NCBI GenBank assembly: GCA_965231105.1
Contig: OZ246417.1
Span: forward strand, 229,013 to 293,012
Reading direction: 5' to 3'
Source of the DNA: an uncultured Candidatus Saccharibacteria bacterium
GTDB taxonomy: Bacteria; Patescibacteriota; Saccharimonadia; Saccharimonadales; JACDBH01
DNA length: 64,000 nucleotides
How positions within the stretch are numbered: position 1 is the stretch's first letter; each line of letters begins with the position of its first letter. The notes under the pieces were generated by a model. It was not told the DNA's origin and did not search any database. It saw only the letters and a list, made by a program, of their open reading frames with translations. This document shows positions 1 through 64,000 of the stretch, in pieces. A program made the translations under genes and the position numbers.

Positions 1-65
1 AGCCTGCCCTTCAGAACTCACCATATCTAAAATAATCTGGTCAAATAGGCCGCGGGTTTCCACTG

Positions 66-365
66 CTAGAGTCCTAAATTACCGAGTGCACCCATCATGG
101 GCTGCATTTTGTCAGCAGCGAGCTTCTGGCTTTGGTTAATAGCCTCTTTAACGGCATCCTCTACCCAGCGCTCTAAGACGCCAATGTCATCAAGGTCTAC
201 ATATTCTGGATCGATATGAATCTTACGGATCTTTTGTTCGCCGTTAATCTCTACTCGCACGGCACCATCGCCAGCTTCCACGGTAATAATTTCTTTTTGC
301 AGTTCTTTTTGAAGCTTTTTTACCTTCATGAGCATTTTAGCTTGGTCAAATCGGTTCATAGACAC
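66..365 (-). CDS. ybaB: YbaB/EbfC family nucleoid-associated DNA-binding protein
   Basis: The 99-aa translation (MSMNRFDQAKMLMKVKKLQKEL...IHIDPEYVD...) matches the YbaB/EbfC family. dnaX lies upstream on the same strand, the usual dnaX-ybaB neighbourhood. Confidence 0.85.
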   Translation of the reverse strand: MSMNRFDQAKMLMKVKKLQKELQKEIITVEAGDGAVRVEINGEQKIRKIHIDPEYVDLDDIGVLERWVEDAVKEAINQSQKLAADKMQPMMGALGNLGL

Positions 366-401
366 TCCTTCTTTGTACTTTTATTGTAACAGATGAAGAG
401 C

Positions 402-1604
402 TTATTCTGTACGCTGGAAAACTGCTACCGTTTCAGGGTTATTGGGCCACGCTATAAAATAGCGCCTGAGTTGAAAGCCGCCTGCAAATATAACTGCGAC
501 TGTAATGAGCGCTACTGCACTAATACGAGCAAGCGGATTACGTGGAAATACTCTGTACCATTCCTTGAGCATCCAACCGATGCCTTCGGCTACCACCAAA
601 TATGCAAATGGAAGTAGGATAAGGGAATTTTCAAAATTTCCGCTTATTCCAATCCAAACAGTTCCTAGGATAAAAATGCCTGCTAATAAGCGAGAACGAT
701 CGAGTCGGGATTTTCTCAAAAGCGCATAGGCACCGATAAGAAACATACCTCCAGAGAATATTTCAAGAATCGGCTGCTTACCTAAGCGGAACACCGGATT
801 TTCAGGTGCGAATGCAAAGAGTCCGAGCGGCACTGCAAGAATGTCTTTTAACATTTCAAAAGGAGATGCGAATGATGCGGGGATGCCTAAGAAACTGCGC
901 CACAACTGAGGTTCTCGTACGAGTGCAAATACAATAGGTGTTAAGGCTGCGGCCAGGATAGCGAAGCAAGATATAAGCAGAAGCGGCCTCGTGGAACCAA
1001 ACGGTCGCTGCAGGGCCTTCAATTGCCATATACAACCTGCAATGAGGAAATATATCATTCCCGGTACATACAAAGATATACCTGCCGCGAGACTAGCTAG
1101 AATCCATGCCCAAGCATTGTTAGTGCTAAATCGAAGGGCATAGCCACAAGCTATTAATACGAACAGCATCAGTAGCATGCTGTGTGGTGTAGCGAGACGA
1201 CCCGTATGGAGCAGTACTGAGGAGGTAGCAAATAATGCGGTTGCAAGCGTTGCCGTATGCGGAACAAACAAACGTTTTGCTAGCAGGTAAAAAAGGATAA
1301 TCACGATAAGACTGATACTTACATTGACTAAGCGATGGACGAGAATATCGTCACTCACCCGACTAATAAGAAGGTGCGTGGCTTTATATGGTGCATTAAC
1401 TGGATTATTTAAGATATCCTGTACTGTTGCGCTGCTTTGAATGGTTTGGTTTTCAATTGCGGCACTGCCCGGCACAAGTGTACCGAGGCGGAATACGAAG
1501 AGAAAAGCAATCAAGGCCGCACCTACCAGTATAGCGGACGTCGGTTGCCACATTGTTACCACCCTGTTCCACAGACGTTTCATCGTTAGTGGATAGTATA
1601 GCAC
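402..1604 (-). CDS. Polytopic integral membrane protein, possibly a GT39/GT83/GT87-like membrane glycosyltransferase
   Basis: The 400-aa ORF has about 10 predicted hydrophobic helices and a Pro/aromatic-rich tail. The start is uncertain (alternative Met at 1583 or 1553). The functional guess rests on general topology only. Confidence 0.5.
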   Translation of the reverse strand: MLYYPLTMKRLWNRVVTMWQPTSAILVGAALIAFLFVFRLGTLVPGSAAIENQTIQSSATVQDILNNPVNAPYKATHLLISRVSDDILVHRLVNVSISLIVIILFYLLAKRLFVPHTATLATALFATSSVLLHTGRLATPHSMLLMLFVLIACGYALRFSTNNAWAWILASLAAGISLYVPGMIYFLIAGCIWQLKALQRPFGSTRPLLLISCFAILAAALTPIVFALVREPQLWRSFLGIPASFASPFEMLKDILAVPLGLFAFAPENPVFRLGKQPILEIFSGGMFLIGAYALLRKSRLDRSRLLAGIFILGTVWIGISGNFENSLILLPFAYLVVAEGIGWMLKEWYRVFPRNPLARISAVALITVAVIFAGGFQLRRYFIAWPNNPETVAVFQRTE

Positions 1605-1624
1605 TCGCGATGATAAAGCCGCTA

Positions 1625-3013
1625 TTAACTCTCGAACGGCTGGGTGTGTTTTTTGTCTATGCTATGAAAGCGCTGTTTTTCACGGTCGAAATACAAGTCC
1701 ACATCGTCGGTGGGACCATTACGATGCTTCTTAATAAGAATCTTCGCAATATTCTTATTCTCCGTTTCGGGATTATAGTAATCTTCACGGTAAATAAAGG
1801 CTACAACGTCGGCGTCCTGTTCGATAGAGCCAGATTCGCGAAGGTCGGCAAGCTGAGGAATTTGGGGGCTGCGACTTTCGACAGAGCGACTCAACTGACT
1901 CAGTGCAATCAATGGTACATTCAGTTCGCGGGCAATACCCTTAAGTCCACGAGAAATTTCAGAAATTTCCTGTACGCGGTTTGCATCACCGCCAAAGCGT
2001 GAGCCGCCGCTCATGAGCTGAAGGTAGTCCACAACAATAAGTCCTAGAGGTCGTTTATGAGCTTCCCGGCGAGCTTTGGTGCGCATATCGCTGACGGTAA
2101 TGCCTGGCGTATCATCAATAAAAATTTGTGCCTCGCTCAGTGTTCCCATTGCCTGACCGATCTTTTCAAAGTCGCTATCAGTAAGGTTGCCGGTTCGAAG
2201 GTTCCACGCGTTCACACTGGCTTCTGCGGCCAGCAAGCGATCAACGAGCTGTTCCTTACTCATTTCAAGGCTGAAGACGAGAACGGGCATAGCAGCTTTC
2301 ACGGCCACATTATGCGCAAGATTAAGGGCAAACGCAGTCTTACCCATCGAAGGTCGAGCGGCGAGAATTATAAGATCTGATGGCTGCAGGCCTGCCAAGA
2401 TGTTATCGAGATCACGATACCCTGTTGGCACACCTCTCAGTTTACCTTTATCTTTATGGAGTTCATCGAGACGATCAAAACTCGCGCTTAATATGTTCTC
2501 AATACTCTCGATATCTTGCTTTATGTGTTCCTGAGAAACTTCAAATAAACTGGTTTCAGCATTCTCAATAAGTTCTTGAAGACTCTGTGACTCATCAAAA
2601 CCTAGATTAGCGATGGACTGGCTTGCCTTAATAAGACGACGGCGCATCGCCTTTTGGGCAATAATATCTGCATAGCGATCAGCATGGGCAGCGGTTGGTA
2701 CGAAGTTTGTGAGTTCAGTGAGATACGAAGCGCCTCCCACAATATCAAGCATGCCAGTATTTTTTAGCTGATCCGATAAGGTCAAGACATCGATAGGACT
2801 ATGCTTTTCATAAAGCTGCAGCATGCCTTCGTAAATACGAGCATGTCTTTCATCATAAAAATCATTGGGCCGTACAAGATCTGCTACTTTTACCACTGCA
2901 TCGCTATCGATAAGCAATGCTCCTAATAGGCTGGCCTCTGCCTCGGTATTCTGAGGAGGAATGTGAGCGATTTTATCCGGTTCCATATTAGGACTCGAGT
3001 ACCTCTCCCCCAC
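1625..3013 (-). CDS. dnaB: Replicative DNA helicase DnaB
   Basis: The 462-aa product has the DnaB N-terminal domain and a RecA-like Walker A (ARPSMGKTAF), followed by the conserved DnaB C-terminal motifs. Confidence 0.9.
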   Translation of the reverse strand: MGERYSSPNMEPDKIAHIPPQNTEAEASLLGALLIDSDAVVKVADLVRPNDFYDERHARIYEGMLQLYEKHSPIDVLTLSDQLKNTGMLDIVGGASYLTELTNFVPTAAHADRYADIIAQKAMRRRLIKASQSIANLGFDESQSLQELIENAETSLFEVSQEHIKQDIESIENILSASFDRLDELHKDKGKLRGVPTGYRDLDNILAGLQPSDLIILAARPSMGKTAFALNLAHNVAVKAAMPVLVFSLEMSKEQLVDRLLAAEASVNAWNLRTGNLTDSDFEKIGQAMGTLSEAQIFIDDTPGITVSDMRTKARREAHKRPLGLIVVDYLQLMSGGSRFGGDANRVQEISEISRGLKGIARELNVPLIALSQLSRSVESRSPQIPQLADLRESGSIEQDADVVAFIYREDYYNPETENKNIAKILIKKHRNGPTDDVDLYFDREKQRFHSIDKKHTQPFES

Positions 3014-4514
3014 CGAATATTGACGTTATGGCCTGCAGTTCACTGCCACTTTCAGATACTATATCACTAGCCACGGGTTCAACGGGATCTGCTTGTTTTT
3101 CAGCAACCGGCTTACCCTTCGCCTTTTTATCGTGTAGAGCCTGAATCTGGTAGGTATTGCCTGTAAGTGCCTTAATAATACTCTGTAATTTTCCACTTGT
3201 TTGGGCGTCGGCAATCTTTTTGGCATGAAAGCCAAAAGAAAAACGCAACGTTAAAGTAGACTCGTTGCACTCCGGATGTGCCATACGAAGGACGCCATAC
3301 AGGGTGTTATTGTGCTTCTTTGTTTCCTGCAAAACATGAGGCCACCATTCTTCGAAGCCTGCATCTGAATGCGTAGGAGCGGTATTCTCTTCTGCTTTAG
3401 ACTCAGTTTCAGTAGGTTCCGCCTCTTCAACTTTCGCTTCAGCTGATTCTGACTTTTCTTTCTTTTCTATCTTGTTGGTGGGTTTTTCTGGTTTTGGCGT
3501 TGAGACAGGCGTGACGGGTGGTACGGAGGGTGCTGGCTGATGCGACGCAGAAGGTGTAGCAATGGCAGCGCCGAAGAGTGCAAGCTCTAGAGCTGCTAAG
3601 GGATTATGGGCGGCAGGGACAGAAAGGAGGTCGCTGAGGAGACTTTTAAGTAGCTCAGAGGACTGTTTATCTGTACTCGTAATGAATTGCTCGCGCACGA
3701 TCGCGCTTAGTTGTTTTGCAACCTGACTTGGAGTAATGCCCTGCTCTACGAGGCTGGCCAGGTTCTTTACTATTTCTGCAGGGACACCGGATAATGTGGC
3801 AGATAGAAGTCCTTCCAGGGCTTCATGAGGCGCAACGCCAATGAGGCGTTCCACGTCCTTGCGGGATACTGACTTCTTATGGTTGCCGACTTGGTCTAAT
3901 AAACTAATACTGTCTCTAAAACTTCCCGCACCATGCTCGGCCAATAGCTCGAGGGCATCATCGTCAATCTCTATGCCTTCCTTTTGCGCGATAGCACGAA
4001 GATGCTCAACCGCGCGTGGATTATCAATGGATTTAAAGGTAAAGCGCTGAGTTCTGCTGATAATAGTTTCAGGAAGTTTGTGTACCTCAGTGGTAGCTAG
4101 AATAAAGATGACGTGTGCTGGTGGTTCTTCGAGGGTTTTCAGAAGCGCATTAAATGCTTCTTTCGTGAGCATGTGCACTTCGTCGATAATATACACCTTG
4201 TACTTAGCTGAGGTAGGAGCAATGTGTACCTTGTCTCGAAGGTCTCTAATTTCATCAATACGTCGATTACTTGCGGCATCAATTTCAATAATATCGAGGT
4301 GCACCGATTCGTCGGTGTACGGAAGACTATTCACTTCATGCGCTAAGATACGAGCGATTGAAGTCTTACCCACTCCTCGAGGTCCAGTAAATAAATACGC
4401 ATGGCTAATCTTTCCAGACTTAATAGCGCGTTCAAGAGTTTTCGTGACATGCTCTTGCCCGACGATTTCCGATAACGATTTAGACCGATATTTTCGGTAT
4501 AATGCCTGACCCAA
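2988..4514 (-). CDS. dnaX: DNA polymerase III subunit gamma/tau
   Basis: It is 508 aa with an AAA+ Walker A (GPRGVGKTS) and the DnaX clamp-loader motifs. It starts at TTG with a GGAGG Shine-Dalgarno 7 nt upstream. Confidence 0.9.
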   Translation of the reverse strand: MGQALYRKYRSKSLSEIVGQEHVTKTLERAIKSGKISHAYLFTGPRGVGKTSIARILAHEVNSLPYTDESVHLDIIEIDAASNRRIDEIRDLRDKVHIAPTSAKYKVYIIDEVHMLTKEAFNALLKTLEEPPAHVIFILATTEVHKLPETIISRTQRFTFKSIDNPRAVEHLRAIAQKEGIEIDDDALELLAEHGAGSFRDSISLLDQVGNHKKSVSRKDVERLIGVAPHEALEGLLSATLSGVPAEIVKNLASLVEQGITPSQVAKQLSAIVREQFITSTDKQSSELLKSLLSDLLSVPAAHNPLAALELALFGAAIATPSASHQPAPSVPPVTPVSTPKPEKPTNKIEKKEKSESAEAKVEEAEPTETESKAEENTAPTHSDAGFEEWWPHVLQETKKHNNTLYGVLRMAHPECNESTLTLRFSFGFHAKKIADAQTSGKLQSIIKALTGNTYQIQALHDKKAKGKPVAEKQADPVEPVASDIVSESGSELQAITSIFGGGEVLES

Positions 4515-4606
4515 CTTTTGTACCCTCCAAAGGTTTATACATAGTATAAAACGTCAGCGGATGTATGCGCTACCCCTGTTGTGTATAAGACCTGGATAAT
4601 CTGTGT

Positions 4607-5113
4607 TTAAAGCGCCGCTTCTAAAGCAGCCCACTCGGCATTGCCATCTTCTGGCACATTGATACTCACTTGATCGCCTGGCTTTGCTTTAAAGTATGTA
4701 ACACTGGCAAGAAGTACACGGTACTCTTTGTCTCCAACTGTTACCACATAGTGACCTTCTTTTTGAGTAAGCACGCCAACAACTTGCTTACGAGGAATAG
4801 GACCGATCTGCTTGTATAAGAATGCACCGTCTTCAGCAATAGTGAGCTTTAAGATATCACCTTGTACGAGTTTAGACTTACTTGCATAGTTTGCAGGAAC
4901 AGGATAGGTTTTTGCATCTGAGCCGACCATATTCTGGCCATCAAAGACGCCTTCAATAACTTTGCCAATGTTCTCATCTTTGACACTAGCAGATACAACC
5001 GCGTCATCACCAACAAGGCTAATAAGCAGCTCTTTTGCGGCTGCTAAGTTTGTTTCTGCCTCTTGGATCAGCGCTCTCAATCGCTTTACCTGTTTTTCGG
5101 GGATATCCGCCAT
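4607..5113 (-). CDS. Hypothetical protein
   Basis: A clean 168-aa ORF with coding-like composition. I recognise no motif. Confidence 0.55.
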   Translation of the reverse strand: MADIPEKQVKRLRALIQEAETNLAAAKELLISLVGDDAVVSASVKDENIGKVIEGVFDGQNMVGSDAKTYPVPANYASKSKLVQGDILKLTIAEDGAFLYKQIGPIPRKQVVGVLTQKEGHYVVTVGDKEYRVLLASVTYFKAKPGDQVSINVPEDGNAEWAALEAAL

Positions 5114-5271
5114 TTTTGGTACTTTATCTTTCTCGCAATCTTTTGTTTAAGTACTCTTCCGCCTAACCGTAACATAGCAGCCATGTCAAGTCAAAGATAA
5201 GCATTATTTTCTGTGGATAAAGTTCGCCTTCATTTTGCTCATGCTTGCATGCCTTCTAAAAGCACCGTAAG

Positions 5272-5742
5272 GTGAAGCGCATGACAGCATCAAATGAATC
5301 TATTCGACACATATTTCTGCACGGACACGGTGACAGAAGCGGGGCATGTGCACTTGAACGTGCGCAGTACGCTACGGACACCTCCTACATGGGCTTTGAA
5401 GATCCAAGATCGGCCGCTGTAGGTCCTGTTGGGATGGAGCGCAAGGTACAAAAATGTGGTCGGCCATTATGCAAGGCTTACGTTAAGATAAATATCGCAA
5501 CTGATACCTTTGAGCTTGATGGTGAGTGCAAAATGGCTGATCTTTGCGCCAAAGAAGTACATGACGGAGAAACGCCAGAAACTCGGGAAAGAGAACTTGT
5601 AAAGATCGCGACTTCTGAAATTCTTTCTTTCTGCTGCCCGCGTGTAGCGTGTGAATATAATTATGGCTTTACTATCGACGGTAATGCGGGCGAAGCGAGA
5701 GTCTGCATGCGCGCTGCTGAAGTTCAAGAACCTCAGCAATAA
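5272..5742 (+). CDS. Hypothetical Cys-rich protein
   Basis: A 156-aa ORF with about 9 Cys, convergent with rplL. The antisense ORF 5467..5739 is treated as its shadow. Confidence 0.45.
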   Translation: MKRMTASNESIRHIFLHGHGDRSGACALERAQYATDTSYMGFEDPRSAAVGPVGMERKVQKCGRPLCKAYVKINIATDTFELDGECKMADLCAKEVHDGETPETRERELVKIATSEILSFCCPRVACEYNYGFTIDGNAGEARVCMRAAEVQEPQQ

Positions 5743-5786
5743 AAAACCGCCCTGTAAAAAACAGAGCGGCTTCTTCTAATTTTTTA
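5741..5786. terminator. Bidirectional intrinsic terminator between the convergent hypothetical gene and rplL
   Basis: A/U-rich runs on both sides flank the hairpin CCGCCCTGT-aaaaaa-ACAGAGCGG (8/9 bp). Confidence 0.55.
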
Positions 5787-5789
5787 GCT

Positions 5790-6173
5790 TTAGGCAAGCT
5801 CGACAGTAGCGCCGGCTTCTTCCAAAGTCTTCTTAGCGTTTTCAGCGTCCTCTTTCTTAGCTTTTTCAAGCACAGTCTTTGGAGCGCCATCAACGATAGC
5901 CTTTGCTTCACCAAGGCCAAGACCAGTAAGGTCCTTAACAGCCTTAATAACAGCAACCTTCTGAGCACCAGCGTCCTTAAGAACAACATCGTACTCAGCC
6001 TTGGCTTCTTCAGCAGGAGCGGCGTCGCCACCTGCAGCAGCAGGGCCAGCAACAGCTACAGCGGCAGCTGCAGGCTCAATGCCGTATTCATCCTTAAGGA
6101 TGGTCTTAAGTTCGTTTACTTCAAGGACAGTAAGGCTGGTAAGCTCTTCTGCCAATTTCTTTAAATCTGCCAT
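5790..6173 (-). CDS. rplL: 50S ribosomal protein L7/L12
   Basis: The 127-aa product has the Ala/Glu-rich hinge and the conserved C-terminal domain (...[16 protein letters not shown]...). Confidence 0.95.
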
Positions 6174-6193
6174 TTCTTATTCCTTTCCTTAAA

Positions 6194-6715
6194 TTAGGCT
6201 GCCTTAGCCTCAATGCCATCTAAAAGAGCGTGCAGGTTGCCTGAGAGGCCGCCCATGACGTCATTAAGTGGTGAGCTAAGTGTTGCCAATACTTCAGCGA
6301 TAAGTTGATTCTTGCTTGGGAGCGCTGCGAGTGCTTTAACTTCATCCGCACTAATGAATTTGCCGTCTGCTGTAATAGCACCGACAAACTGAATGCTCGG
6401 ATTAGTTTTTGCAAACGTAGCAAGGCTGCTCGCAGGAGCAACTTCGTCCGCTTCATTAAATGCATAAAGCAGCTGACCTTTTAGTGCGCTGGTATCAACA
6501 CCTTTAAGGCCTTCATTGCTCTCGAGAGCTTTGATGACCAGCCGGTTTTTTACCACACTTACTTTTGTGCCGCTTGCTTTTGCATCCTTACGTAAAGCTT
6601 GGATAGCTTTAACGGTTGTACCTTGGTACTGCGCAACTACTGTCAACTTAGAGTTAGCTAGTAGTTCGCTGAGTTCAGCTACAACTTCATTTTTCTTCTG
6701 TTTGGTTAGAGCCAT
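6194..6715 (-). CDS. rplJ: 50S ribosomal protein L10
   Basis: A 173-aa L10 family match, placed immediately upstream of rplL. Confidence 0.95.
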   Translation of the reverse strand: MALTKQKKNEVVAELSELLANSKLTVVAQYQGTTVKAIQALRKDAKASGTKVSVVKNRLVIKALESNEGLKGVDTSALKGQLLYAFNEADEVAPASSLATFAKTNPSIQFVGAITADGKFISADEVKALAALPSKNQLIAEVLATLSSPLNDVMGGLSGNLHALLDGIEAKAA

Positions 6716-6785
6716 GTCAGTGATTTCCTTTTCACTTCAATGTTTGTTGCTTATCCTATCGACCGTTGAATAAGCTGATTACGCT

Positions 6786-6821
6786 AAAACAAAAACGTCC
6801 TTGCGGATTAGGCAAAGACGT
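6786..6821 (-). terminator. Intrinsic terminator/attenuator in the rplJ leader, also 3' of the small-gene operon
   Basis: On the minus-strand RNA a 10-bp stem (ACGUCUUUGC / GCAAGGACGU, one G-U pair) with a 7-nt loop is followed by UUUUUGUUUU. A TATAAT -10 lies upstream at 6902..6907. Confidence 0.55.
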
Positions 6822-6901
6822 TAATAATGAACAAAAAGTATAAGATTGTTCACCTCGGTAGCATTCTTAAATCCTTTAGAGGGATCGCTACTGTCTTTGG
6901 T

Positions 6902-6907
6902 AATCAG
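6902..6907 (-). promoter_or_regulatory. Candidate -10 element (TATAAT) for the rplJL transcript
   Basis: A perfect TATAAT sits on the minus strand just after the stop of the upstream small gene. The -35 is weak. Confidence 0.25.
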
Positions 6908-6937
6908 AAAAATTATACGTTAACAGGGGTGCTTCTG

Positions 6938-7186
6938 TCAATCTCCAAATGGAATATCCTTAGGAAAATCTGGCCCACTTGAGAAATCATGCATATCGTT
7001 TAAAGGCGCAGTTTCGAACTCAGTGACCACATCATGTCGAACGGGTATGTATTGGGCAACAGAAGGTGGTACGGGAAAGCGTCTTCCCATCCGCTGAAGC
7101 TGTTCAAGTCGCTCAGAAGTGGTCTCAGGGCCAGTCCCAATATCTGTGGGTGCACTCCAGTATCTTTGAAAGTGAAATCCTTCCAT
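6938..7186 (-). CDS. Hypothetical small protein (82 aa), third gene of a tandem trio
   Basis: The ORF has an AAGGAG RBS 9 nt upstream of the ATG, lies 4 nt after the preceding gene and is followed by a terminator. Confidence 0.5.
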   Translation of the reverse strand: MEGFHFQRYWSAPTDIGTGPETTSERLEQLQRMGRRFPVPPSVAQYIPVRHDVVTEFETAPLNDMHDFSSGPDFPKDIPFGD

Positions 7187-7190
7187 GAGC

Positions 7191-7439
7191 TTACCATCTC
7201 CTTGTTAATTCATTTAGTACTACTGCAGGGTCAATCGCATGGCTCCGATGAACTGCGGCAAATTCTGTTGTAGATGCCACTGCGGTAGAAGCGACTACAT
7301 GAGTTACCTCTTCTACTCGTTGTGCTTCTACGGCTGGATGTAGTCTTCCGTCTCTAAGGTCCGATACGGGTCCACGGCCCTGTCTGTGGGCTTCGGCATT
7401 AACTTCTCCTGGTTGTAATGGTAGTTCGAAAGGGGTCAT
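7191..7439 (-). CDS. Hypothetical small protein (82 aa; trimmed from the 119-aa ORF-track call)
   Basis: An internal ATG at 7439 is preceded by AAGGAGA. The longer 7191..7550 version would overlap the upstream gene by 92 nt in another frame. Confidence 0.45.
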   Translation of the reverse strand: MTPFELPLQPGEVNAEAHRQGRGPVSDLRDGRLHPAVEAQRVEEVTHVVASTAVASTTEFAAVHRSHAIDPAVVLNELTRRW

Positions 7440-7458
7440 AACATTCTCCTTAAATCTT

Positions 7459-7707
7459 TTATACTGTCTCTCTGACTGACTGGATTTCGGTCTCAAAGTC
7501 GGCGCTCGAAAGTCCGCTTTGACTTGCTTCAGCTGCTTTTCGCCACTCATCGGTAAGGCCGTCGTATGCGGCCAATATCACAGCGGCAACCGCTACAGCT
7601 GTTTCGCTCATCGTTAACTTATTTTCGGGTCTCCAGTTTCGGTCTGCTTCTGGCATATGACCATGTGGCGTACTGACAGCTGGACAACCTTGGACCTCGC
7701 AACTCAT
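7459..7707 (-). CDS. Hypothetical small protein (82 aa), first gene of the trio
   Basis: An AAGGAA RBS sits 8-9 nt upstream of the ATG. The N-terminus reads CEVQGCPAVSTPHGH, with His/Cys that could bind metal. Confidence 0.5.
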   Translation of the reverse strand: MSCEVQGCPAVSTPHGHMPEADRNWRPENKLTMSETAVAVAAVILAAYDGLTDEWRKAAEASQSGLSSADFETEIQSVRETV

Positions 7708-7728
7708 ATCGTATTATTCCTTAAAATT

Positions 7729-7818
7729 AAAAAAACTTCACGAGTGGAGTGAAGCTTTCTTATGAGTGATTGGTTGTGCTGCGTCTTAGTTTGGCTTCAC
7801 TCCATAAGCAGCACAACC
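7729..7818 (-). promoter_or_regulatory. Structured 5' leader with an attenuator-like intrinsic terminator plus competing antiterminator/pseudoknot helices, upstream of the small-gene trio
   Basis: On the minus RNA, helix B' (7818-7808) pairs with B (7782-7772) over 11 bp. Helix A' (7803-7794) pairs with A (7755-7746) over 10 bp. A terminator hairpin CUUCAC-7nt-GUGAAG (7754-7736) with a U7 tract (7735-7729) shares its 5' arm with A. The RBS and ATG follow about 20 nt downstream. Confidence 0.45.
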
Positions 7819-7914
7819 TCCATTGAGAATAATGAGGTCGAGCAGGCTTAAAAGAGTATTTTTTGCCATAACAGTATCGATACTACGCTCGCTAAAAAAT
7901 ATGTCAAGTTATTG

Positions 7915-7943
7915 TTGACATTCTATTGACATAAGCGTACATT
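7915..7943 (+). promoter_or_regulatory. Candidate sigma70-type promoter (TTGACA, 17 nt, TACATT) for the 8115 gene
   Basis: A consensus -35 is followed by a 17-nt spacer and a 4/6 -10. Confidence 0.35.
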
Positions 7944-8061
7944 CTTTATTGGTATGAAAACCTTCCAACAATTTTACGCTCCAATTTGTGTAAAGCGCGA
8001 CATGCTTTGCTACATGAACGCGCGCTAAAACTGCTGGAATAACGACGAATTAAGAGAAAAA

Positions 8062-8101
8062 GTAAAAACCGGATTCCAGCAAAAGGGGGATCCGGTTTTT
8101 T
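8062..8101 (+). terminator. Hairpin plus T-tract 14 nt upstream of a start codon; leader attenuator or bidirectional terminator
   Basis: The stem CCGGAT / ATCCGG has a 15-nt loop and is followed by TTTTTT, with AAAAA on the 5' side. An upstream 8-nt segment GCTGGAAT (8024-8031) is complementary to ATTCCAGC, which overlaps the hairpin. Confidence 0.45.
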
Positions 8102-8114
8102 AGTAAGGGAAGAT

Positions 8115-8630
8115 GTGATGAGTAAGGGATTACAAGTTTTACTTGAACGTAAAATAGAAAATGAACGAGTGCAATTGCCTATAGGTAAGCAACGCGCTGA
8201 AGAGCTGGTTCATGAAATAAATACGGAAGGTCCGCATGCACTGAGAGGGTTTAATTTAGGCATTGCAGCTGCCCGCGTGGTAGCCGGTGCGGCAGACCCT
8301 TTACAGGATGAACGTGGTCGACATGTTCCATTTATCGTGAATGCGGCCCAGAATGACACAGGACGTTTTTGGTTTAATCGTGGTCTTTTTCTTCTCGCTC
8401 CCCCACTCGATATTCATGTAGACATTGATGCACTCCGCGACGTCAATGATATTGATACGCTTGTTGCCTACCATGAAGGTGCAGGCCTCGGCCTTACCGC
8501 CCAGCGACTCAAAAGAGGTCCTATGCACGATTATGAAGATTTACCTCCTGAAGCGCAGGAGGTACTGTCCTTTACCGTAGTGCCTGACTCGGAATTGGCA
8601 AAGAGATCTATTTTAGCTGTTCGAGCTTAA
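8115..8630 (+). CDS. Hypothetical protein
   Basis: A 171-aa ORF with a GTG/ATG start preceded by an AAGGGA RBS. It converges on and overlaps the tmk-thyX 3' end by 23 nt. Confidence 0.45.
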   Translation: MMSKGLQVLLERKIENERVQLPIGKQRAEELVHEINTEGPHALRGFNLGIAAARVVAGAADPLQDERGRHVPFIVNAAQNDTGRFWFNRGLFLLAPPLDIHVDIDALRDVNDIDTLVAYHEGAGLGLTAQRLKRGPMHDYEDLPPEAQEVLSFTVVPDSELAKRSILAVRA

Positions 8631-10926
8631 ACTGCGTATAGCGTTCTGCAGCAAGACGGGTCAGCTCAGGATCTTCCCCCTGGTTCACGAATTTCATGCT
8701 TTCGGCTAATACGGGATGTACTTCGGCTACTCTTTCATGCATTGCGCGTACGAGTTTACGGTAGCCTGGATGGCCTTGGGGACTGGTGCGAAGCTCATGA
8801 AGATGGAAAGCTTCTCGTGCATTGTAGGTGATCTTCCAGCGCATGCGGTGTCCGAGTAGTGTGGCGTACTGGGCCTCAAGTTCAAATCCGGCTTCCTGGA
8901 GTTCACTATAAAGTGCGGCGCTTAAATCAAAACACTTTTCAAAGGTATCGCTTAAGCCTGCTGCTTCAACGAGTTCAGACATATCAAAACCATAACGAGG
9001 CGTGAGCTGTTGCCAATCAAAGGCGTCCACCATGCGATGTCTCTGAAGATCACGGAATATACCGTAATCGCAGAGAATATCCCAGCTATAGTGAGCTACT
9101 TCTAATGCTCTGCCTGGTTTATGGCGGCGATTTAAGCGCTCGCCCATATAAATGCGGAAGGCTTCGAGCTTTTGCTCATATGGCCACTTGCGTACTGCTT
9201 TTTCTATATCCTTCAGGCTCATATTACTAAATTCGTAGAGCATGTGCGGAAGAAGGTCGAGCTCGTTGCGCGGCCAGTAGTCGACGAGCTGAATATCCTC
9301 GTCAAGAGAACCTTGATTTTGGGGGAGTAAGGTTTCAGCCACATACTTTACGGCCTTTCGAGTACTTGCTCGGTATGCGACCATTGCACCGCCACGATCT
9401 GGTTTATCTGCTCGTTCGAGAAAGGTAGGAACGATCTTGCGTGCTTCTTGTAAAATATGATCGCCGACTGTTCGTGCTTCCTGAAGCTCATCGCTCTGAA
9501 GGTGCATAATCAAACTTTCGAGCGCCTGACCCGAGGCATAAATACCGACAGTCGCCTTCGTTGCAACCGGCAATACAGCACGAACGGCATCACATGCCTG
9601 GGCACGGGTCGCTCCGTTAAATGCAATGTCTCGTTCGGCTTCAGGTACTGAAGAGTGTTCTCGAACATGATCGGTCAGTTTGTGAACCATATCTGAGTAC
9701 AGATCAAAAATCTGATCCATAACGCTTTCATAACGCTTCTTAAGCTTGGTCGGAAGCCCTGTTGGAGTAAAGTAACGGTATTTCCCGTTTGCATCTTTCT
9801 GATCGAAGTAGATATACCGGGTGGACTGTTCAAGATAGGCTGCTAATCGCCCCCACTCAAGCTTCTTGGTAAGTAGATTACTCGCATTTTCGACAACGAG
9901 ATGTAGCCCTACCAGTTGCTGAACGGAGTCGTCTCCATAAGCAGTAATAACGCGTTGTAATAGCTTCTCGTCTTTCCCTACGGCACCGGCAAACTCATCG
10001 AGAATGGTGACGCGCATGTCATCACCCCGGCGAGAAAGTCGTGCCATAGCGGCAGCTACGGTTGTTGGGCTTAATTTGTCGCTGAACGCGTACACATCTC
10101 CTTCGGTATCGGTAACGGCAGCTTCCAGGAAAGCCTTACCCTCCGCAGTTACTTCATAAGCACCGCTTGGAAGCTTTTTAACGAACTGAGCGTCTTTCCC
10201 ATCGTCGATCTGTTCCATCTTTGCTTCGAGGACTTCTTTAATGGGAGTAGCATCAGCATTTACACTTGCCTGCGAAGATTCAACAGGACGGGTCATGGGA
10301 CGCATAGGTCCGCTGATGGCCTGCCATATCGCTTCATGTACCTTTTCAGGCGGTGCGTCAGCAGTAATGACGGGAAGCTGACGCTGCTTTGCTTCCCATA
10401 AGTATCCGGCACGAACTCGTTCAAGGAATGCCAAATCTAAGTTATCAAAACGCTCACCTGCACCTCGGCCTTTGGCTCGTTCTTTTAAGACGGAGGCGGG
10501 CGCATCAAGAACAAGTGTCACATCTGGCTGCATGTCGCCTACTGCAAAACTGATAATTGAATTGATAGTGTTGTAGTCTGGCACATCCCCACGGCCGTAA
10601 TACTGGATAGCGAGCGTTGTTAGATAGTTACGATCACAAATACAAATTACGCCGCTATCACGCGCTCTCCGAATAACTTCAAGAGATTGACTGCGTGCCG
10701 CGTTATATAAGAGCACTTCTGTACGGGTATTCATGGGGTAGCGAGGATCCTGCGTAAGCATACGGATAGCTCGTGCCGTTAGGTCACTCTGCGAATCAGG
10801 TTCTCTGAAAAGGCGGACGGGGTAGCCGGCGGCTTCTAATTTATGGGCGAGCATTTCTATTTGTGTGGTCTTACCTACACCTTCAGGACCCTCAATAACA
10901 ATATAGCGCCCTTTTTGCTCATTCAT
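8608..10926 (-). CDS. tmk: Fusion protein: N-terminal thymidylate kinase (Tmk) with a C-terminal tandem ThyX-like (flavin-dependent thymidylate synthase) region
   Basis: Residues 1-210 show the Tmk P-loop IVIEGPEGVGKTTQ and the DRN/lid region. The C-terminal ~560 aa contains two ThyX-like halves: a degenerate first half (...EWGR...EQSTRY) and a second half with an RHR motif and the C-terminal NAREAFHLHELRT motif. Confidence 0.75.
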   Translation of the reverse strand: MNEQKGRYIVIEGPEGVGKTTQIEMLAHKLEAAGYPVRLFREPDSQSDLTARAIRMLTQDPRYPMNTRTEVLLYNAARSQSLEVIRRARDSGVICICDRNYLTTLAIQYYGRGDVPDYNTINSIISFAVGDMQPDVTLVLDAPASVLKERAKGRGAGERFDNLDLAFLERVRAGYLWEAKQRQLPVITADAPPEKVHEAIWQAISGPMRPMTRPVESSQASVNADATPIKEVLEAKMEQIDDGKDAQFVKKLPSGAYEVTAEGKAFLEAAVTDTEGDVYAFSDKLSPTTVAAAMARLSRRGDDMRVTILDEFAGAVGKDEKLLQRVITAYGDDSVQQLVGLHLVVENASNLLTKKLEWGRLAAYLEQSTRYIYFDQKDANGKYRYFTPTGLPTKLKKRYESVMDQIFDLYSDMVHKLTDHVREHSSVPEAERDIAFNGATRAQACDAVRAVLPVATKATVGIYASGQALESLIMHLQSDELQEARTVGDHILQEARKIVPTFLERADKPDRGGAMVAYRASTRKAVKYVAETLLPQNQGSLDEDIQLVDYWPRNELDLLPHMLYEFSNMSLKDIEKAVRKWPYEQKLEAFRIYMGERLNRRHKPGRALEVAHYSWDILCDYGIFRDLQRHRMVDAFDWQQLTPRYGFDMSELVEAAGLSDTFEKCFDLSAALYSELQEAGFELEAQYATLLGHRMRWKITYNAREAFHLHELRTSPQGHPGYRKLVRAMHERVAEVHPVLAESMKFVNQGEDPELTRLAAERYTQFKLEQLK

Positions 10927-11632
10927 AACTTAAACCCTCAATCTTAGTAGGTAGTTCACGTTTATCCTTCCAAGCCTTTGGAAGCATCTGACTTGGTGAC
11001 CATGTGGCAATAATGGTTTTAAGATCAGTACCGGCCTGGTATTTGCCACTAAAGCCTTGGTCGCGCCCCGTTCCATAGTTGCCTTCTACTTCCCCGGTTG
11101 TATGGAATACAGCTTGTGCAATACGTTCACCAACCGGTAGGAGCACGGTTTCACGCTCATTGAGGTTATAGATTTCAAGCGTGAGACGGTTGATGTAGCC
11201 AGGATCTACCCAGCCAGCATCAAAACAGACTGCAACGCCATTACGACCCCAGCTCGAACGACTTTTAAGCTCATACGCACCGGGCGGTTTAATGCCAAAA
11301 AATTCGTGCGTGTGAGCGAGAATGCGCTCACCTGGTTTAAGGGCGATGACCGGGTGATCATCAGGGATGTTCTTAAGAGGTTTAATACCATTGAGCTCAC
11401 ACCATGCCTTATGTGGCATAGCCTGGTAGGGACCGTCAAAATAGCGCTCAACATCCTCGCGTTCAAATGGATTATAAATATTTCGTTCGTTCGTCCGCTC
11501 TACTCTAAAAAAGTAATAACCGAGTGTGACATCAAGGCTTGCGTGTGAGACGTGTTTTGGCTGGAACGGCGTGCAGACAATGTGGCCATCATCAATAGCC
11601 TGGCGAATTTGGATGTTGCTGTAAACCCCCAT
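10919..11632 (-). CDS. dcd: dCTP deaminase (dUTPase-superfamily), possibly a bifunctional dCTP deaminase/dUTPase
   Basis: The 237 aa align with E. coli Dcd across the N-terminus and the ...GWVDPGYINRLTLEIYN...GERIAQAVF... region. There is an 8-nt overlap with tmk-thyX. Confidence 0.75.
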   Translation of the reverse strand: MGVYSNIQIRQAIDDGHIVCTPFQPKHVSHASLDVTLGYYFFRVERTNERNIYNPFEREDVERYFDGPYQAMPHKAWCELNGIKPLKNIPDDHPVIALKPGERILAHTHEFFGIKPPGAYELKSRSSWGRNGVAVCFDAGWVDPGYINRLTLEIYNLNERETVLLPVGERIAQAVFHTTGEVEGNYGTGRDQGFSGKYQAGTDLKTIIATWSPSQMLPKAWKDKRELPTKIEGLSYE

Positions 11633-11779
11633 GAATAACCCCTTTTAAGCTCTATATAGTGTACGATTTGTCAAATAGCTTTCGCAAGAAAACTGAGAAG
11701 TAGTTTTTACAGCACGTTTAGCCACTGTTATCAAAAAAGAGCCCCGTAGTGAGGCTCTTTTAAATTCGCTTGTTTTTAT

Positions 11780-12739
11780 TTAGAGTTCGCTGACCGCAAC
11801 TTTGATACCAGGTCCCATGGTAGTGGTAATGGTAATGCGCTTTACGTAAAGACCCTTCAAACTCGCGGGCTTATTTGCCTTAATCGAAGCGAAAATTGCT
11901 TGGACGTTTTGTAAAAGCTTATCCTCACCGAAAGAAACCTTACCGGCGCCTAAGTGGACAATCCCGGTACTATCGACACGATATTCAACACGGCCTGCTT
12001 TTGCTTGTGTTACGGCTTTCGCAACATCTGGTGTTACAGTACCGCTCTTTGGGTTTGGCATTAAGCCCTTTGGTCCGAGTACGCGAGCATACTTACCAAG
12101 TTTAGCCATCATGGCTGGAGTGGCAATCAACGTATCAAAGTTAATAACACCCTTTTCGATACTTTGAAGTAATTCGTCTGAACCTGCGATATCAGCACCA
12201 GCTTTCTTTGCGGCTGCTGCATCATCGGCCTCTGCTAAGACGGCAATACGTACTGTCTTACCAGTGCCTGCGGGCAATACTAATGTGTCGCGTACGTTCT
12301 GATCAGCCTGACGTGGATCAACACCTAGATTGATGTGAAGTTCAACAGTAGCATCAAATTTAACCGGACTTGTCTTAACGGCAAGTTCTAATGCTTCCTT
12401 AACGGTATATTCCTTATCTTTTTCAACAAGCTTTGCAACTTCGCGGAATTTCTTGCCGGCACGTTCAAGCTTAGTGCGGGCAGGTTTCTTGGCAGGCTTT
12501 TTAGGAGCTTCGGCATCTTCTTCTGTCTTTGCCGTTTTGCGTGCTTCTTTAGCTGCTTCGGCCTCTTTTTCGGCAACAGCTTTCGCACTCCGCTTACCGG
12601 CTTTTGCCACCGTAGCTTTCTTGGCTACTGCTTTTTCTTCAGTACTTGCTTGGTCCGTAGTCTGATCAACTTCCTGACTAGCCCCATCCTTAATGTCCTT
12701 TTCTGCTACTTTCTTGGTAGTTTTTTTGGCTTCTGCCAT
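11780..12739 (-). CDS. rplA: 50S ribosomal protein L1 with an N-terminal Lys/Ala/Glu-rich extension of about 90 aa
   Basis: The C-terminal 230 aa match the L1 family. The N-terminus is a low-complexity KAE-rich extension. Confidence 0.9.
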
Positions 12740-12797
12740 ACTATATCTCCTTACGTGGTGCTAACGAGCTCTGCTCTCCCACATCTATTAGTTTACC

Positions 12798-13250
12798 TTA
12801 TGCTTTATCAAAAGCGACTTTTTCTGTCTTCCGATCCATTGCTATTTTCTGCTGTGCTGGCTTCACTATATCGGTTTGAAAAACCTTATTTTCCGCCTCT
12901 AAGATCTCAATCTCAAAGTCCATAACAGTCTGCAAACGAGGTTTCTTAACCGGTGGAATAACCACAGGGTCAAGGTAGCCTGGTACGGCCTCAATTTGGC
13001 GGGCCGAGGCAATAACCTCATTCCGCGCCACAACTCCAAGCACAAACTGCGCATCTGCATCACCGGTATTTGCTGCTGTCCAAACAGCGTCTGTTACCTT
13101 GTCTCCGATAGGGAAAAACGGGCTAAGAGATGCGAATGCGTGCCTTTGTTGCTCAGGATAAAAATCCTCTAAGGCAACAGATTCAAGCTGTTTATAGTAA
13201 TCATTACGATCGTAATATGTCGAATGAAAACCTGCTTCAAACGAGCTCAT
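12798..13250 (-). CDS. Hypothetical protein inserted between rplK and rplA
   Basis: The ORF is trimmed to an internal ATG (MSSFEAGF...) that has a strong AAGGA RBS 7 nt upstream. About 151 aa. Confidence 0.5.
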   Translation of the reverse strand: MSSFEAGFHSTYYDRNDYYKQLESVALEDFYPEQQRHAFASLSPFFPIGDKVTDAVWTAANTGDADAQFVLGVVARNEVIASARQIEAVPGYLDPVVIPPVKKPRLQTVMDFEIEILEAENKVFQTDIVKPAQQKIAMDRKTEKVAFDKA

Positions 13251-13375
13251 GTATATCCTTTCGTGGTGCATACGGCCACATAGGCCTCCCACAAATTAGG
13301 TTTATATTAAAGAGTATTATAACAGCTAACAGAGGTGAAAGCAACGCTTCAATTAGAGCAAAGATAAGACGGCAA

Positions 13376-13588
13376 TTATCTACTGTCGGTACTGTGTGCG
13401 TGAAATTCTAGTGTTACCACCGCAGCTATCGGACAAGGTATCCCCTGTAAGGCAGCTTTTGTGTATTGCTGGTTGGCTTCCTCAATAGACAAGGGAGCGG
13501 GAACCGCTACAGGTCCGCCCATAAATTCCTCAGCTTCGGCGTATGCCGCGAGCAGCTCCCTTCCCTCGGGAGTATGGAATGCTCTCAA
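13376..13588 (-). CDS. Possible small protein (70 aa) abutting the rplK stop
   Basis: A TTG start sits immediately after the rplK TAG. It occupies an otherwise 338-nt spacer and has no clear RBS. Confidence 0.2.
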   Translation of the reverse strand: MRAFHTPEGRELLAAYAEAEEFMGGPVAVPAPLSIEEANQQYTKAALQGIPCPIAAVVTLEFHAHSTDSR

Positions 13589-14023
13589 CTAGCCCTCGAC
13601 TTCAACACCCATAGAGCGGGCCGTACCTGCAACCATCTTTTTCACTGACTCAATATCATCAGCATTCATGTCAATCATCTTAGTTTCAGCAATTTCAGTG
13701 AGCTGAGCTTGAGAAAGTTTCTTTGAAACCTTTTCCTTATTAGGAACGCCAGAACCTTTTTCGATTTTAAGCGCTGCACGAATAAGGTCGTCAGTCGGTG
13801 TGCCAACTGCACGCCAGCTCATAGTGCGATCATCGTAGATAGTAATGTGAACGGTAAGGGTTTGACCCATTTTATCTTTAGTTGCTTCATTGAATGGATT
13901 GATGAAATCCATCATGTTAACACCGTACTGACCAAGGGTACTACCAACGGGTGGCGCTGCTGAGGCTTGGCCACCACGAATTTTCATCTTTAAATTAGCT
14001 TTCACTTGTTTGGCATCTGCCAT
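13589..14023 (-). CDS. rplK: 50S ribosomal protein L11
   Basis: A 144-aa L11 family match. Confidence 0.95.
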   Translation of the reverse strand: MADAKQVKANLKMKIRGGQASAAPPVGSTLGQYGVNMMDFINPFNEATKDKMGQTLTVHITIYDDRTMSWRAVGTPTDDLIRAALKIEKGSGVPNKEKVSKKLSQAQLTEIAETKMIDMNADDIESVKKMVAGTARSMGVEVEG

Positions 14024-14101
14024 AATACTTAATCCTTATCTGTAAAAAGTTAGAAGCTCTCTTTACAAAATGTGCGTAACTTACTAACAGTTTACTACAA
14101 T

Positions 14102-14599
14102 TTACCCCTGTTGTCTATCCTGCCTAGGTATATAGCCTGGATTAATGATGTTTGAAGGATCTACATGGTTGATCCCGAGGATAACTCTACTTGACGTTCC
14201 GTCAGAATTTTGGATAACGGGACTAGTTAAAAGCACCTCATGATATCCCTGATGGCGAACGGCTTCCTCGGTAGCTTCGGCTTTCGGTATAAACAGAGTG
14301 TCCTGGAGTGCCTTACGAGCCATTACCGTATAACGAAGAGGCTGGTCGCACACAAATTCTGTGAAGCCGTTTTCACCCTTTTCTTCTATAAGATTTGCAT
14401 CAAAAGAGGCGAGGATTTCCGCTTCAGGATCATCAAATTGCTTCCACAACATATCAAGGGACCGCTGAATAGCAGCAAGACCTGCTATGACCGTGCCTGC
14501 TTCGGCGTTACGGCTAAATTTACCAAATTGCTCAATGCTCGTGATGATGCGGCCTTGTTCACGCATTCGTACGGTCGCAAAAGGATCTGTTTCGGCCAT
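14102..14599 (-). CDS. Hypothetical protein inserted between nusG and rplK
   Basis: A 165-aa ORF 4 nt downstream of the nusG stop, with a GAAGAAGG RBS. Confidence 0.55.
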   Translation of the reverse strand: MAETDPFATVRMREQGRIITSIEQFGKFSRNAEAGTVIAGLAAIQRSLDMLWKQFDDPEAEILASFDANLIEEKGENGFTEFVCDQPLRYTVMARKALQDTLFIPKAEATEEAVRHQGYHEVLLTSPVIQNSDGTSSRVILGINHVDPSNIINPGYIPRQDRQQG

Positions 14600-14602
14600 A
14601 GT

Positions 14603-15142
14603 CTAGGCCTTCTTCACTTGCAGCCCGTCCAACTCCACCGGCGTCTCACGGCCGAACATATTAACTAATACTTTAAGCTTGCCCTTAGCGGGATCGATTT
14701 CGTTGATAGCACCGTCAAAGCCTTTAAACGGACCATCCACGATGTTTACGACATCGCCAATCTTGTAATCCATCTTGTGCTTCGGTTCTTCACGACCCAT
14801 ACGCTTCATGATCTTTTCGATCTCTTCAGTTTCAACAGGGGTTGGCTCGGTTCCGGTACCAACAAATCCAGTAACAGATGGAGTGTTCCGAACAATGTAC
14901 CAGGCATCTTCAGACAGTTTCATCTGTACAAGAACATAACCTTGGAAAATGCGCTTCTCAACAACTTTGCGCTTGCCGTTCTTAATCTCGATCATCTTTT
15001 CTTTGGGAACTAAGACCTGATAGATCTTATCTTTCATGTCTAAAGAATCAGCGCGCTGGCGGATGCTTTCTGCTACCTTTTCTTCATATCCACTATAGGT
15101 ATGGATGGCGTACCACTGTTTGGTTGTATCGTATCTCTTCAT
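14603..15142 (-). CDS. nusG: Transcription termination/antitermination factor NusG
   Basis: The 179 aa contain an NGN domain (WYAIHTYSGYEEKV) and a KOW domain (GDVVNIVDGPFKGF). Confidence 0.9.
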   Translation of the reverse strand: MKRYDTTKQWYAIHTYSGYEEKVAESIRQRADSLDMKDKIYQVLVPKEKMIEIKNGKRKVVEKRIFQGYVLVQMKLSEDAWYIVRNTPSVTGFVGTGTEPTPVETEEIEKIMKRMGREEPKHKMDYKIGDVVNIVDGPFKGFDGAINEIDPAKGKLKVLVNMFGRETPVELDGLQVKKA

Positions 15143-15537
15143 TACCGTAACACTATCCTTCTAATTACTTTATCTAATCCAAAGTCCACCACCCCTATAA
15201 ATAAACTAAAAACTACAGCAAAAACCAAAACGGCAAATGTTAATTTCCACGTTTCTTTGCGTCCCGGCCATGTTACTTGCCGGAGCTCCTTAAATGAATT
15301 ACGGAAGTATCGAGGAAACAGAATGAGTCCGATCCATCGAAGTACAAACCGAACGGGTCTGACATTCAATGGTTTCGCAATGACTCCTAAGGGTTTTGTA
15401 ATCCCTCCAAGGGTTCTTCGTACAGGACGACGACCACTTTTTTGTGCTGCACTTTCAGCCTTTAAAGCTGCTTTTTCATTGCGTTCCCGAACCGTTTCTA
15501 CTTTTCGTACCCGAGGCTTTTTGGCGTCCGCTGACAT
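15142..15537 (-). CDS. secE: Preprotein translocase subunit SecE with a long basic N-terminal extension
   Basis: The C-terminal TM segment matches the SecE signature (...WPGRKETWKLTFAVLVFAVVFSLFIGVVD...). The stop overlaps the nusG start. Confidence 0.8.
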   Translation of the reverse strand: MSADAKKPRVRKVETVRERNEKAALKAESAAQKSGRRPVRRTLGGITKPLGVIAKPLNVRPVRFVLRWIGLILFPRYFRNSFKELRQVTWPGRKETWKLTFAVLVFAVVFSLFIGVVDFGLDKVIRRIVLR

Positions 15538-15663
15538 GTCTACCCCTTATATATAAAAAACAGCCTACAATATTGGTAGGCCATTGCGTCAATAGTACAA
15601 CACGCCGCACGAATAATCAATAAGACTGTACAAATAAATCATAAGATTTTACAGTAACTATAA

Positions 15664-15927
15664 ATGAATAGTGAAACGGAAAAATTTGATGAGCCACACT
15701 CCAATCATAGAGTGAGTCGAGCTTTATTAAAGATTGGTGGTCTTACTTTTATGGTAGGTGTAGGCGCGTACTTTATAGGCTATCCTGATTCGGCAGAGCC
15801 TAGCTTCTTTGAAGAGGAGCCTGTTTTATCTAAAGTATTTGCTATTGGAGAGGGCGTGGGATTGGGATTATTTGTTACTGCGGGCGTAGTTGCATATGTA
15901 GAGCATAGATCTGCGCGGAATCGATAA
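15664..15927 (+). CDS. Hypothetical small membrane protein
   Basis: An 87-aa ORF with two hydrophobic segments. Confidence 0.35.
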   Translation: MNSETEKFDEPHSNHRVSRALLKIGGLTFMVGVGAYFIGYPDSAEPSFFEEEPVLSKVFAIGEGVGLGLFVTAGVVAYVEHRSARNR

Positions 15928-15932
15928 AACTT

Positions 15933-16643
15933 TTAACTGCTTTGTACCACAAATGTCTTATAGCTTTTTAGCTGTTTTCTGATCTGTTTAGCGCCAGGTA
16001 AGACTTCTTCAAATCTCTCCCAGAATGCTTCACCATGATTTAAGTGCTCAGTATGAGTAAGCTCGTGCAGTAAAACGTAGTCTATTAGCTGCCACGGTAA
16101 CTGCATAAGATAGTAGTTAAGGGTAATTTGTCTGTTTTGATCGCAACTTCCCCATTTTGTTTTTAACTGTTTTACCGTAACGGTTCGAAAGCGAAAGCCA
16201 TGCGTATCGGCAAGTGCATGCAGGCGTTGAGGTAGGAGTGTTTCTGCTTCTTTCTGGAGGGCCTTCTTGGCTCCCCGATCCGCTGCTGCCTGCACCTTAG
16301 AACTGGTTTCCGACATTGCTGCGGGATGTTTAATAACAATTTGCCCTGTTGTTAAGCGTACATGGGCGGTTTTAACGGATGTATCAGCAATAAAATTTAA
16401 ACGATGGGCCTTACCTATTCGTTCTCCCTGCTTAAAGTGTGCCTTCGGTTCGGGTCGATGCTTTTCAATCCAACTTTTACGTTGCAGGGCAAAATCAAGT
16501 GCTGCTTTATACGGCACCCAGTACGGCAGGCTAATGCGTAGGTTGCCATTATTATCAAAGCTCATACGGATAGAACGACTTCCATGTCGCTTGTACAGAT
16601 GAAGTGTGCCAATATCTTCTAATTCAACAACTTTTGCGGGCAT
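15933..16643 (-). CDS. YgjP-like (DUF45/WLM, M48-related) zinc metallopeptidase
   Basis: The 236 aa carry the C-terminal HELTHTEHLNHGEAFW motif (HExxH...H), typical of the YgjP/DUF45 family. Confidence 0.7.
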   Translation of the reverse strand: MPAKVVELEDIGTLHLYKRHGSRSIRMSFDNNGNLRISLPYWVPYKAALDFALQRKSWIEKHRPEPKAHFKQGERIGKAHRLNFIADTSVKTAHVRLTTGQIVIKHPAAMSETSSKVQAAADRGAKKALQKEAETLLPQRLHALADTHGFRFRTVTVKQLKTKWGSCDQNRQITLNYYLMQLPWQLIDYVLLHELTHTEHLNHGEAFWERFEEVLPGAKQIRKQLKSYKTFVVQSS

Positions 16644-16645
16644 GC

Positions 16646-17305
16646 TTAGCGCAGCACAATGTTGTGTCTGCCATTTTCCTTTTGTGGTTGGTGCGATGCA
16701 ACAAGGTTCACGAGTTCTGGTTTGACCATCTTACGAGTGGCGGCATCGTGCTTCACGATATGAAGATCAGCAAGTTTTTTAATCGTACTGCTGAGTTGTG
16801 AGGGGAAGCTGTGCTTGCCACTGATAACCAAGAAATCTTCGGTTGATTCAGGGTGCTGCATATGTGAAGCAAGTTCACGGAAAGAGTCGGCGTTATAACC
16901 AGCTGCAAAACGATCATCAAGCTTGCGGCGGTCCCTTTTGGCGTTACGAACAAAGGCGGTATCTGGATCTACCTGGAACCAAACGGTAATAACTTCTGCC
17001 TTATGTTTTCTTGCAAGTTCTCGCAAGTTTCGGCGCTGAGCAATTCGCATAGCATTCGTATCGTAAATGACACTGATACCTGCACTCAAAAACTCGCCTG
17101 CCATATATTCCATGATGCGTGAGAGTGCGTAATTCTCCTGTTTCGTAAAGCGGGGTTGCTCAAAAAGCTCACTGCGGATTCGGTCTTCTTCTAGATGAGC
17201 TGCTTGTACTTCTTGGCTAAATTGACGAGAAAAATATGTCTTGCCTGAACCCGGGAAGCCATAGAGCAATATCAATACGGGTTTTTGCGGCAGGATTTTT
17301 TCCAT
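16646..17305 (-). CDS. P-loop NTPase / AAA-domain kinase-like protein (zeta-toxin/PNK-like fold)
   Basis: The 219 aa begin with the Walker A LLYGFPGSGKTYF. It lies 2 nt upstream of the DUF45 peptidase gene. Confidence 0.65.
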   Translation of the reverse strand: MEKILPQKPVLILLYGFPGSGKTYFSRQFSQEVQAAHLEEDRIRSELFEQPRFTKQENYALSRIMEYMAGEFLSAGISVIYDTNAMRIAQRRNLRELARKHKAEVITVWFQVDPDTAFVRNAKRDRRKLDDRFAAGYNADSFRELASHMQHPESTEDFLVISGKHSFPSQLSSTIKKLADLHIVKHDAATRKMVKPELVNLVASHQPQKENGRHNIVLR

Positions 17306-17401
17306 ATGCCAGCTATTGTATAACGGATGGAAACATTTTCAAACGCACTACGAAAATACCAGAGTGTACGGTATAATCTGTATCCGATAGCCAATGTATA
17401 C

Positions 17402-17478
17402 AGGGGAGTAGCTCAGCTGGCTAGAGCATCGGTCTCCAAAACCGAGGGTCGCAGGTTCGAATCCTGTCTCCCCTGCCA
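17402..17478 (+). tRNA. tRNA-Trp (anticodon CCA)
   Basis: A 77-nt cloverleaf: 7-bp acceptor AGGGGAG/CTCCCCT, anticodon loop CUCCAAA, T-loop TTCGAAT and a 3' CCA. Closely resembles bacterial tRNA-Trp. Confidence 0.9.
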
Positions 17479-17527
17479 TATCGCTTATGCTTGCATTGCG
17501 AAAAACACTTACTAATAATAGTGGTTT

Positions 17528-17953
17528 ATGGCAACACCCAACACAGCCCCGAAGACAGAATTCTTGAGTCCTGAGCAATTTTTAGCTGATTTGGAAAGTA
17601 CTCAGGAATGTTTTCCTCTAGTAGGCGGAACAATGGCTACCCGGGGTGAGACTCTCGAGGTGGAAATTGCTGGGTACCATGCACCCGTAATAGATTTCTT
17701 TGACAGTACTAAATTAAGCGAGCATTTTGGGAAAAGTATTGAAGCCCCTAAAGTGCGACTGCCTTTAGAGATCTCTGCTGACTTTAAGTATGGATTTGAT
17801 CCTGGAGAAGAGTGGTTTCGCGAGGGACGTGGAGCCTTCATACATGTAGCCGGACGAAAAGTACCAGTTAGAGTTGTGCGACTGGATTTCGTTGGCTTTT
17901 CAGCCTCATGGGTCTACTGTGACGAACAAGAAACTGAGCAAGCCGCAAGCTGA
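17528..17953 (+). CDS. Hypothetical protein
   Basis: A 141-aa ORF with no recognised motif. Confidence 0.45.
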   Translation: MATPNTAPKTEFLSPEQFLADLESTQECFPLVGGTMATRGETLEVEIAGYHAPVIDFFDSTKLSEHFGKSIEAPKVRLPLEISADFKYGFDPGEEWFREGRGAFIHVAGRKVPVRVVRLDFVGFSASWVYCDEQETEQAAS

Positions 17954-18016
17954 ATGGTTACGAGGCACCTCCGCTAGAGACTGCCAAGCTTAAACACCAT
18001 AGACTATAATAATCTT

Positions 18017-18601
18017 ATGGTTAAGCGTAAGAGTAAAAAAACGCCTATCTATGTAAGACACTGGCGTCGGTGGCGTTATAAAAATACGACTCTCCTATTC
18101 CTGGGCTTATTACTATTTATCTATTTAGCTCAAACTCCTCAAGTAGATAGCCTTATAAGGCAAGCCGGTACATTGGGCTACGTCGGAGCATTTATTACTG
18201 GGATCTTCTTTGTCTCTACCTTTACTGCCGCTCCTGCCGGGCTAGTCCTCTTTAATCTTGCAGATCACTTACATCCGGTAGAAGTCGCTATTATGGCGGG
18301 GCTTGGGGCAATGGTTGGAGATTACCTGATCTTTAGATTACTGAAAGACCATATATTTGAAGAGCTACAGCCTATTCTCGGTAAACTCCAACATCCCTAT
18401 GTCCGCACATTGTTCAAGACTCCGTATTTTGCCTGGTTACTGCCAGTTATCGGCGCCTTCATTATTGCCTCTCCCTTGCCGGATGAGGCTGGCATAAGCT
18501 TACTTGGCCTCTCTAAAATTAAGAGGTGGCAGTTCTTCTTAGTGACCTATATATTGAACGCCCTCGGTATATTGGGGATTGTTTACATAGCGAAGCTATA
18601 A
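18017..18601 (+). CDS. Hypothetical integral membrane protein
   Basis: A 194-aa ORF with a basic N-terminus followed by about 5 hydrophobic helices. Confidence 0.55.
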   Translation: MVKRKSKKTPIYVRHWRRWRYKNTTLLFLGLLLFIYLAQTPQVDSLIRQAGTLGYVGAFITGIFFVSTFTAAPAGLVLFNLADHLHPVEVAIMAGLGAMVGDYLIFRLLKDHIFEELQPILGKLQHPYVRTLFKTPYFAWLLPVIGAFIIASPLPDEAGISLLGLSKIKRWQFFLVTYILNALGILGIVYIAKL

Positions 18602-18638
18602 TAAGAATTTCATTGAGAGAATTAGCTCTATAATTCTC

Positions 18639-19532
18639 ATGCTTGCACTCACTTGCACTTCATGCCAGAATATTTCGATGAATAATACAGGTCCAGAACT
18701 CCCAAAGCCCATTTCACCCGTAGAACTGGCTGAAAACAACCTTAATTTAGCACGTCAACTTGATGCCGTGCATCCTTTAGGGGCAACGATTCTGAGTGCT
18801 TTTGAGCACGATGTCATTGCTGCTCAATTAGATCTGGAAACAGATGAGCCTGTTACCGAAGTATCAGAACCCTCCGGACTTAATGAGCTATTAGCTGCTG
18901 ATGATTTGGAGCTTCTAAAGCAAGGACTAGAAACGCGGGCAAAACACTCGCTTTCTCTACTAGGTAATCTTGGGGATAGTGATCCATATCACAAAGATGA
19001 TCGTATACGAGGCAGAGTTTACGATAAGAACGGTGCCTCAGCAAAACAATTATTTGGGAGTACGTTACTTGTGCGTCGCAGGTCAACTACGAAAGGGTTC
19101 GCTGAAGAGTATGGCCGTGTAGTATTTGTGGGCGGGCTTACTAAGACCTACCCAAACAATGTACACCGCTCAGTTCCGCCAAATCCAAGTGTATTCACGC
19201 TGAGCCTCAGGCCATTTCAGATTAATGATGAAGTTTGGACATGGGGCAATATTACGGGGCAGGATGATGTAGAAAGTTTGGGACAGTTACCAAATTGCTA
19301 CTTCAATGAAGCAGGCTACTACGGGGTATATGAACATTCTTACGGACACGCGAGAGCATATGCGTTTGACCTTGGAACACCGTTGTTTAAAATGCCAGAG
19401 TCGCAGAGACTTACGGATATAGAGGTCACTCAGCCTATCTCAAAGATAGATCATCTTGTTAAGAATGCAGTAGAAGCACATAAGATTGAAGCAAGAATTC
19501 GTGAACTTCAGCGTGCAGCTCCTGTAAATTAA
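18639..19532 (+). CDS. Hypothetical protein
   Basis: A 297-aa ORF. The true start may be the internal Met (MNNTGPELP). Confidence 0.5.
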   Translation: MLALTCTSCQNISMNNTGPELPKPISPVELAENNLNLARQLDAVHPLGATILSAFEHDVIAAQLDLETDEPVTEVSEPSGLNELLAADDLELLKQGLETRAKHSLSLLGNLGDSDPYHKDDRIRGRVYDKNGASAKQLFGSTLLVRRRSTTKGFAEEYGRVVFVGGLTKTYPNNVHRSVPPNPSVFTLSLRPFQINDEVWTWGNITGQDDVESLGQLPNCYFNEAGYYGVYEHSYGHARAYAFDLGTPLFKMPESQRLTDIEVTQPISKIDHLVKNAVEAHKIEARIRELQRAAPVN

Positions 19533-19589
19533 CCGTAGAACTTCCCTTCTGCAGCTTTCTATATAGCTAAAATCACTACAATGTATGTA

Positions 19590-19620
19590 TTGACGCCTAT
19601 GCTTATAGCGGGTGTATACT
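19590..19620 (+). promoter_or_regulatory. Candidate promoter (TTGACG, 19 nt, TG-n-TATACT) for the paralog operon
   Basis: A -35-like hexamer and an extended -10 are read directly from the sequence. The spacer is slightly long. Confidence 0.3.
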
Positions 19621-19793
19621 AAGAATGGTCATGTGAGGGCCGGCTTTTTGCCCTCCTCCTTGCAGGCCTACATCAAGCGATGTATGTGCTCCCGTCCTCC
19701 GGGACATGAAGGGTTCCTACATACAAGCTTCCAAATGTTTTGGTCGTTTTGTTTAAAACGGCAACTTCTTATTCATCAATAAGTTAGTTTCAT

Positions 19794-20117
19794 TTGGAGG
19801 TTTATATGTGGGAAAAGCAAGTTTCAACCGTTGACGTTCTCTTCTCTTTTAACGGCAAAGATCAATACGCACGACCAGTTCTCTTAACGTGGAATGATGA
19901 GGACTTTGCGCTTGGTGGCGTGCAGTTCTGGTATGCGGAACACAAGAAAGGTGCGCTCGTACATCACTACACAGTGGGCGATAAAGAAGGTCGCTTTACC
20001 TTCTATCTAGCACTTGAAACCGAGAACTTAACCTGGCGACTGGAAAAGGCCGTTTCAACCGATGGCTCTAAGCTCAAGTTGCAGTTAAACCGCAGCTTGG
20101 TGGGAGCACTATCATGA
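19794..20117 (+). CDS. Hypothetical W-rich protein, paralog 1 of a tandem pair
   Basis: The 107 aa share a spaced motif with the next gene (P..L.WN..D..LG...FW.....G..V.HH.....G...F.LA.....L.W.LE). A GGAGG RBS lies upstream. Confidence 0.6.
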   Translation: MEVYMWEKQVSTVDVLFSFNGKDQYARPVLLTWNDEDFALGGVQFWYAEHKKGALVHHYTVGDKEGRFTFYLALETENLTWRLEKAVSTDGSKLKLQLNRSLVGALS

Positions 20118-20407
20118 GAGAAAGTTTAGACGAACCAGTATCAGTGGTGTGGTATTACAATGCCAAACTTCGCCATATGCAGCCCCATATCGTGAGCTGG
20201 AATGGACAGGATTATCGCTTAGGCAAAATCGACTTTTGGCACAAGACCAAGGTTGGCGATACGGTGATTCATCACTTTTCTATCGCTGACCTTGCGGGCC
20301 AGGTGTACTTTAAGCTCGCCTTTGATACAAGCAATCTACAGTGGACCCTTGAAGAGTATATGACCGCTCAGGATATGGTTATGGAATATCGGAGGGTGAG
20401 CGTATGA
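20114..20407 (+). CDS. Hypothetical W-rich protein, paralog 2
   Basis: The 97-aa product is clearly homologous to the preceding gene. Its start overlaps that gene's stop (ATGA). Confidence 0.6.
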   Translation: MRESLDEPVSVVWYYNAKLRHMQPHIVSWNGQDYRLGKIDFWHKTKVGDTVIHHFSIADLAGQVYFKLAFDTSNLQWTLEEYMTAQDMVMEYRRVSV

Positions 20408-20634
20408 AGCAACTTCTGGCAGATTACTTTAATAGGAGAAAAATTATGAAAGATCGAAAGAAACGAAAACAACGAGAAGAAGTAAGGAGAATATTAAAAG
20501 CCATTCGAGACGAGCTTGCGGCCCATCGACTGCAATACGAAGATTTGCCTGAAAAGCAGCCTCCTGTAGCTATTGGCGAAGTTATTGCTAAAGCGCGGGC
20601 TCAGGCACGAGGTTCTTCGGCCGGACGAGTATGA
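20404..20634 (+). CDS. Small basic (Lys/Arg-rich) protein, translationally coupled
   Basis: A 76-aa ORF with an ATGA overlap to paralog 2 and a highly basic helix-like N-terminus. Confidence 0.45.
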   Translation: MKQLLADYFNRRKIMKDRKKRKQREEVRRILKAIRDELAAHRLQYEDLPEKQPPVAIGEVIAKARAQARGSSAGRV

Positions 20635-21062
20635 TCAAGCAGCTTATGATATACAGACAGAGTGCCGGGTCCCAGCTTGTGATATTTCCGTTTTTCATCT
20701 TTTCTCTTAATTATATCCGCCACCACCTCTCGAGGGATAAGTACCTGGCCACTATCATCGTAGGACAGCTGGTCCGTCCAATCCGCTGTCCTACGAGCCA
20801 GATTAAAGGCTTGGGTGATGGTTATCTTTTGTTGTCGAGTTGCCATTTCTGGATCTTCCAGCAGCCTATCGAAGTCTGCTCGACGAAATCCTTGGGGGTG
20901 ATGCTCCCAGGTCTCGTTGCTGGTTAAGATAGGAGGTTGCGATACGGTAACGCGAAGATCGTAGGTTACCGCTAGTTCTCCCAGTACTTTTTGTACTACA
21001 TCGCGAGTAGCGGGATCGTGCAAGCTTTCGCCGCTGACAACAAATCGTACGACCTCATTCAT
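20601..21062 (-). CDS. Hypothetical protein
   Basis: A 153-aa ORF convergent with the paralog operon and divergent from dinB. Confidence 0.5.
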   Translation of the reverse strand: MNEVVRFVVSGESLHDPATRDVVQKVLGELAVTYDLRVTVSQPPILTSNETWEHHPQGFRRADFDRLLEDPEMATRQQKITITQAFNLARRTADWTDQLSYDDSGQVLIPREVVADIIKRKDEKRKYHKLGPGTLSVYHKLLDHTRPAEEPRA

Positions 21063-21088
21063 AAAAGTTAATTTATACCATCATACGT

Positions 21089-22441
21089 ATGAGAAGTACA
21101 GAATTACCCTTTAACACTGCCATGCCTCAGGTCATGCACATTGACCTTAACTCCTGTTTTGCCATTATCGAACAGCAAAGTAATCGGCTATTGAGAGGCA
21201 AGCCGGTAGGGGTGGCTGCATATGATACACCACGAGGCTTTGTCTTGGCGGCTAGTTATGAAGCAAAGCGTAAGGGTGTAAAACTCGGAGTTAATGTACG
21301 AGAAGCTCGCGAGATGTGCCCGGGCATTATTATTACCACTCCTGACCCATCAAAATATCGAGAAGCTCATAGCCGCTTTAAAGAGTTAATGCTGGAATAT
21401 ACCAGTGATGTTGCGCCTAAATCGATCGATGAGTTTGTTTTGCATCTTGCCCATTCTCCTAGTATTCGCAATGGTCTTACCATGGAAGAGATCGGGTTGG
21501 ATATTAAACAAAAGGTTCAGGAACGCTTAGGCGAAGCGGTAACCGTTAACATTGGGATTGCTCCGAACCGTTTCCTGGCTAAGTTTGCAGCTGGTTTTGA
21601 TAAGCCGGATGGCATGCGTCGGATTGATCATATGAATCTTGAGCAGACCTATAAAGGAATGGACCTTGTTGATTTACCGGGCATTAATGTACGTTATCGA
21701 CGACGCTTGCAGATGTACGGCATTATGACCCCACTTGATTTTCTTCATGCGGAGCGAAGAGTGCTTGAGAAAGTGGTGTTTCAAAGTATCGTGGGCTACT
21801 ACTGGTATCTGCGGCTTCGGGGCTACGAAGTCGATAAATACGAGAGTAAGCGGACGCAGATCGGCCATCAGTATGCGTTACCACATAAAACCTGGGATCG
21901 GGATGAGTTAGCTCGCCTACTTCTCAAGCTTTGCGAAAAAGTAGGGAGACGACTTCGTAAAGCGGGCGTTACAGCCGGAGGCATCCATCTATACCTAAGT
22001 TTTATAAATTACCAGGAAGCAGGCCTTCGAGATAACGGGTTTATTGGTGGGGAAAACCTTGCTTCAAGACGAGCCTGGCATCACGGCGAAAAGGTTGGGT
22101 ATAGGCTCTATTCCACCGAAGGCGTGTATCGGGCGGCCAAGAGTTTACTCCAGCGAGCAGAACTCTATAACAAGGTACGCGGTATGAGCATCACTACCTT
22201 TAACTTAGAGCCGGTTGACCCGGAACAACTCAGCCTCTTTGATACGATTGAATCAACCGACCTGCGATCAGAAGACTGGGCCAAGGATATGAAGTCTTTT
22301 CGAACTCAACGACGTATTAGTGATGCTCTAGATCTTATTAATAACCGCTACGGAGAATTTATAGTAACTCCCGCCACCATGATGGACATGCAGGGTGAAA
22401 TTTTAGATCGAGTAGCGTTTGGGAATGTACGAGATGTTTAG
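21089..22441 (+). CDS. dinB: Y-family DNA polymerase (DinB/Pol IV-like)
   Basis: The 450 aa start with HIDLNSCFAIIEQ, the Y-family catalytic motif, and carry the palm/fingers/little-finger arrangement. Confidence 0.8.
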   Translation: MRSTELPFNTAMPQVMHIDLNSCFAIIEQQSNRLLRGKPVGVAAYDTPRGFVLAASYEAKRKGVKLGVNVREAREMCPGIIITTPDPSKYREAHSRFKELMLEYTSDVAPKSIDEFVLHLAHSPSIRNGLTMEEIGLDIKQKVQERLGEAVTVNIGIAPNRFLAKFAAGFDKPDGMRRIDHMNLEQTYKGMDLVDLPGINVRYRRRLQMYGIMTPLDFLHAERRVLEKVVFQSIVGYYWYLRLRGYEVDKYESKRTQIGHQYALPHKTWDRDELARLLLKLCEKVGRRLRKAGVTAGGIHLYLSFINYQEAGLRDNGFIGGENLASRRAWHHGEKVGYRLYSTEGVYRAAKSLLQRAELYNKVRGMSITTFNLEPVDPEQLSLFDTIESTDLRSEDWAKDMKSFRTQRRISDALDLINNRYGEFIVTPATMMDMQGEILDRVAFGNVRDV

Positions 22442-22860
22442 TGTTTTTGCCACACAAACTTAAGCCCACTCCATACTTCGGTAATAGCGGCCACTTTTAT
22501 GTCTACCAGATTGAGTGGCAAAAGAATGTCTCGCAAAGTCTGTTCGGTAATGTCGGTTTTAACCTTACTCGCCTTTTTCGGCCAGCTAACCCATAAAGTA
22601 CCATTAAGCTCAAGGTACTGCTGGAATTTAACCGTATCTTTTTCAAGAGCTTTCGCTTCTGTGTAAAAGCAATGCATAAAATCGACGGGTCGATTAAGTT
22701 TCTTAGCTTTAAATATACCTGCCGGCAGGTCACCTAAGACCGTAAAGTATTCCTTGGGTGCATCTTGAAAATATGCCATTTGGCCGGCTTTAAGACCGAG
22801 TTTTTCTGAGAGTGGCTTACCTGAATAGCCTGCCATATAAACGTAGTATACTACTGTCAT
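22438..22860 (-). CDS. Hypothetical protein (DUF-like, about 140 aa)
   Basis: A clean ORF whose annotated ATG overlaps the pgl ATG in a CATG palindrome. The real start may be the internal Met at about 22833. Confidence 0.45.
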   Translation of the reverse strand: MTVVYYVYMAGYSGKPLSEKLGLKAGQMAYFQDAPKEYFTVLGDLPAGIFKAKKLNRPVDFMHCFYTEAKALEKDTVKFQQYLELNGTLWVSWPKKASKVKTDITEQTLRDILLPLNLVDIKVAAITEVWSGLKFVWQKH

Positions 22861-23530
22861 GAAGTTTATTCGTACGGAGGGTACTGCCGAGCTTGAGGCG
22901 GCTTTGGTAAAAAAGCTGAATGAGGCTTTGGCGACAGGTAAAAAAGTCTTATGGCTCGTGCCCGGAGGTTCTAATATTCCGGCTGCTGCCCGGATAATGT
23001 CTGCTCTTCAATTATCGGACCCTACGAAACTAACTATAACTATGACCGATGAGCGTTATGGTGACATCGGGCATAAGGATTCTAACCAGGTACAATTAAA
23101 AGAAGCCGGTTTTGATACCAAAGGCGCCACATTCATACCCTATCTCAGTGGAGTATCGCTTAACGAAACCGTTCGACATATAGACGGGCTACTAAAAGAG
23201 GCTTTTTCTCAGGCAGAAATTATTATTGGATTCTTCGGTATGGGTGCCGACGGGCATATAGCAGGCATATTACCTCACTCCTTGCCCGCTGAGGATAAAG
23301 AGGTATGGGTGGTTGGCTATGATGCACCGAACTTTCAACGCATTACACTTACCCCATTTGCTCTGTCTCATCTTCACAGTGCATTCGTGGGAGCATTTGG
23401 GGGTGAAAAGTTAGCAACACTCGCCACGTTAAAAAACGGAGATTTACCCATTGTTGAACAGCCTGCCCAGCTTATTAAGAAATTACCTGAAGTATATGTA
23501 TTTAATGACCAAATAGGAGACACTATATGA
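22859..23530 (+). CDS. pgl: 6-phosphogluconolactonase
   Basis: The 223 aa match the NagB/Pgl family. It lies directly upstream of gnd and zwf. Confidence 0.75.
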   Translation: MKFIRTEGTAELEAALVKKLNEALATGKKVLWLVPGGSNIPAAARIMSALQLSDPTKLTITMTDERYGDIGHKDSNQVQLKEAGFDTKGATFIPYLSGVSLNETVRHIDGLLKEAFSQAEIIIGFFGMGADGHIAGILPHSLPAEDKEVWVVGYDAPNFQRITLTPFALSHLHSAFVGAFGGEKLATLATLKNGDLPIVEQPAQLIKKLPEVYVFNDQIGDTI

Positions 23531-24495
23531 AAATAGCGATTGCAGGTCTCGGGCGTATGGGGATGCAAATTGCTCGCAAGCTCAGTGAAAACGGTCATGA
23601 GGTAATTGCTCATAACCGTAGTCGCGAACCGATTGAAGAAGCCGTTACCTATGGTGCGACTGCTGCCTATGAAAAGCCTGACGTGATAGAGGCTTTTAAT
23701 AACGAGCCGTTAGTATTATGGATTATGGTGCCGGCCGATGTGATTGATGCGCAACTTGATGAATGGCTTACCATCATTCCTGAGGGAAGCATTATTATCG
23801 ATGGCGGCAACTCGGATTATCGTCTGACCGCCAAACGTGCAGAAAAAGTCAAAGCAGCGGGTTCAACCCTACTCGATAGTGGTACAAGCGGTGGTGTCTG
23901 GGGCTATCAAAATGGTTTCTCTATGATGGTTGGCGGCGATGAGACGGCCTTTACAGCGGTAGAATCTATTTTTAAAACCCTTGCTGCTCCGGAAGGTGCC
24001 TACAACCGTTTCGGCCCCAGCGGTGCTGGACAGTTCGTAAAGATGGTCCATAACGCTATTGAATACGGCATGATGGAGTCCTTAGCAGAGGGCTACAGAA
24101 TGTTAAAAGAAGGACCCTATAAGGATATAGACTTGGCGGCTGCTGGAGATGTCTGGCAACATCATAGTGTGGTAACTTCCTGGCTGAATGAGTTATGTCG
24201 TGATGCTTTGCGTGAAAATCCTGAGCTAGAAGGAAATGATGGTGTGGTGGCCGAAAGTGGCGAAGCGCGCTGGACACTAGAAATCGCTCGAGAGCGTAAT
24301 ATTCCTATGCAGTCTATCCAGGCTGCCTTTGATGTCCGTATTGCGAGTCAGAATGGGCAGACCAACTTTGCAACAAAGCTACTTGCAGCGATGCGTAATA
24401 AATTTGGCGGCCATGCCATTAATGTCGAGGAAATTAAAGCTCAAGGCCAGGTTCTCAATACCGCGGCAGAAAGCGACCCAAGCGCTAACACATGA
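23527..24495 (+). CDS. gnd: 6-phosphogluconate dehydrogenase (decarboxylating), short form
   Basis: The 322 aa have an N-terminal Rossmann motif IAIAGLGRMGMQIA and the 6PGDH C-domain. There is a 4-nt overlap with pgl. Confidence 0.85.
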   Translation: MKIAIAGLGRMGMQIARKLSENGHEVIAHNRSREPIEEAVTYGATAAYEKPDVIEAFNNEPLVLWIMVPADVIDAQLDEWLTIIPEGSIIIDGGNSDYRLTAKRAEKVKAAGSTLLDSGTSGGVWGYQNGFSMMVGGDETAFTAVESIFKTLAAPEGAYNRFGPSGAGQFVKMVHNAIEYGMMESLAEGYRMLKEGPYKDIDLAAAGDVWQHHSVVTSWLNELCRDALRENPELEGNDGVVAESGEARWTLEIARERNIPMQSIQAAFDVRIASQNGQTNFATKLLAAMRNKFGGHAINVEEIKAQGQVLNTAAESDPSANT

Positions 24496-25907
24496 ATGTA
24501 CAGACGCCCCAGCTTGAACCTGCGATCCTTGTTATTTTTGGTATAACCGGTGATTTGGCAAAGCGAAAGCTTTTGCCTTCCCTCTATCATTTAGTAAAAG
24601 ACGATCTTTTACATGAGCAGACAGAAATCCTCGGTGTTACGAGAGGCAATATGACGCTTAGTGAGCTTCTAGAAACAATTGAGCTCTGTGTTAACGAAGC
24701 TGACGGTATTTGTGACCCAGTTGCTGTTAAGAAGCTTCAAAAGAAACTCAGTCTTCGTAATATGGATGTTACGAAGCCGGAGGCATACGACAAGCTTTTG
24801 AAGGATCTGAACGCAATCGAAGAGAAGCACGGTGTATGTATGAATCGGTTATATTATCTTTCTATTCCACCGCTTGTTGCTGAACCGATTGTCTCCTTCT
24901 TAGGCGAGCATGGCCATAACAAAAGCTGCCAGCACAATAAAGCAGAGACTCGATTGCTTCTCGAAAAACCCTTTGGCTTTGATCTTCAGTCGGCGCAAGA
25001 GCTTGTTGAGAAAACTGCTCACTATTTTCATGAAGATCAGGTGTATCGTATCGACCACTACCTTGCAAAGGAAACGGTACAGAACATCTTAACGTTTCGT
25101 TTCAATAATCCCATCTTCCAACCTTTGTGGGACGCGAAGCATATTGAGTATATTGAGGTCTTTGCCAACGAAAAGATCGGCATAGAGGGACGAGCTAGTT
25201 TTTATGAACAAACGGGCGCGGTTCGTGATCTTATTCAGAGCCATCTTCTGCAGGTGCTTGCACTCGTTACGATGGAGCAGCCCGATGTCTTAACCAGTGA
25301 GGCAATTCATGCCAACAAAGAAGCACTCATGAAACAAATACGGGCAGTACCGGCGAATAAGGTAACTGAAAAAGTAATACGGGGACAATATGAAGGCTAT
25401 CGTAAAGAAGTAGACAATCTTACCTCTTCAGTTGAAACCTTTGCTGCTCTTCAGCTTGTTATAGATAACCCACGCTGGAAAAATATGCCCATTATTGTTC
25501 GGAGTGGTAAGGCACTGAATGAAAAAGCCAGTGAAGTAAATGTGGTATTTAAGCCGACACCGGAAACGCCGCACCATAATGTCCTCACCTTCCGAATTCA
25601 GCCTGATGAGGGTATCGAACTGGGCTTGCGAGTTAAAAAGCCAGGCTTTGAGAACGAAATGCAACACGCCGAGATGGACTTTAGTTATAAACGAACCTTC
25701 TCAGACGATAAACAGCATGATGCTTATGAGCGTGTACTGGTTGACGCATTTAAAGGAGATCATACCCTCTTTGCCACCAGCGGAGAGATACTAGAGTCTT
25801 GGAGGGTTGTGCAGCCCATTCTGGATGAATGGTCAAAAAGTAGTAGAGACCTTGTTTTCTATAAACAAAAAAGCGCCGGTCCGAAGATCAGCGCTCTCTA
25901 TCCATAG
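24492..25907 (+). CDS. zwf: Glucose-6-phosphate 1-dehydrogenase
   Basis: The 471 aa carry VIFGITGDLAKRKLLPSLYHL, RIDHYLAKE and EKP motifs. There is a 4-nt overlap with gnd. Confidence 0.9.
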   Translation: MNVQTPQLEPAILVIFGITGDLAKRKLLPSLYHLVKDDLLHEQTEILGVTRGNMTLSELLETIELCVNEADGICDPVAVKKLQKKLSLRNMDVTKPEAYDKLLKDLNAIEEKHGVCMNRLYYLSIPPLVAEPIVSFLGEHGHNKSCQHNKAETRLLLEKPFGFDLQSAQELVEKTAHYFHEDQVYRIDHYLAKETVQNILTFRFNNPIFQPLWDAKHIEYIEVFANEKIGIEGRASFYEQTGAVRDLIQSHLLQVLALVTMEQPDVLTSEAIHANKEALMKQIRAVPANKVTEKVIRGQYEGYRKEVDNLTSSVETFAALQLVIDNPRWKNMPIIVRSGKALNEKASEVNVVFKPTPETPHHNVLTFRIQPDEGIELGLRVKKPGFENEMQHAEMDFSYKRTFSDDKQHDAYERVLVDAFKGDHTLFATSGEILESWRVVQPILDEWSKSSRDLVFYKQKSAGPKISALYP

Positions 25908-25915
25908 TCTACTGG

Positions 25916-26119
25916 TTATTTCTTAGGATTAACGGTGTTACGACCCAAGTTCTTCTTGGTCTCTTCATACCATGCATGCTGGCGAGCAACTGGGTCATAC
26001 TTACGAAGACGCAGTTTTTCAGGGGTATTCATAGTATTTTTAGTTGTGTAATAAGAGCGGTGGCCAGATGCCTCGCTTACTAAACCAATAATCTTACGCT
26101 TTTCGCCTTTTTTAGCCAT
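25916..26119 (-). CDS. rpmG: 50S ribosomal protein L33 (non-zinc form, with a C-terminal extension)
   Basis: The 67-aa product has ...YYTTKNTMNTPEKLRLRKYDP..., which matches the L33 core. Confidence 0.75.
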   Translation of the reverse strand: MAKKGEKRKIIGLVSEASGHRSYYTTKNTMNTPEKLRLRKYDPVARQHAWYEETKKNLGRNTVNPKK

Positions 26120-26171
26120 AAATTTCCTTACGAAGTTCTATTTTAACAGAGAAGCTCGTGTTTGCCAACCC

Positions 26172-26435
26172 TTAATGTCCCTCGCTTGCTGCGCCTCTCG
26201 TAAAGCTTTCTGCTAGATCAATAACTCTTTTGATAGTACGCCGTTCTTGCACTTCACTCGTTATTGCGGCGGCGGTTACAATTGCGCCCACTCCTACCGC
26301 TAATGTTGCGGCAGCCGAACCTAAACTGCCTCGTTCTGCAATAGTACAGCCATATATACCGTATACCTCTACGACAGTCCCTATTATTCCGGCTGCAAGC
26401 CGAGTTTGAGTTTCTGGACTATGCTCTGAGCTGAT
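26172..26435 (-). CDS. Possible small hydrophobic protein
   Basis: The ORF is trimmed to an internal Met because the ORF-track N-terminus is a translation of tRNA-Thr. The RBS is weak. Confidence 0.3.
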   Translation of the reverse strand: MSSEHSPETQTRLAAGIIGTVVEVYGIYGCTIAERGSLGSAAATLAVGVGAIVTAAAITSEVQERRTIKRVIDLAESFTRGAASEGH

Positions 26436-26455
26436 CATAAGATAAAGATTTTTTC

Positions 26456-26530
<75 letters not shown>

Positions 26531-26647
26531 ACTGTAACGCAAACCCTATGTATTAAAAGCTGCTACAGCGTGAAATTATAGAGGTAATCTCTTATTTCGC
26601 AAAATTTTAATACATCACTGCACCGTTTAGGCTGGACCTTAGCGCAA

Positions 26648-27160
26648 TCATGAGCTTTTTATCTTGATTGCCGCCAGAATATGATCATATTCTGATTGGT
26701 TAGTCATATCTTCAGCAGCAAGCTCACTTGGCAGTTTCCATAAATATTCGCTTACTTCATCGTTAGCATCAAAATCTCGATGTTTTGTATCGGCGACCAT
26801 AACTACTGAAAGCAGCTGTCTTTCTTTCGTTCCTTTCTTGTAAAAATCTACTCTGCTGCCTGCATATGTCAGGCCCCTGTAATCAGAAGAATCCAGGCCA
26901 AGCTCTTCTTTTAATTCGCGACGGATTGCTTCTTCAAATGTTTCATCAGGGTCAACAAAACCGCCCGGTAAGTTTAGCTTACCTTTTTTAGGGTCAGCAT
27001 TTCGTCTACCAACAAGTATTTTGCCGTTTTCATCTACGAGTATAGCGTCAATTGTGGGCACGGGATTTGCGTACGAATAATTCTTGCAGCTAGTGCAATA
27101 CCATTCGAGGTTTGCTTTACGTTCTTCTAACTTACTTCCACAATCTGAGCAGAACTTCAT
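26648..27160 (-). CDS. NUDIX hydrolase with an N-terminal zinc-ribbon
   Basis: The NUDIX box reads GGFVDPDETFEEAIRRELKEELGL. The N-terminus reads CSDCGS...CTSCKN. Confidence 0.8.
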   Translation of the reverse strand: MKFCSDCGSKLEERKANLEWYCTSCKNYSYANPVPTIDAILVDENGKILVGRRNADPKKGKLNLPGGFVDPDETFEEAIRRELKEELGLDSSDYRGLTYAGSRVDFYKKGTKERQLLSVVMVADTKHRDFDANDEVSEYLWKLPSELAAEDMTNQSEYDHILAAIKIKSS

Positions 27161-27528
27161 TACTGCAAGGTGCTTTCATCTACTAGCACTGCCGGTCCTT
27201 CAATATGAGCTTGTGGGTATCCATTATGCGTACGGATACCTGCATCTTTAAAGATTGCTTTGACGCCATCATGCAAAAGGTATGAGCCAGGTTGATCTTC
27301 GATTGGAGATACCCACTCTGCCAGCGCATCCATATTACTTTTTATGGCCTCCAGCTCTTCATTGCTAGGGGGAACAGTTTCGCGGTACTGAGGTAAGATA
27401 GCGATCCAAACAACCTTTGATCCTAATTTACCGCTAGTAATCCTTGCATTGCTGTCGTCTGCTTCAAGACGCACAATATATCTTGGAACCGAATCCCAAA
27501 GTTCATAAGCAAGTCCGGTTGGTTTCAT
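27160..27528 (-). CDS. Hypothetical protein
   Basis: A 122-aa ORF whose stop overlaps the NUDIX start. Confidence 0.5.
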   Translation of the reverse strand: MKPTGLAYELWDSVPRYIVRLEADDSNARITSGKLGSKVVWIAILPQYRETVPPSNEELEAIKSNMDALAEWVSPIEDQPGSYLLHDGVKAIFKDAGIRTHNGYPQAHIEGPAVLVDESTLQ

Positions 27529-27569
27529 AAAATATTAACTCTTAGAAATATAATTAGGTATAAACAATG

Positions 27570-27655
27570 TGGTGCAGGGTGTAGGATTCGAACCTACGAA
27601 GGCGAAAGCCAACAGATTTACAGTCTGCCGTGTTTGACCGCTTCACTAACCCTGC
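27570..27655 (-). tRNA. tRNA-Tyr (anticodon GTA), type II with a long variable arm
   Basis: An 86-nt cloverleaf with acceptor GCAGGGT/ACCCTGC, anticodon loop CUGUAAA, a long variable arm, TTCGAAT and CCA. Confidence 0.85.
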
Positions 27656-27663
27656 ATATTAAA

Positions 27664-27739
27664 TGGAGCCGACAGAGGGATTCGAACCCACGACCCGCTG
27701 TTTACAAAACAGCCGCTCTGGCCACTGAGCTATGTCGGC
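27664..27739 (-). tRNA. tRNA-Thr (anticodon TGT)
   Basis: A 76-nt cloverleaf with acceptor GCCGACA/TGTCGGC, anticodon loop UUUGUAA, TTCGAAT and CCA. There is one T-stem mismatch. Confidence 0.8.
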
Positions 27740-27789
27740 GCGACGAACAGAAGTTAGTTAAATACCGATGAATTTTAGCAAATTACCCC

Positions 27790-28443
27790 TTAAATAACAA
27801 CCTTGCGAGGGCGAAGAACGCGACGAGGCTTACCGGCAGGCATAATAAGCTTGCCGAGCTTTGCTTTTACTACTTCTGCTTCGGTTTGCATATTGTGAGC
27901 ATCATAAGCTTTTACGAGTAGGCCGAGAGTTTCTGGATTAGGCTCAAGTTCGCTTGCTCGTTCAAGTTCTTGAATCATCATCTTCTCATTACCTAACTTC
28001 TCTTGCACCTTGGCATAGGCAATATGACGAGCTGCTAAGCTATCTTCTAACTTAAGCGCCTGCTCAAAAGCGAGCCCTGCTTTTTCGTAATTTTCAGTTT
28101 CATAATAAATAAGACCTAGGTTGTGTAAAGAAGAGGCACTTGGGTCGATGGAACTTGCGATCTCGAAACAATCGATAGCGTCCTTGTACTCTTTTTGTTT
28201 TGCATACAGAATACCGAGACGGTTATAGGCAGCGGCATTTTTTTGATCAATCTTAAGAATAGTTAAAAGAGCCTTTTCGGCTCGTAAGAAACGGTTCTCA
28301 CGCATACCTTGATGCGCAATTTCCCAGAGTTTACTTAATCGGTCGCTAATGCGTTGAGAAACGTTTGATAATTCAGTAGTACGAAGCTTAGCGCTACGAA
28401 AGGCTAAAAATCCAAATCCCGCTACAAATGCCAATTCAAGCAT
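27790..28443 (-). CDS. TPR-repeat protein with an N-terminal membrane anchor
   Basis: The 217 aa carry several 34-aa TPR-like repeats (AAYNRLGILYAKQKEYKDAIDCFE...). Confidence 0.7.
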   Translation of the reverse strand: MLELAFVAGFGFLAFRSAKLRTTELSNVSQRISDRLSKLWEIAHQGMRENRFLRAEKALLTILKIDQKNAAAYNRLGILYAKQKEYKDAIDCFEIASSIDPSASSLHNLGLIYYETENYEKAGLAFEQALKLEDSLAARHIAYAKVQEKLGNEKMMIQELERASELEPNPETLGLLVKAYDAHNMQTEAEVVKAKLGKLIMPAGKPRRVLRPRKVVI

Positions 28444-28462
28444 TGTTCTATTATACCAAACT

Positions 28463-29341
28463 TCAAAGATTCAACAGCAGGTCGTCTATAAGGAGTTTTG
28501 TATTAGCGTTATATTCAAGACTCTTCGTTGCCCTTTGAATGGCACTCATGCAGTCGTGCCAGCGTTTTATACTTTCTTTTTTGTTGGTTTTGCTGGCAGC
28601 AAGGAGTGCGGCATGTGCAATGCGCTGAAGAGAGTTAAGTAGAATAACAAGTCCTTGTTTATCTTTGCTAAGTTCATCGGACTGTAAAAGACGTTCACCA
28701 ATAGATGCTCGTAAGAGTTTTTTAGCCATCTCCACTCCGCTTCGTAGTTCATGCTCTTTTTTATCAATGAGAGCACATAGCAAGCCGACTTGTCCTTGGG
28801 ACAAGGCATAGTTGCTCGCAAAGTCTGCGGCAATCATATTTCGCTTTGTAAAGTACGCATGTGCCTGCTCTTCGCTCACAGGTAATATTTCAATCTGTTG
28901 CACGCGTGAATAAATGGTTGGTAAAAGACCCCCATTTCCTTCCGAGGTAAGAATGATGCATGTATCGGCTGGCGGTTCTTCTAAGCTCTTTAAAAATGCG
29001 TTCTGTGCTTCACTGCGCATTCTTTCAGCACCCACAATAATAATGATCCTCTGAATAGCTCCCGACTGGCCTCTCGGTGTTCTTAGGGTAAGAAGTTTCT
29101 GTAATCCACGAATTTCATCAATAGTTATGGTATTTTCGCTTGGATCAACGAGTGAGAAATATGGATAACTCTCTAGCTTTGAAGCTTCGGGAAGATGCAA
29201 AAGAGCTGCAGCTAAAGCACGAGCTAATGTTGCCCGGCCTGAGCCCGTAGGACCGGTTAATATAATGCCGTGAGTTGGGCGCGAAAGAAATTGATCAAGC
29301 TGCAACCGCGTCCTTGTATGAATAAGTAGCTCGTTAAACAT
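28463..29341 (-). CDS. holB: DNA polymerase III delta' subunit
   Basis: The 292-aa product is AAA+-like (LTGPTGSGRATLARALAAALL) with the delta' length and layout. Confidence 0.75.
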   Translation of the reverse strand: MFNELLIHTRTRLQLDQFLSRPTHGIILTGPTGSGRATLARALAAALLHLPEASKLESYPYFSLVDPSENTITIDEIRGLQKLLTLRTPRGQSGAIQRIIIIVGAERMRSEAQNAFLKSLEEPPADTCIILTSEGNGGLLPTIYSRVQQIEILPVSEEQAHAYFTKRNMIAADFASNYALSQGQVGLLCALIDKKEHELRSGVEMAKKLLRASIGERLLQSDELSKDKQGLVILLNSLQRIAHAALLAASKTNKKESIKRWHDCMSAIQRATKSLEYNANTKLLIDDLLLNL

Positions 29342-30197
29342 GAGGCATATACTTTCTAAATATTTCCGGGAGTTCAGCGGTAAATGTTTTTTCTTCTCGG
29401 TTAGGCAACATCACCTGAAGTCTGGAGGCATGGAGCATAAGACGTTCTGCTTTTTTGCCTTCATACAGTTCATCACCCACAATTGGATGTCCCAGTTTCT
29501 CTAAATGCACTCTTAACTGATGAGTACGCCCCGTTTCAGGCTGGAGTTTTACGAGGCTATACATACCTTCGGTTGCTATTACCTCATATCTAGTTTGTGC
29601 AGACTTGCCTTCCTCATCGACTCGAAAGGTTTGAGGTTTTTGCGGATTTCGTGCGATAGGCATGTCAATTAGGCCCGTCTCGGACGGCATTGTGCCCACA
29701 ATAAGGGCAAGGTAAGTCTTTTTTACTTTACGATCAGAAAACTGAGCCTGCAGCCAGCTAAGAGCATTTTGATTTTTAGCACATATCATAACTCCGCTGG
29801 TAGCCCTGTCTAAGCGGTGTACAATCCCTGCTCGTTCTCCCGTGAGTGAGGTAACTTTTTGACGTAAAAAGGATGCTACCGATGGTTCATCAAAGAAGCG
29901 GCCTCGGGCATGCGAAATAACCCCTGAAGGCTTATCGATAACAAGCACATCATCATCTTCATACAGAACTGGTAAATCTATCTCGGCAACTTCGAACTGT
30001 AAGGGTGAAAGGTCTATCTCTACAGTGTCTCCTTCACGAACTTTAATACCCGGTTTTGTTTCAGAACCATTTAACCGTACATGGCCTGAGGCAAAGAGAC
30101 GTTGAAGTGCTGTACGTGGGTAGGTCGGAAATAGATCTGCAATAAGTTTATCAATGCGTTTTTTAGCCAGGTCATCGCTAATAATGATTTTATTCAT
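29334..30197 (-). CDS. RluA-family pseudouridine synthase
   Basis: The 287 aa have an S4-like N-terminus and the catalytic motif HRLDRATSGVMICAKN. Confidence 0.85.
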   Translation of the reverse strand: MNKIIISDDLAKKRIDKLIADLFPTYPRTALQRLFASGHVRLNGSETKPGIKVREGDTVEIDLSPLQFEVAEIDLPVLYEDDDVLVIDKPSGVISHARGRFFDEPSVASFLRQKVTSLTGERAGIVHRLDRATSGVMICAKNQNALSWLQAQFSDRKVKKTYLALIVGTMPSETGLIDMPIARNPQKPQTFRVDEEGKSAQTRYEVIATEGMYSLVKLQPETGRTHQLRVHLEKLGHPIVGDELYEGKKAERLMLHASRLQVMLPNREEKTFTAELPEIFRKYMPHV

Positions 30198-30203
30198 AGA
30201 CTC

Positions 30204-31250
30204 TTAGCCACGAAGCCCAATGGCTTTTTGAACACGTAACAGCGTTTCATTCGCAGTATCATTCATAGCTTTTTCAGACAGTTCAAGCTTTTTAAGAATC
30301 GCAGCGTCATCTACCTGGCTAATACGTTCTTGAAGATTTCGTAGGAAGTTTTGCGTTGCGGCTGCTACTGCTTTTTTAAGATCTCCGTAGCTTGTTTTGC
30401 CTTCCCACTCACTATTCACATCAGATTGAGGCTTGCCACTGAAAAGCGCAAGAATTTGCAGCAAGTTAGTAATACCTGGTTGATTCTCACGATCAAAGTG
30501 TATTGCGCCCACTGAATCTGTAGTTGCGCTCATTACCTTTTTCGCTGCTTCTTCCGGACTGTCGCCGAGGAAGATAACACCCTTGCCTGTATCATCGCTC
30601 TTGCTCATTTTCTTTGTAGGATCTTGGAGGTCTTTAATGCGTAAGCCTTGATCTTTACCAAAAAATTCGTGCTGTTCTTTTACGGCCTTAGGCACGGTAA
30701 ATAGTTCGCCGAACCGCGCGTTGAGGCGCTCAGCAATATCTCGGGTAAACTCTAGATGTTGTGTTTGATCCTCGCCTACAGGGACATATGTAGCGCCATA
30801 AATCAGTATGTCGGCGGCCATTAAGACTGGGTAGTTAAACAACCCTACACTAACACGATCTTCACCAGATCGTGACTCACCCTCTTTATAGGATTTCTCC
30901 TTAAACTGGGTCATTCTGCTGAGCTCACCCATGCCGGTAAAGCAATCCAAAATCCACGTAAGTTCACTGTGGGCTGGGATGTAACTTTGTCTGTAGATAT
31001 GCACGTCGTCGTTGTTCAGAGGTAAACCAGCAGCTACAAAGACGCGCAGATTATACATGATTTGTTCTTGGAGTTTCGAATGGTCTATTGGAGTAGTGAA
31101 GCTGTGGAGATCGGGCACAAAAAGATTGACCTGATATTTTTCAGCGTTCGTGGTAGCCATGTCTATTATTGGCAACATAGCCCCAAAATAATTACCAATT
31201 GTCAGATCGTTATTGGCACGTATGCCAGTGAGAATTACAGGTTTTGTCAT
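30204..31250 (-). CDS. trpS: Tryptophanyl-tRNA synthetase
   Basis: The 348-aa class I synthetase has a HIGH-like TIGNYFG motif and KMSKS. Confidence 0.9.
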   Translation of the reverse strand: MTKPVILTGIRANNDLTIGNYFGAMLPIIDMATTNAEKYQVNLFVPDLHSFTTPIDHSKLQEQIMYNLRVFVAAGLPLNNDDVHIYRQSYIPAHSELTWILDCFTGMGELSRMTQFKEKSYKEGESRSGEDRVSVGLFNYPVLMAADILIYGATYVPVGEDQTQHLEFTRDIAERLNARFGELFTVPKAVKEQHEFFGKDQGLRIKDLQDPTKKMSKSDDTGKGVIFLGDSPEEAAKKVMSATTDSVGAIHFDRENQPGITNLLQILALFSGKPQSDVNSEWEGKTSYGDLKKAVAAATQNFLRNLQERISQVDDAAILKKLELSEKAMNDTANETLLRVQKAIGLRG

Positions 31251-31265
31251 ATTCTCTCCATTATA

Positions 31266-31943
31266 TCAGTAGTACGCCTTAATCATAGCTTGAGCAAGCG
31301 CACTAATGCTATCAATAACCGGTAGATCAAGTGGTTCCATTCCTACAAGCGGCAGCTCGGTACAGCCAAGTACAATACCGTCTGCTCCACGAGAAACTAA
31401 TTGTGTGGCAATTTTAGTTAAACGTGGGCGAAGTCTCTCAGGATCTTGTCCTGCAATAACCGCGCGTATGATTTGCTCCGCTGCCTGCAGTTCAGTTTTG
31501 GTAGGCACAATTACTTCTAAGCCATGACGTGTAAGTTCAGGGACATAGAGCTTTGTGTGTATGGTATGGGGCGAGGCCAACAGCCCAACCTTTTTAATGC
31601 CTGCTGCCTGAGCCTGCTGTGCAGTTTCTCGGAGCATGGATATAAAGTTTTCTCTTTCAAGATCCAGTTCTCGTGTCATAGTGTGAGCCGTGTTGCAAGC
31701 AAGCCCAATCGCATGAGCACTCTCAAGTGGCAACTGCTGAAGTACTGCCTGAATAGTCTGCCTCGCTTTAGGGAGCTTTTCTGTTGATCCAATAAAATCG
31801 GGTACCGGAATCGAGGCATGCAAAATTAACGGAAATTCTTCAGGGTTGCCGCTATGGTGCTTTAAAGACTCCTTCAGCAGCTCACCGTGTAGGTGTAATG
31901 AAGCTTGGGGCCCCATCCCTCCGATAATGATGAGTGGTTTCAT
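31266..31943 (-). CDS. Asp/Glu/hydantoin racemase family protein (aspartate racemase-like)
   Basis: The 225 aa begin IIGGMGPQAS and carry conserved Cys/Thr motifs of the family. Confidence 0.7.
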   Translation of the reverse strand: MKPLIIIGGMGPQASLHLHGELLKESLKHHSGNPEEFPLILHASIPVPDFIGSTEKLPKARQTIQAVLQQLPLESAHAIGLACNTAHTMTRELDLERENFISMLRETAQQAQAAGIKKVGLLASPHTIHTKLYVPELTRHGLEVIVPTKTELQAAEQIIRAVIAGQDPERLRPRLTKIATQLVSRGADGIVLGCTELPLVGMEPLDLPVIDSISALAQAMIKAYY

Positions 31944-32809
31944 ATATTCTCCTTTTTAATTCCAATTAAATTCATGAAATGCGTGAGATCTCGAAGACTA
32001 CCCAGATCCGTGCAATGCTGCATATCAACACCGTTCATTAGTGCGTCATCAATAGACTGTTCACCACCGCGTGCTGTGAAGTACGGGGGTGTGACATGAC
32101 GTGTGAAAAGCTGGGCAGTCGGTAAAAGCTCCACCCCTTCCAGCTGCTGACGAATAGCCATGCGTGCTGCGTAGAACTCACGTTCCTTCTGGGAACCAAT
32201 ACTGACAATGCGATCTGGCGTAACTGGTGCTGGTTCTCTTATGAAAAGCGGCCGAAGCTCAAGGGCACGAGTATCCTGGTATACCAGATGCGCTGCCGTG
32301 TATGTGCGATGATCGCCGGCATGTGTTTGACCGCGTTCACGGAGAGTACGCATATCTTTTGTGTCGCTTTCAAGTACTCTGCCAGCGACTGGCTCAATCT
32401 TATCTATAAGATCTGAAGGAGTATCTTCTGCAAATAACGTTCTATCTCTCAATGTTGGATGGAATGAGGTTATGAGCATTTTTCCAAGCGCTGCACAGCG
32501 AATTGCTTGCTCATGTAGCACCTCTTCAGAGTGGCCGTTAACGCGATTACCTAAACTGTTAGCGAAAATAATCTGCAACTGCTCATTTGGTAAGAATTCT
32601 GCGACACGGGCAGCAGAGTCTATGTAACTCAGCGCTCGTAGTGGTATTTTGGGGGACGCACCGAATATAAGACGGATAACCGTCCCCTTGCCGTCGGGGG
32701 CATCAAAAACCTCAGAAAGCGTTTGTATATCCTGACGTCCAATACTCTCAATGTAATTGTCTGTTCTTTTATGAATCTGATTGCGAACATATTGTGGGGA
32801 AGTGGGCAT
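31940..32809 (-). CDS. Hypothetical protein, translationally coupled to the racemase
   Basis: A 289-aa ORF with an ATGA overlap to the downstream racemase gene. Confidence 0.5.
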   Translation of the reverse strand: MPTSPQYVRNQIHKRTDNYIESIGRQDIQTLSEVFDAPDGKGTVIRLIFGASPKIPLRALSYIDSAARVAEFLPNEQLQIIFANSLGNRVNGHSEEVLHEQAIRCAALGKMLITSFHPTLRDRTLFAEDTPSDLIDKIEPVAGRVLESDTKDMRTLRERGQTHAGDHRTYTAAHLVYQDTRALELRPLFIREPAPVTPDRIVSIGSQKEREFYAARMAIRQQLEGVELLPTAQLFTRHVTPPYFTARGGEQSIDDALMNGVDMQHCTDLGSLRDLTHFMNLIGIKKENI

Positions 32810-32831
32810 ATATCTCTCCTAGAGATTAAAA

Positions 32832-32867
32832 TTAAAAAAGACCGCCTCTGGTATGACGGTCTTTTCA
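32832..32867. terminator. Bidirectional intrinsic terminator
   Basis: A 7-bp AAGACCG/CGGTCTT stem with a 12-nt loop is flanked by A and T runs. Confidence 0.45.
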
Positions 32868-32961
32868 ATATTCTCTAAAAGGTATTTATAAGCGCACAGA
32901 AGAAACCGCCACAGTAGTGTCGGTAAACCAATATGACTGGCTGCTTATCGTTTTCATGGTT

Positions 32962-33183
32962 CTATTCCGTAATTTGTCGCAGTTCTACAAGCTGCTCACA
33001 TAAGGGAGCTGCGAGGCCTTTACAGTTATTACAGATAGCTTCAGACTCAACGGCCGTACATCCAAGTGCAACAACTCGTTTTGCATGTTCATACTGGCTT
33101 ATTCGTTGAGAGCTACGTTCTGTGGGCGGAGGACCGATAAGGGCCTCTACTTCCCTGTAGCCTGCTGCATCTAGCTGAATCAT
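32962..33183 (-). CDS. Hypothetical small protein (4 Cys)
   Basis: A 73-aa ORF bounded by terminators on both sides. Confidence 0.4.
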   Translation of the reverse strand: MIQLDAAGYREVEALIGPPPTERSSQRISQYEHAKRVVALGCTAVESEAICNNCKGLAAPLCEQLVELRQITE

Positions 33184-33203
33184 AAATGTATACTCCTTAA
33201 AAT

Positions 33204-33240
33204 TAAAAAACCGCCCTTTGTAGGCGGTTGTTCTTTTCTT
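33204..33240. terminator. Bidirectional intrinsic terminator
   Basis: A 7-bp AACCGCC/GGCGGTT stem with a 7-nt loop is flanked by AAAAAA and a T-rich run. Confidence 0.5.
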
Positions 33241-33351
33241 GATTGCTTATTTACGCACGAACTGAACAAACCGCCATTCTCGGGCTGCTAAACCAAAAGT
33301 AAAAACCATTGATAAATTTGTTCATCGAGAAGAGATTTTAGTTGAGAAATA

Positions 33352-33615
33352 TTAGTTTGTCAAGAAGTGAACTGCCAGGGTCAGGAGAGAAGCAACAACA
33401 AGCGTAGAGGCAATATGAAAACGAGCACGCCCATCTGAGTAATCTCTTCGTATTTTACTGGACGTAAACCATATTCCCAGGGCCGCAAGGATTATAGCGG
33501 GTCCTCGGAACATGAGTACAGAAGCATAAAAGGCAATCGCTACAAATACCACATTAAAAAACGAGATCGGAAAGATCCAATAGTCCGCTTCTCTAATATG
33601 CTCGAATTTAGTCAT
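33352..33615 (-). CDS. Hypothetical small membrane protein
   Basis: An 87-aa ORF with two hydrophobic helices. Confidence 0.45.
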   Translation of the reverse strand: MTKFEHIREADYWIFPISFFNVVFVAIAFYASVLMFRGPAIILAALGIWFTSSKIRRDYSDGRARFHIASTLVVASLLTLAVHFLTN

Positions 33616-33626
33616 TACTGTTAATA

Positions 33627-33662
33627 ATAAAAAATCCCTGACGTTTTTGCCAGGGATTTGTT
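33627..33662 (-). terminator. Intrinsic terminator after rpsI (end of the L13-S9 unit)
   Basis: An 8-bp stem (AATCCCTG / CAGGGATT) is followed by a U-tract on the minus strand. Confidence 0.55.
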
Positions 33663-33665
33663 CGT

Positions 33666-34061
33666 TTAGCGCTTAGTAAACTGACGCTGTTTGCGTGCCT
33701 TCTTGAGACCGAACTTCTTACGTTCTTTCTCGCGTGGGTCACGACCGAGGAGTTCTGCGCGCTTGAGAGTGCCCTTAAGATCTTCGTTCATGGCGGCTAA
33801 GGTCTTAGCAATGCCGAGACGGATTGCATCTACCTGACCGGCAATACCACCACCATTTACGCGTACCGTTACATCGAAACTGTCTTTCTCAATAACAGCA
33901 AATGGTTCACGAAGTTCTTTAAGTAAGTATTCGCTACCACTAAAGTATTCTTCAGCAGGCTTATCATTGATGGTGATGCTGCCTTTACCACTTTGGAGGC
34001 GAACACGTGCAGTAGCGCTCTTACGGCGTCCTAATGCGTAGAAATAAGTGTCTTTAGCCAT
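33666..34061 (-). CDS. rpsI: 30S ribosomal protein S9
   Basis: A 131-aa S9 family match, with the C-terminal ...RKQRQFTKR. Confidence 0.95.
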   Translation of the reverse strand: MAKDTYFYALGRRKSATARVRLQSGKGSITINDKPAEEYFSGSEYLLKELREPFAVIEKDSFDVTVRVNGGGIAGQVDAIRLGIAKTLAAMNEDLKGTLKRAELLGRDPREKERKKFGLKKARKQRQFTKR

Positions 34062-34063
34062 AA

Positions 34064-34507
34064 TTACTTCTTACCTTCTTTTACACTAATCGTAACAGGC
34101 TGTTGAGCGGCATGATTGTGCTCAGGACCTGCATATACCTTTAATCGTTCCAAACGACCAGGACGAAGTTTATTGACTGGCAACATACCGCGAATTGCTT
34201 GAGTTATCGCCTTGGTTGGGTCTTTAGCCATAACTTCGGTGAATGTAAGCTCGGTAAGACCACCTGGGTACTGACTGTGACGATAGTACATCTTGTCCTG
34301 GGCCTTTTTACCTGTTACAACTGCCTTCTCGGCATTGATGATGATGACAAAATCACCGGTATCAATATGATGAGTAAACATTGGCTTACCTTTGCCGGTT
34401 AGCAAAGTTGCAGCCTTGGTAGCTATACGGCCTAAAGGTGCTTCAGAGGCATCGATCACATACCAGGCACGTGTCACATCAGTTGGTTTTGCAGAATAGG
34501 TTTTCAT
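34064..34507 (-). CDS. rplM: 50S ribosomal protein L13
   Basis: A 147-aa L13 family match. Confidence 0.95.
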   Translation of the reverse strand: MKTYSAKPTDVTRAWYVIDASEAPLGRIATKAATLLTGKGKPMFTHHIDTGDFVIIINAEKAVVTGKKAQDKMYYRHSQYPGGLTELTFTEVMAKDPTKAITQAIRGMLPVNKLRPGRLERLKVYAGPEHNHAAQQPVTISVKEGKK

Positions 34508-34962
34508 TATTTAGCCTCTTTCTTTGCGCTAGGCTTTGCTGCCGCCTTAACTGGCTTTGCCACTACGGGCTTTTCGGCAGCTTTTGCAACTGGTGCAGCC
34601 TTAAGGTCATCTACAAAACTTACACGAGCAAGTTCTGCGTTATCACCACGACGAACACCGGTTTTTTCAATCTTCAAGTGTCCGCTGGTGCGACCTTTTA
34701 GCTTTGGTGCAATTTCATCAACTAACTTATGTGCGCTTTCAAGGGTTGAAAGAGCGGCAATAACCTGACGGCGATTGTGCAGATCACCCTTTTTAGCCTT
34801 GGTAATGAGCTTTTCAGCATATGGTACAACCGTCTTTGCTTTTGGAAGCGTGGTTTCAATGCTGCCATGATCAATCAAAGCAGTCGCAAGACCCTTGATA
34901 AGAGCGGTGCGCTGATCTGTTTCTCGGCCAAACTTGCGGCCTTTATATCCGTGACGATGCAT
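34507..34962 (-). CDS. rplQ: 50S ribosomal protein L17 with an Ala/Lys-rich C-terminal extension
   Basis: A 151-aa L17 core plus an AKP-rich tail. Confidence 0.9.
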   Translation of the reverse strand: MHRHGYKGRKFGRETDQRTALIKGLATALIDHGSIETTLPKAKTVVPYAEKLITKAKKGDLHNRRQVIAALSTLESAHKLVDEIAPKLKGRTSGHLKIEKTGVRRGDNAELARVSFVDDLKAAPVAKAAEKPVVAKPVKAAAKPSAKKEAK

Positions 34963-34964
34963 TA

Positions 34965-35903
34965 TTAAAGCTCCAACTCCGCCATCTTCTCTTTTACTTC
35001 GTCGAGTGCCTTGCTACCGAAACCTTTTAGGTCACGTAGTTCAGCGTCGCTTAAGCTAAAAAGATCCTTCAGCGTATGAATTTCATTGTTAATGAGTGCG
35101 TTCGTTGTGCGAGCGCTCAAGTTAAGATCTTCGATTGGAGTCATGAGCGCTGGTGCTTCATCGCCATCTTCGCTGACAGCAGCTGCGCTATCAATGAGAG
35201 GTGCAGGAGCTTCAACACGAGTTTGGCCAGCAAGTGCAGTGTATTGGTTAACCAAAATAGCTGCAGCTTCCTCAAATGCCTCACGAGGAGTAATTGAGCT
35301 GTCGGTATCAACGGTCAAAAGAAGCTTATCAAGATCAATCGTCTGACCAACACGAGTCTTCTCAACCTTGTAACGAACGCGAAGCACTGGGCTAAAGATG
35401 GTATCAAGGGCGATCATATCGCTCGCCTTCTTAGCTGCGCTTTCATCAATAGAACGGTAGCCACGACCAGTTTCAACAACGAGGTCGATGGTTAATGAGC
35501 CCTTTGCGTCATCAATGTTTGCGATAACATGAGATGGATTAACAATCTCAACATCAGCATTAACCTGAATATCTTTTGCAGTAACAACGCCCTTGCCCTT
35601 CTTTACAATACGAAGTGTTTGTGGCTCCTGGCTATATACGCGGAAGCGAATACCTTTTAAGTTCAACATGATGTCTACGACGTCTTCCTTAACGCCTGGG
35701 ACACCAGTGAACTCGTGAGTAACCCCTTCGATCTTAAATGCGGTAATACCAGCACCGGCGATGCTTGAAAGTAGCACGCGACGGAGTGAGTTACCGAGTG
35801 TCATGCCATAGCCGCTGTGCAACGGCTCAACAACGAACGTGCTGCTCGTCGCAGAGTGGTCGTCAATCTTGCTGAGTGTTGGTGTATGAATTTGTTTTGA
35901 CAT
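34965..35903 (-). CDS. rpoA: DNA-directed RNA polymerase subunit alpha
   Basis: A 312-aa RpoA with N-terminal and C-terminal domains, located between rpsD and rplQ. Confidence 0.95.
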   Translation of the reverse strand: MSKQIHTPTLSKIDDHSATSSTFVVEPLHSGYGMTLGNSLRRVLLSSIAGAGITAFKIEGVTHEFTGVPGVKEDVVDIMLNLKGIRFRVYSQEPQTLRIVKKGKGVVTAKDIQVNADVEIVNPSHVIANIDDAKGSLTIDLVVETGRGYRSIDESAAKKASDMIALDTIFSPVLRVRYKVEKTRVGQTIDLDKLLLTVDTDSSITPREAFEEAAAILVNQYTALAGQTRVEAPAPLIDSAAAVSEDGDEAPALMTPIEDLNLSARTTNALINNEIHTLKDLFSLSDAELRDLKGFGSKALDEVKEKMAELEL

Positions 35904-35921
35904 TGTGGTTGCCTCGCCTCC

Positions 35922-36533
35922 CTAGCGTGAGTAGTACTCTACAATTAGTTGCTCATTAATATCTGGCTCTGCTTCATCCCGTGTGGGTTCACCGCTAATC
36001 GTAACGGTTAACTTTTTACGGTTTACCTTCAACCAGCTCTGAGTTACCTCTGAGGCTGGGCTTACATCATCAAGTTTCTGGAAGTAGCTATTTGATGCGC
36101 TGTGAGGACGAACAACAATTTCATCACCCGCCTTAACGCGGATAGATGGGATATCAACACGGCGACCGTTTAACATAAAGTGACCGTGGGTAACAAGTTG
36201 ACGTGCAGCAAGTCGTGATGGTGCAAAACCGGCACGGTACACTGCGTTATCAAGACGTTGCTCTAAGAAGCGAAGCAGTACCTGACCAGACTGACCTGGT
36301 GTGCGTGATGCTTCGCTCATAAGGTTCTCGAACTGACGTTCCAAAAGACCGTACAGACGCTTAACCTTTTGCTTCTCACGAAGCTGCAAAGCATATTGGC
36401 TTGATTTGTTACGTGGACTAAAGCCAGCTTGCTTGCCTGGCAGTGTGGTGCGCTTAACCATAGCCTTGTGGGCTTTTGGATGAAGTGCGTAGCCTTCACG
36501 GCGGGATTGTTTAACAATAGATGGTTTGCTCAT
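35922..36533 (-). CDS. rpsD: 30S ribosomal protein S4
   Basis: A 203-aa S4 family match. Confidence 0.95.
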   Translation of the reverse strand: MSKPSIVKQSRREGYALHPKAHKAMVKRTTLPGKQAGFSPRNKSSQYALQLREKQKVKRLYGLLERQFENLMSEASRTPGQSGQVLLRFLEQRLDNAVYRAGFAPSRLAARQLVTHGHFMLNGRRVDIPSIRVKAGDEIVVRPHSASNSYFQKLDDVSPASEVTQSWLKVNRKKLTVTISGEPTRDEAEPDINEQLIVEYYSR

Positions 36534-36536
36534 GGT

Positions 36537-36983
36537 TTAGACCCTTCGTGCTTTCTTTGGACGTACGCCACCATGTGGAACGCCTGTTACGTCGTGAATG
36601 CCTTCAATTGCGATACCAACGGTCTGTAAAGAACGGATCGCAGCTTCACGGCCAAGTCCAATACCTTTTACATAGACATCAGCTTTTGAAAAACCATGTA
36701 CCTGCTTTGCTTCACCAAGAGCTTTTTCAGCAGCAACCTGGGCAGCATATGCAGTTGACTTCTTAGAACCGCGGAACCCGCAAGCGCCAGCACTTGAGTA
36801 CGTCAAAGCAGCACCTTTTGGATCAGTTACGGTAACGATCGTATTATTGAATGTTGCAAGAATGTGTACGTGACCAAATGGTACAGAACGCTTTGCTTTC
36901 TTGCGTGGAGCCTTAGGAGCTTCAGTAGCTACTACTGGTGCTTCGGCTTCAGGTGTAGTGGGTGTAGTTGTATCTTCTGCCAT
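36537..36983 (-). CDS. rpsK: 30S ribosomal protein S11
   Basis: A 148-aa S11 family match. Confidence 0.95.
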   Translation of the reverse strand: MAEDTTTPTTPEAEAPVVATEAPKAPRKKAKRSVPFGHVHILATFNNTIVTVTDPKGAALTYSSAGACGFRGSKKSTAYAAQVAAEKALGEAKQVHGFSKADVYVKGIGLGREAAIRSLQTVGIAIEGIHDVTGVPHGGVRPKKARRV

Positions 36984-36991
36984 AGTATTCC

Positions 36992-37378
36992 TTAGGTCTT
37001 AGCCGCTACTTTCTTAGCTGTGCCACCAACAGTTACTTTCTTGCCACGACGAGTTCGTGCATTCGTACGAGTGCGTTGACCACGTGATGGAAGGCTACGA
37101 GCATGTCGGTCGCCACGATAAGACTTAATGTCTTTTAAGCGCTTAATGTTAGCAGTTACAATACGCTGCAATTCACCTTCAACGGTATACTTGCTTGCAA
37201 TAACTTCACTAATACGACCTACTTCATCGTCGGTCATATTCTTTACGCGAACTGTTGGCTCAACCTTAGCAACTGCCAAGATATCAAGAGCAGTCTTAGG
37301 ACCAATGCCGTATACGTATGTCAAAGCAACCTGAATCTGCTTTTCTTGTGGGATAGTAACACCTGCAATACGCGCCAT
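36992..37378 (-). CDS. rpsM: 30S ribosomal protein S13
   Basis: A 128-aa S13 family match. Confidence 0.95.
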
Positions 37379-37381
37379 AGA

Positions 37382-37498
37382 CTAACCTTGCCTCTGCTTG
37401 TGCTTAGGCTTATATTTATTAATAACGTAGATGCGGCCTTTGCGGCGCACAATCTTGTCGTCTGGACTCATTTTCTTTACACTCGCACGCACTTTCAT
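37382..37498 (-). CDS. rpmJ: 50S ribosomal protein L36
   Basis: Not in the ORF track because it is under 60 aa. The minus-strand translation is [38 protein letters not shown], the L36 signature. Confidence 0.85.
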
Positions 37499-37552
37499 GC
37501 GGATCAACTCCTTTAATATGTCAGGAATGACACACTGCGTTATATTGATAAA

Positions 37553-37774
37553 TTATGACTTGCGATAGGTTATCCGACCCTTCGTGAGATCGTAAGGTGT
37601 CAACTCAACCGTCACGCTGTCGCCTGGTACGATACGGATAAAGTGCTTGCGCATTTTACCTGCAACGTGGGCGATGATTTGATGGCCATTCTCAAGTTCG
37701 ACCCGAAACTGTGTTCCCGGTAGCGTCTCTATAATCGTACCGTTCAGTTCGATGACTTCCTTGTTCTTAACCAT
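37553..37774 (-). CDS. infA: Translation initiation factor IF-1
   Basis: The 73-aa S1-like fold (...[21 protein letters not shown]...) sits directly downstream of secY, with no adk or map between. Confidence 0.95.
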
Positions 37775-37836
37775 AAATATCAGTTGAAAATTATACCACG
37801 TGTGTTAACGGCGTGTAAAGTGTTTTTTCTCTGTTG

Positions 37837-39318
37837 TCAAGCTTTTGCGCGACGGAAGCGTAAGAAACGTTGTTTCTTGCTCGGTTCTTCATCGTCCCCG
37901 CCGCTTAGATAGGTCGGTTCTGAGTATTGATCATAGGTGACCATGAGGGCGCGGGATTCTACTGAACGAAGCGTCTCAAGCGCTACGGATACCAAGATAA
38001 GAATGCTCGTACCACCGATCGCAATATTTACACTTAAGAACGCCTGAGCGAGGATTGGCATTAACGCCAAGACCCCAAGGCTGAGTGAACCAAACAGCGT
38101 TAAACGATTCACGAGCTTACGTAGATACTTCTCAGTTTGTTTTCCTGCCCGTACATCCCCAATAAAGCCGCCTTGTTTCTGAAGGTTCTCTGATATTTCT
38201 TTACTGTCAAAGGTCACGCTTGTATAGAAGTATGTAAAGACTACCACTAACACAAAATAAACGAGTGGATAGATGTAGGGTGTAAAGCCGGGTTGAGCAA
38301 AGGTTGTAATGCTCGGGTTTTGGAACCATGTCATAAGGCGTGCTCCCCACTCCTGCCATTGCGGGTTTGTAGATGCGGCCATAATTTGTCCGGCATAGCT
38401 CGGTACGCTTAAGAACGCGACCGCAAAGATAATGGGGATAACACCGGCAGCAATAAGCTTGATAGGCAACCTGGTAGTCACACCGCCATACGCTCGACTG
38501 CCCTGTACCCGTTTTGCATAGTTAACCGTAACATTTCGAGCGGCTTCGTTAATCTTTACCACTAACCAGGTAACGGCAATGATGGAGACAGTAAGGATCG
38601 ACGCATAATAGAAAGCAGTTCGGTTAAATGGCATTTGCATGCCAAGGATGTTCCACTTATTAGTCGGGTCATAGACACTGCCCACTACTTCGCTAATCGT
38701 TTGCGGCAAGCTACTCACAATACCAACAGTAATAATAAGACTAATACCATTACCCACACTCTTCTCTGTAATAAGCTCACCAAGCCACATAAGGATCATG
38801 GCAGCACCGGTAAGTGCCGTTACCATTAATGCCCACTGACCTAAGCTGCTACCAGCCGTAATATCACCGAGGCCACTATAGCTGCTGGCTACCTGTCGAA
38901 CGAGGTAAATCATACCGATAGACTGAATAATAGCTAAAGGAAACGTCAGCATACGGGTGTATTGATTTAACTTCTTACGGCCAAATTCACCTTCTTTATT
39001 AAGGGCCTCAAGTTTGGGTATTGCCCTTGTAAGCAGCTGAATAATGATAGAGGCATTAATGTATGGTCCCATGCCGACAAGCATGATAGAAAAGTTAGCC
39101 AGTGCTCCACCGCTTAAAACATTAATGAAGTTCACAAATGAGGAGTTCTGAGCAGAAGTAAAGGCATTTTCAATAACTTGTTTTAAAGTCTCAGAGTCAC
39201 CAAGTGGTATAGGAATATGAGCCAGAATACGAAAAACTAACAGCATGCCAAGAACGGCAAATATGCGCTTTCGCATATCAGTATTCTTTAGCGACAATCC
39301 AATCGTCTTCCAGTTCAC
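37837..39318 (-). CDS. secY: Preprotein translocase subunit SecY
   Basis: A 493-aa, 10-TM protein with a SecY family match. Confidence 0.95.
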   Translation of the reverse strand: MNWKTIGLSLKNTDMRKRIFAVLGMLLVFRILAHIPIPLGDSETLKQVIENAFTSAQNSSFVNFINVLSGGALANFSIMLVGMGPYINASIIIQLLTRAIPKLEALNKEGEFGRKKLNQYTRMLTFPLAIIQSIGMIYLVRQVASSYSGLGDITAGSSLGQWALMVTALTGAAMILMWLGELITEKSVGNGISLIITVGIVSSLPQTISEVVGSVYDPTNKWNILGMQMPFNRTAFYYASILTVSIIAVTWLVVKINEAARNVTVNYAKRVQGSRAYGGVTTRLPIKLIAAGVIPIIFAVAFLSVPSYAGQIMAASTNPQWQEWGARLMTWFQNPSITTFAQPGFTPYIYPLVYFVLVVVFTYFYTSVTFDSKEISENLQKQGGFIGDVRAGKQTEKYLRKLVNRLTLFGSLSLGVLALMPILAQAFLSVNIAIGGTSILILVSVALETLRSVESRALMVTYDQYSEPTYLSGGDDEEPSKKQRFLRFRRAKA

Positions 39319-39391
39319 GAGTTTAAACCCTCAATTCTTTAAAAAGCTACTAGCTATTTAAGCGTACTGTCGAACAAAAGCCAAGTTGCTT

Positions 39392-39868
39392 CTAGGCTTC
39401 TTTGTTGTCTTTTTTGGCTTTTGCTATGCGAGCAACACGTTCAGTTGCACTAAAGCTACCGCCTGCTTTTTCTACCGCAGCAATAGCTGACTTGCTAGCG
39501 CCCTGGAGCTTAACGGTGTGCTTGGTCTTGAGTTCATCATTACCAACAAGCTTCACATTCACATATGGGCTTGAAACGAGACCAGCTTCGAAAACGGATG
39601 TGTTATCAACGGTTGCCTTAAGACTTGCAAGATCCTTTATATACACAAGTTCAGCCTTTGGATGCTTGCTCTTAAAACCACGAAGCTTTGGAAGGCGTTG
39701 CATCATTGGGTTCTGACCACCTTCAAATCCTGGGCGACGAGTCTTACCAGTACGAGACTTCTGTCCCTTCGTGCCACGACCAGCAGTCTTGCCTTGGCCA
39801 GCAGAAATTCCACGACCAATACGGCTTTTACGACGATGTGAAGAAAGTTCTAATTCGCTATATTTCAT
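39392..39868 (-). CDS. rplO: 50S ribosomal protein L15
   Basis: A 158-aa L15 family match, directly after rpsE with no L30 gene between. Confidence 0.95.
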   Translation of the reverse strand: MKYSELELSSHRRKSRIGRGISAGQGKTAGRGTKGQKSRTGKTRRPGFEGGQNPMMQRLPKLRGFKSKHPKAELVYIKDLASLKATVDNTSVFEAGLVSSPYVNVKLVGNDELKTKHTVKLQGASKSAIAAVEKAGGSFSATERVARIAKAKKDNKEA

Positions 39869-39869
39869 T

Positions 39870-40430
39870 TTACTTAACCTCGGCCTTTGCAGTTTTCTTT
39901 GCTGCAGGCTTGTTCTTGGTAGTAACCCAGTTCTTGCTTGGTACTAATGCATCAAGCGCGGCAAGCGTTGCGTAGGCAGTGTTAATCTTATTGGTTGAAC
40001 CAAGAGATTTGCTTAATACGTTGCTGACACCAGCAACTTCCAATACGGTACGAACAACGCCTCCGGCAATAAGACCAGTACCAGGAGCAGCTGGCTTAAT
40101 GAGAATGTGTGCACCACCCACTTTGCCGACAGTTTCGTGAGGAACAGTACCCTTATAAAGGCTTACCGTCATCATGTGCTTCTTCGCAACATCAGTAGCC
40201 TTGGTAACGGCAGCAGTCACATCGGCACCCTTAGAGACACCGACGCCAACTTTGTTCTTGCGGTCACCAACCACAACCAAAGCCTGGAAGCGGAAACGAC
40301 GACCACCTTTAACAACACGAGCAACACGGTTAACGTGAATAATTCGCTCGTCAAATTGCTTCTCTTCAGCTGGTTCTTGTCGATTGCGACGATCTTGTGG
40401 CTGCATATTAAAACTCCAGTCCTTCCGCAC
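39870..40430 (-). CDS. rpsE: 30S ribosomal protein S5
   Basis: A 186-aa S5 family match. Confidence 0.95.
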   Translation of the reverse strand: MRKDWSFNMQPQDRRNRQEPAEEKQFDERIIHVNRVARVVKGGRRFRFQALVVVGDRKNKVGVGVSKGADVTAAVTKATDVAKKHMMTVSLYKGTVPHETVGKVGGAHILIKPAAPGTGLIAGGVVRTVLEVAGVSNVLSKSLGSTNKINTAYATLAALDALVPSKNWVTTKNKPAAKKTAKAEVK

Positions 40431-40761
40431 GTGCTGCTTCAGCGAGTGCCTTTACGCGACCATGATAGAGTCGACCATTACGATCAAAAACTACCTTGCT
40501 AATCTTAGCGGTCTTGGCTTTCTTGGCTATTTCAGTTCCTACCCATTCGGCCTTAGCAGTTTTTGCGCCTTTAGCAGCTTTACTGCCAACAGTTGAAACG
40601 GCTACAAGTGTCTTGTGCGTCGTGTCATCAATAATCTGAGCACTAATGTGTAGGTTGCTTACAAAGACGCTCAGGCGTGGACGCTCAGGCGTACCTTGCA
40701 CGGTAGTGCGAATACGCTTTTGGCGTAGGGCGCGGTTGTGTAGTTTCTTAGCTAAGCTCAT
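40408..40761 (-). CDS. rplR: 50S ribosomal protein L18
   Basis: A 117-aa L18 family match. Confidence 0.95.
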   Translation of the reverse strand: MSLAKKLHNRALRQKRIRTTVQGTPERPRLSVFVSNLHISAQIIDDTTHKTLVAVSTVGSKAAKGAKTAKAEWVGTEIAKKAKTAKISKVVFDRNGRLYHGRVKALAEAARAEGLEF

Positions 40762-40763
40762 GA

Positions 40764-41303
40764 TTATTTCTCTTTTCCTGACTTGCCAGACTTGCGAAGG
40801 ATACGCTCACCGACATACTTTATGCCTTTACCCTTGTATGGTTCAGGCTTCTTCAACTTACGAATATCTGCAGCTACTTGTCCAACCTGCTGTTTATCAA
40901 TACCGCTGACTGTAATAACGTTCTGTTCAACCGTCGCGGTAATACCGGCAGGGAGTGGGAAGTTGATGTCATGTGAGAGGCCAAGTGCGAACTTAAGACC
41001 AGCACCTGCTTGGCTTACACGATAACCAACACCATTGATTTCAAGCTGCTTGCTAAAACCAGTACTTACACCAACAACCATGTTGTTAATGAGAGAGCGC
41101 ATCAAGCCATGCTGAGCACGTGTCGCTTGCTCTTCATTTTGACGACTTAAAGTAGCAACATTATCAATAACTTCCAACTTTAAATTGGGAAGTAACGGCT
41201 GAGACAGGCTGCCTTTCGAACCGTTAACAGTAACGGTCTGATTGTCGACAGTGATTGTCACACCGGATGGAATCTGAATTGGTAGTTTTCCTATACGACT
41301 CAT
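40764..41303 (-). CDS. rplF: 50S ribosomal protein L6
   Basis: A 179-aa L6 family match. Confidence 0.95.
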   Translation of the reverse strand: MSRIGKLPIQIPSGVTITVDNQTVTVNGSKGSLSQPLLPNLKLEVIDNVATLSRQNEEQATRAQHGLMRSLINNMVVGVSTGFSKQLEINGVGYRVSQAGAGLKFALGLSHDINFPLPAGITATVEQNVITVSGIDKQQVGQVAADIRKLKKPEPYKGKGIKYVGERILRKSGKSGKEK

Positions 41304-41313
41304 CTTATTTCCT

Positions 41314-41718
41314 TTAGTAAACCTTACAAATTAACTCGCCGCCTAAGCGCTGATTCTTGGCATCTGCACCAACCATCAAACCCTTAGAAGTCGATACAAC
41401 AATCACGCCACGTCCACGCTTTACAGTTGGAATATCATCTGCAGAGCTGTATAAACGACGTCCCGGCTTGCTCAAACGAACAATTTCAGTGATACGCGCA
41501 TTGCTATCTTCGCCATTGATAGTGATGGAAAGCTGCTTGTATCCGTCAGTACTTTCAGTAATAGCAACATCATCAATGAAGTTCTGCTCCTTCAATACAC
41601 GAGCAACAGCTTCTTTGAGTTTTGAATGCGGTACTACAACAGTGCTCTTACGTACAGCAATAGCATTGCGGATACGTGTCAGCATGTCGGCGATTGGATC
41701 GGTTGCAATAATACTCAT
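41314..41718 (-). CDS. rpsH: 30S ribosomal protein S8
   Basis: A 134-aa S8 family match. Confidence 0.95.
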   Translation of the reverse strand: MSIIATDPIADMLTRIRNAIAVRKSTVVVPHSKLKEAVARVLKEQNFIDDVAITESTDGYKQLSITINGEDSNARITEIVRLSKPGRRLYSSADDIPTVKRGRGVIVVSTSKGLMVGADAKNQRLGGELICKVY

Positions 41719-41723
41719 GATAT

Positions 41724-41993
41724 TTACCAGCTCGCTTTCGTTACACCAGGAATTTCGCCCTTTGATGCATGTTCACGGAATGAAATACGGCTTAAACCAA
41801 AGGTACGCATGTAACCACGTGGACGGCCAGTTTCAGAACAACGGTTCTTCCAGCGAGTAGGACTACTGTTGCGTGGAAGCTTTGCAAGACCTTCATGATC
41901 ACCGAGTTCTTTTAATTCAGCGCGCTTTTGAGCATACTGCTTGATCATTTTTTGACGCTTTAAGTCGCGTGCGATAATGGATTTCTTAGCCAT
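41724..41993 (-). CDS. rpsN: 30S ribosomal protein S14 (long, non-zinc form)
   Basis: An 89-aa S14 family match. Confidence 0.9.
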
Positions 41994-42571
41994 TATTTAC
42001 TCTCCTTTTCAAACGGCATACCAAATTTGGTAAGTAGAGCCTTCGCATGGGCGGGCTCAACCGATTTGATGGTTAGAATTACTTGTAAACCATGTGGTGG
42101 GGTTGTCTCTTCAAAGGTAAGCTCAGGAAAAACAGACTGTTCGGTAAGACCGAGCGAATAGTTGCCTTGGCGGTCAAAAGCCTTGTTGCTCACACCGTGG
42201 AAGTCGCGGAGACGAGGTAATACAATATTCACGAGTCGATCGAGGAATTCATACATACGATCACCACGAAGCGTGACTTTTAGCCCAATTCTTTGACCTT
42301 CGCGAAGCTTAAAGCTCGCGATGGACTGCTTTGCAAACGTCTCTTGTGGGTGCTGACCGGTAATTTTCTTCAAAGTGTTGGCTGCAACTTCAGCCATACG
42401 CTTGTCTTCTTTAGATTTACCAAGACCTACGTTCAAGGTAATCTTTTCAAGCTTCGGTATCTGGTGAGGATTACTTAACTCGAGCTCTTTTAAAAGTGCT
42501 GGAGCATACTCATTAAGATAAAGAGTCTTCAAGCGGGCTGTAGAAGCAGCTGATTTTGTTGCGGTAGCCAT
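41993..42571 (-). CDS. rplE: 50S ribosomal protein L5
   Basis: A 192-aa L5 family match. Confidence 0.95.
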
Positions 42572-42900
42572 TACTTGATCTCCTTTCCACTCTTCTTAAA
42601 TACACGTGTATGAGCACCTTTTGCATCAATCTTGATGCCAATCTTGCTTGGCTTCTTGCTTGTTGGTTCAACAATTGCCACTTTGCTCACCCAGATCGGC
42701 TTTGTTAACTCCACGATATCACCCTGTGGGTGCAGACGATTTGGCTTCACATGACGCTTAACGACATTAATGCCCTCAACGGTAACCTTGTTCTCGGTTG
42801 GGTGAGTAGCCAAAACCTTACCAGTCTTGCCCTTATACTTCCCAGAGCGAACAACAACAGTGTCGCCTTTCTTAAGTCTGATCTTAAACATCTGGTTCAT
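42571..42900 (-). CDS. rplX: 50S ribosomal protein L24
   Basis: A 109-aa product with a KOW motif and an L24 family match. Confidence 0.95.
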   Translation of the reverse strand: MNQMFKIRLKKGDTVVVRSGKYKGKTGKVLATHPTENKVTVEGINVVKRHVKPNRLHPQGDIVELTKPIWVSKVAIVEPTSKKPSKIGIKIDAKGAHTRVFKKSGKEIK

Positions 42901-43268
42901 TAGAGTACCTCCGGCGCAAGGCTGATAATCTTTGCATAGCCCTGATCACGCAATTCACGAGGGACTGGACCAAAGATACGGGTACCTTTTGGAAGCTTGT
43001 CATCACCAATAATTACGGCGGCGTTATCGTCAAAACGAATGCTCGATCCATCGGAACGGCGAATCACATTCTTGGTTCGCACAACAACAGCCTTCACAAC
43101 AGACTTCTTCTTTACGCCACCACTTGGGTTAGCTTGCTTAACAGTAGCGACAATAACGTCACCAACGTGCGCGTAACGACGGCGGGTACCACCGAGAACA
43201 CGAATGCAAAGGATTTCCTTGGCTCCACTGTTATCGGCAACGACGAGGCGGGTTTCTTGCTGAATCAT
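42900..43268 (-). CDS. rplN: 50S ribosomal protein L14
   Basis: A 122-aa L14 family match. Confidence 0.95.
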
Positions 43269-43585
43269 TACTTTGCCTCCTCCGCAGCTATTTCTTCGGT
43301 CTTCTCTTTCTTCTCAACGGTTGCTTCGGGTTCAACATGTAAAATCTTTGCAGTCTCAACAACTTTCTTTAGCGTAAAGCGTTTGCGAGCAGAAAGCGGG
43401 CGACACTCTTCAATTTCAACTAAGTCGCCGACCTTCGCAGCATTCTTCTCATCATGAGCCATGATTTTTACCGTACGGCTATACTGCTTTTGATAGATTG
43501 GGTGAGTTTTACGGGTGTGAATAGCCACGACGATGGTCTTATCGCCTTTGTCAGAAGCTACGGTACCGGTTAATACGCGGGCCAT
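43268..43585 (-). CDS. rpsQ: 30S ribosomal protein S17
   Basis: A 105-aa S17 core with a Glu/Lys-rich tail. Confidence 0.9.
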
Positions 43586-43785
43586 TACATATTCTCCTTT
43601 GCGAGCTGTTCGCTTAAGACGGTCAAAACTCGGGCTAGATCCTTACGCTTGTGACGCAATACGCGCACATTCTGGACTTCACCCATGCGCATGCGGCGCT
43701 TGAGTTCGACAATTTCATCGCGCAAGCTGGTAGCACTTGCGGTCAGCTCGGTTGTTGATTGCTTACGAATATCAGTTACTTTCAT
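43585..43785 (-). CDS. rpmC: 50S ribosomal protein L29
   Basis: A 66-aa L29 family match. Confidence 0.9.
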   Translation of the reverse strand: MKVTDIRKQSTTELTASATSLRDEIVELKRRMRMGEVQNVRVLRHKRKDLARVLTVLSEQLAKENM

Positions 43786-43786
43786 A

Positions 43787-44200
43787 TTACTTCACCCCCT
43801 TGACGATAAATTTCGTCTTAACGGGCAATTTATGTGCGGCAAGACGCATAGCTTCTCGTGCGACTTCTTCGGTAATGCCGTCCATCTCGAACAAAACAGT
43901 TCCAGCATGAACTTTGGCAGCAAAATACTCAGGACTCCCCTTACCGCTACCCATCTTTACGTCCTGTGGCTTCTTGGTTACAGGAGTGTGTGGGAAAATG
44001 CGGATCCAGATCTGGCCACCACGCTTAATGTAGCGGGTCATAGCCTGACGAGCAGCCTCGATCTGACGAGAGGTAATGCGAGCATTTTCGGCAGACTGAA
44101 GGGCATAGGAACCGTGTGCGATATAGTTACCGGAGGTAGCAGGACCACGGATCTTTCCCTTTCGTACCTTTCGGTACTTAGTTCGGCTTGGCATCAACAT
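43787..44200 (-). CDS. rplP: 50S ribosomal protein L16
   Basis: A 137-aa L16 family match. Confidence 0.95.
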
Positions 44201-44201
44201 C

Positions 44202-44831
44202 TTAAGCTACCTCTCCCTTGTAAATCCAAACCTTAATGCCAATGATACCGGCGGGAGTTTGTGCATCAACCTGTGCGAAATCAATATCTGCGCGAAGTGT
44301 ATGGAGCGGTACAGAACCCTGTACTTCCTTTTCCTTACGAGACATTTCAGCACCGTTTAGGCGACCAGAAATCTGAATACGAATACCTTTAGCACCAGCA
44401 CGCATCGTAGCAGCTGAAGCGGACTTTATAGCACGACGGAATGCAATACGACGCTCTAATTGATGAGCAATGTTCTCTGCAACGAGCTTTGCGTAAAGTT
44501 CGGGCTTCTTAACCTCTTCGATATTTACACGTACAGGAACCTTATAAATGCCTTCGATAATCTTCTTGAGCTCCTGTGCACCTGCACCACCGCGTCCGAT
44601 CACAACACCGGCCTTTGCGGTAACAATCGTCACGGTGACAAGGTTTGGACTACGCTCAATGTCTACCTTATTAATGGCAGCACGCGTACCAAGCTTCTTG
44701 GTAATCATGCGACGAACTTGAAGATCCTGAGTGAGGTAGTTAGCGTATTCACGCTTACCGACGAACCATTTGCTGCGCCAATCCTTATTGACCTGCAGAC
44801 GCATACTAATTGGATTAATCTTCTGTCCCAT
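44202..44831 (-). CDS. rpsC: 30S ribosomal protein S3
   Basis: A 209-aa S3 family match. Confidence 0.95.
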
Positions 44832-45214
44832 TATTTGGTCTCCTTCGCAGGCTTAGCAGTGACGGCCTTCTTCGGTGCACGAACTTCACCATCAACCACA
44901 ACACGAATATGTGATGTACGCTTCTGATAAGGATGTGCCATGCCACGTGATACAGGACGAAAACGCTTGTTACGTGGACCAGCAGTTACGGTAATTTCAA
45001 CGATTCGAAGGGTATCTGGCTTGTAGTTATGATTGTGGTCGGCATTAGCCTGAGCGCTCTTAATAACCTTAGTAACGGGTATAGCGGCAAAACGAGGTGC
45101 GTGTTCAAGAATAACAAGTGCATCAGCAACACTACGACCACGTACAAGGCTGGCAACTGGGCCAACTTTGCGAGGGCTCATACGAACGCCTTTAGCAATA
45201 GCAATAACGCTCAT
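44831..45214 (-). CDS. rplV: 50S ribosomal protein L22
   Basis: A 127-aa L22 family match. Confidence 0.95.
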   Translation of the reverse strand: MSVIAIAKGVRMSPRKVGPVASLVRGRSVADALVILEHAPRFAAIPVTKVIKSAQANADHNHNYKPDTLRIVEITVTAGPRNKRFRPVSRGMAHPYQKRTSHIRVVVDGEVRAPKKAVTAKPAKETK

Positions 45215-45217
45215 ATC

Positions 45218-45493
45218 CTACTCCGTACCTTTCGCAAGCTTACCGCCATGGCCACGGAACTTACGAGTTGGCGAAAACTCACCAAGCTTGTGTCCAACCA
45301 TGTTTTCAGTAACAAATACCGGTACATGCACCTTGCCGTTATGAACAGCAATTGTGCGACCGACGAAATCGGGGCTGATGACACTATGACGTGCCCAGGT
45401 CTTAATGATAGTTCGGTCTTCAGAACCCAATGCGGCAACTTTCTTAGCCAGCTTTGGATCGATAAATGGACCTTTTTTCAATGATCTACTCAT
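45218..45493 (-). CDS. rpsS: 30S ribosomal protein S19
   Basis: A 91-aa S19 family match. Confidence 0.95.
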
Positions 45494-45496
45494 GGC

Positions 45497-46351
45497 TTAT
45501 TTCCTCTTCGCCGCATGACGGCTCTTAACAATAAACTTGCTGGTGTTCTTGCGCTTGCGGGTCTTATACCCAAGGGTCTTAACACCCCATGGCGTACGAG
45601 GTGCAGCACCGTGGTTCTTACCTCCACCAACACCGTGACGTCCACCGTCACCACCACCGTGCGGGTGATCAACGGCGTTCATAACAACACCACGAACACT
45701 TGGACGAATGCCTTTACGACGGTTACGACCAGCTTTACCAATCTTAATGTTCTGGTGCTGCTCGTTACCAAGAACACCAATTGTCGCACTGCATTCAATA
45801 CGAACCATACGAACCTCACCGCTTGGCAAACGAACCTGAGCGTATTCGCCCTCCTTTGCCATTAGCTGTGCACTATTGCCAGCAGAACGGACGAGCTGAG
45901 CGCCTTTGCCTGGCTGCAACTCAATTGCGTAAATAGTGCTACCGATAGGGATGTTCTGAAGGGGCATACGATTCCCAGCCTCAACGGGCGCGTCTTCACC
46001 ACTTGCAATCTTGCGTCCTGGAGCAAAACCTGCGCCAGCAAGAATATAGTGGTATGCATTGTTCTGATCCTTGATACGAGCAATACGTGCACTGCGGTTC
46101 GGATCATACTCGATATGCTCAATAACTGCTTTTGTGCCCGCAGGTAGGTTGAAGTTAACCAGACGGTAGAACTGACGAGCACCACCACCTTGGTGACGTG
46201 TCGTAATTTGACCCTGATTATTACGGCCAGACTGCTTTTTCTTAATAACCACGAGGCTCTTCAGCGGCTTCTTTGTGGTGATGCCATCAAAGTCTTGCGT
46301 AGTCATGCCACGAGTACCAGGTGTATTTGGTTTGTATGCCTTAATAGCCAT
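45497..46351 (-). CDS. rplB: 50S ribosomal protein L2
   Basis: A 284-aa L2 family match. Confidence 0.95.
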   Translation of the reverse strand: MAIKAYKPNTPGTRGMTTQDFDGITTKKPLKSLVVIKKKQSGRNNQGQITTRHQGGGARQFYRLVNFNLPAGTKAVIEHIEYDPNRSARIARIKDQNNAYHYILAGAGFAPGRKIASGEDAPVEAGNRMPLQNIPIGSTIYAIELQPGKGAQLVRSAGNSAQLMAKEGEYAQVRLPSGEVRMVRIECSATIGVLGNEQHQNIKIGKAGRNRRKGIRPSVRGVVMNAVDHPHGGGDGGRHGVGGGKNHGAAPRTPWGVKTLGYKTRKRKNTSKFIVKSRHAAKRK

Positions 46352-46740
46352 TACTTCTTCCCTTTCGCAGCTTTCTTGAGCGATTTCTCAGCCTCTTTAG
46401 CCTGCTTTTCATCTTCGGCAGATTCTTCGATAAATAACGGTAACATATCGCCTTCACGAAGTGTTACATAGGCTTTTTTCATGCCATTTCGAGTTGTCTG
46501 AATTGGACGACCACCTTTACGGTAAATGTGCTTTAGCTTACCCTTTGCATTGGTGATACGTACAGCCGTGACAACAACGTCATACTGTGAGGCGACCGCC
46601 TGAGCAATGGTGTGCTTATTAGCAGAAGTAGGCACTTCAAAAACATAGGTCTTAATGCCATCTACTTGGCTTTGAGCGTATGCTTTTTCGCTTACTCTTG
46701 GGATAATAACGAGATCTTTCATTATTTTGCTCCCAGCCAT
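46351..46740 (-). CDS. rplW: 50S ribosomal protein L23 with a C-terminal extension
   Basis: A 129-aa L23 core plus a Glu/Lys-rich tail. Confidence 0.9.
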   Translation of the reverse strand: MAGSKIMKDLVIIPRVSEKAYAQSQVDGIKTYVFEVPTSANKHTIAQAVASQYDVVVTAVRITNAKGKLKHIYRKGGRPIQTTRNGMKKAYVTLREGDMLPLFIEESAEDEKQAKEAEKSLKKAAKGKK

Positions 46741-47357
46741 TCATTAATAATCGCGAGAGACTTTTCACTGACAATAATGCTGTCGGCATTGAGGATATTG
46801 AATACATTCAGGTAACGTGCCTGTACGACCGTTAGATTTGGGATATTCTTGGTAGCACGTACGACAAGGCTATCCTTCTCGCTTACCACAAGCAGCACAT
46901 TTCCCTTAGCACCGATTTTATCCAGAAGCTTGACAGTAGCTGCCACTTTACCATCTTTGGATTCGAAAGTTTCAATAACGCTCACTTTCTTAGCAGCATT
47001 CGCAACACTCAAAGCTTGGCGAAGTGCTTGACGCTTCGTATTGCGAGGAAGCGTGTTTGAATAATTCTCGGTGCCAGTTGGACCGAAAGTAATACCACCA
47101 CCACGCCAAATTGGTACACGAATAGAACCGAAACGTGCACGGCCCGTACCCTTTTGGCGCCATGGCTTCTTACCACCACCACGAACTTCACCACGAGTCT
47201 TTACTTTGGCGTTATTAGTACGGCCATTTGCAAGATATGCAGTATAGGCTTGCTTCAGTAGGTCATGGCTCTTTACTTCTACGTCAAAGATTTCCTTTGA
47301 AAGCTTTGCAGCAGCGGTTGCCTTATTGCCGGTCTTTGTATAGGTAGGAACGCTCAT
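46722..47357 (-). CDS. rplD: 50S ribosomal protein L4
   Basis: A 211-aa L4 family match. Confidence 0.95.
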   Translation of the reverse strand: MSVPTYTKTGNKATAAAKLSKEIFDVEVKSHDLLKQAYTAYLANGRTNNAKVKTRGEVRGGGKKPWRQKGTGRARFGSIRVPIWRGGGITFGPTGTENYSNTLPRNTKRQALRQALSVANAAKKVSVIETFESKDGKVAATVKLLDKIGAKGNVLLVVSEKDSLVVRATKNIPNLTVVQARYLNVFNILNADSIIVSEKSLAIINEWLGAK

Positions 47358-47971
47358 TACTTAGCCTCCTTTACCACGACAACACTGTAGCGAGGGCCAG
47401 GAACGGCGCCGGTTACACCAATAACATTAAGCTCAGTGTCAACAAGCGCGATCTTAAGACCTTGAACGGTTACTTGATCGTGGCCAAGACGGCCAGCCAT
47501 CCGCTTACCTTTGAAAATACGCTGAGGATACATAGAGCCAATAGAACCAACGCGGCGGTAACTTCGACCACCGTGAGTCTTGCGACCGCGCTTAAAGTTG
47601 TGGCGCTTAATGGTACCGGCAAAACCTTTACCTTTGCTTGTGCCAGTTACGTTAACCTCATCGCCAACACTAAAAACGTCGGCCTTGAGTTCTGTGCCGA
47701 CGCTTATTTCTTCTGGGATTTCGTTATAGCGCATTTCGCGAATCATCTTTGGAGTAGCAATGTTAGCCTTCTTAAAGTGACCTTGCGCTGCCTTTGACGG
47801 GTGCTTTGCCACTTCTGAACCGAGCTGAATCGCAGTATAACCATCTGTTTCGTTTGTTTTGATCTGTGTAACCACATTTGGATTAACAGAAAGCAAAGTA
47901 ACAGCAACTACAGCACCGTCGTCTGAAACGAGGCTTGTCATACCGATTTTACGGGTGAGTAATGCTTTCAC
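47357..47971 (-). CDS. rplC: 50S ribosomal protein L3
   Basis: A 204-aa L3 family match. It is the first gene of the contiguous cluster; rpsJ is displaced 5.4 kb upstream. Confidence 0.95.
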   Translation of the reverse strand: MKALLTRKIGMTSLVSDDGAVVAVTLLSVNPNVVTQIKTNETDGYTAIQLGSEVAKHPSKAAQGHFKKANIATPKMIREMRYNEIPEEISVGTELKADVFSVGDEVNVTGTSKGKGFAGTIKRHNFKRGRKTHGGRSYRRVGSIGSMYPQRIFKGKRMAGRLGHDQVTVQGLKIALVDTELNVIGVTGAVPGPRYSVVVVKEAK

Positions 47972-48089
47972 GTCTATCCTTTACTTATTTGGCATCTCGT
48001 TAAAAATCTTGGTGCCGGGCGGTTTCTACCTCTGATAGACCTACCAAATCACCAAGAGAAAAGACGAAATGTTATTTAGATACCAAGAC

Positions 48090-48119
48090 AGATTACCACA
48101 GATCGCTTACATCTGTCAA
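48090..48119 (-). promoter_or_regulatory. Candidate promoter (TTGACA, 18 nt, TAATCT) for the rplC-led ribosomal operon
   Basis: The hexamers are read on the minus strand in the 175-nt spacer upstream of rplC. Confidence 0.3.
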
Positions 48120-48146
48120 TCTGTTGTATATTCTACAGTAACTGTA

Positions 48147-49523
48147 CTACTGAAGTGCTGTCCAACCTCCGCTTGGATGCCGCGTGCCTAATAAGTTCAT
48201 TGAGCAGTCAAAGCCATGTCCGTATGGACCATTTCTAAAACAGTTATTAATAAGAGTCTGTGCTGTATTGGTGTCCCAACCGTTCCACCAGTCGGCGTGA
48301 AATGTCCAGCCGGGTTGCGCATTCGCAAACATATCAGCAGAGAATTTTAGTCCCGCTGCCCCACCTGCAGGCACACGCCACCTAAAGTGTTCTGTAAGCT
48401 GGGGGTATGTTCTCGGATGAGATGAAGGGCAACCTCTATCAGGCCAGCCGCTAGGATATGACATATGGGATCGGTGATCGGGCGAATCCAGCACAGGATT
48501 ACCTTGTCCGTCTACAGCGCCACACTGAGGGAAAACAATAGTCGCCTGAATATAGTAGCCAGCCGGACAGTTGGCAGGAATCCTGTCTGTATCCCAGTCT
48601 ACGCCGCGCGTTCCCCATGTAGATTGAGCATGCCCCCAGGAAATACAGTCAAAGTACACAGGACGAAACTGCGGATCGAATGGTGCAGAAACTCTAATAG
48701 GACCAGTGGGAGCGACGTTGGGGTTGCCACCCGCTATCATGCGAAGGCCAGCCGGGAACCATTCTATATTTTCAATGCGCGCACCATAGTACCCTAATTT
48801 GTAATAGGCCTGCATTGCAGTGCCGCCTCTGCCGCCAGCACCAGGATTTTGAGGATCAGTATCAGTCATAACTTGAGCAAGATCAAAGGTTCTCGTCTGG
48901 GCGTTATAGCTGTTCGTATTTATAAGAGCCGGTGCCCAATACGCAGTTCTGTTTAGAATGCCGCCATTACAGGTTGAATTCCCTTGCGTTCGTGCATCAG
49001 TCAGATGTGCATTTGCAGCGGTGTTGCCAAAGAATTGGTGCCAGTGAGCCGCACCTGCCTGTCCGGGGTATACAATCGGATCATCCTTTGAGGTATGGCT
49101 GAGCGAACACTCTGTTCTAAAAGCAGCATTGTCATTGCAACCGGATTGCTCATTATTAAAGCAAACAGGATTAGGGGCATAGCTTACGGAAGTGGTACGA
49201 GCGGTACTGAACCCGCTCACGGCTGCAGGTATTGTTGCCTGATTTAAGCAGCTATTATGTGCGAGCTGAGGACCCACTGCACATTCTTGGCTGCTTCCTC
49301 CCATCCCAAAGGTAACGTAGGAGCCATTTGATGCATCGGCTGCGCTATGCGTCATTGCGTTCCCGCTTAAACTGCCGGATTCTGCTTCGAGTTTAACGTG
49401 TGATCGAACGGACTGAGCTATTGCCTGTACTGCAAGAAACAGACTCATTATGAGTACAAGAATAATAATTCGATTGCTTAGAAATTGCTTAAAGTGCGCA
49501 GAAAAACCCTTCATTCCAAACAC
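48147..49523 (-). CDS. Secreted or membrane-anchored protein, DUF1996-like
   Basis: The 458 aa have an N-terminal hydrophobic signal/anchor and are Gly/Asn/Trp/Cys-rich. The motif DPIVYPGQAGAAHWHQFFGN matches what I recall of the DUF1996 signature (PG..S.H.H.FFG). Confidence 0.55.
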   Translation of the reverse strand: MFGMKGFSAHFKQFLSNRIIILVLIMSLFLAVQAIAQSVRSHVKLEAESGSLSGNAMTHSAADASNGSYVTFGMGGSSQECAVGPQLAHNSCLNQATIPAAVSGFSTARTTSVSYAPNPVCFNNEQSGCNDNAAFRTECSLSHTSKDDPIVYPGQAGAAHWHQFFGNTAANAHLTDARTQGNSTCNGGILNRTAYWAPALINTNSYNAQTRTFDLAQVMTDTDPQNPGAGGRGGTAMQAYYKLGYYGARIENIEWFPAGLRMIAGGNPNVAPTGPIRVSAPFDPQFRPVYFDCISWGHAQSTWGTRGVDWDTDRIPANCPAGYYIQATIVFPQCGAVDGQGNPVLDSPDHRSHMSYPSGWPDRGCPSSHPRTYPQLTEHFRWRVPAGGAAGLKFSADMFANAQPGWTFHADWWNGWDTNTAQTLINNCFRNGPYGHGFDCSMNLLGTRHPSGGWTALQ

Positions 49524-49545
49524 CCTACCATAAGCCTTATAGGCA

Positions 49546-49806
49546 TTACAAAACTATTTCCAGTCCGAGCGGCAACCAGAACCCCACAAACATCGCTACG
49601 AGAAGAAGTGCGTATTCAATCTTTCGATCGATCTGAAAACGATCGTGAGATGCAAACACTATACCAAGGATAAGTCCAACCGGTATCGGTATCTGAGTGT
49701 TTCCTTTTGTGACACGAACCCACTGTGAGCCAATGATAAGATATAAAACTAGCTTCAGAACGAAAACACTATCCAGTTCTTGAGACTGAGATTTTGATTT
49801 TTTAGC
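49546..49806 (-). CDS. Hypothetical small membrane protein
   Basis: The ORF is trimmed to an internal Met (MAKKSKSQ...) to avoid overlap with the upstream ORF. It has two hydrophobic helices. Confidence 0.4.
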   Translation of the reverse strand, partial: AKKSKSQSQELDSVFVLKLVLYLIIGSQWVRVTKGNTQIPIPVGLILGIVFASHDRFQIDRKIEYALLLVAMFVGFWLPLGLEIVL

Positions 49807-49817
49807 CATTAGCGTTA

Positions 49818-50117
49818 TTAAAACATATAGGTAGACCGTCGGGCAATCACATCTTCGGCTGGACACACAGTACGGCTAGACAATTCAATCAGTCCACCCC
49901 TGCAATGGCCGCCAATACGGAGAGCATACTCTCGTTCTGCGTCACTCGCATTGAGACTTCCATTTTCTAAGTCTGTAAGGAGATCGAGAGCAACACTGTG
50001 TGCGATCGTACACTTACCACACTCCGGAGCAATGATGTCCATAACGAGATTGTACTTTTCGTATGCTTCCTCTTGTCCAGTCTCCAAAAGCGCCATTGAG
50101 CTATGGTAGCAAGACAT
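49818..50117 (-). CDS. Hypothetical Cys-containing protein
   Basis: A 99-aa ORF with CGKC and HCRGG motifs, at the head of the minus-strand operon that ends with the DUF1996-like gene. Confidence 0.4.
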   Translation of the reverse strand: MSCYHSSMALLETGQEEAYEKYNLVMDIIAPECGKCTIAHSVALDLLTDLENGSLNASDAEREYALRIGGHCRGGLIELSSRTVCPAEDVIARRSTYMF

Positions 50118-50180
50118 ATGCGTTGAAACAGTAAAATTACTTACATAAAATACTTTTTACGATTAGCGTAAAATGGTGTT

Positions 50181-50411
50181 ATGGCTAAAGGCAAAGAGTC
50201 GTCGCCCCGATCAAAAGAGAATGCCCCCGAAAAAGCGAGTCGTTTCTTTCGGAATGTAAACGCCTTAGGGGCACTCGCAATTGGTGGTGCAGCATTCGTT
50301 ATTCCTGGCCCAAATGTCATTTTAGCCTCATGGGCAGGTATTAATGCGGCTCAAGCGGGTGGCTGGGAATTCCTGCGCCGTAAAGCTGAGAAACATCGCA
50401 AGAAAGAATGA
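50181..50411 (+). CDS. Hypothetical small protein
   Basis: A 76-aa ORF with a basic N-terminus and one hydrophobic segment. Confidence 0.35.
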   Translation: MAKGKESSPRSKENAPEKASRFFRNVNALGALAIGGAAFVIPGPNVILASWAGINAAQAGGWEFLRRKAEKHRKKE

Positions 50412-50449
50412 TTCAAATTACTACTTTAATGAAAATGGCTTCCTCTAAT

Positions 50450-51031
50450 CTACTCACCGTTTGCATCTTTAATTTTTGATCTCAATAATCTTCTTACAAC
50501 TTCAGCCTTGGTTGTATTGGCATTAAAAGCTGCCCAGCGTAAATAATTGTGGATTTCTTTGTCTATTACGAAGTTAAACCGAAGATCTTGAAGATCTAGT
50601 TCATTCTGTTGTAAAAATGTTGTAATAATTGAAGACAGGTTGGAAGATGTGTATTTCTTATAAGTGAGTAAATCAGACACAATTCCTGAACCAAAGCTAT
50701 CTCGCAGGGAGTCATTTCTAGTAAGTACTAGGATTGGTTTTTTTAGTTGTAGAGCCAGGGCTGTTTGAAAACCAATTGAAAAACTTTTAGCAGAGGCTTC
50801 AAATATGCATACGTCAGCCTTCTTTATGCTTTCCATGATTAATTTATGAATCGCAGTCCAGTTTCTAGGATCCACATTTGTTTTCTTTATTTTCTTAGTA
50901 GCGGCATAAGCTTCTTCAATCCATTCAAGGGCCAGTCCACATTTGTTTTCTTTAACACAGGCCGTGATAGCCCGAAAGATTTCTATATCTTTTTCTATAT
51001 TACTTTCTGAGGCAGAGAACTGAACAATCAT
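50450..51031 (-). CDS. Nucleoside 2-deoxyribosyltransferase-like / SLOG-fold domain protein with a C-terminal ribbon-helix-helix (RHH) DNA-binding tail
   Basis: The N-terminal segment ...ADVCIFEASAKSFSIGFQTALALQLKKPILVL resembles the NDT/SLOG Rossmann-like core. The C-terminal segment FNFVIDKEIHNYLRWAAFNANTTKAEVVRRLLRSKI fits a beta-alpha-alpha RHH pattern. The coding sequence is AT-rich. Confidence 0.55.
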   Translation of the reverse strand: MIVQFSASESNIEKDIEIFRAITACVKENKCGLALEWIEEAYAATKKIKKTNVDPRNWTAIHKLIMESIKKADVCIFEASAKSFSIGFQTALALQLKKPILVLTRNDSLRDSFGSGIVSDLLTYKKYTSSNLSSIITTFLQQNELDLQDLRFNFVIDKEIHNYLRWAAFNANTTKAEVVRRLLRSKIKDANGE

Positions 51032-51085
51032 AAATAATTTTCCGCTTGCTTTATTTACTCATACTCTATACATATATGTGTAACC

Positions 51086-52099
51086 ATGCAACACATATGT
51101 ACATCGTGTCTGTACTGTTTTAAAAATAAAGCTTGTCGAGAGTGTTGCCTTCGAGAAGCTTATGATATCTTTGAGACAACCGGTGAGAGTTCAACAAAAA
51201 ATCAACTGAACCTATACGGCTTGCAAGAACTAGCAACCTATCCGTTTGAAGTGGAACAAATATCAGAATTTAACATACGCGTATCTCACCCTTATTTTAA
51301 CTGTAGTGAGCTTAATCTTATGCCACTCCTCCAAGTCCTAACAGCTGCTCATAAGAAAGAAATAGATATGGATAAGGATGTATCTAGGAAAATGCTAGAC
51401 CTAACTATAGAGTTGCTGTGCCGAGAAGGGGTTACGATTAAAGATCTTGGAACACGTCTTTCGGAACCCCCTGCTCACACAACCCTGGACATATATATTT
51501 ATGATGCTCGCTTTAGCCATCTCTTAACCTATGAGGCACTGTTCAGGCATTTTTCTCAAGGCGAACTTTTTATAGCGGACATTCATGACCTGACCCACCA
51601 CGGTCTCCAGATGATTGTATTTAGTGATTTTGTACCTAAGCTGGGCCAATTTGGATTGCAGGCTATTCAAAATAAGAGTGAATATCAGCTCGAATTAGCT
51701 ATATTTTTACTATACGCCTGCTTAGAATACTCAATTATCAAAGGCTCAAGGAACGCTTACAGCGGGGGGTGCTTAAATTGGCAGCATCCTCGAAAAAGTC
51801 CTGCAGAGAATGCTCAGTATCAGCCAATGTGCGCAAAATGCATTGTTTCCTGGAACAGCGTAAGAGGTCTTACGTCACTGTATCGAAGAGAAAAACAGTC
51901 AGCTGATAAGCTGGGTATCGAGGTTGAGTGGATGAAGAAATTAGGCTACGACACTTATCCTGAAAATCCTATTACTGGGGATATAACTTTTAGAAAAGAC
52001 ATATTCGTGAGACCGCCACTTTTTAGTGGTCCACATACAATTGAAGCGTTATTAGAAAATGCCACGATACTTATGAAAGAAGAAAGGAGCTACATTTAA
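51086..52099 (+). CDS. Hypothetical protein with an N-terminal Cys cluster (CxxC...CxxCC)
   Basis: The 337-aa ORF is divergent from the NDT-like gene and AT-rich. It contains a His-rich IHDLTHHG segment. Confidence 0.5.
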   Translation: MQHICTSCLYCFKNKACRECCLREAYDIFETTGESSTKNQLNLYGLQELATYPFEVEQISEFNIRVSHPYFNCSELNLMPLLQVLTAAHKKEIDMDKDVSRKMLDLTIELLCREGVTIKDLGTRLSEPPAHTTLDIYIYDARFSHLLTYEALFRHFSQGELFIADIHDLTHHGLQMIVFSDFVPKLGQFGLQAIQNKSEYQLELAIFLLYACLEYSIIKGSRNAYSGGCLNWQHPRKSPAENAQYQPMCAKCIVSWNSVRGLTSLYRREKQSADKLGIEVEWMKKLGYDTYPENPITGDITFRKDIFVRPPLFSGPHTIEALLENATILMKEERSYI

Positions 52100-52101
52100 C
52101 C

Positions 52102-52776
52102 ATGGCGGAAGGCAAGGAAGTTTATCGACAGCCGCATGCAATAACTTCCCAAGGGAAGCTTGCAATAATTGCGGGGCCCCATGGCTCGGGAAAAGATACG
52201 CTTGCTAACTTACTTCCCTTCACGCTCCCTAATTATAGGAAGGTAGTGAGATATACAACGCGCCCCCAAGGTTTAGCAGAAGTTCAGGGCATTGACTACC
52301 ATTTCGTAGGCACAAGCACTTTTACAGAAATGGCTCAGAGTGGCGAATTTATCGAATTTAACAGCTATATGGACGGAGCAACCGGAACTAGAAGACAAGA
52401 TATTCGCACAGCCAGCATGCAGGGCAGTGTTGGAGGCCTTACCATAAACTTTGAAGACGGGCTTAAGTTAAAAGAGAAACTAGAAGCAGAGGGTATTCAG
52501 TCTGTGTGTTTTTTTATCGGTCCTTGTACTGAAGAAGAGATGATAGTGAATCCCTCGGCCTACCTGAAGCTACTTAGCGAGAGGATGGAAAGGAGGGGCA
52601 GATCTTCCGATAATTTAAGTGAGAGACTCAAACGTGCACTCGAATATAGAAATCTTTATCTAAAAAATGCAGCGAGCATAGAATATATCCCAAACATTAA
52701 TCACCTGCAGCATGCAGCCGCTCAGGGTATAGCTAGTGTTTTGTCTGTTCCTGAATCAACCGATCATATTTCTTAA
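52102..52776 (+). CDS. Guanylate kinase-like NMP kinase family protein with an atypical Walker A (GPHGSGKDT)
   Basis: The 224 aa have a P-loop, RYTTRPQG and IDYHFV motifs paralleling Gmk SxTTR...GxDYxFV. It starts 3 nt after the previous stop. Confidence 0.65.
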   Translation: MAEGKEVYRQPHAITSQGKLAIIAGPHGSGKDTLANLLPFTLPNYRKVVRYTTRPQGLAEVQGIDYHFVGTSTFTEMAQSGEFIEFNSYMDGATGTRRQDIRTASMQGSVGGLTINFEDGLKLKEKLEAEGIQSVCFFIGPCTEEEMIVNPSAYLKLLSERMERRGRSSDNLSERLKRALEYRNLYLKNAASIEYIPNINHLQHAAAQGIASVLSVPESTDHIS

Positions 52777-53308
52777 CTTCTAACGACTCTCTACCTATTC
52801 CTAGTTCTTCTGCTTTGCTAAATATCAAAGCCTCCACCTCATCTGTAGGATCGTCGCTGGTCAGCAACTCGATCTCTAGGTACTCACCCAATCTCTCCAC
52901 TAAATCAAGGGCTATAGTTAAGCCATCTTCTTGAATTTCAATACGCTTTTTATTTATCTCTACAACTTTTTTAAAACCAATTGATTCGATAATATTTTTC
53001 GCAACCATAACAGAATCTACTCGTGTTTCATATTCGTTGCTATCACCACTTTGATTGATAGTCTTTTTTAGGGTAAGGATAGTTACTTGACCATCATTAC
53101 GAATTCTAGCTACTGGATCGCCGGGCTTAAAATTACGAAAGCTGTCCATCTTATACAGAAAAACTTGATCCTTCTGTATCTTCTCTTTTGAGCGTGGACT
53201 CCTAAATCGTATATATTTACGAATTTTATCGGCTTGCTCTTTAGAAAGTCGAAATTTACGTTCTATTTCTTTCATATATGGTTTATAGAATAGCGTACCC
53301 TTAGACAA
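52733..53308 (-). CDS. CYTH-domain protein (triphosphate tunnel metalloenzyme / CyaB-like)
   Basis: The 191 aa open with EIERKFRL, the CYTH signature, and show alternating charged beta-strands. It lies directly downstream of rpsJ on the same strand and is AT-rich. Confidence 0.65.
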   Translation of the reverse strand: MSKGTLFYKPYMKEIERKFRLSKEQADKIRKYIRFRSPRSKEKIQKDQVFLYKMDSFRNFKPGDPVARIRNDGQVTILTLKKTINQSGDSNEYETRVDSVMVAKNIIESIGFKKVVEINKKRIEIQEDGLTIALDLVERLGEYLEIELLTSDDPTDEVEALIFSKAEELGIGRESLEVKKYDRLIQEQTKH

Positions 53309-53366
53309 AAACTAAGTACTAAAAATGACCGCTGTGAATAAAAGAGCTGGGCTACTTTTGCTAGTG

Positions 53367-53705
53367 CTACATCTTAATCTCAGCGTCACAACCAGCAGGA
53401 AGACTCAGATTCATAAGTGAATCAATTGTCTTGGGGGTTGGATCAAAGACGTCAATAAGACGCTTATGAATGCGCATTTCGAACTGTTCACGACCCTTTT
53501 TATAGACATGCGGGCTCTTTACAACCGTAAAGGTGTTCTTACGAGTTGGTAGAGGAATTGGACCAGCAATAGTAGCCCCGGTACGAAGAGCGGTGTCTAC
53601 GATCTGCTTGGCAGACTGGTCAATTACTTTATGATCGTATGCCTTAAGGCGGATACGAATACGCTGCTTACCGGCAGGCGCGTCGGTTTTCTTGGCTTCA
53701 GCCAT
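53367..53705 (-). CDS. rpsJ: 30S ribosomal protein S10
   Basis: A 112-aa S10 family match. Confidence 0.95.
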
Positions 53706-53817
53706 TTATTTCTCCTTATGTCGTAACCTACCACGGAGTGATGAGTGACCGGATAGTTCTCGACAACGATTAATTTAACCTAAGTGATTCTACAATAAAA
53801 CTACTGCAATTGAAAGC

Positions 53818-54165
53818 CTAAAGATATGTCCCGTGATTCCGGCTTTCCTGCGGCTGAACAACCTTATCCAGAGGTATACGGTATTGACCAGTCTGCCACA
53901 ATCCTGTTCCCTGACCCCGTGCTCCATACACAATTTCACGGAGAGGACAGTCGATTTGCCCGCTCTGTTGGTTCTGAGACACCCCTGGACACTCGATTTT
54001 TGTACGCATAGCTTGTAACGCTTTTCTTCCTAGTGCAATCCCCCCTAATGCGACATTCCCGTTTGGTTCAGGATATTCATTGGCGAGTTCTTCGGCTACA
54101 TCGAAAACGGCATCCATCGGACACTTACTTATATCACATGTACTCATACTACTATTGCAACACAA
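53818..54165 (-). CDS. Hypothetical Cys-rich protein between tuf and rpsJ
   Basis: A 115-aa ORF with 7 Cys. The start is uncertain. Confidence 0.4.
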   Translation of the reverse strand: MCCNSSMSTCDISKCPMDAVFDVAEELANEYPEPNGNVALGGIALGRKALQAMRTKIECPGVSQNQQSGQIDCPLREIVYGARGQGTGLWQTGQYRIPLDKVVQPQESRNHGTYL

Positions 54166-54174
54166 ATACCGTTA

Positions 54175-54210
54175 ATTTAAAAGAGCCCCACTTCACCTGG
54201 GGCTCTTCAG
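54175..54210 (-). terminator. Intrinsic terminator after tuf
   Basis: A 9-bp stem AGAGCCCCA/TGGGGCTCT with a 7-nt loop is followed by a U-rich run on the minus strand. A second 7-bp hairpin overlaps the tuf stop. Confidence 0.5.
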
Positions 54211-54227
54211 TGTAACTTTCCGTGAAG

Positions 54228-55412
54228 TTACTTGGTGATAGCGGTTACAACACCGGCACCAACGGTGCGTCCACCTTCGCGGATAGCGAAGCGAAGACCC
54301 TGCTCCATAGCGATAGGAGCAAGCAATTTCACCTTAAAGGTGATGGTATCACCAGGCATGACCATTTCTTTGTCTGCTGGTAATTCAACTTCACCAGTTA
54401 CGTCCGTGGTACGGAAGTAGAACTGAGGCTTGTAGCCCTTAAAGAATGGTGTGTGACGACCACCCTCTTCCTTTGTAAGGATATAGACTTCAGCATCAAA
54501 TTCAGTGTGAGGAGTGATAGTACCGGGCTTAGCCAAAACCTGACCACGCTCGATATCTTCACGCTCAATACCACGAAGAAGGATACCAACGTTGTCACCA
54601 GCTTGACCCTGATCAAGATTCTTCTTGAACATTTCAACACCGGTTACAACAGACTTCTTAGTATCACGAAGACCAACAATTTCTACTTCTTCGTTTACCT
54701 TAACAATACCCTGCTCAATACGGCCGGTAGCAACAGTACCACGACCCTTAATTGAGAAGACATCTTCGATGCTCATAAGGAATGACTTATCGAGTTCGCG
54801 CTTTGGCTCTGGGAAGAAATCATCCATAGCCTTAACGAGTTCCATGATAGCGTCTTCATTCGCACCATCGCCTTCGAGAGCCTTCGTAGCAGAACCCTTA
54901 ATGATTGGAGCGTTTTCGTCGAAGCCATTCTTAGCGAGCAGTTCACGAATGTCCATCTCTACAAGTTCTACGAGTTCAGGATCTGCAAGGTCCATCTTGT
55001 TCATGAAGACCAAGATACTTGGTACGCCCACCTGGCGGGCGAGCAGTACGTGTTCGCGAGTCTGAGGCATAGGGCCGTCAGCTGCAGATACAACCAAGAT
55101 GGCGCCATCAACCTGTGCGGCACCGGTAATCATGTTCTTAACGTAGTCGGCGTGACCAGGCATATCAACGTGTGCATAGTGACGCTTTTCTGATTCATAC
55201 TCCTGGTGAGAGGTAGCAATGGTAATACCACGAGCTTTCTCTTCAGGTGCTTTGTCGATTTCATCGTAGTTAACAGGCTTGTTAACAGCGCTTGGCATCT
55301 TCTTAGCCAAAACGTGGGTAATAGCAGCCGTCAATGTTGTCTTACCGTGGTCAACGTGACCCATGGTACCGACATTTACGTGAGGCTTGCTCCTATCAAA
55401 ATTGTCTGCCAT
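54228..55412 (-). CDS. tuf: Elongation factor Tu
   Basis: The 394 aa have [14 protein letters not shown] and NKMD motifs. Confidence 0.97.
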
Positions 55413-55552
55413 TTGTGTAATGACTCCTTTATTAAATTATTGTTTTCGCGGTCCATGTCGCTGGTACATACCTAGCAACGCCCTCACGCGAGTTACCGAC
55501 ATATAGTAGCGCAAAACTAAGGGGTTTGTAAAGGGTTAACGGTTTGGTTGGC

Positions 55553-56161
55553 TCATGCTGGTGAAGGAAAAACCCGTGTGCGTAAAAACATACAGCGCAA
55601 GAAGACATTAAACATAAATAGCCCTGCTGCGGTAACAATAATACTCAAGCCCGCATTCAGCAGTTTCATCAGATTAAAGTCAACAAAAGTGCCTAAAAAC
55701 AGCTCTGATGCGTACGGCAACACTTTACTGAAAAATAGATAGAACCACACAAAGACTAAGACCGTTGCAATAAATCGTATCAATAAACGCGCAAGAATCG
55801 TTTGCCACGTATTGGTTTTGGCATAACCTTGCGGCACCATAAAGCCACTCAATGGTGGGATGTCGTTCTTGTATGCATGAGCAATGGTTGCAGTTCCCCA
55901 ACATAAAAGGTACACCAGCATACCAATGACGCCCCAGATAAACAGTGTTACAAACTTTTTACCCGTTTCTCCGCTTAAGGGCTCGACAATTTTATCGACC
56001 GTTGTTTGAAAATAATCCGTCGAAATAACTTCGCCATTTCCATACAAATTAGTGATAGAAAGCGAGTTGATCATGAACAAAGCGGCAGCAGCAATCGCTA
56101 AAAGGCTAGCTACTTCGTACTTTGAGGGAATAAAAATAGTTAAAAGGCGCGATCGTGCCAT
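55553..56161 (-). CDS. Hypothetical integral membrane protein inserted between fusA and tuf
   Basis: A 202-aa ORF with about 5 hydrophobic helices. Confidence 0.5.
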   Translation of the reverse strand: MARSRLLTIFIPSKYEVASLLAIAAAALFMINSLSITNLYGNGEVISTDYFQTTVDKIVEPLSGETGKKFVTLFIWGVIGMLVYLLCWGTATIAHAYKNDIPPLSGFMVPQGYAKTNTWQTILARLLIRFIATVLVFVWFYLFFSKVLPYASELFLGTFVDFNLMKLLNAGLSIIVTAAGLFMFNVFLRCMFLRTRVFPSPA

Positions 56162-56222
56162 AATGCTTACTCCTCAAGTATAGCCATAATCGGTGCTCAA
56201 ACAAAGTTAACTCAAAGAAGAG

Positions 56223-56426
56223 CTATACTTCGTAGTCGGTATAGGGATCTGGCTCTGCAACAGGCGCCGCGGTAAGCCTGGTTGGGCGCTCCATGACAAA
56301 AGATGCCACTTTTGCCGTACCAATGCTTACCAGCGCACCAACCGCATAGACTGCCGTCCGGCCAACATCCTTTGCTCGGTCAGCAAGACTTTTGCCTGGA
56401 TCAATATCGAATAGGTGTTCAGACAT
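56223..56426 (-). CDS. Hypothetical small protein
   Basis: A 67-aa ORF with one hydrophobic segment, 20 nt downstream of fusA. Confidence 0.35.
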   Translation of the reverse strand: MSEHLFDIDPGKSLADRAKDVGRTAVYAVGALVSIGTAKVASFVMERPTRLTAAPVAEPDPYTDYEV

Positions 56427-56445
56427 AGCTCTATTTTAAAGCGTT

Positions 56446-58533
56446 TTACTTTGCGCGCTTTGAAGCGATTGCTTCTGCGACATGATTCGGTACATCAGCG
56501 TAGTGGTCTAGCTCCATGCTTGAACTTGCACGACCCTTAGTGGCGCTACGAAGACTGGTCGTATAGCCAAACATTTCACCTAATGGAACAAACGCAGTAA
56601 TTTCCTTGATCCCAGCTTGGAGGTCTTCCATTGATTCAATACGGCCGCGCTTACTGTTCAAATCACCGATAACATCACCCATGAATTCTTCGGGAGTTAC
56701 GACAACAAGTTTCATGACTGGCTCAAGTAGAACTGGGCTAGCTTTCTTCATAGCATCTTGGAAGCCCATGCTTCCTGCAATCTTAAAGGCCATTTCACTC
56801 GAGTCAACTTCGTGGTAGCTACCATCGTAGAGTTCAACTTTTACATCCACAACGGGATAGCCAGCAACCACACCGGTAGTCATGGCTTCTTTTACGCCTT
56901 CTTCAACGGGTTTGATGTACTCACCAGGAACTACACCACCCTTAATTGAGTTGATGAATTCGAAGCCCTTACCCTGTTCGTTCTGAGAGATACGAAGCCA
57001 GACGTCACCGTACTGACCACGACCACCAGACTGACGAATAAACTTACCTTGTGCTTCAACACCATCCTTACGCACAGTTTCGCGGTAGGCAACCTGCGGT
57101 GCACCAATGTTTGCTTCAACGGCAAACTCGCGCTTCATGCGATCAACAAGAATTTCGAGGTGAAGCTCACCCATACCGCTAATAACGGTCTGGCCGGTTT
57201 CATCATCTACTTTAATGCGGAAGGTTGGATCTTCTTCAGCCAAGCGCTGAAGTGCAATTGACATCTTTTCTTGGTCAGACTTTGTCTTTGGTTCAATAGC
57301 GATCGAGACCGGAGGCTCTGGGAAGGTAATGCTTTCGAGCACGATCGGATTGTTTGGATCAGCCAATGTGTGTCCGGTAGTCGTAGCCTTCAGGCCTACA
57401 ATAGCAGCGATGTCACCAGCACCAACTTCGGTTACATCATCGCGTTTATCAGCATGCAGACGGACAATGCGTCCAACGCGCTCTTTTTCACCTGTAGAGC
57501 TGTTTAAAATATATGAGCCGGCGCTTACTTTACCAGAATACACACGGAAGTATGCAAGCTTACCAACAAATGGATCAGAAGTGATCTTAAAGGCTAATGC
57601 AGCGAATGGTTCGCTTTCAGAGGCCTTACGTTCAATTTCATCACCTGTTTTTGGATGAGTACCCCATGTTGAGCCCTTATCAAGAGGACTTGGGAGGTAA
57701 TCATTAACCATATCAAGCAGTTTTTCAACGATAACACCGCGACCATCACCCCCCGTTACCGCAAAGAATTTACCTGTTAGGACAGCGGTACGGATTGCTT
57801 GCTTGATTTCGTCTTCTGAAAGGCCTTCTTCACCTACTTCAAAGTACTTTTCAAGCATAGCTTCATCTTCAGCTACTGCATTCTCAATAAGTAGGCTGCG
57901 ATAACGCTGTACTTGCTCCATCATGTCAGCAGGAATTTCACCCTCAATCAGCTCGTGATCGGTAAATTCCTTATAGGTGTAAGCCTTCATGGTTACAAGA
58001 TCGACAATACCATTTACGCTTTGTTCAAAGCCGATTGGCAGATGCACGGGGAATGCACGCTTTGAAAGACGATTGTGAATAGATTCGAGAGACTTGTAGA
58101 AGTCGCCACCGGTTTGGTTGATCTTATTGATAAAGCAGATACGAGGCACGCCGTACTTGTCTGCCTGGCGCCACACGGTTTCAGACTGAGACTCAACACC
58201 CATCTTGCCATCAAAGACAACACATGCACCATCAAGCACACGTAAACTACGTTCAACTTCAACAGTAAAGTCGATGTGTCCTGGGGTATCAATAATGTTG
58301 ATCTGGTTACCCTTCCAGAAACAGGTTACAGACGCAGCTACAATCGTAATACCGCGCTCACGTTCCTGGGCCATCCAGTCAGTGGTTGTTTCACCTTCGT
58401 GTACGGCACCAATTTTGTGCTTTAAGCCGGTGCGGTACAGAATACCTTCGGTTGTAGTTGTTTTACCCGCATCAATGTGAGCAATAATGCCCAAGTTGCG
58501 GATATTTTTCATTTCAGTCTTCTTATCTGCCAT
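56446..58533 (-). CDS. fusA: Elongation factor G
   Basis: The 695 aa have AHIDAGKTT and DTPGH motifs and the EF-G domains III-V. Confidence 0.97.
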   Translation of the reverse strand: MADKKTEMKNIRNLGIIAHIDAGKTTTTEGILYRTGLKHKIGAVHEGETTTDWMAQERERGITIVAASVTCFWKGNQINIIDTPGHIDFTVEVERSLRVLDGACVVFDGKMGVESQSETVWRQADKYGVPRICFINKINQTGGDFYKSLESIHNRLSKRAFPVHLPIGFEQSVNGIVDLVTMKAYTYKEFTDHELIEGEIPADMMEQVQRYRSLLIENAVAEDEAMLEKYFEVGEEGLSEDEIKQAIRTAVLTGKFFAVTGGDGRGVIVEKLLDMVNDYLPSPLDKGSTWGTHPKTGDEIERKASESEPFAALAFKITSDPFVGKLAYFRVYSGKVSAGSYILNSSTGEKERVGRIVRLHADKRDDVTEVGAGDIAAIVGLKATTTGHTLADPNNPIVLESITFPEPPVSIAIEPKTKSDQEKMSIALQRLAEEDPTFRIKVDDETGQTVISGMGELHLEILVDRMKREFAVEANIGAPQVAYRETVRKDGVEAQGKFIRQSGGRGQYGDVWLRISQNEQGKGFEFINSIKGGVVPGEYIKPVEEGVKEAMTTGVVAGYPVVDVKVELYDGSYHEVDSSEMAFKIAGSMGFQDAMKKASPVLLEPVMKLVVVTPEEFMGDVIGDLNSKRGRIESMEDLQAGIKEITAFVPLGEMFGYTTSLRSATKGRASSSMELDHYADVPNHVAEAIASKRAK

Positions 58534-58548
58534 GTATGCTCCTTATAC

Positions 58549-58779
58549 TTATCCTAAATTTACCAGAAATCCTGTAATCTGTTGACCTAAACTGTTTTCC
58601 CGTATGCACACGGGTGGTTGGATGCTTCCATCAAAATATTCACAATCACTTCTCTCTGGTGGATTAGGATTGGTTTCTGGACAGTCCTCGCAACTTAAAC
58701 CACTGACATCAATTTCATCAATGGGTTTAACCTGCAAGTCTGTAGCCATGCGTGACTCAACATTTAAAGGACAATTCAT
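58549..58779 (-). CDS. Possible small Cys-rich protein in the rpsG-fusA spacer
   Basis: The ORF is trimmed to the Met after the rpsG stop. It has 6 Cys (CPLN...CEDCPETNPNPPERSDCEYFDGSIQPPVC). It has no clear RBS, and the 260-nt spacer is otherwise unexplained. Confidence 0.25.
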   Translation of the reverse strand: MNCPLNVESRMATDLQVKPIDEIDVSGLSCEDCPETNPNPPERSDCEYFDGSIQPPVCIRENSLGQQITGFLVNLG

Positions 58780-58792
58780 GGCTGTTTGTTTC

Positions 58793-59269
58793 TTATCTCG
58801 CGAAGTGAGCGAAGGCTCGGTTAGATTCGGCCATCTTATGCGCATCTTCACGCTTCTTAACAGCAGTACCGGTGTTGTTGTATGCATCCACTAGTTCAAG
58901 TGCGATGCGATCTTCCATGCTGATACCCTTACGAGAACGGGCAGACTGCACAAACCACATAGTGGTTAAGTGATGCTGACGCTGACCTTTTACTTCAAAA
59001 GGAATCTGGTAGTTGGCACCACCAACACGGCGAGAACGAGTTTCAAGGTGTGGCTTGATGTTGTTTAAAGCCTTTTCAAAAACTTCAAGAGGATTCTCCA
59101 CTTTAAGCTTCTTTGCAGCCTTTTCCATACCTCTATAAACAAGCTTTTCAGCTGTTTGCTTCTTGCCATCAAGCATAACGCGGTTAATAACACGTGTAAC
59201 TTGCGGGCTGTTATAGATGCGATCTGGCTTAACTTCACGTACGAGTGCTCTAGTAACTTTGCGTGGCAT
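58793..59269 (-). CDS. rpsG: 30S ribosomal protein S7
   Basis: A 158-aa S7 family match. Confidence 0.95.
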   Translation of the reverse strand: MPRKVTRALVREVKPDRIYNSPQVTRVINRVMLDGKKQTAEKLVYRGMEKAAKKLKVENPLEVFEKALNNIKPHLETRSRRVGGANYQIPFEVKGQRQHHLTTMWFVQSARSRKGISMEDRIALELVDAYNNTGTAVKKREDAHKMAESNRAFAHFAR

Positions 59270-59271
59270 GA

Positions 59272-59685
59272 TTATTTACCATCTTTCTTCGCACCGTACT
59301 TAGAACGGCCGCGCTTGCGGTTTTGTACACCTTGAAGGTCTAGTGAACCCCGAACGATGTGGTAACGCACACCAGGAAGATCTGGTACACGACCACCACG
59401 AACGAGCACCACAGCGTGTTCTTGAAGGTTATGACCTTCGCCACCAATATATGCCCATACTTCGTAGCCGTTGTTCAAGCGAACACGAGCCACTTTACGA
59501 AGGGCTGAGTTTGGCTTCTTTGGTGTCTTGGTCGTTACTTTGATGCACACACCACGCTTAAATGGTGCAGGCTTTTCATAACTCTTTGTCTTAAGACTGT
59601 TAGTTACGCGTTGCAATGCAGGACTCTTGGTCTTTGCACGCGTGCTGGTACGGCTTTTCCGCACTAACTGATTAATTGTTGGCAA
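59272..59685 (-). CDS. rpsL: 30S ribosomal protein S12
   Basis: A 137-aa S12 family match, with the PNSA/K loop region conserved. Confidence 0.95.
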
Positions 59686-59823
59686 TGAAAATCTCCTTTA
59701 AAAAGATTTTGCTAGGTTTTAGAACCTAATTATTAATGCAATATCGCGTGGTGTGAGCAGCTTCAGCACGAAACACTCACACCACACTTAAACTCGAACT
59801 GTATTTTAACAGATTGACGATGC

Positions 59824-62800
59824 TTATGCAACCGAAGCGAATGCTTCGACTTCTTCGCCCTCTTCACGCGCACCAGTACCCACGGGGATACGACGACCTA
59901 AAATCACATTTTCTTTAAGACCGTATAGGTTGTCTACTTTACCGCTCGTTGCAGCTCCGATAAGAACACGGGTCGTATCCTGGAAGCTTGCAGCACTCAA
60001 GAATGAGTCGGTTGAAAGGCTTGCCTTGGTAATACCAAGAAGCAGCTGATTGTACTTAACCGGATTCTTCTTAGCCTTGGTAAGCTCTTCGTTGATCAGA
60101 AGCACCTGCTGCTTACTTACAACATCGCCATTAACAAGCTCTGAGTCACCGGCGTCTTCGATCTGAACACGGCCAAACATTTGACGCACAATGATTTCAA
60201 GGTGCTTATCAGCAATGTTCTGACCCTGTGAAGCAAAGATACGGAGAATTTCATTCATGATGTAGCGCTGGGTAGCTTCTACACCCTGAAGACGCATAAG
60301 TTCATGAAGGTTAATAGAACCGTTGGTAAGACGCTGACCAGCAACAATATGATCACCATCTTTAACCGTGAGCTGCTTAAAGCTTGGGATTTCGTAACGA
60401 ACAACTGCTTGCTTGGCAGGGCTAATCGTTGCAGTCTTGTCAGTAAGATCTACCTTACCAGCAATCGGTGCAATAAGTGGGTTTGCGCCACCTTCTTCTT
60501 CGGCAATAACATCGCCGATAGATACATCTGAACCAGTTGCCACCTTAGGCGTACGATCTGCAAGAGTAAGTTTTACCTTTTCTTGCTGATCACTGGTTAC
60601 TTGGACCACATAGTGTTCGCCTTCTTCCCAAGCGTTCACGACACCAGCGACATCGCTGAGGTATGCTTGACCCTTTGGCGCACGGACTTCAAACAACTCT
60701 TCAACACGAGGAAGACCAGTCGTAATGTCCTCACCAGCCACACCACCGGAGTGGAAGGTCTTAAGGGTAAGCTGCGTACCAGGTTCACCGATACTTTGGG
60801 CAGCAATAACACCGACAGGATGCTTTGAAGCAACCAACTTACCAGTAGCAGGATCAATACCGTAGCTCTTGAGCGGAATACCACGAGCGGTAGCAGCACT
60901 TAAAACACTTAAGATTTTCACGCCGTCAAGTTTCTCGTCAGCTTCAATTGCTGCAGCGATTTCTTTAGTAATGAGCTCACCACGCTTTACATGGCCCTTT
61001 ACATCTTCAGCCGCAAAACGGCCAGCAAGACGTGAAGCGTATGAAACACCAATTTCTTCTGCATCTGAGCGGAAAATTGCAAAACCTGGATCTTCTACTT
61101 CATCCTCGATAGTAAAGACATCTTGAGAAACATCAACAAGACGACGAGTAAGGTATCCAGAGTCGGCGGTCTTAAGAGCGGTGTCGATCATACCCTTACG
61201 AGCACCACGGGTAGCGGTAAAGTACTCGAGCGATGTAAGACCAGACTTATAGCCTGACTTAATTGGCAACTCGATTGCCTTACCGGTTGCATCGGTGGTG
61301 ACACCGAGCATACCGACGGCGGTCATAACCTGACCGATGTTACCACGGGCACCAGATACAACCGCAATAGACATTGAGCTGTCTTCATTCAAGAACTGTT
61401 CGTTCAAGGTCTTCTGCACGTTAGACACAACATCCTGCCACGTTTCGACAGTGAGGCGGTAACGTTCGTCATCAGTAATGAAGCCTTGTTCGTACTGGTC
61501 ACTAATTTCAGCCGAACGATCATCACCTTTATCAAGAATCTTATTAAGGTCTTTGATTTCGCTGAAGTCGTTCATACCCATTGAAAGGCCAGAACGAGTT
61601 GCATATTCAAAGCCAAGATCCTTAAGATCATCGGCGATTTCTGCAGTCTTATCTTGACCATAGAGCTGGTATGCAAGTGCCATAACGCCAGAAAGCTTCT
61701 TTTTTGTCATGGCTTCGTCCTGGAATGGGAAGTCTTCAGGGAAGATTTCATTAAACAAGACACGGCCAAGGGTCGTTTCACGGGTTTCACCGCGGAAATT
61801 CAAGCGTACATAGTCTTGCAGTTGCAGTGAACCGTTATCAAAGGCCATCAGCGCTTCATCAAGGCTCGCAAAGTTCTTAGCCTTCTTCTCGTTGCCAGGA
61901 CGTTCGTAGGTAAGGTAGTAACAACCAAGCACGATATCCTGTTCAATATGAAGGATTGGTGAACCATCAGCTGGCTTCAGCAAGTTCTTATTGGCAGCCA
62001 TAATCTCTTTGGCTTCATCCTGAGCAGCATCGCTCAGAGGAAGGTGCACAGCCATCTGGTCACCGTCGAAGTCGGCATTGAAGCCCTTACAGACGAGTGG
62101 GTGAAGCTGAATAGCACGACCTTCGATCAACACGGGTTGGAAAGCCTGGATAGAAAGACGGTGAAGCGATGGAGCACGGTTCAAAAGAACGTACTTGCCC
62201 TTAATTACTTCATCGAGTGCATCCCATACTTCAGTTTCGCCCGTTTCGATCATGCGGGTAGCTGAACGAATGTTATGAGCGTGGTCGTTTGCGATCAGAT
62301 GACCAATAACAAACGGCTTGAAGAGTTCAAGGGCCATCATCTTAGGCAGACCACACTGGTTAATCTTGAGCTCTGGACCAGCAACAATAACTGAACGACC
62401 AGAGTAGTCTACGCGCTTACCAAGAAGGTTTTGGCGGAAACGACCCTGCTTACCTTTGAGAAGGTCAGAAAGGCTCTTCAAACGACGACGCTGGCCGGTT
62501 GCAGCGACAGCACGACCCGATCGGGTTGAGTTATTGTCGATGAGTGCATCAACAGCTTCCTGAAGCATACGCTGCTCATTGCGGCGGATAACTTCTGGGG
62601 CGTTAAGGTCAATCAGCTTCTTAAGACGATTGTTACGGTTAATGACACGACGATAAAGGTCGTTCATATCTGAGGTTGCAAAGCGACCACCGGTTAACTG
62701 CACCATTGGGCGTAGGTCCGGAGGAATTACCGGCAGCACGCTTACACACATACTACTTGGCTTAATGCCTGCGTTATGCATGCTTTCAAGCAAGCGAAGT

Positions 62801-63627
62801 CGCTTCATGATCTTCTTGCGGCGCTGTCCCTTCGCTTCTTCAGCTTCCTTGTTAAGCTCTTCAATAAGTACAGCGAGATCGATTTCTTCAAGCAGATCAC
62901 TTAAAGCTGCACCACCCATACCCACTTCAATAAGCTTACGAAGGTCATCTGGCAAGTTGCGGTAGTCTGTTTCGGAAAGCAAACGAAGCTTCTCGAGACT
63001 CAATAGCTGTTCCTTAACGAGTTCGAAGTCTTGAGTAACTTCTTCGAGTTCCTTAGTTTGCATTTCGGCAAGTGCTTTAACATTGGCACCTTCTTTCGCA
63101 GCTTCAGCCTCATAGCGGGCCTTGATGGCTTCTTGTGCAGCAGCAAACTCAGCTTCTTTGGCAGTGAGAAGTTCATCACGTTTTGCAGTATCAACCTTCT
63201 TAATGACGTAAGACGCAAAGTAGGCAATACGTTCAAGGTTTTTTACGGTCATACCGAGAAGTAAGCCAATCGCACTTGGAGTACCACGAAGGAACCAAAT
63301 GTGGGCAACTGGTGATGCAAGCGTAATGTGCGCCATGCGTTCACGACGGACGATAGAACGAGTAACTAACTCGCCGTTCTTATCGACAGCAGCTTCGCGC
63401 GAGCGAAGACCCTTGTACTTAGCGTCATGGGGGTTAATGTCTTTAACTGGTCCGAAAATTCTTTCGCAGAAAAGACCATCACGTTCCGGCTTCTGAGTAC
63501 GATAGTTAATCGTTTCTGGCTTGGTAACTTCACCGTAGCTCCATTCCAAGATATCTTCTGGAGACGCAACCGCGAGGCGGACAGCGTCAAAATCTGCAAT
63601 GTTGGTTCCGTAGCTAAATTTACGCAT
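59824..63627 (-). CDS. rpoC: DNA-directed RNA polymerase subunit beta'
   Basis: The 1267 aa have the zinc-binding N-terminus, NADFDGDQM catalytic motif and trigger loop/bridge helix regions. Confidence 0.97.
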   Translation of the reverse strand: MRKFSYGTNIADFDAVRLAVASPEDILEWSYGEVTKPETINYRTQKPERDGLFCERIFGPVKDINPHDAKYKGLRSREAAVDKNGELVTRSIVRRERMAHITLASPVAHIWFLRGTPSAIGLLLGMTVKNLERIAYFASYVIKKVDTAKRDELLTAKEAEFAAAQEAIKARYEAEAAKEGANVKALAEMQTKELEEVTQDFELVKEQLLSLEKLRLLSETDYRNLPDDLRKLIEVGMGGAALSDLLEEIDLAVLIEELNKEAEEAKGQRRKKIMKRLRLLESMHNAGIKPSSMCVSVLPVIPPDLRPMVQLTGGRFATSDMNDLYRRVINRNNRLKKLIDLNAPEVIRRNEQRMLQEAVDALIDNNSTRSGRAVAATGQRRRLKSLSDLLKGKQGRFRQNLLGKRVDYSGRSVIVAGPELKINQCGLPKMMALELFKPFVIGHLIANDHAHNIRSATRMIETGETEVWDALDEVIKGKYVLLNRAPSLHRLSIQAFQPVLIEGRAIQLHPLVCKGFNADFDGDQMAVHLPLSDAAQDEAKEIMAANKNLLKPADGSPILHIEQDIVLGCYYLTYERPGNEKKAKNFASLDEALMAFDNGSLQLQDYVRLNFRGETRETTLGRVLFNEIFPEDFPFQDEAMTKKKLSGVMALAYQLYGQDKTAEIADDLKDLGFEYATRSGLSMGMNDFSEIKDLNKILDKGDDRSAEISDQYEQGFITDDERYRLTVETWQDVVSNVQKTLNEQFLNEDSSMSIAVVSGARGNIGQVMTAVGMLGVTTDATGKAIELPIKSGYKSGLTSLEYFTATRGARKGMIDTALKTADSGYLTRRLVDVSQDVFTIEDEVEDPGFAIFRSDAEEIGVSYASRLAGRFAAEDVKGHVKRGELITKEIAAAIEADEKLDGVKILSVLSAATARGIPLKSYGIDPATGKLVASKHPVGVIAAQSIGEPGTQLTLKTFHSGGVAGEDITTGLPRVEELFEVRAPKGQAYLSDVAGVVNAWEEGEHYVVQVTSDQQEKVKLTLADRTPKVATGSDVSIGDVIAEEEGGANPLIAPIAGKVDLTDKTATISPAKQAVVRYEIPSFKQLTVKDGDHIVAGQRLTNGSINLHELMRLQGVEATQRYIMNEILRIFASQGQNIADKHLEIIVRQMFGRVQIEDAGDSELVNGDVVSKQQVLLINEELTKAKKNPVKYNQLLLGITKASLSTDSFLSAASFQDTTRVLIGAATSGKVDNLYGLKENVILGRRIPVGTGAREEGEEVEAFASVA

Positions 63628-64000
63628 TATTTGTCCTCCTCTTCGTTGTCATCTGTGGCAACGTCATCATCGTCCGATCCGGCAAGTACACTCACGCCAT
63701 CCCCATCGATGTCGTCGTTATCACCGACAGTCATGAATTCGTTTTCAATCGTTTCTTCGGTTACATTCTCGCTTGAGTCGCTCAATTCAACAGTTTCAAG
63801 CTCAGGGGCGTGAGCGGCTTCATCCTTGATGTTTTCTGCCAATACTTCTTCGGCATCAATTGTCTTATTGGTATGGAGATCAAGGAGATCAACCTTAAGA
63901 CCGAGTCCCTGCAGTTCCTTCACAAGCACGTTGAAGCTTTCGGGAACCTTAGGTCCAACAATTTCAGTACCCTTAATGATCGATTCATAAGCCTTAGAAC
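63627..64000 (-). CDS. rpoB: DNA-directed RNA polymerase subunit beta (C-terminal fragment; gene continues beyond the window)
   Basis: The C-terminal ...[15 protein letters not shown] matches the rpoB C-terminus. It has an acidic tail and its stop overlaps the rpoC start. Confidence 0.85.

Follow-up and report, generated by a model that had tools for sequence, protein, structure and literature searches.

The window analysed here, a stretch of 64,000 nucleotides of Saccharibacteria DNA, encodes a protein that joins a DNPH1/Rcl-like domain stripped of its catalytic residues to a C-terminal ribbon-helix-helix (RHH) tail, and which on balance is probably a one-component, ligand-responsive transcription factor derived from a pseudoenzyme. 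The pairing of a dead DNPH1-like domain with an RHH tail makes a nucleotide-sensing gene switch its most likely role. The fusion gene sits in a conserved four-gene cassette, back to back with a divergently transcribed operon whose start region carries a conserved near-palindrome, and it belongs to a large family whose genes frequently form tandem arrays alongside genes for nucleotide salvage.

The fusion gene and its two domains

The fusion gene (50450..51031, reverse strand) begins with ATG and specifies a product of 193 aa; the coordinates and strand given for it in the preliminary description agree exactly with the ORF list, and the peptide quoted there, ADVCIFEASAKSFSIGFQTALALQLKKPIL, corresponds to residues 72-101. 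A word-indexed search returned 18 full-length homologues, while an exhaustive phmmer search at E<=1e-3 gathered a family that forms 812 clusters at 50% identity; 201 of them reached E<=1e-10, and these are nearly all about 190 aa long. On the evidence of these homologues the ORF is a genuine conserved gene, and a chance reading frame is ruled out. All 21 genome matches fall within the Saccharibacteria, to which the family therefore appears restricted so far; matches in BFVD were NDT-like and covered the N-terminal domain only. As a single sequence the protein gave nothing significant in Pfam, NCBIfam, PADLOC or PHROGs, its N-terminal domain and its tail both remaining below threshold in Pfam, and the family has no above-threshold match in Pfam or NCBIfam. 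The domain assignments consequently rest on family profiles.

The N-terminal domain (aa 1-142; 50606..51031, reverse strand) is, as judged from the family profile, Foldseek and PF05014, a Rossmann-like member of the nucleoside 2-deoxyribosyltransferase (NDT) superfamily, of the type of DNPH1/Rcl (2'-deoxynucleoside 5'-phosphate N-hydrolase 1), predicted to be catalytically dead. A search with the fusion protein alone produced only weak Rcl/DNPH1 matches (E=0.015), and the profile built from 91 family sequences matched DNPH1/Rcl in the PDB with E=3.7e-17 over 141 positions (3-143). PF05014 was matched individually by 48 of these 91 members, and all top Foldseek matches of the AF2 model (pLDDT 93.2) against the PDB were DNPH1/Rcl, with a TM of about 0.8 on the target. 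The domain had originally been called NDT/SLOG; its NDT half is supported by profile and model and can be narrowed to DNPH1/Rcl, and the SLOG label was dropped because LOG/SLOG families were absent among the Pfam, PDB-profile and Foldseek matches, all of which were DNPH1/NDT. Beside these matches the domain also showed a weak TIR match (E=0.11).

Individual residues were mapped through alignments, family column statistics and the catalytic, phosphate-binding and base-recognition roles assigned to residues of human DNPH1 (PMC10603095). The alignments place the codon of Q89 (50765..50767, reverse strand) where DNPH1 has its nucleophile (rat E93, human E104), with Q89 opposite the Glu of the GYELG motif. 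Gln occupies this column in 62 of the 91 family sequences (68%), Glu in 10 (11%) and other residues in 19, which bears out the substitution of the catalytic Glu suspected in the preliminary description. The complete catalytic triad is absent: human Y24, D80 and E104 correspond to Q4, I65 and Q89. Across the family the Tyr position is occupied by H/Y/Q/F and the Asp position by S/N/V/T/I, so that the acid/base Asp is conserved nowhere. The phosphate-binding Ser is kept (S83, human S98; Ser in 55 and Thr in 12 of the 91 sequences), as is the hydrophobic residue that stacks against the base (I61, human I76). The second phosphate-binding Ser, which in the human enzyme comes from the partner subunit (S128'), is replaced by D111, and the base-recognition position (H56 in human) holds an acidic residue, E36, as in MilB. 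With Tyr, Asp and Glu lost, the domain should bind a ligand resembling a nucleoside 5'-monophosphate and leave it intact, in the manner of the engineered human DNPH1 variant E104Q, which bound hmdUMP with cleavage abolished (PMC10603095).

The RHH unit (aa 149-190; 50462..50587, reverse strand) was delimited from the AF2 secondary structure, Pfam matches of family tails and hhalign. It consists of a beta-strand (DLRFNFVID), a helix (158-171), an NTT turn and a second helix (175-190); in the AF2 model, where pLDDT in the tail ranges from 74 to 98, segment 149-157 is extended and unpaired, as expected in a monomer. When 52 family tails were searched against Pfam, 16 matched RHH_1 (best 5e-7), nine RHH_3 and eight RepB-RCR_reg, with further matches to ParG, SeqA_N, 56B_RHH and ParD; the window protein's own tail gave no Pfam match at E<=1. 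By hhalign the tail could be placed on CopG without gaps (P=1.4e-4) and on Arc with one gap (P=2.9e-3), and its Arg, Asn and Val align exactly with the ribbon positions that contact bases in the CopG and Arc structures. R151, F152 and N153 are nearly invariant across the family, whose tails also contain the G-x-T/S turn commonly seen in RHH proteins that bind DNA. Taken from model and profile together, the C-terminal 40 or so residues are a canonical RHH unit, as the preliminary description had proposed for the last 35 aa.

The divergent cassette and its candidate operator

Divergent from the fusion gene lies a gene for an orphan Cys-rich protein of 337 aa (51086..52099, forward strand), the putative regulated target, which forms an operon with a diverged guanylate-kinase-like P-loop kinase (52102..52776, forward strand); a CYTH/CyaB-like triphosphate-tunnel enzyme (52733..53308, reverse strand) is the fourth gene of the cassette. 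The Cys-rich gene adjoins the fusion gene in the window and in L001, L008, L026, L027 and L028, and the divergent layout with the Cys-rich and kinase genes, pointed out at the outset, recurs in five other contigs. The Cys-rich protein has only three database homologues, no Pfam match among the five members searched and no PDB profile match; its AF2 model (pLDDT 50) is unusable, and it carries conserved motifs, among them DIHDLTHHG. The kinase matches Pfam Guanylate_kin (7.8e-17) and guanylate kinases of the PDB (~1e-11), its score against TIGR03263 (77.6) falling under the cutoff of 160, and the CYTH gene product matches Pfam CYTH (4.4e-16) and TIGR00318 (score 72.6, over the cutoff of 57.95). 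The subfamily represented in the window always occurs in this four-gene cassette, which moves as a unit, occupying different genomic sites across about 5-6 independent contigs, and within which the fusion gene is the best conserved (58-72% identity vs 32-47% for the other genes).

The 54-bp spacer between the fusion and Cys-rich genes (51032..51085) presumably holds both promoters; a simple promoter scan of it yielded no canonical match for sigma-70. A repeat search revealed a candidate operator, the near-palindrome TATACATATATGTGTAA (51067..51083), which lies between -19 and -3 relative to the Cys-rich start codon and encloses a perfect 10-bp palindromic core, ACATATATGT (51070-51079), for which ACGTATACGT is the core-disrupted counterpart that can serve as mutant control. 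The idealised 16-mer of the near-palindrome has a single match in the 64 kb, at the candidate operator itself. At the Cys-rich start the near-palindrome is conserved in the window, L026 and L027: L027 keeps 19/19 and L026 keeps 18/19 of the block TTACACATAT(A/T)TGTATA, of which L001, L028 and L008 carry variants. Another inverted repeat, ATATGTGT-N9-ACACATAT, spans the Cys-rich start codon (51074..51098). ACACATAT occurs three times in the window, two of them in this repeat in opposite orientations; since the right arm lies in the conserved Cys-rich codons 2-5 (QHIC), coding constraint may contribute to the repeat. Instead of an operator, the conserved palindrome could simply belong to the Cys-rich promoter, as its -10 region or as a leaderless start region.

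In a second subfamily, the divergent spacer between the family gene and a NUDIX-like gene contains an inverted repeat that is strongly conserved and again has TGTGTA as its core. TGTGTA was enriched upstream of family genes in a post hoc comparison (12/31 vs 14/92, p=0.0075), and in a search for a family-wide operator, with 31 family genes set against 109 other intergenic regions, no 5-7-mer survived multiple-testing correction. An earlier k-mer enrichment obtained with a whole-locus background was discarded as an artefact of composition, because intergenic regions are AT-rich.

For the fusion protein we infer dimerisation, DNA binding, a ligand and its identity, and regulation with its direction, along the following lines. 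The sensor, with its DNPH1-like fold, S83, I61 and E36 kept and the cleavage residues gone, would bind an NMP-like ligand. The RHHs of two subunits would pair into a two-stranded beta-ribbon, from which R151, N153 and V155 would point into the major groove, and this ribbon would bind the near-palindrome over the start of the Cys-rich/guanylate-kinase-like operon and the fusion gene's own promoter region. Ligand in the sensor dimer would alter affinity for the operator, and the fusion protein would thereby act as a nucleotide-sensing RHH repressor. Such ligand-dependent affinity would couple expression of the cassette to the nucleotide pool.

The mobility of the cassette also invites an explanation that we regard as unlikely, namely that the fusion protein serves as sensor and regulator in a mobile cassette for nucleotide signalling or for (defence-like) conflict, in which the CYTH enzyme would make or destroy a nucleotide signal, the DNPH1-like domain would sense it and the RHH would set the Cys-rich and kinase effectors. 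The molecule would in that case still be a ligand-sensing RHH protein, its biology being immunity or conflict and not salvage homeostasis. Relocation as a unit among genomic sites would be consistent with this possibility, as would the direct repeats of the rpsJ 3' end (125 bp, perfectly identical) that bracket the cassette in L001 (a second rpsJ fragment of this kind was not found in the window) and the GC content of the cassette (0.35-0.42, vs 0.46-0.52 in the flanking ribosomal genes). CYTH genes also adjoin family genes in L008 and, in a subfamily other than the window's, in L005, and the orphan Cys-rich partner has the narrow distribution that accessory genes typically show. However, PADLOC-DB v2 contained no meaningful match for any of the four cassette proteins, the only hit being a marginal one of the kinase to mad8 (E=0.011); the cassette holds no integrase or recombinase, and the family is missing from IMG/VR, the INPHARED phages and the PLSDB plasmids. 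Most members, moreover, occupy a stable chromosomal site between uvrA and dedA/rplY, beside housekeeping-type nucleotide enzymes.

Paralogue arrays and the role of the family

Members of the family often stand in tandem arrays of 2-5 ancient paralogs, with NUDIX, PRTase, HAD, ITPase, kinase and FolE genes as neighbours, and across 26 loci the neighbourhoods are dominated by genes of nucleotide metabolism. Saccharibacteria are not known to synthesise nucleotides de novo. Between paralogues the residues of the pocket vary, among them the former nucleophile position (Q/E/L/F/Y/I), whereas the putative DNA-contact residues R-x-N are almost constant; simple local repressors do not usually come as tandem paralogues with identical DNA-contact residues. 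The size of the family and its tandem arrays suggest a nucleotide-sensing role wider than that of a single local regulator. We tentatively propose, as a possibility that falls somewhat short of an even chance, that this is a lineage-specific family of pseudoenzyme regulators, whose anciently diverged paralogues, in arrays of 3-5, may each sense a different nucleotide or nucleoside and form a combinatorial network over salvage genes, the window gene being the member dedicated to the mobile CYTH/kinase/Cys-rich cassette.

The same variation bears on whether the fusion protein might still be an enzyme. About 11% of members retain the nucleophile Glu, the product of L017:1664-2242 being an example, and in some of them Tyr also occupies position 4, within a GVGYE motif like that of DNPH1, so that the fusion probably began as an enzyme; the JGI annotation also labels a few members 'nucleoside 2-deoxyribosyltransferase'. 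These observations would be consistent with an enzyme that is active or moonlights, either as an N-glycosidase acting on (d)NMPs or as a deoxyribosyltransferase; in such a 'trigger enzyme', of which PutA is an example, the RHH would serve oligomerisation or autoregulation. Such activity seems improbable for the window protein, which is non-catalytic at all three positions (Q4, I65, Q89), given that E104Q abolishes cleavage by human DNPH1 (PMC10603095) and that the acid/base Asp is conserved in no part of the family.

Equally improbable is that the RHH-like tail mediates protein-protein contacts, for example in hetero-oligomers of paralogues, or binds RNA, with the proteins acting as nucleotide-binding scaffolds or buffers. 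The DLRFNF strand, almost invariant among paralogues that share only 30-40% identity, would fit a common protein interface; paralogues devoid of the RHH are translationally coupled to full-length ones in L002 and L011, and a universal operator motif was not found. Against this, the Arg, Asn and Val at the base-contacting ribbon positions of the CopG/Arc alignment, the G-x-T/S turn and the conservation of promoter palindromes in two subfamilies point to a tail that reads DNA.

Known systems and implications for Saccharibacteria

The N-terminal domain has the fold of DNPH1/Rcl and its bacterial relatives MilB/BlsM (PF05014), and the profile similarity is significant along the full length of the enzyme domain. 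The fusion protein shares with DNPH1 the phosphate-binding Ser (S98 to S83) and the base-stacking hydrophobic residue (I76 to I61), and with MilB the acidic residue at the H56 position; it differs from DNPH1, which stands alone as an enzyme of some 150 aa, in having Q4/I65/Q89 in place of Tyr/Asp/Glu and in its additional C-terminal RHH. The beta-alpha-alpha arrangement with ribbon Arg and Asn seen in NikR, MetJ, CopG and Arc is also present in the fusion tail, according to the CopG and Arc alignments. NikR is the textbook RHH regulator with an attached ligand-binding domain, and its logic, in which a small-molecule domain controls an RHH DNA reader, is the one predicted here, although its RHH is N-terminal and its sensor an ACT-like metal-binding domain, whereas the fusion protein combines a C-terminal RHH with a DNPH1-like pseudoenzyme.

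By analogy, the proposed design may be compared with that of NrtR (Nudix-like plus wHTH, a sensor of ADP-ribose), Bacillus subtilis PurR (PRTase-like plus wHTH, a sensor of PRPP) and PutA (RHH plus enzyme), in which a metabolic-enzyme fold with degenerate catalytic residues is reused as the effector module of a regulator of nucleotide-related genes and whose salvage-enzyme-rich neighbourhood resembles that of the fusion family. The folds of NrtR and PurR (Nudix/PRTase, wHTH) are nevertheless unrelated to NDT/DNPH1 and RHH, and the likeness is one of analogy without homology. HicB antitoxins, which consist of an N-terminal domain and a C-terminal RHH, share the placement of the RHH, and one family tail weakly matches HicB_lk_antitox, but their N-terminal domain is unrelated and neither HicA nor another toxin gene lies near the fusion gene. 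An identity as the RHH antitoxin of a type II toxin-antitoxin system was rejected because no toxin family occurs among the neighbours (Pfam, PADLOC), and our searches found no association of the fusion family with toxins, defence systems, phages or plasmids.

A fusion of NDT/DNPH1 with RHH was not described in Pfam, NCBIfam, PADLOC, PHROGs, the PDB or the literature searched, and that literature contained no link of a deoxyribosyltransferase/DNPH1 domain with an RHH regulator or with Saccharibacteria, in agreement with the initial suggestion that this is an undescribed class of regulator.

The protein appears to be a natural counterpart of the E-to-Q 'substrate trap' engineered in human DNPH1. 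If its proposed function is correct, the NDT/DNPH1 fold would join the few enzyme scaffolds that have been recruited as effector-binding domains of transcription factors, and a new activity in nucleotide handling might be sought in the Cys-rich orphan and the diverged guanylate kinase. Saccharibacteria and other CPR bacteria are obligate epibionts that obtain nucleotides from their hosts, and to our knowledge almost nothing is known of how they regulate transcription. An abundant, lineage-specific family of regulators, with a ligand pocket and a DNA reader that can both be recognised, would give direct experimental access to the sensing and management of scavenged nucleotides in these organisms.

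A DNPH1-type domain with a ribbon-helix-helix tail

The open reading frame at 50450-51031 (minus strand) is as preliminarily described, with an ATG start and 193 aa, and the peptide quoted in that description corresponds to residues 72-101. As a single sequence the protein had no match in Pfam or NCBIfam, and against the PDB it gave weak matches to Rcl/DNPH1 (E = 0.015, residues 61-109). The profile of the 91-sequence family alignment matched rat and human DNPH1/Rcl (E = 3.7e-17 to 1e-13) over positions 3-143, the span of the entire enzyme, as well as classical nucleoside 2-deoxyribosyltransferase (NDT) at 2.4e-5; 48 of the 91 members individually matched PF05014. The AlphaFold2 model calculated with this alignment (mean pLDDT 93.2, pTM 0.79) has alternating strands and helices in a Rossmann-like arrangement at residues 2-142. 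Its top Foldseek entries in the PDB were exclusively DNPH1/Rcl chains (E about 1e-6, target TM 0.7-0.84), and a BFVD search returned viral NDT-like proteins covering the N-domain only. Fold and profile thus support placement in the NDT superfamily: in the NDT/SLOG-like label originally proposed, the NDT part holds, as DNPH1 type, and the SLOG part was rejected because no LOG or SLOG family appeared in any search.

A structure paper on human DNPH1 (PMC10603095) supplied the residue roles, which were mapped through PDB alignments, with family columns counted over 91 sequences. The nucleophile E104 is replaced by Q89 (family Q 62, E 10, the rest L, I, F, Y, R and others), the acid/base D80 by I65 (family S, N, V, T or I), and Y24, which confers 2'-deoxy specificity, by Q4 (H 49, Y 18, Q 9, F 9). 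Phosphate-binding S98 is kept as S83 (S 55, T 12) and base-stacking I76 as I61 (hydrophobic in the family). R30 and H56, which recognise the base, correspond to S10 (S 24, R 20, N 9) and E36 (D 67, N 13, E 4); in MilB the H56 site is occupied by Glu, for a base that carries an amino group (PMC10603095). Features of ligand binding are thus kept in the window protein, and none of the three catalytic residues is, so that the substitution suspected for the catalytic Glu extends to the Y24 and D80 equivalents; a complete NDT catalytic triad was looked for in the alignments and is absent. Engineered DNPH1 E104Q binds intact hmdUMP without cleaving it (PMC10603095), and PDB chain 8qhq carries GVGYQLG, the consensus of the fusion family. 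A rival reading is that the fusion protein is a residual enzyme. The ancestral fusion may have been one, because a minority of paralogues keep Glu at the nucleophile position, some with a DNPH1-like Y...GVGYEVA signature; for the window protein itself, a DNPH1-type enzyme identity was rejected, the defining catalytic residues being absent from the alignments.

The model shows an extended segment at 143-157, unpaired as would be expected for a monomer, and then two helices, 158-171 and 175-190. When the tails of 52 members, supplied by a separate alignment, were scanned singly against Pfam, they matched RHH_1 (16, best 5e-7), RHH_3 (9) and RepB-RCR_reg (8), with further matches to SeqA_N, ParG, 56B_RHH and ParD, every one of them a ribbon-helix-helix (RHH) fold; the window protein's own tail fell below threshold in this single-sequence scan. 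With hhalign, the tail profile aligned without gaps to CopG across 37 columns (P = 1.4e-4) and to Arc with RFNFVI opposite QFNLRW (P = 2.9e-3), and in this register R151, N153 and V155 fall on the ribbon positions that touch bases in CopG (R4, T6 and T8) and Arc (Q9, N11 and R13). The most conserved residues of the entire family are R151, F152 and N153 (91-sequence columns). The C-terminal RHH first proposed is thereby upheld, fold and profile supporting a place in the RHH superfamily. Another rival reading is an RHH tail that does not bind DNA.

Family distribution and paralogue arrays

The fusion gene is under selection. Searching a word index of 5.8 billion proteins recovered 18 full-length homologues (34-72% identity). 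Exhaustive phmmer against 1.84 billion cluster representatives recovered 812 clusters at E <= 1e-3, of which 201 reached E <= 1e-10; almost all have about 190 aa and align end to end. Their source labels were missing or 'hypothetical protein', occasionally 'nucleoside 2-deoxyribosyltransferase'. All 21 genome matches to the pattern DLRFNF[VF]ID were Saccharibacteria/Saccharimonadales, and the family had zero matches in IMG/VR, INPHARED and PLSDB. The preliminary description knew of no such fusion as a described regulator class, and no description of the architecture was found in the libraries and papers searched (Pfam, NCBIfam, PADLOC, PHROGs, literature).

Many loci on other contigs (designated by L numbers) carry tandem paralogues: five at L021:6001-9063, four at L012:348-3652 and L022:4122-6567, three at L025:420-2197 and L011:4193-5229, and two elsewhere, the genes often overlapping stop on next start. 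Positional counterparts across genomes share 46-79% identity, compared with about 40% between array neighbours; the array members are therefore ancient paralogues of conserved order, and the sequences point to at least four old orthologous groups kept in order. Pocket positions, including position 89, vary among paralogues while the ribbon residues are mostly constant, with divergent ribbons in a few. Two tail-less, NDT-only paralogues (L002:7567-8004 and L011:4229-4672) each sit immediately upstream of a full-length family gene, and the overlap of their stops with the next start (1-4 nt) suggests hetero-oligomers formed with the full-length products. The family's neighbours repeatedly include three NUDIX families, PRTase_3, HAD, GTP cyclohydrolase I, Ham1/ITPase, dNMP kinase, PfkB and CYTH. 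Another uncharacterised family, with proteins of about 160-200 aa, adjoins arrays in 11 loci (including L002:8588-9058, L005, L006, L007, L009, L010, L015, L021 and L022); it has no Pfam match and no RHH tail, and aligns to the family profile as a remote NDT-like domain (hhalign probability 92.7%, E = 4e-7).

A four-gene cassette at variable sites

Divergent from the fusion gene is an orphan Cys-rich gene (51086-52099, 337 aa), followed after 2 bp by a diverged guanylate-kinase-like gene (52102-52776), and a convergent CYTH/CyaB-like gene (52733-53308) ends the block. This divergent layout, noted previously, is kept in orthologous loci, and the cassette has the same order in every close orthologue fetched (L001, L026, L027 and L028; L008 in part). 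Its best-conserved member is the fusion gene (58-72% identity versus 32-47% for the other three). In the Cys-rich protein, a C-x2-C-x2-C-x5-C-x2-C(C) cluster lies at the N-terminus and the invariant motifs are SHPY.NC, YDAR.SHLL, LFIADIHDLTHHG.Q, GCLNWQ.PRKSPAE and C..C..WN..RG. It has no Pfam or PDB match, its AlphaFold2 model fails (pLDDT 50), and it may represent a new, metal-dependent enzyme of nucleotide handling. At L008:4866-6495 the fusion and Cys-rich genes are disrupted near their 5' ends by frame shifts at A-rich runs, either as pseudogenes or through long-read homopolymer errors.

The cassette adjoins rpsJ in the window and L001 only and its flanks differ in other contigs; it therefore moves as a unit. 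Its GC content is 0.35-0.42, against 0.46-0.52 in the surrounding ribosomal genes. In L001 about 125 bp from the 3' end of rpsJ (the last 40 codons including the stop) stand on both sides of it in copies that are 100% identical (L001:1-125, at the contig end, and L001:2987-3113), and the pair looks like an att-type duplication from insertion at the rpsJ 3' end or a repeat permitting excision; no second copy of the window counterpart (53367-53490) was found in the window. On a further rival reading, the fusion protein is the regulator of a mobile conflict cassette. The normally contiguous tuf-rpsJ-rplC genes are interrupted twice in the window, at 47972-53366 (rpsJ/rplC) by about 5.4 kb of accessory genes, comprising a DUF1996 secreted protein (48147-49523), small membrane or Cys-containing ORFs and the cassette, and at 53706-54227 (tuf/rpsJ) by a 115-aa Cys-containing ORF (53818-54165). 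L001 has other accessory genes there (CAP domain and others), and the site is therefore a variable hot spot.

Candidate operator and proposed function

A near-palindrome, TATACATATATGTGTAA, occupies 51067-51083 in the 54-bp divergent spacer, at -19 to -3 relative to the Cys-rich ATG; its 10-bp core, ACATATATGT, is perfect. An inverted repeat, ATATGTGT-N9-ACACATAT, spans the Cys-rich start codon, where two of the three copies of ACACATAT in the 64-kb window fall; the idealised 16-mer had no second site in the window even with 3 mismatches allowed. L027 carries the block TTACACATAT(A/T)TGTATA unchanged at this position and L026 with 18/19 identity, and L001, L028 and L008 have variants with TTACACATA or TGTGTATA. 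Four loci of a second subfamily, in which the family gene is divergent from a NUDIX-like one, have in common an intergenic block conserved far beyond the flanking coding DNA (L002:~7455-7520, L011:~4105-4170, L017:~1545-1610 and L023:~5885-5950): TTGTGTATA-N9-TATACACAA, then a third element TTGTGT/ACACAA in either orientation (inverted in two of the four), then TTTCTATATTGA. Upstream of family genes the shared core TGTGTA showed a modest enrichment (12/31 versus 14/92, p = 0.0075, post hoc test), and an unbiased k-mer test of these regions gave nothing significant. Since the near-palindrome may be a promoter element, its assignment as a candidate operator is a hypothesis. GGAAA(A), in the window gcGGAAAattatttATG, is enriched 8-15 nt upstream of family starts (10/31, against 7/109 in other intergenic regions; uncorrected p = 5e-4) and probably serves these genes as ribosome-binding site.

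On the reading with the best support, the protein is an RHH transcription factor that senses a nucleotide or nucleoside through a pseudoenzyme derived from DNPH1, and the regulator first proposed is thus supported as a candidate, with DNA and ligand binding predicted. Its site of action in the window would be the divergent spacer of its own cassette. By analogy, its working mode would resemble that of NikR, in which an RHH is joined to a ligand-binding domain, and that of NrtR and Bacillus subtilis PurR, where an enzyme-derived nucleotide sensor is joined to a DNA-binding domain, although it shares no homology with any of these outside the RHH. The fusion proteins would represent a large, lineage-specific and experimentally tractable candidate regulator family in an understudied phylum.
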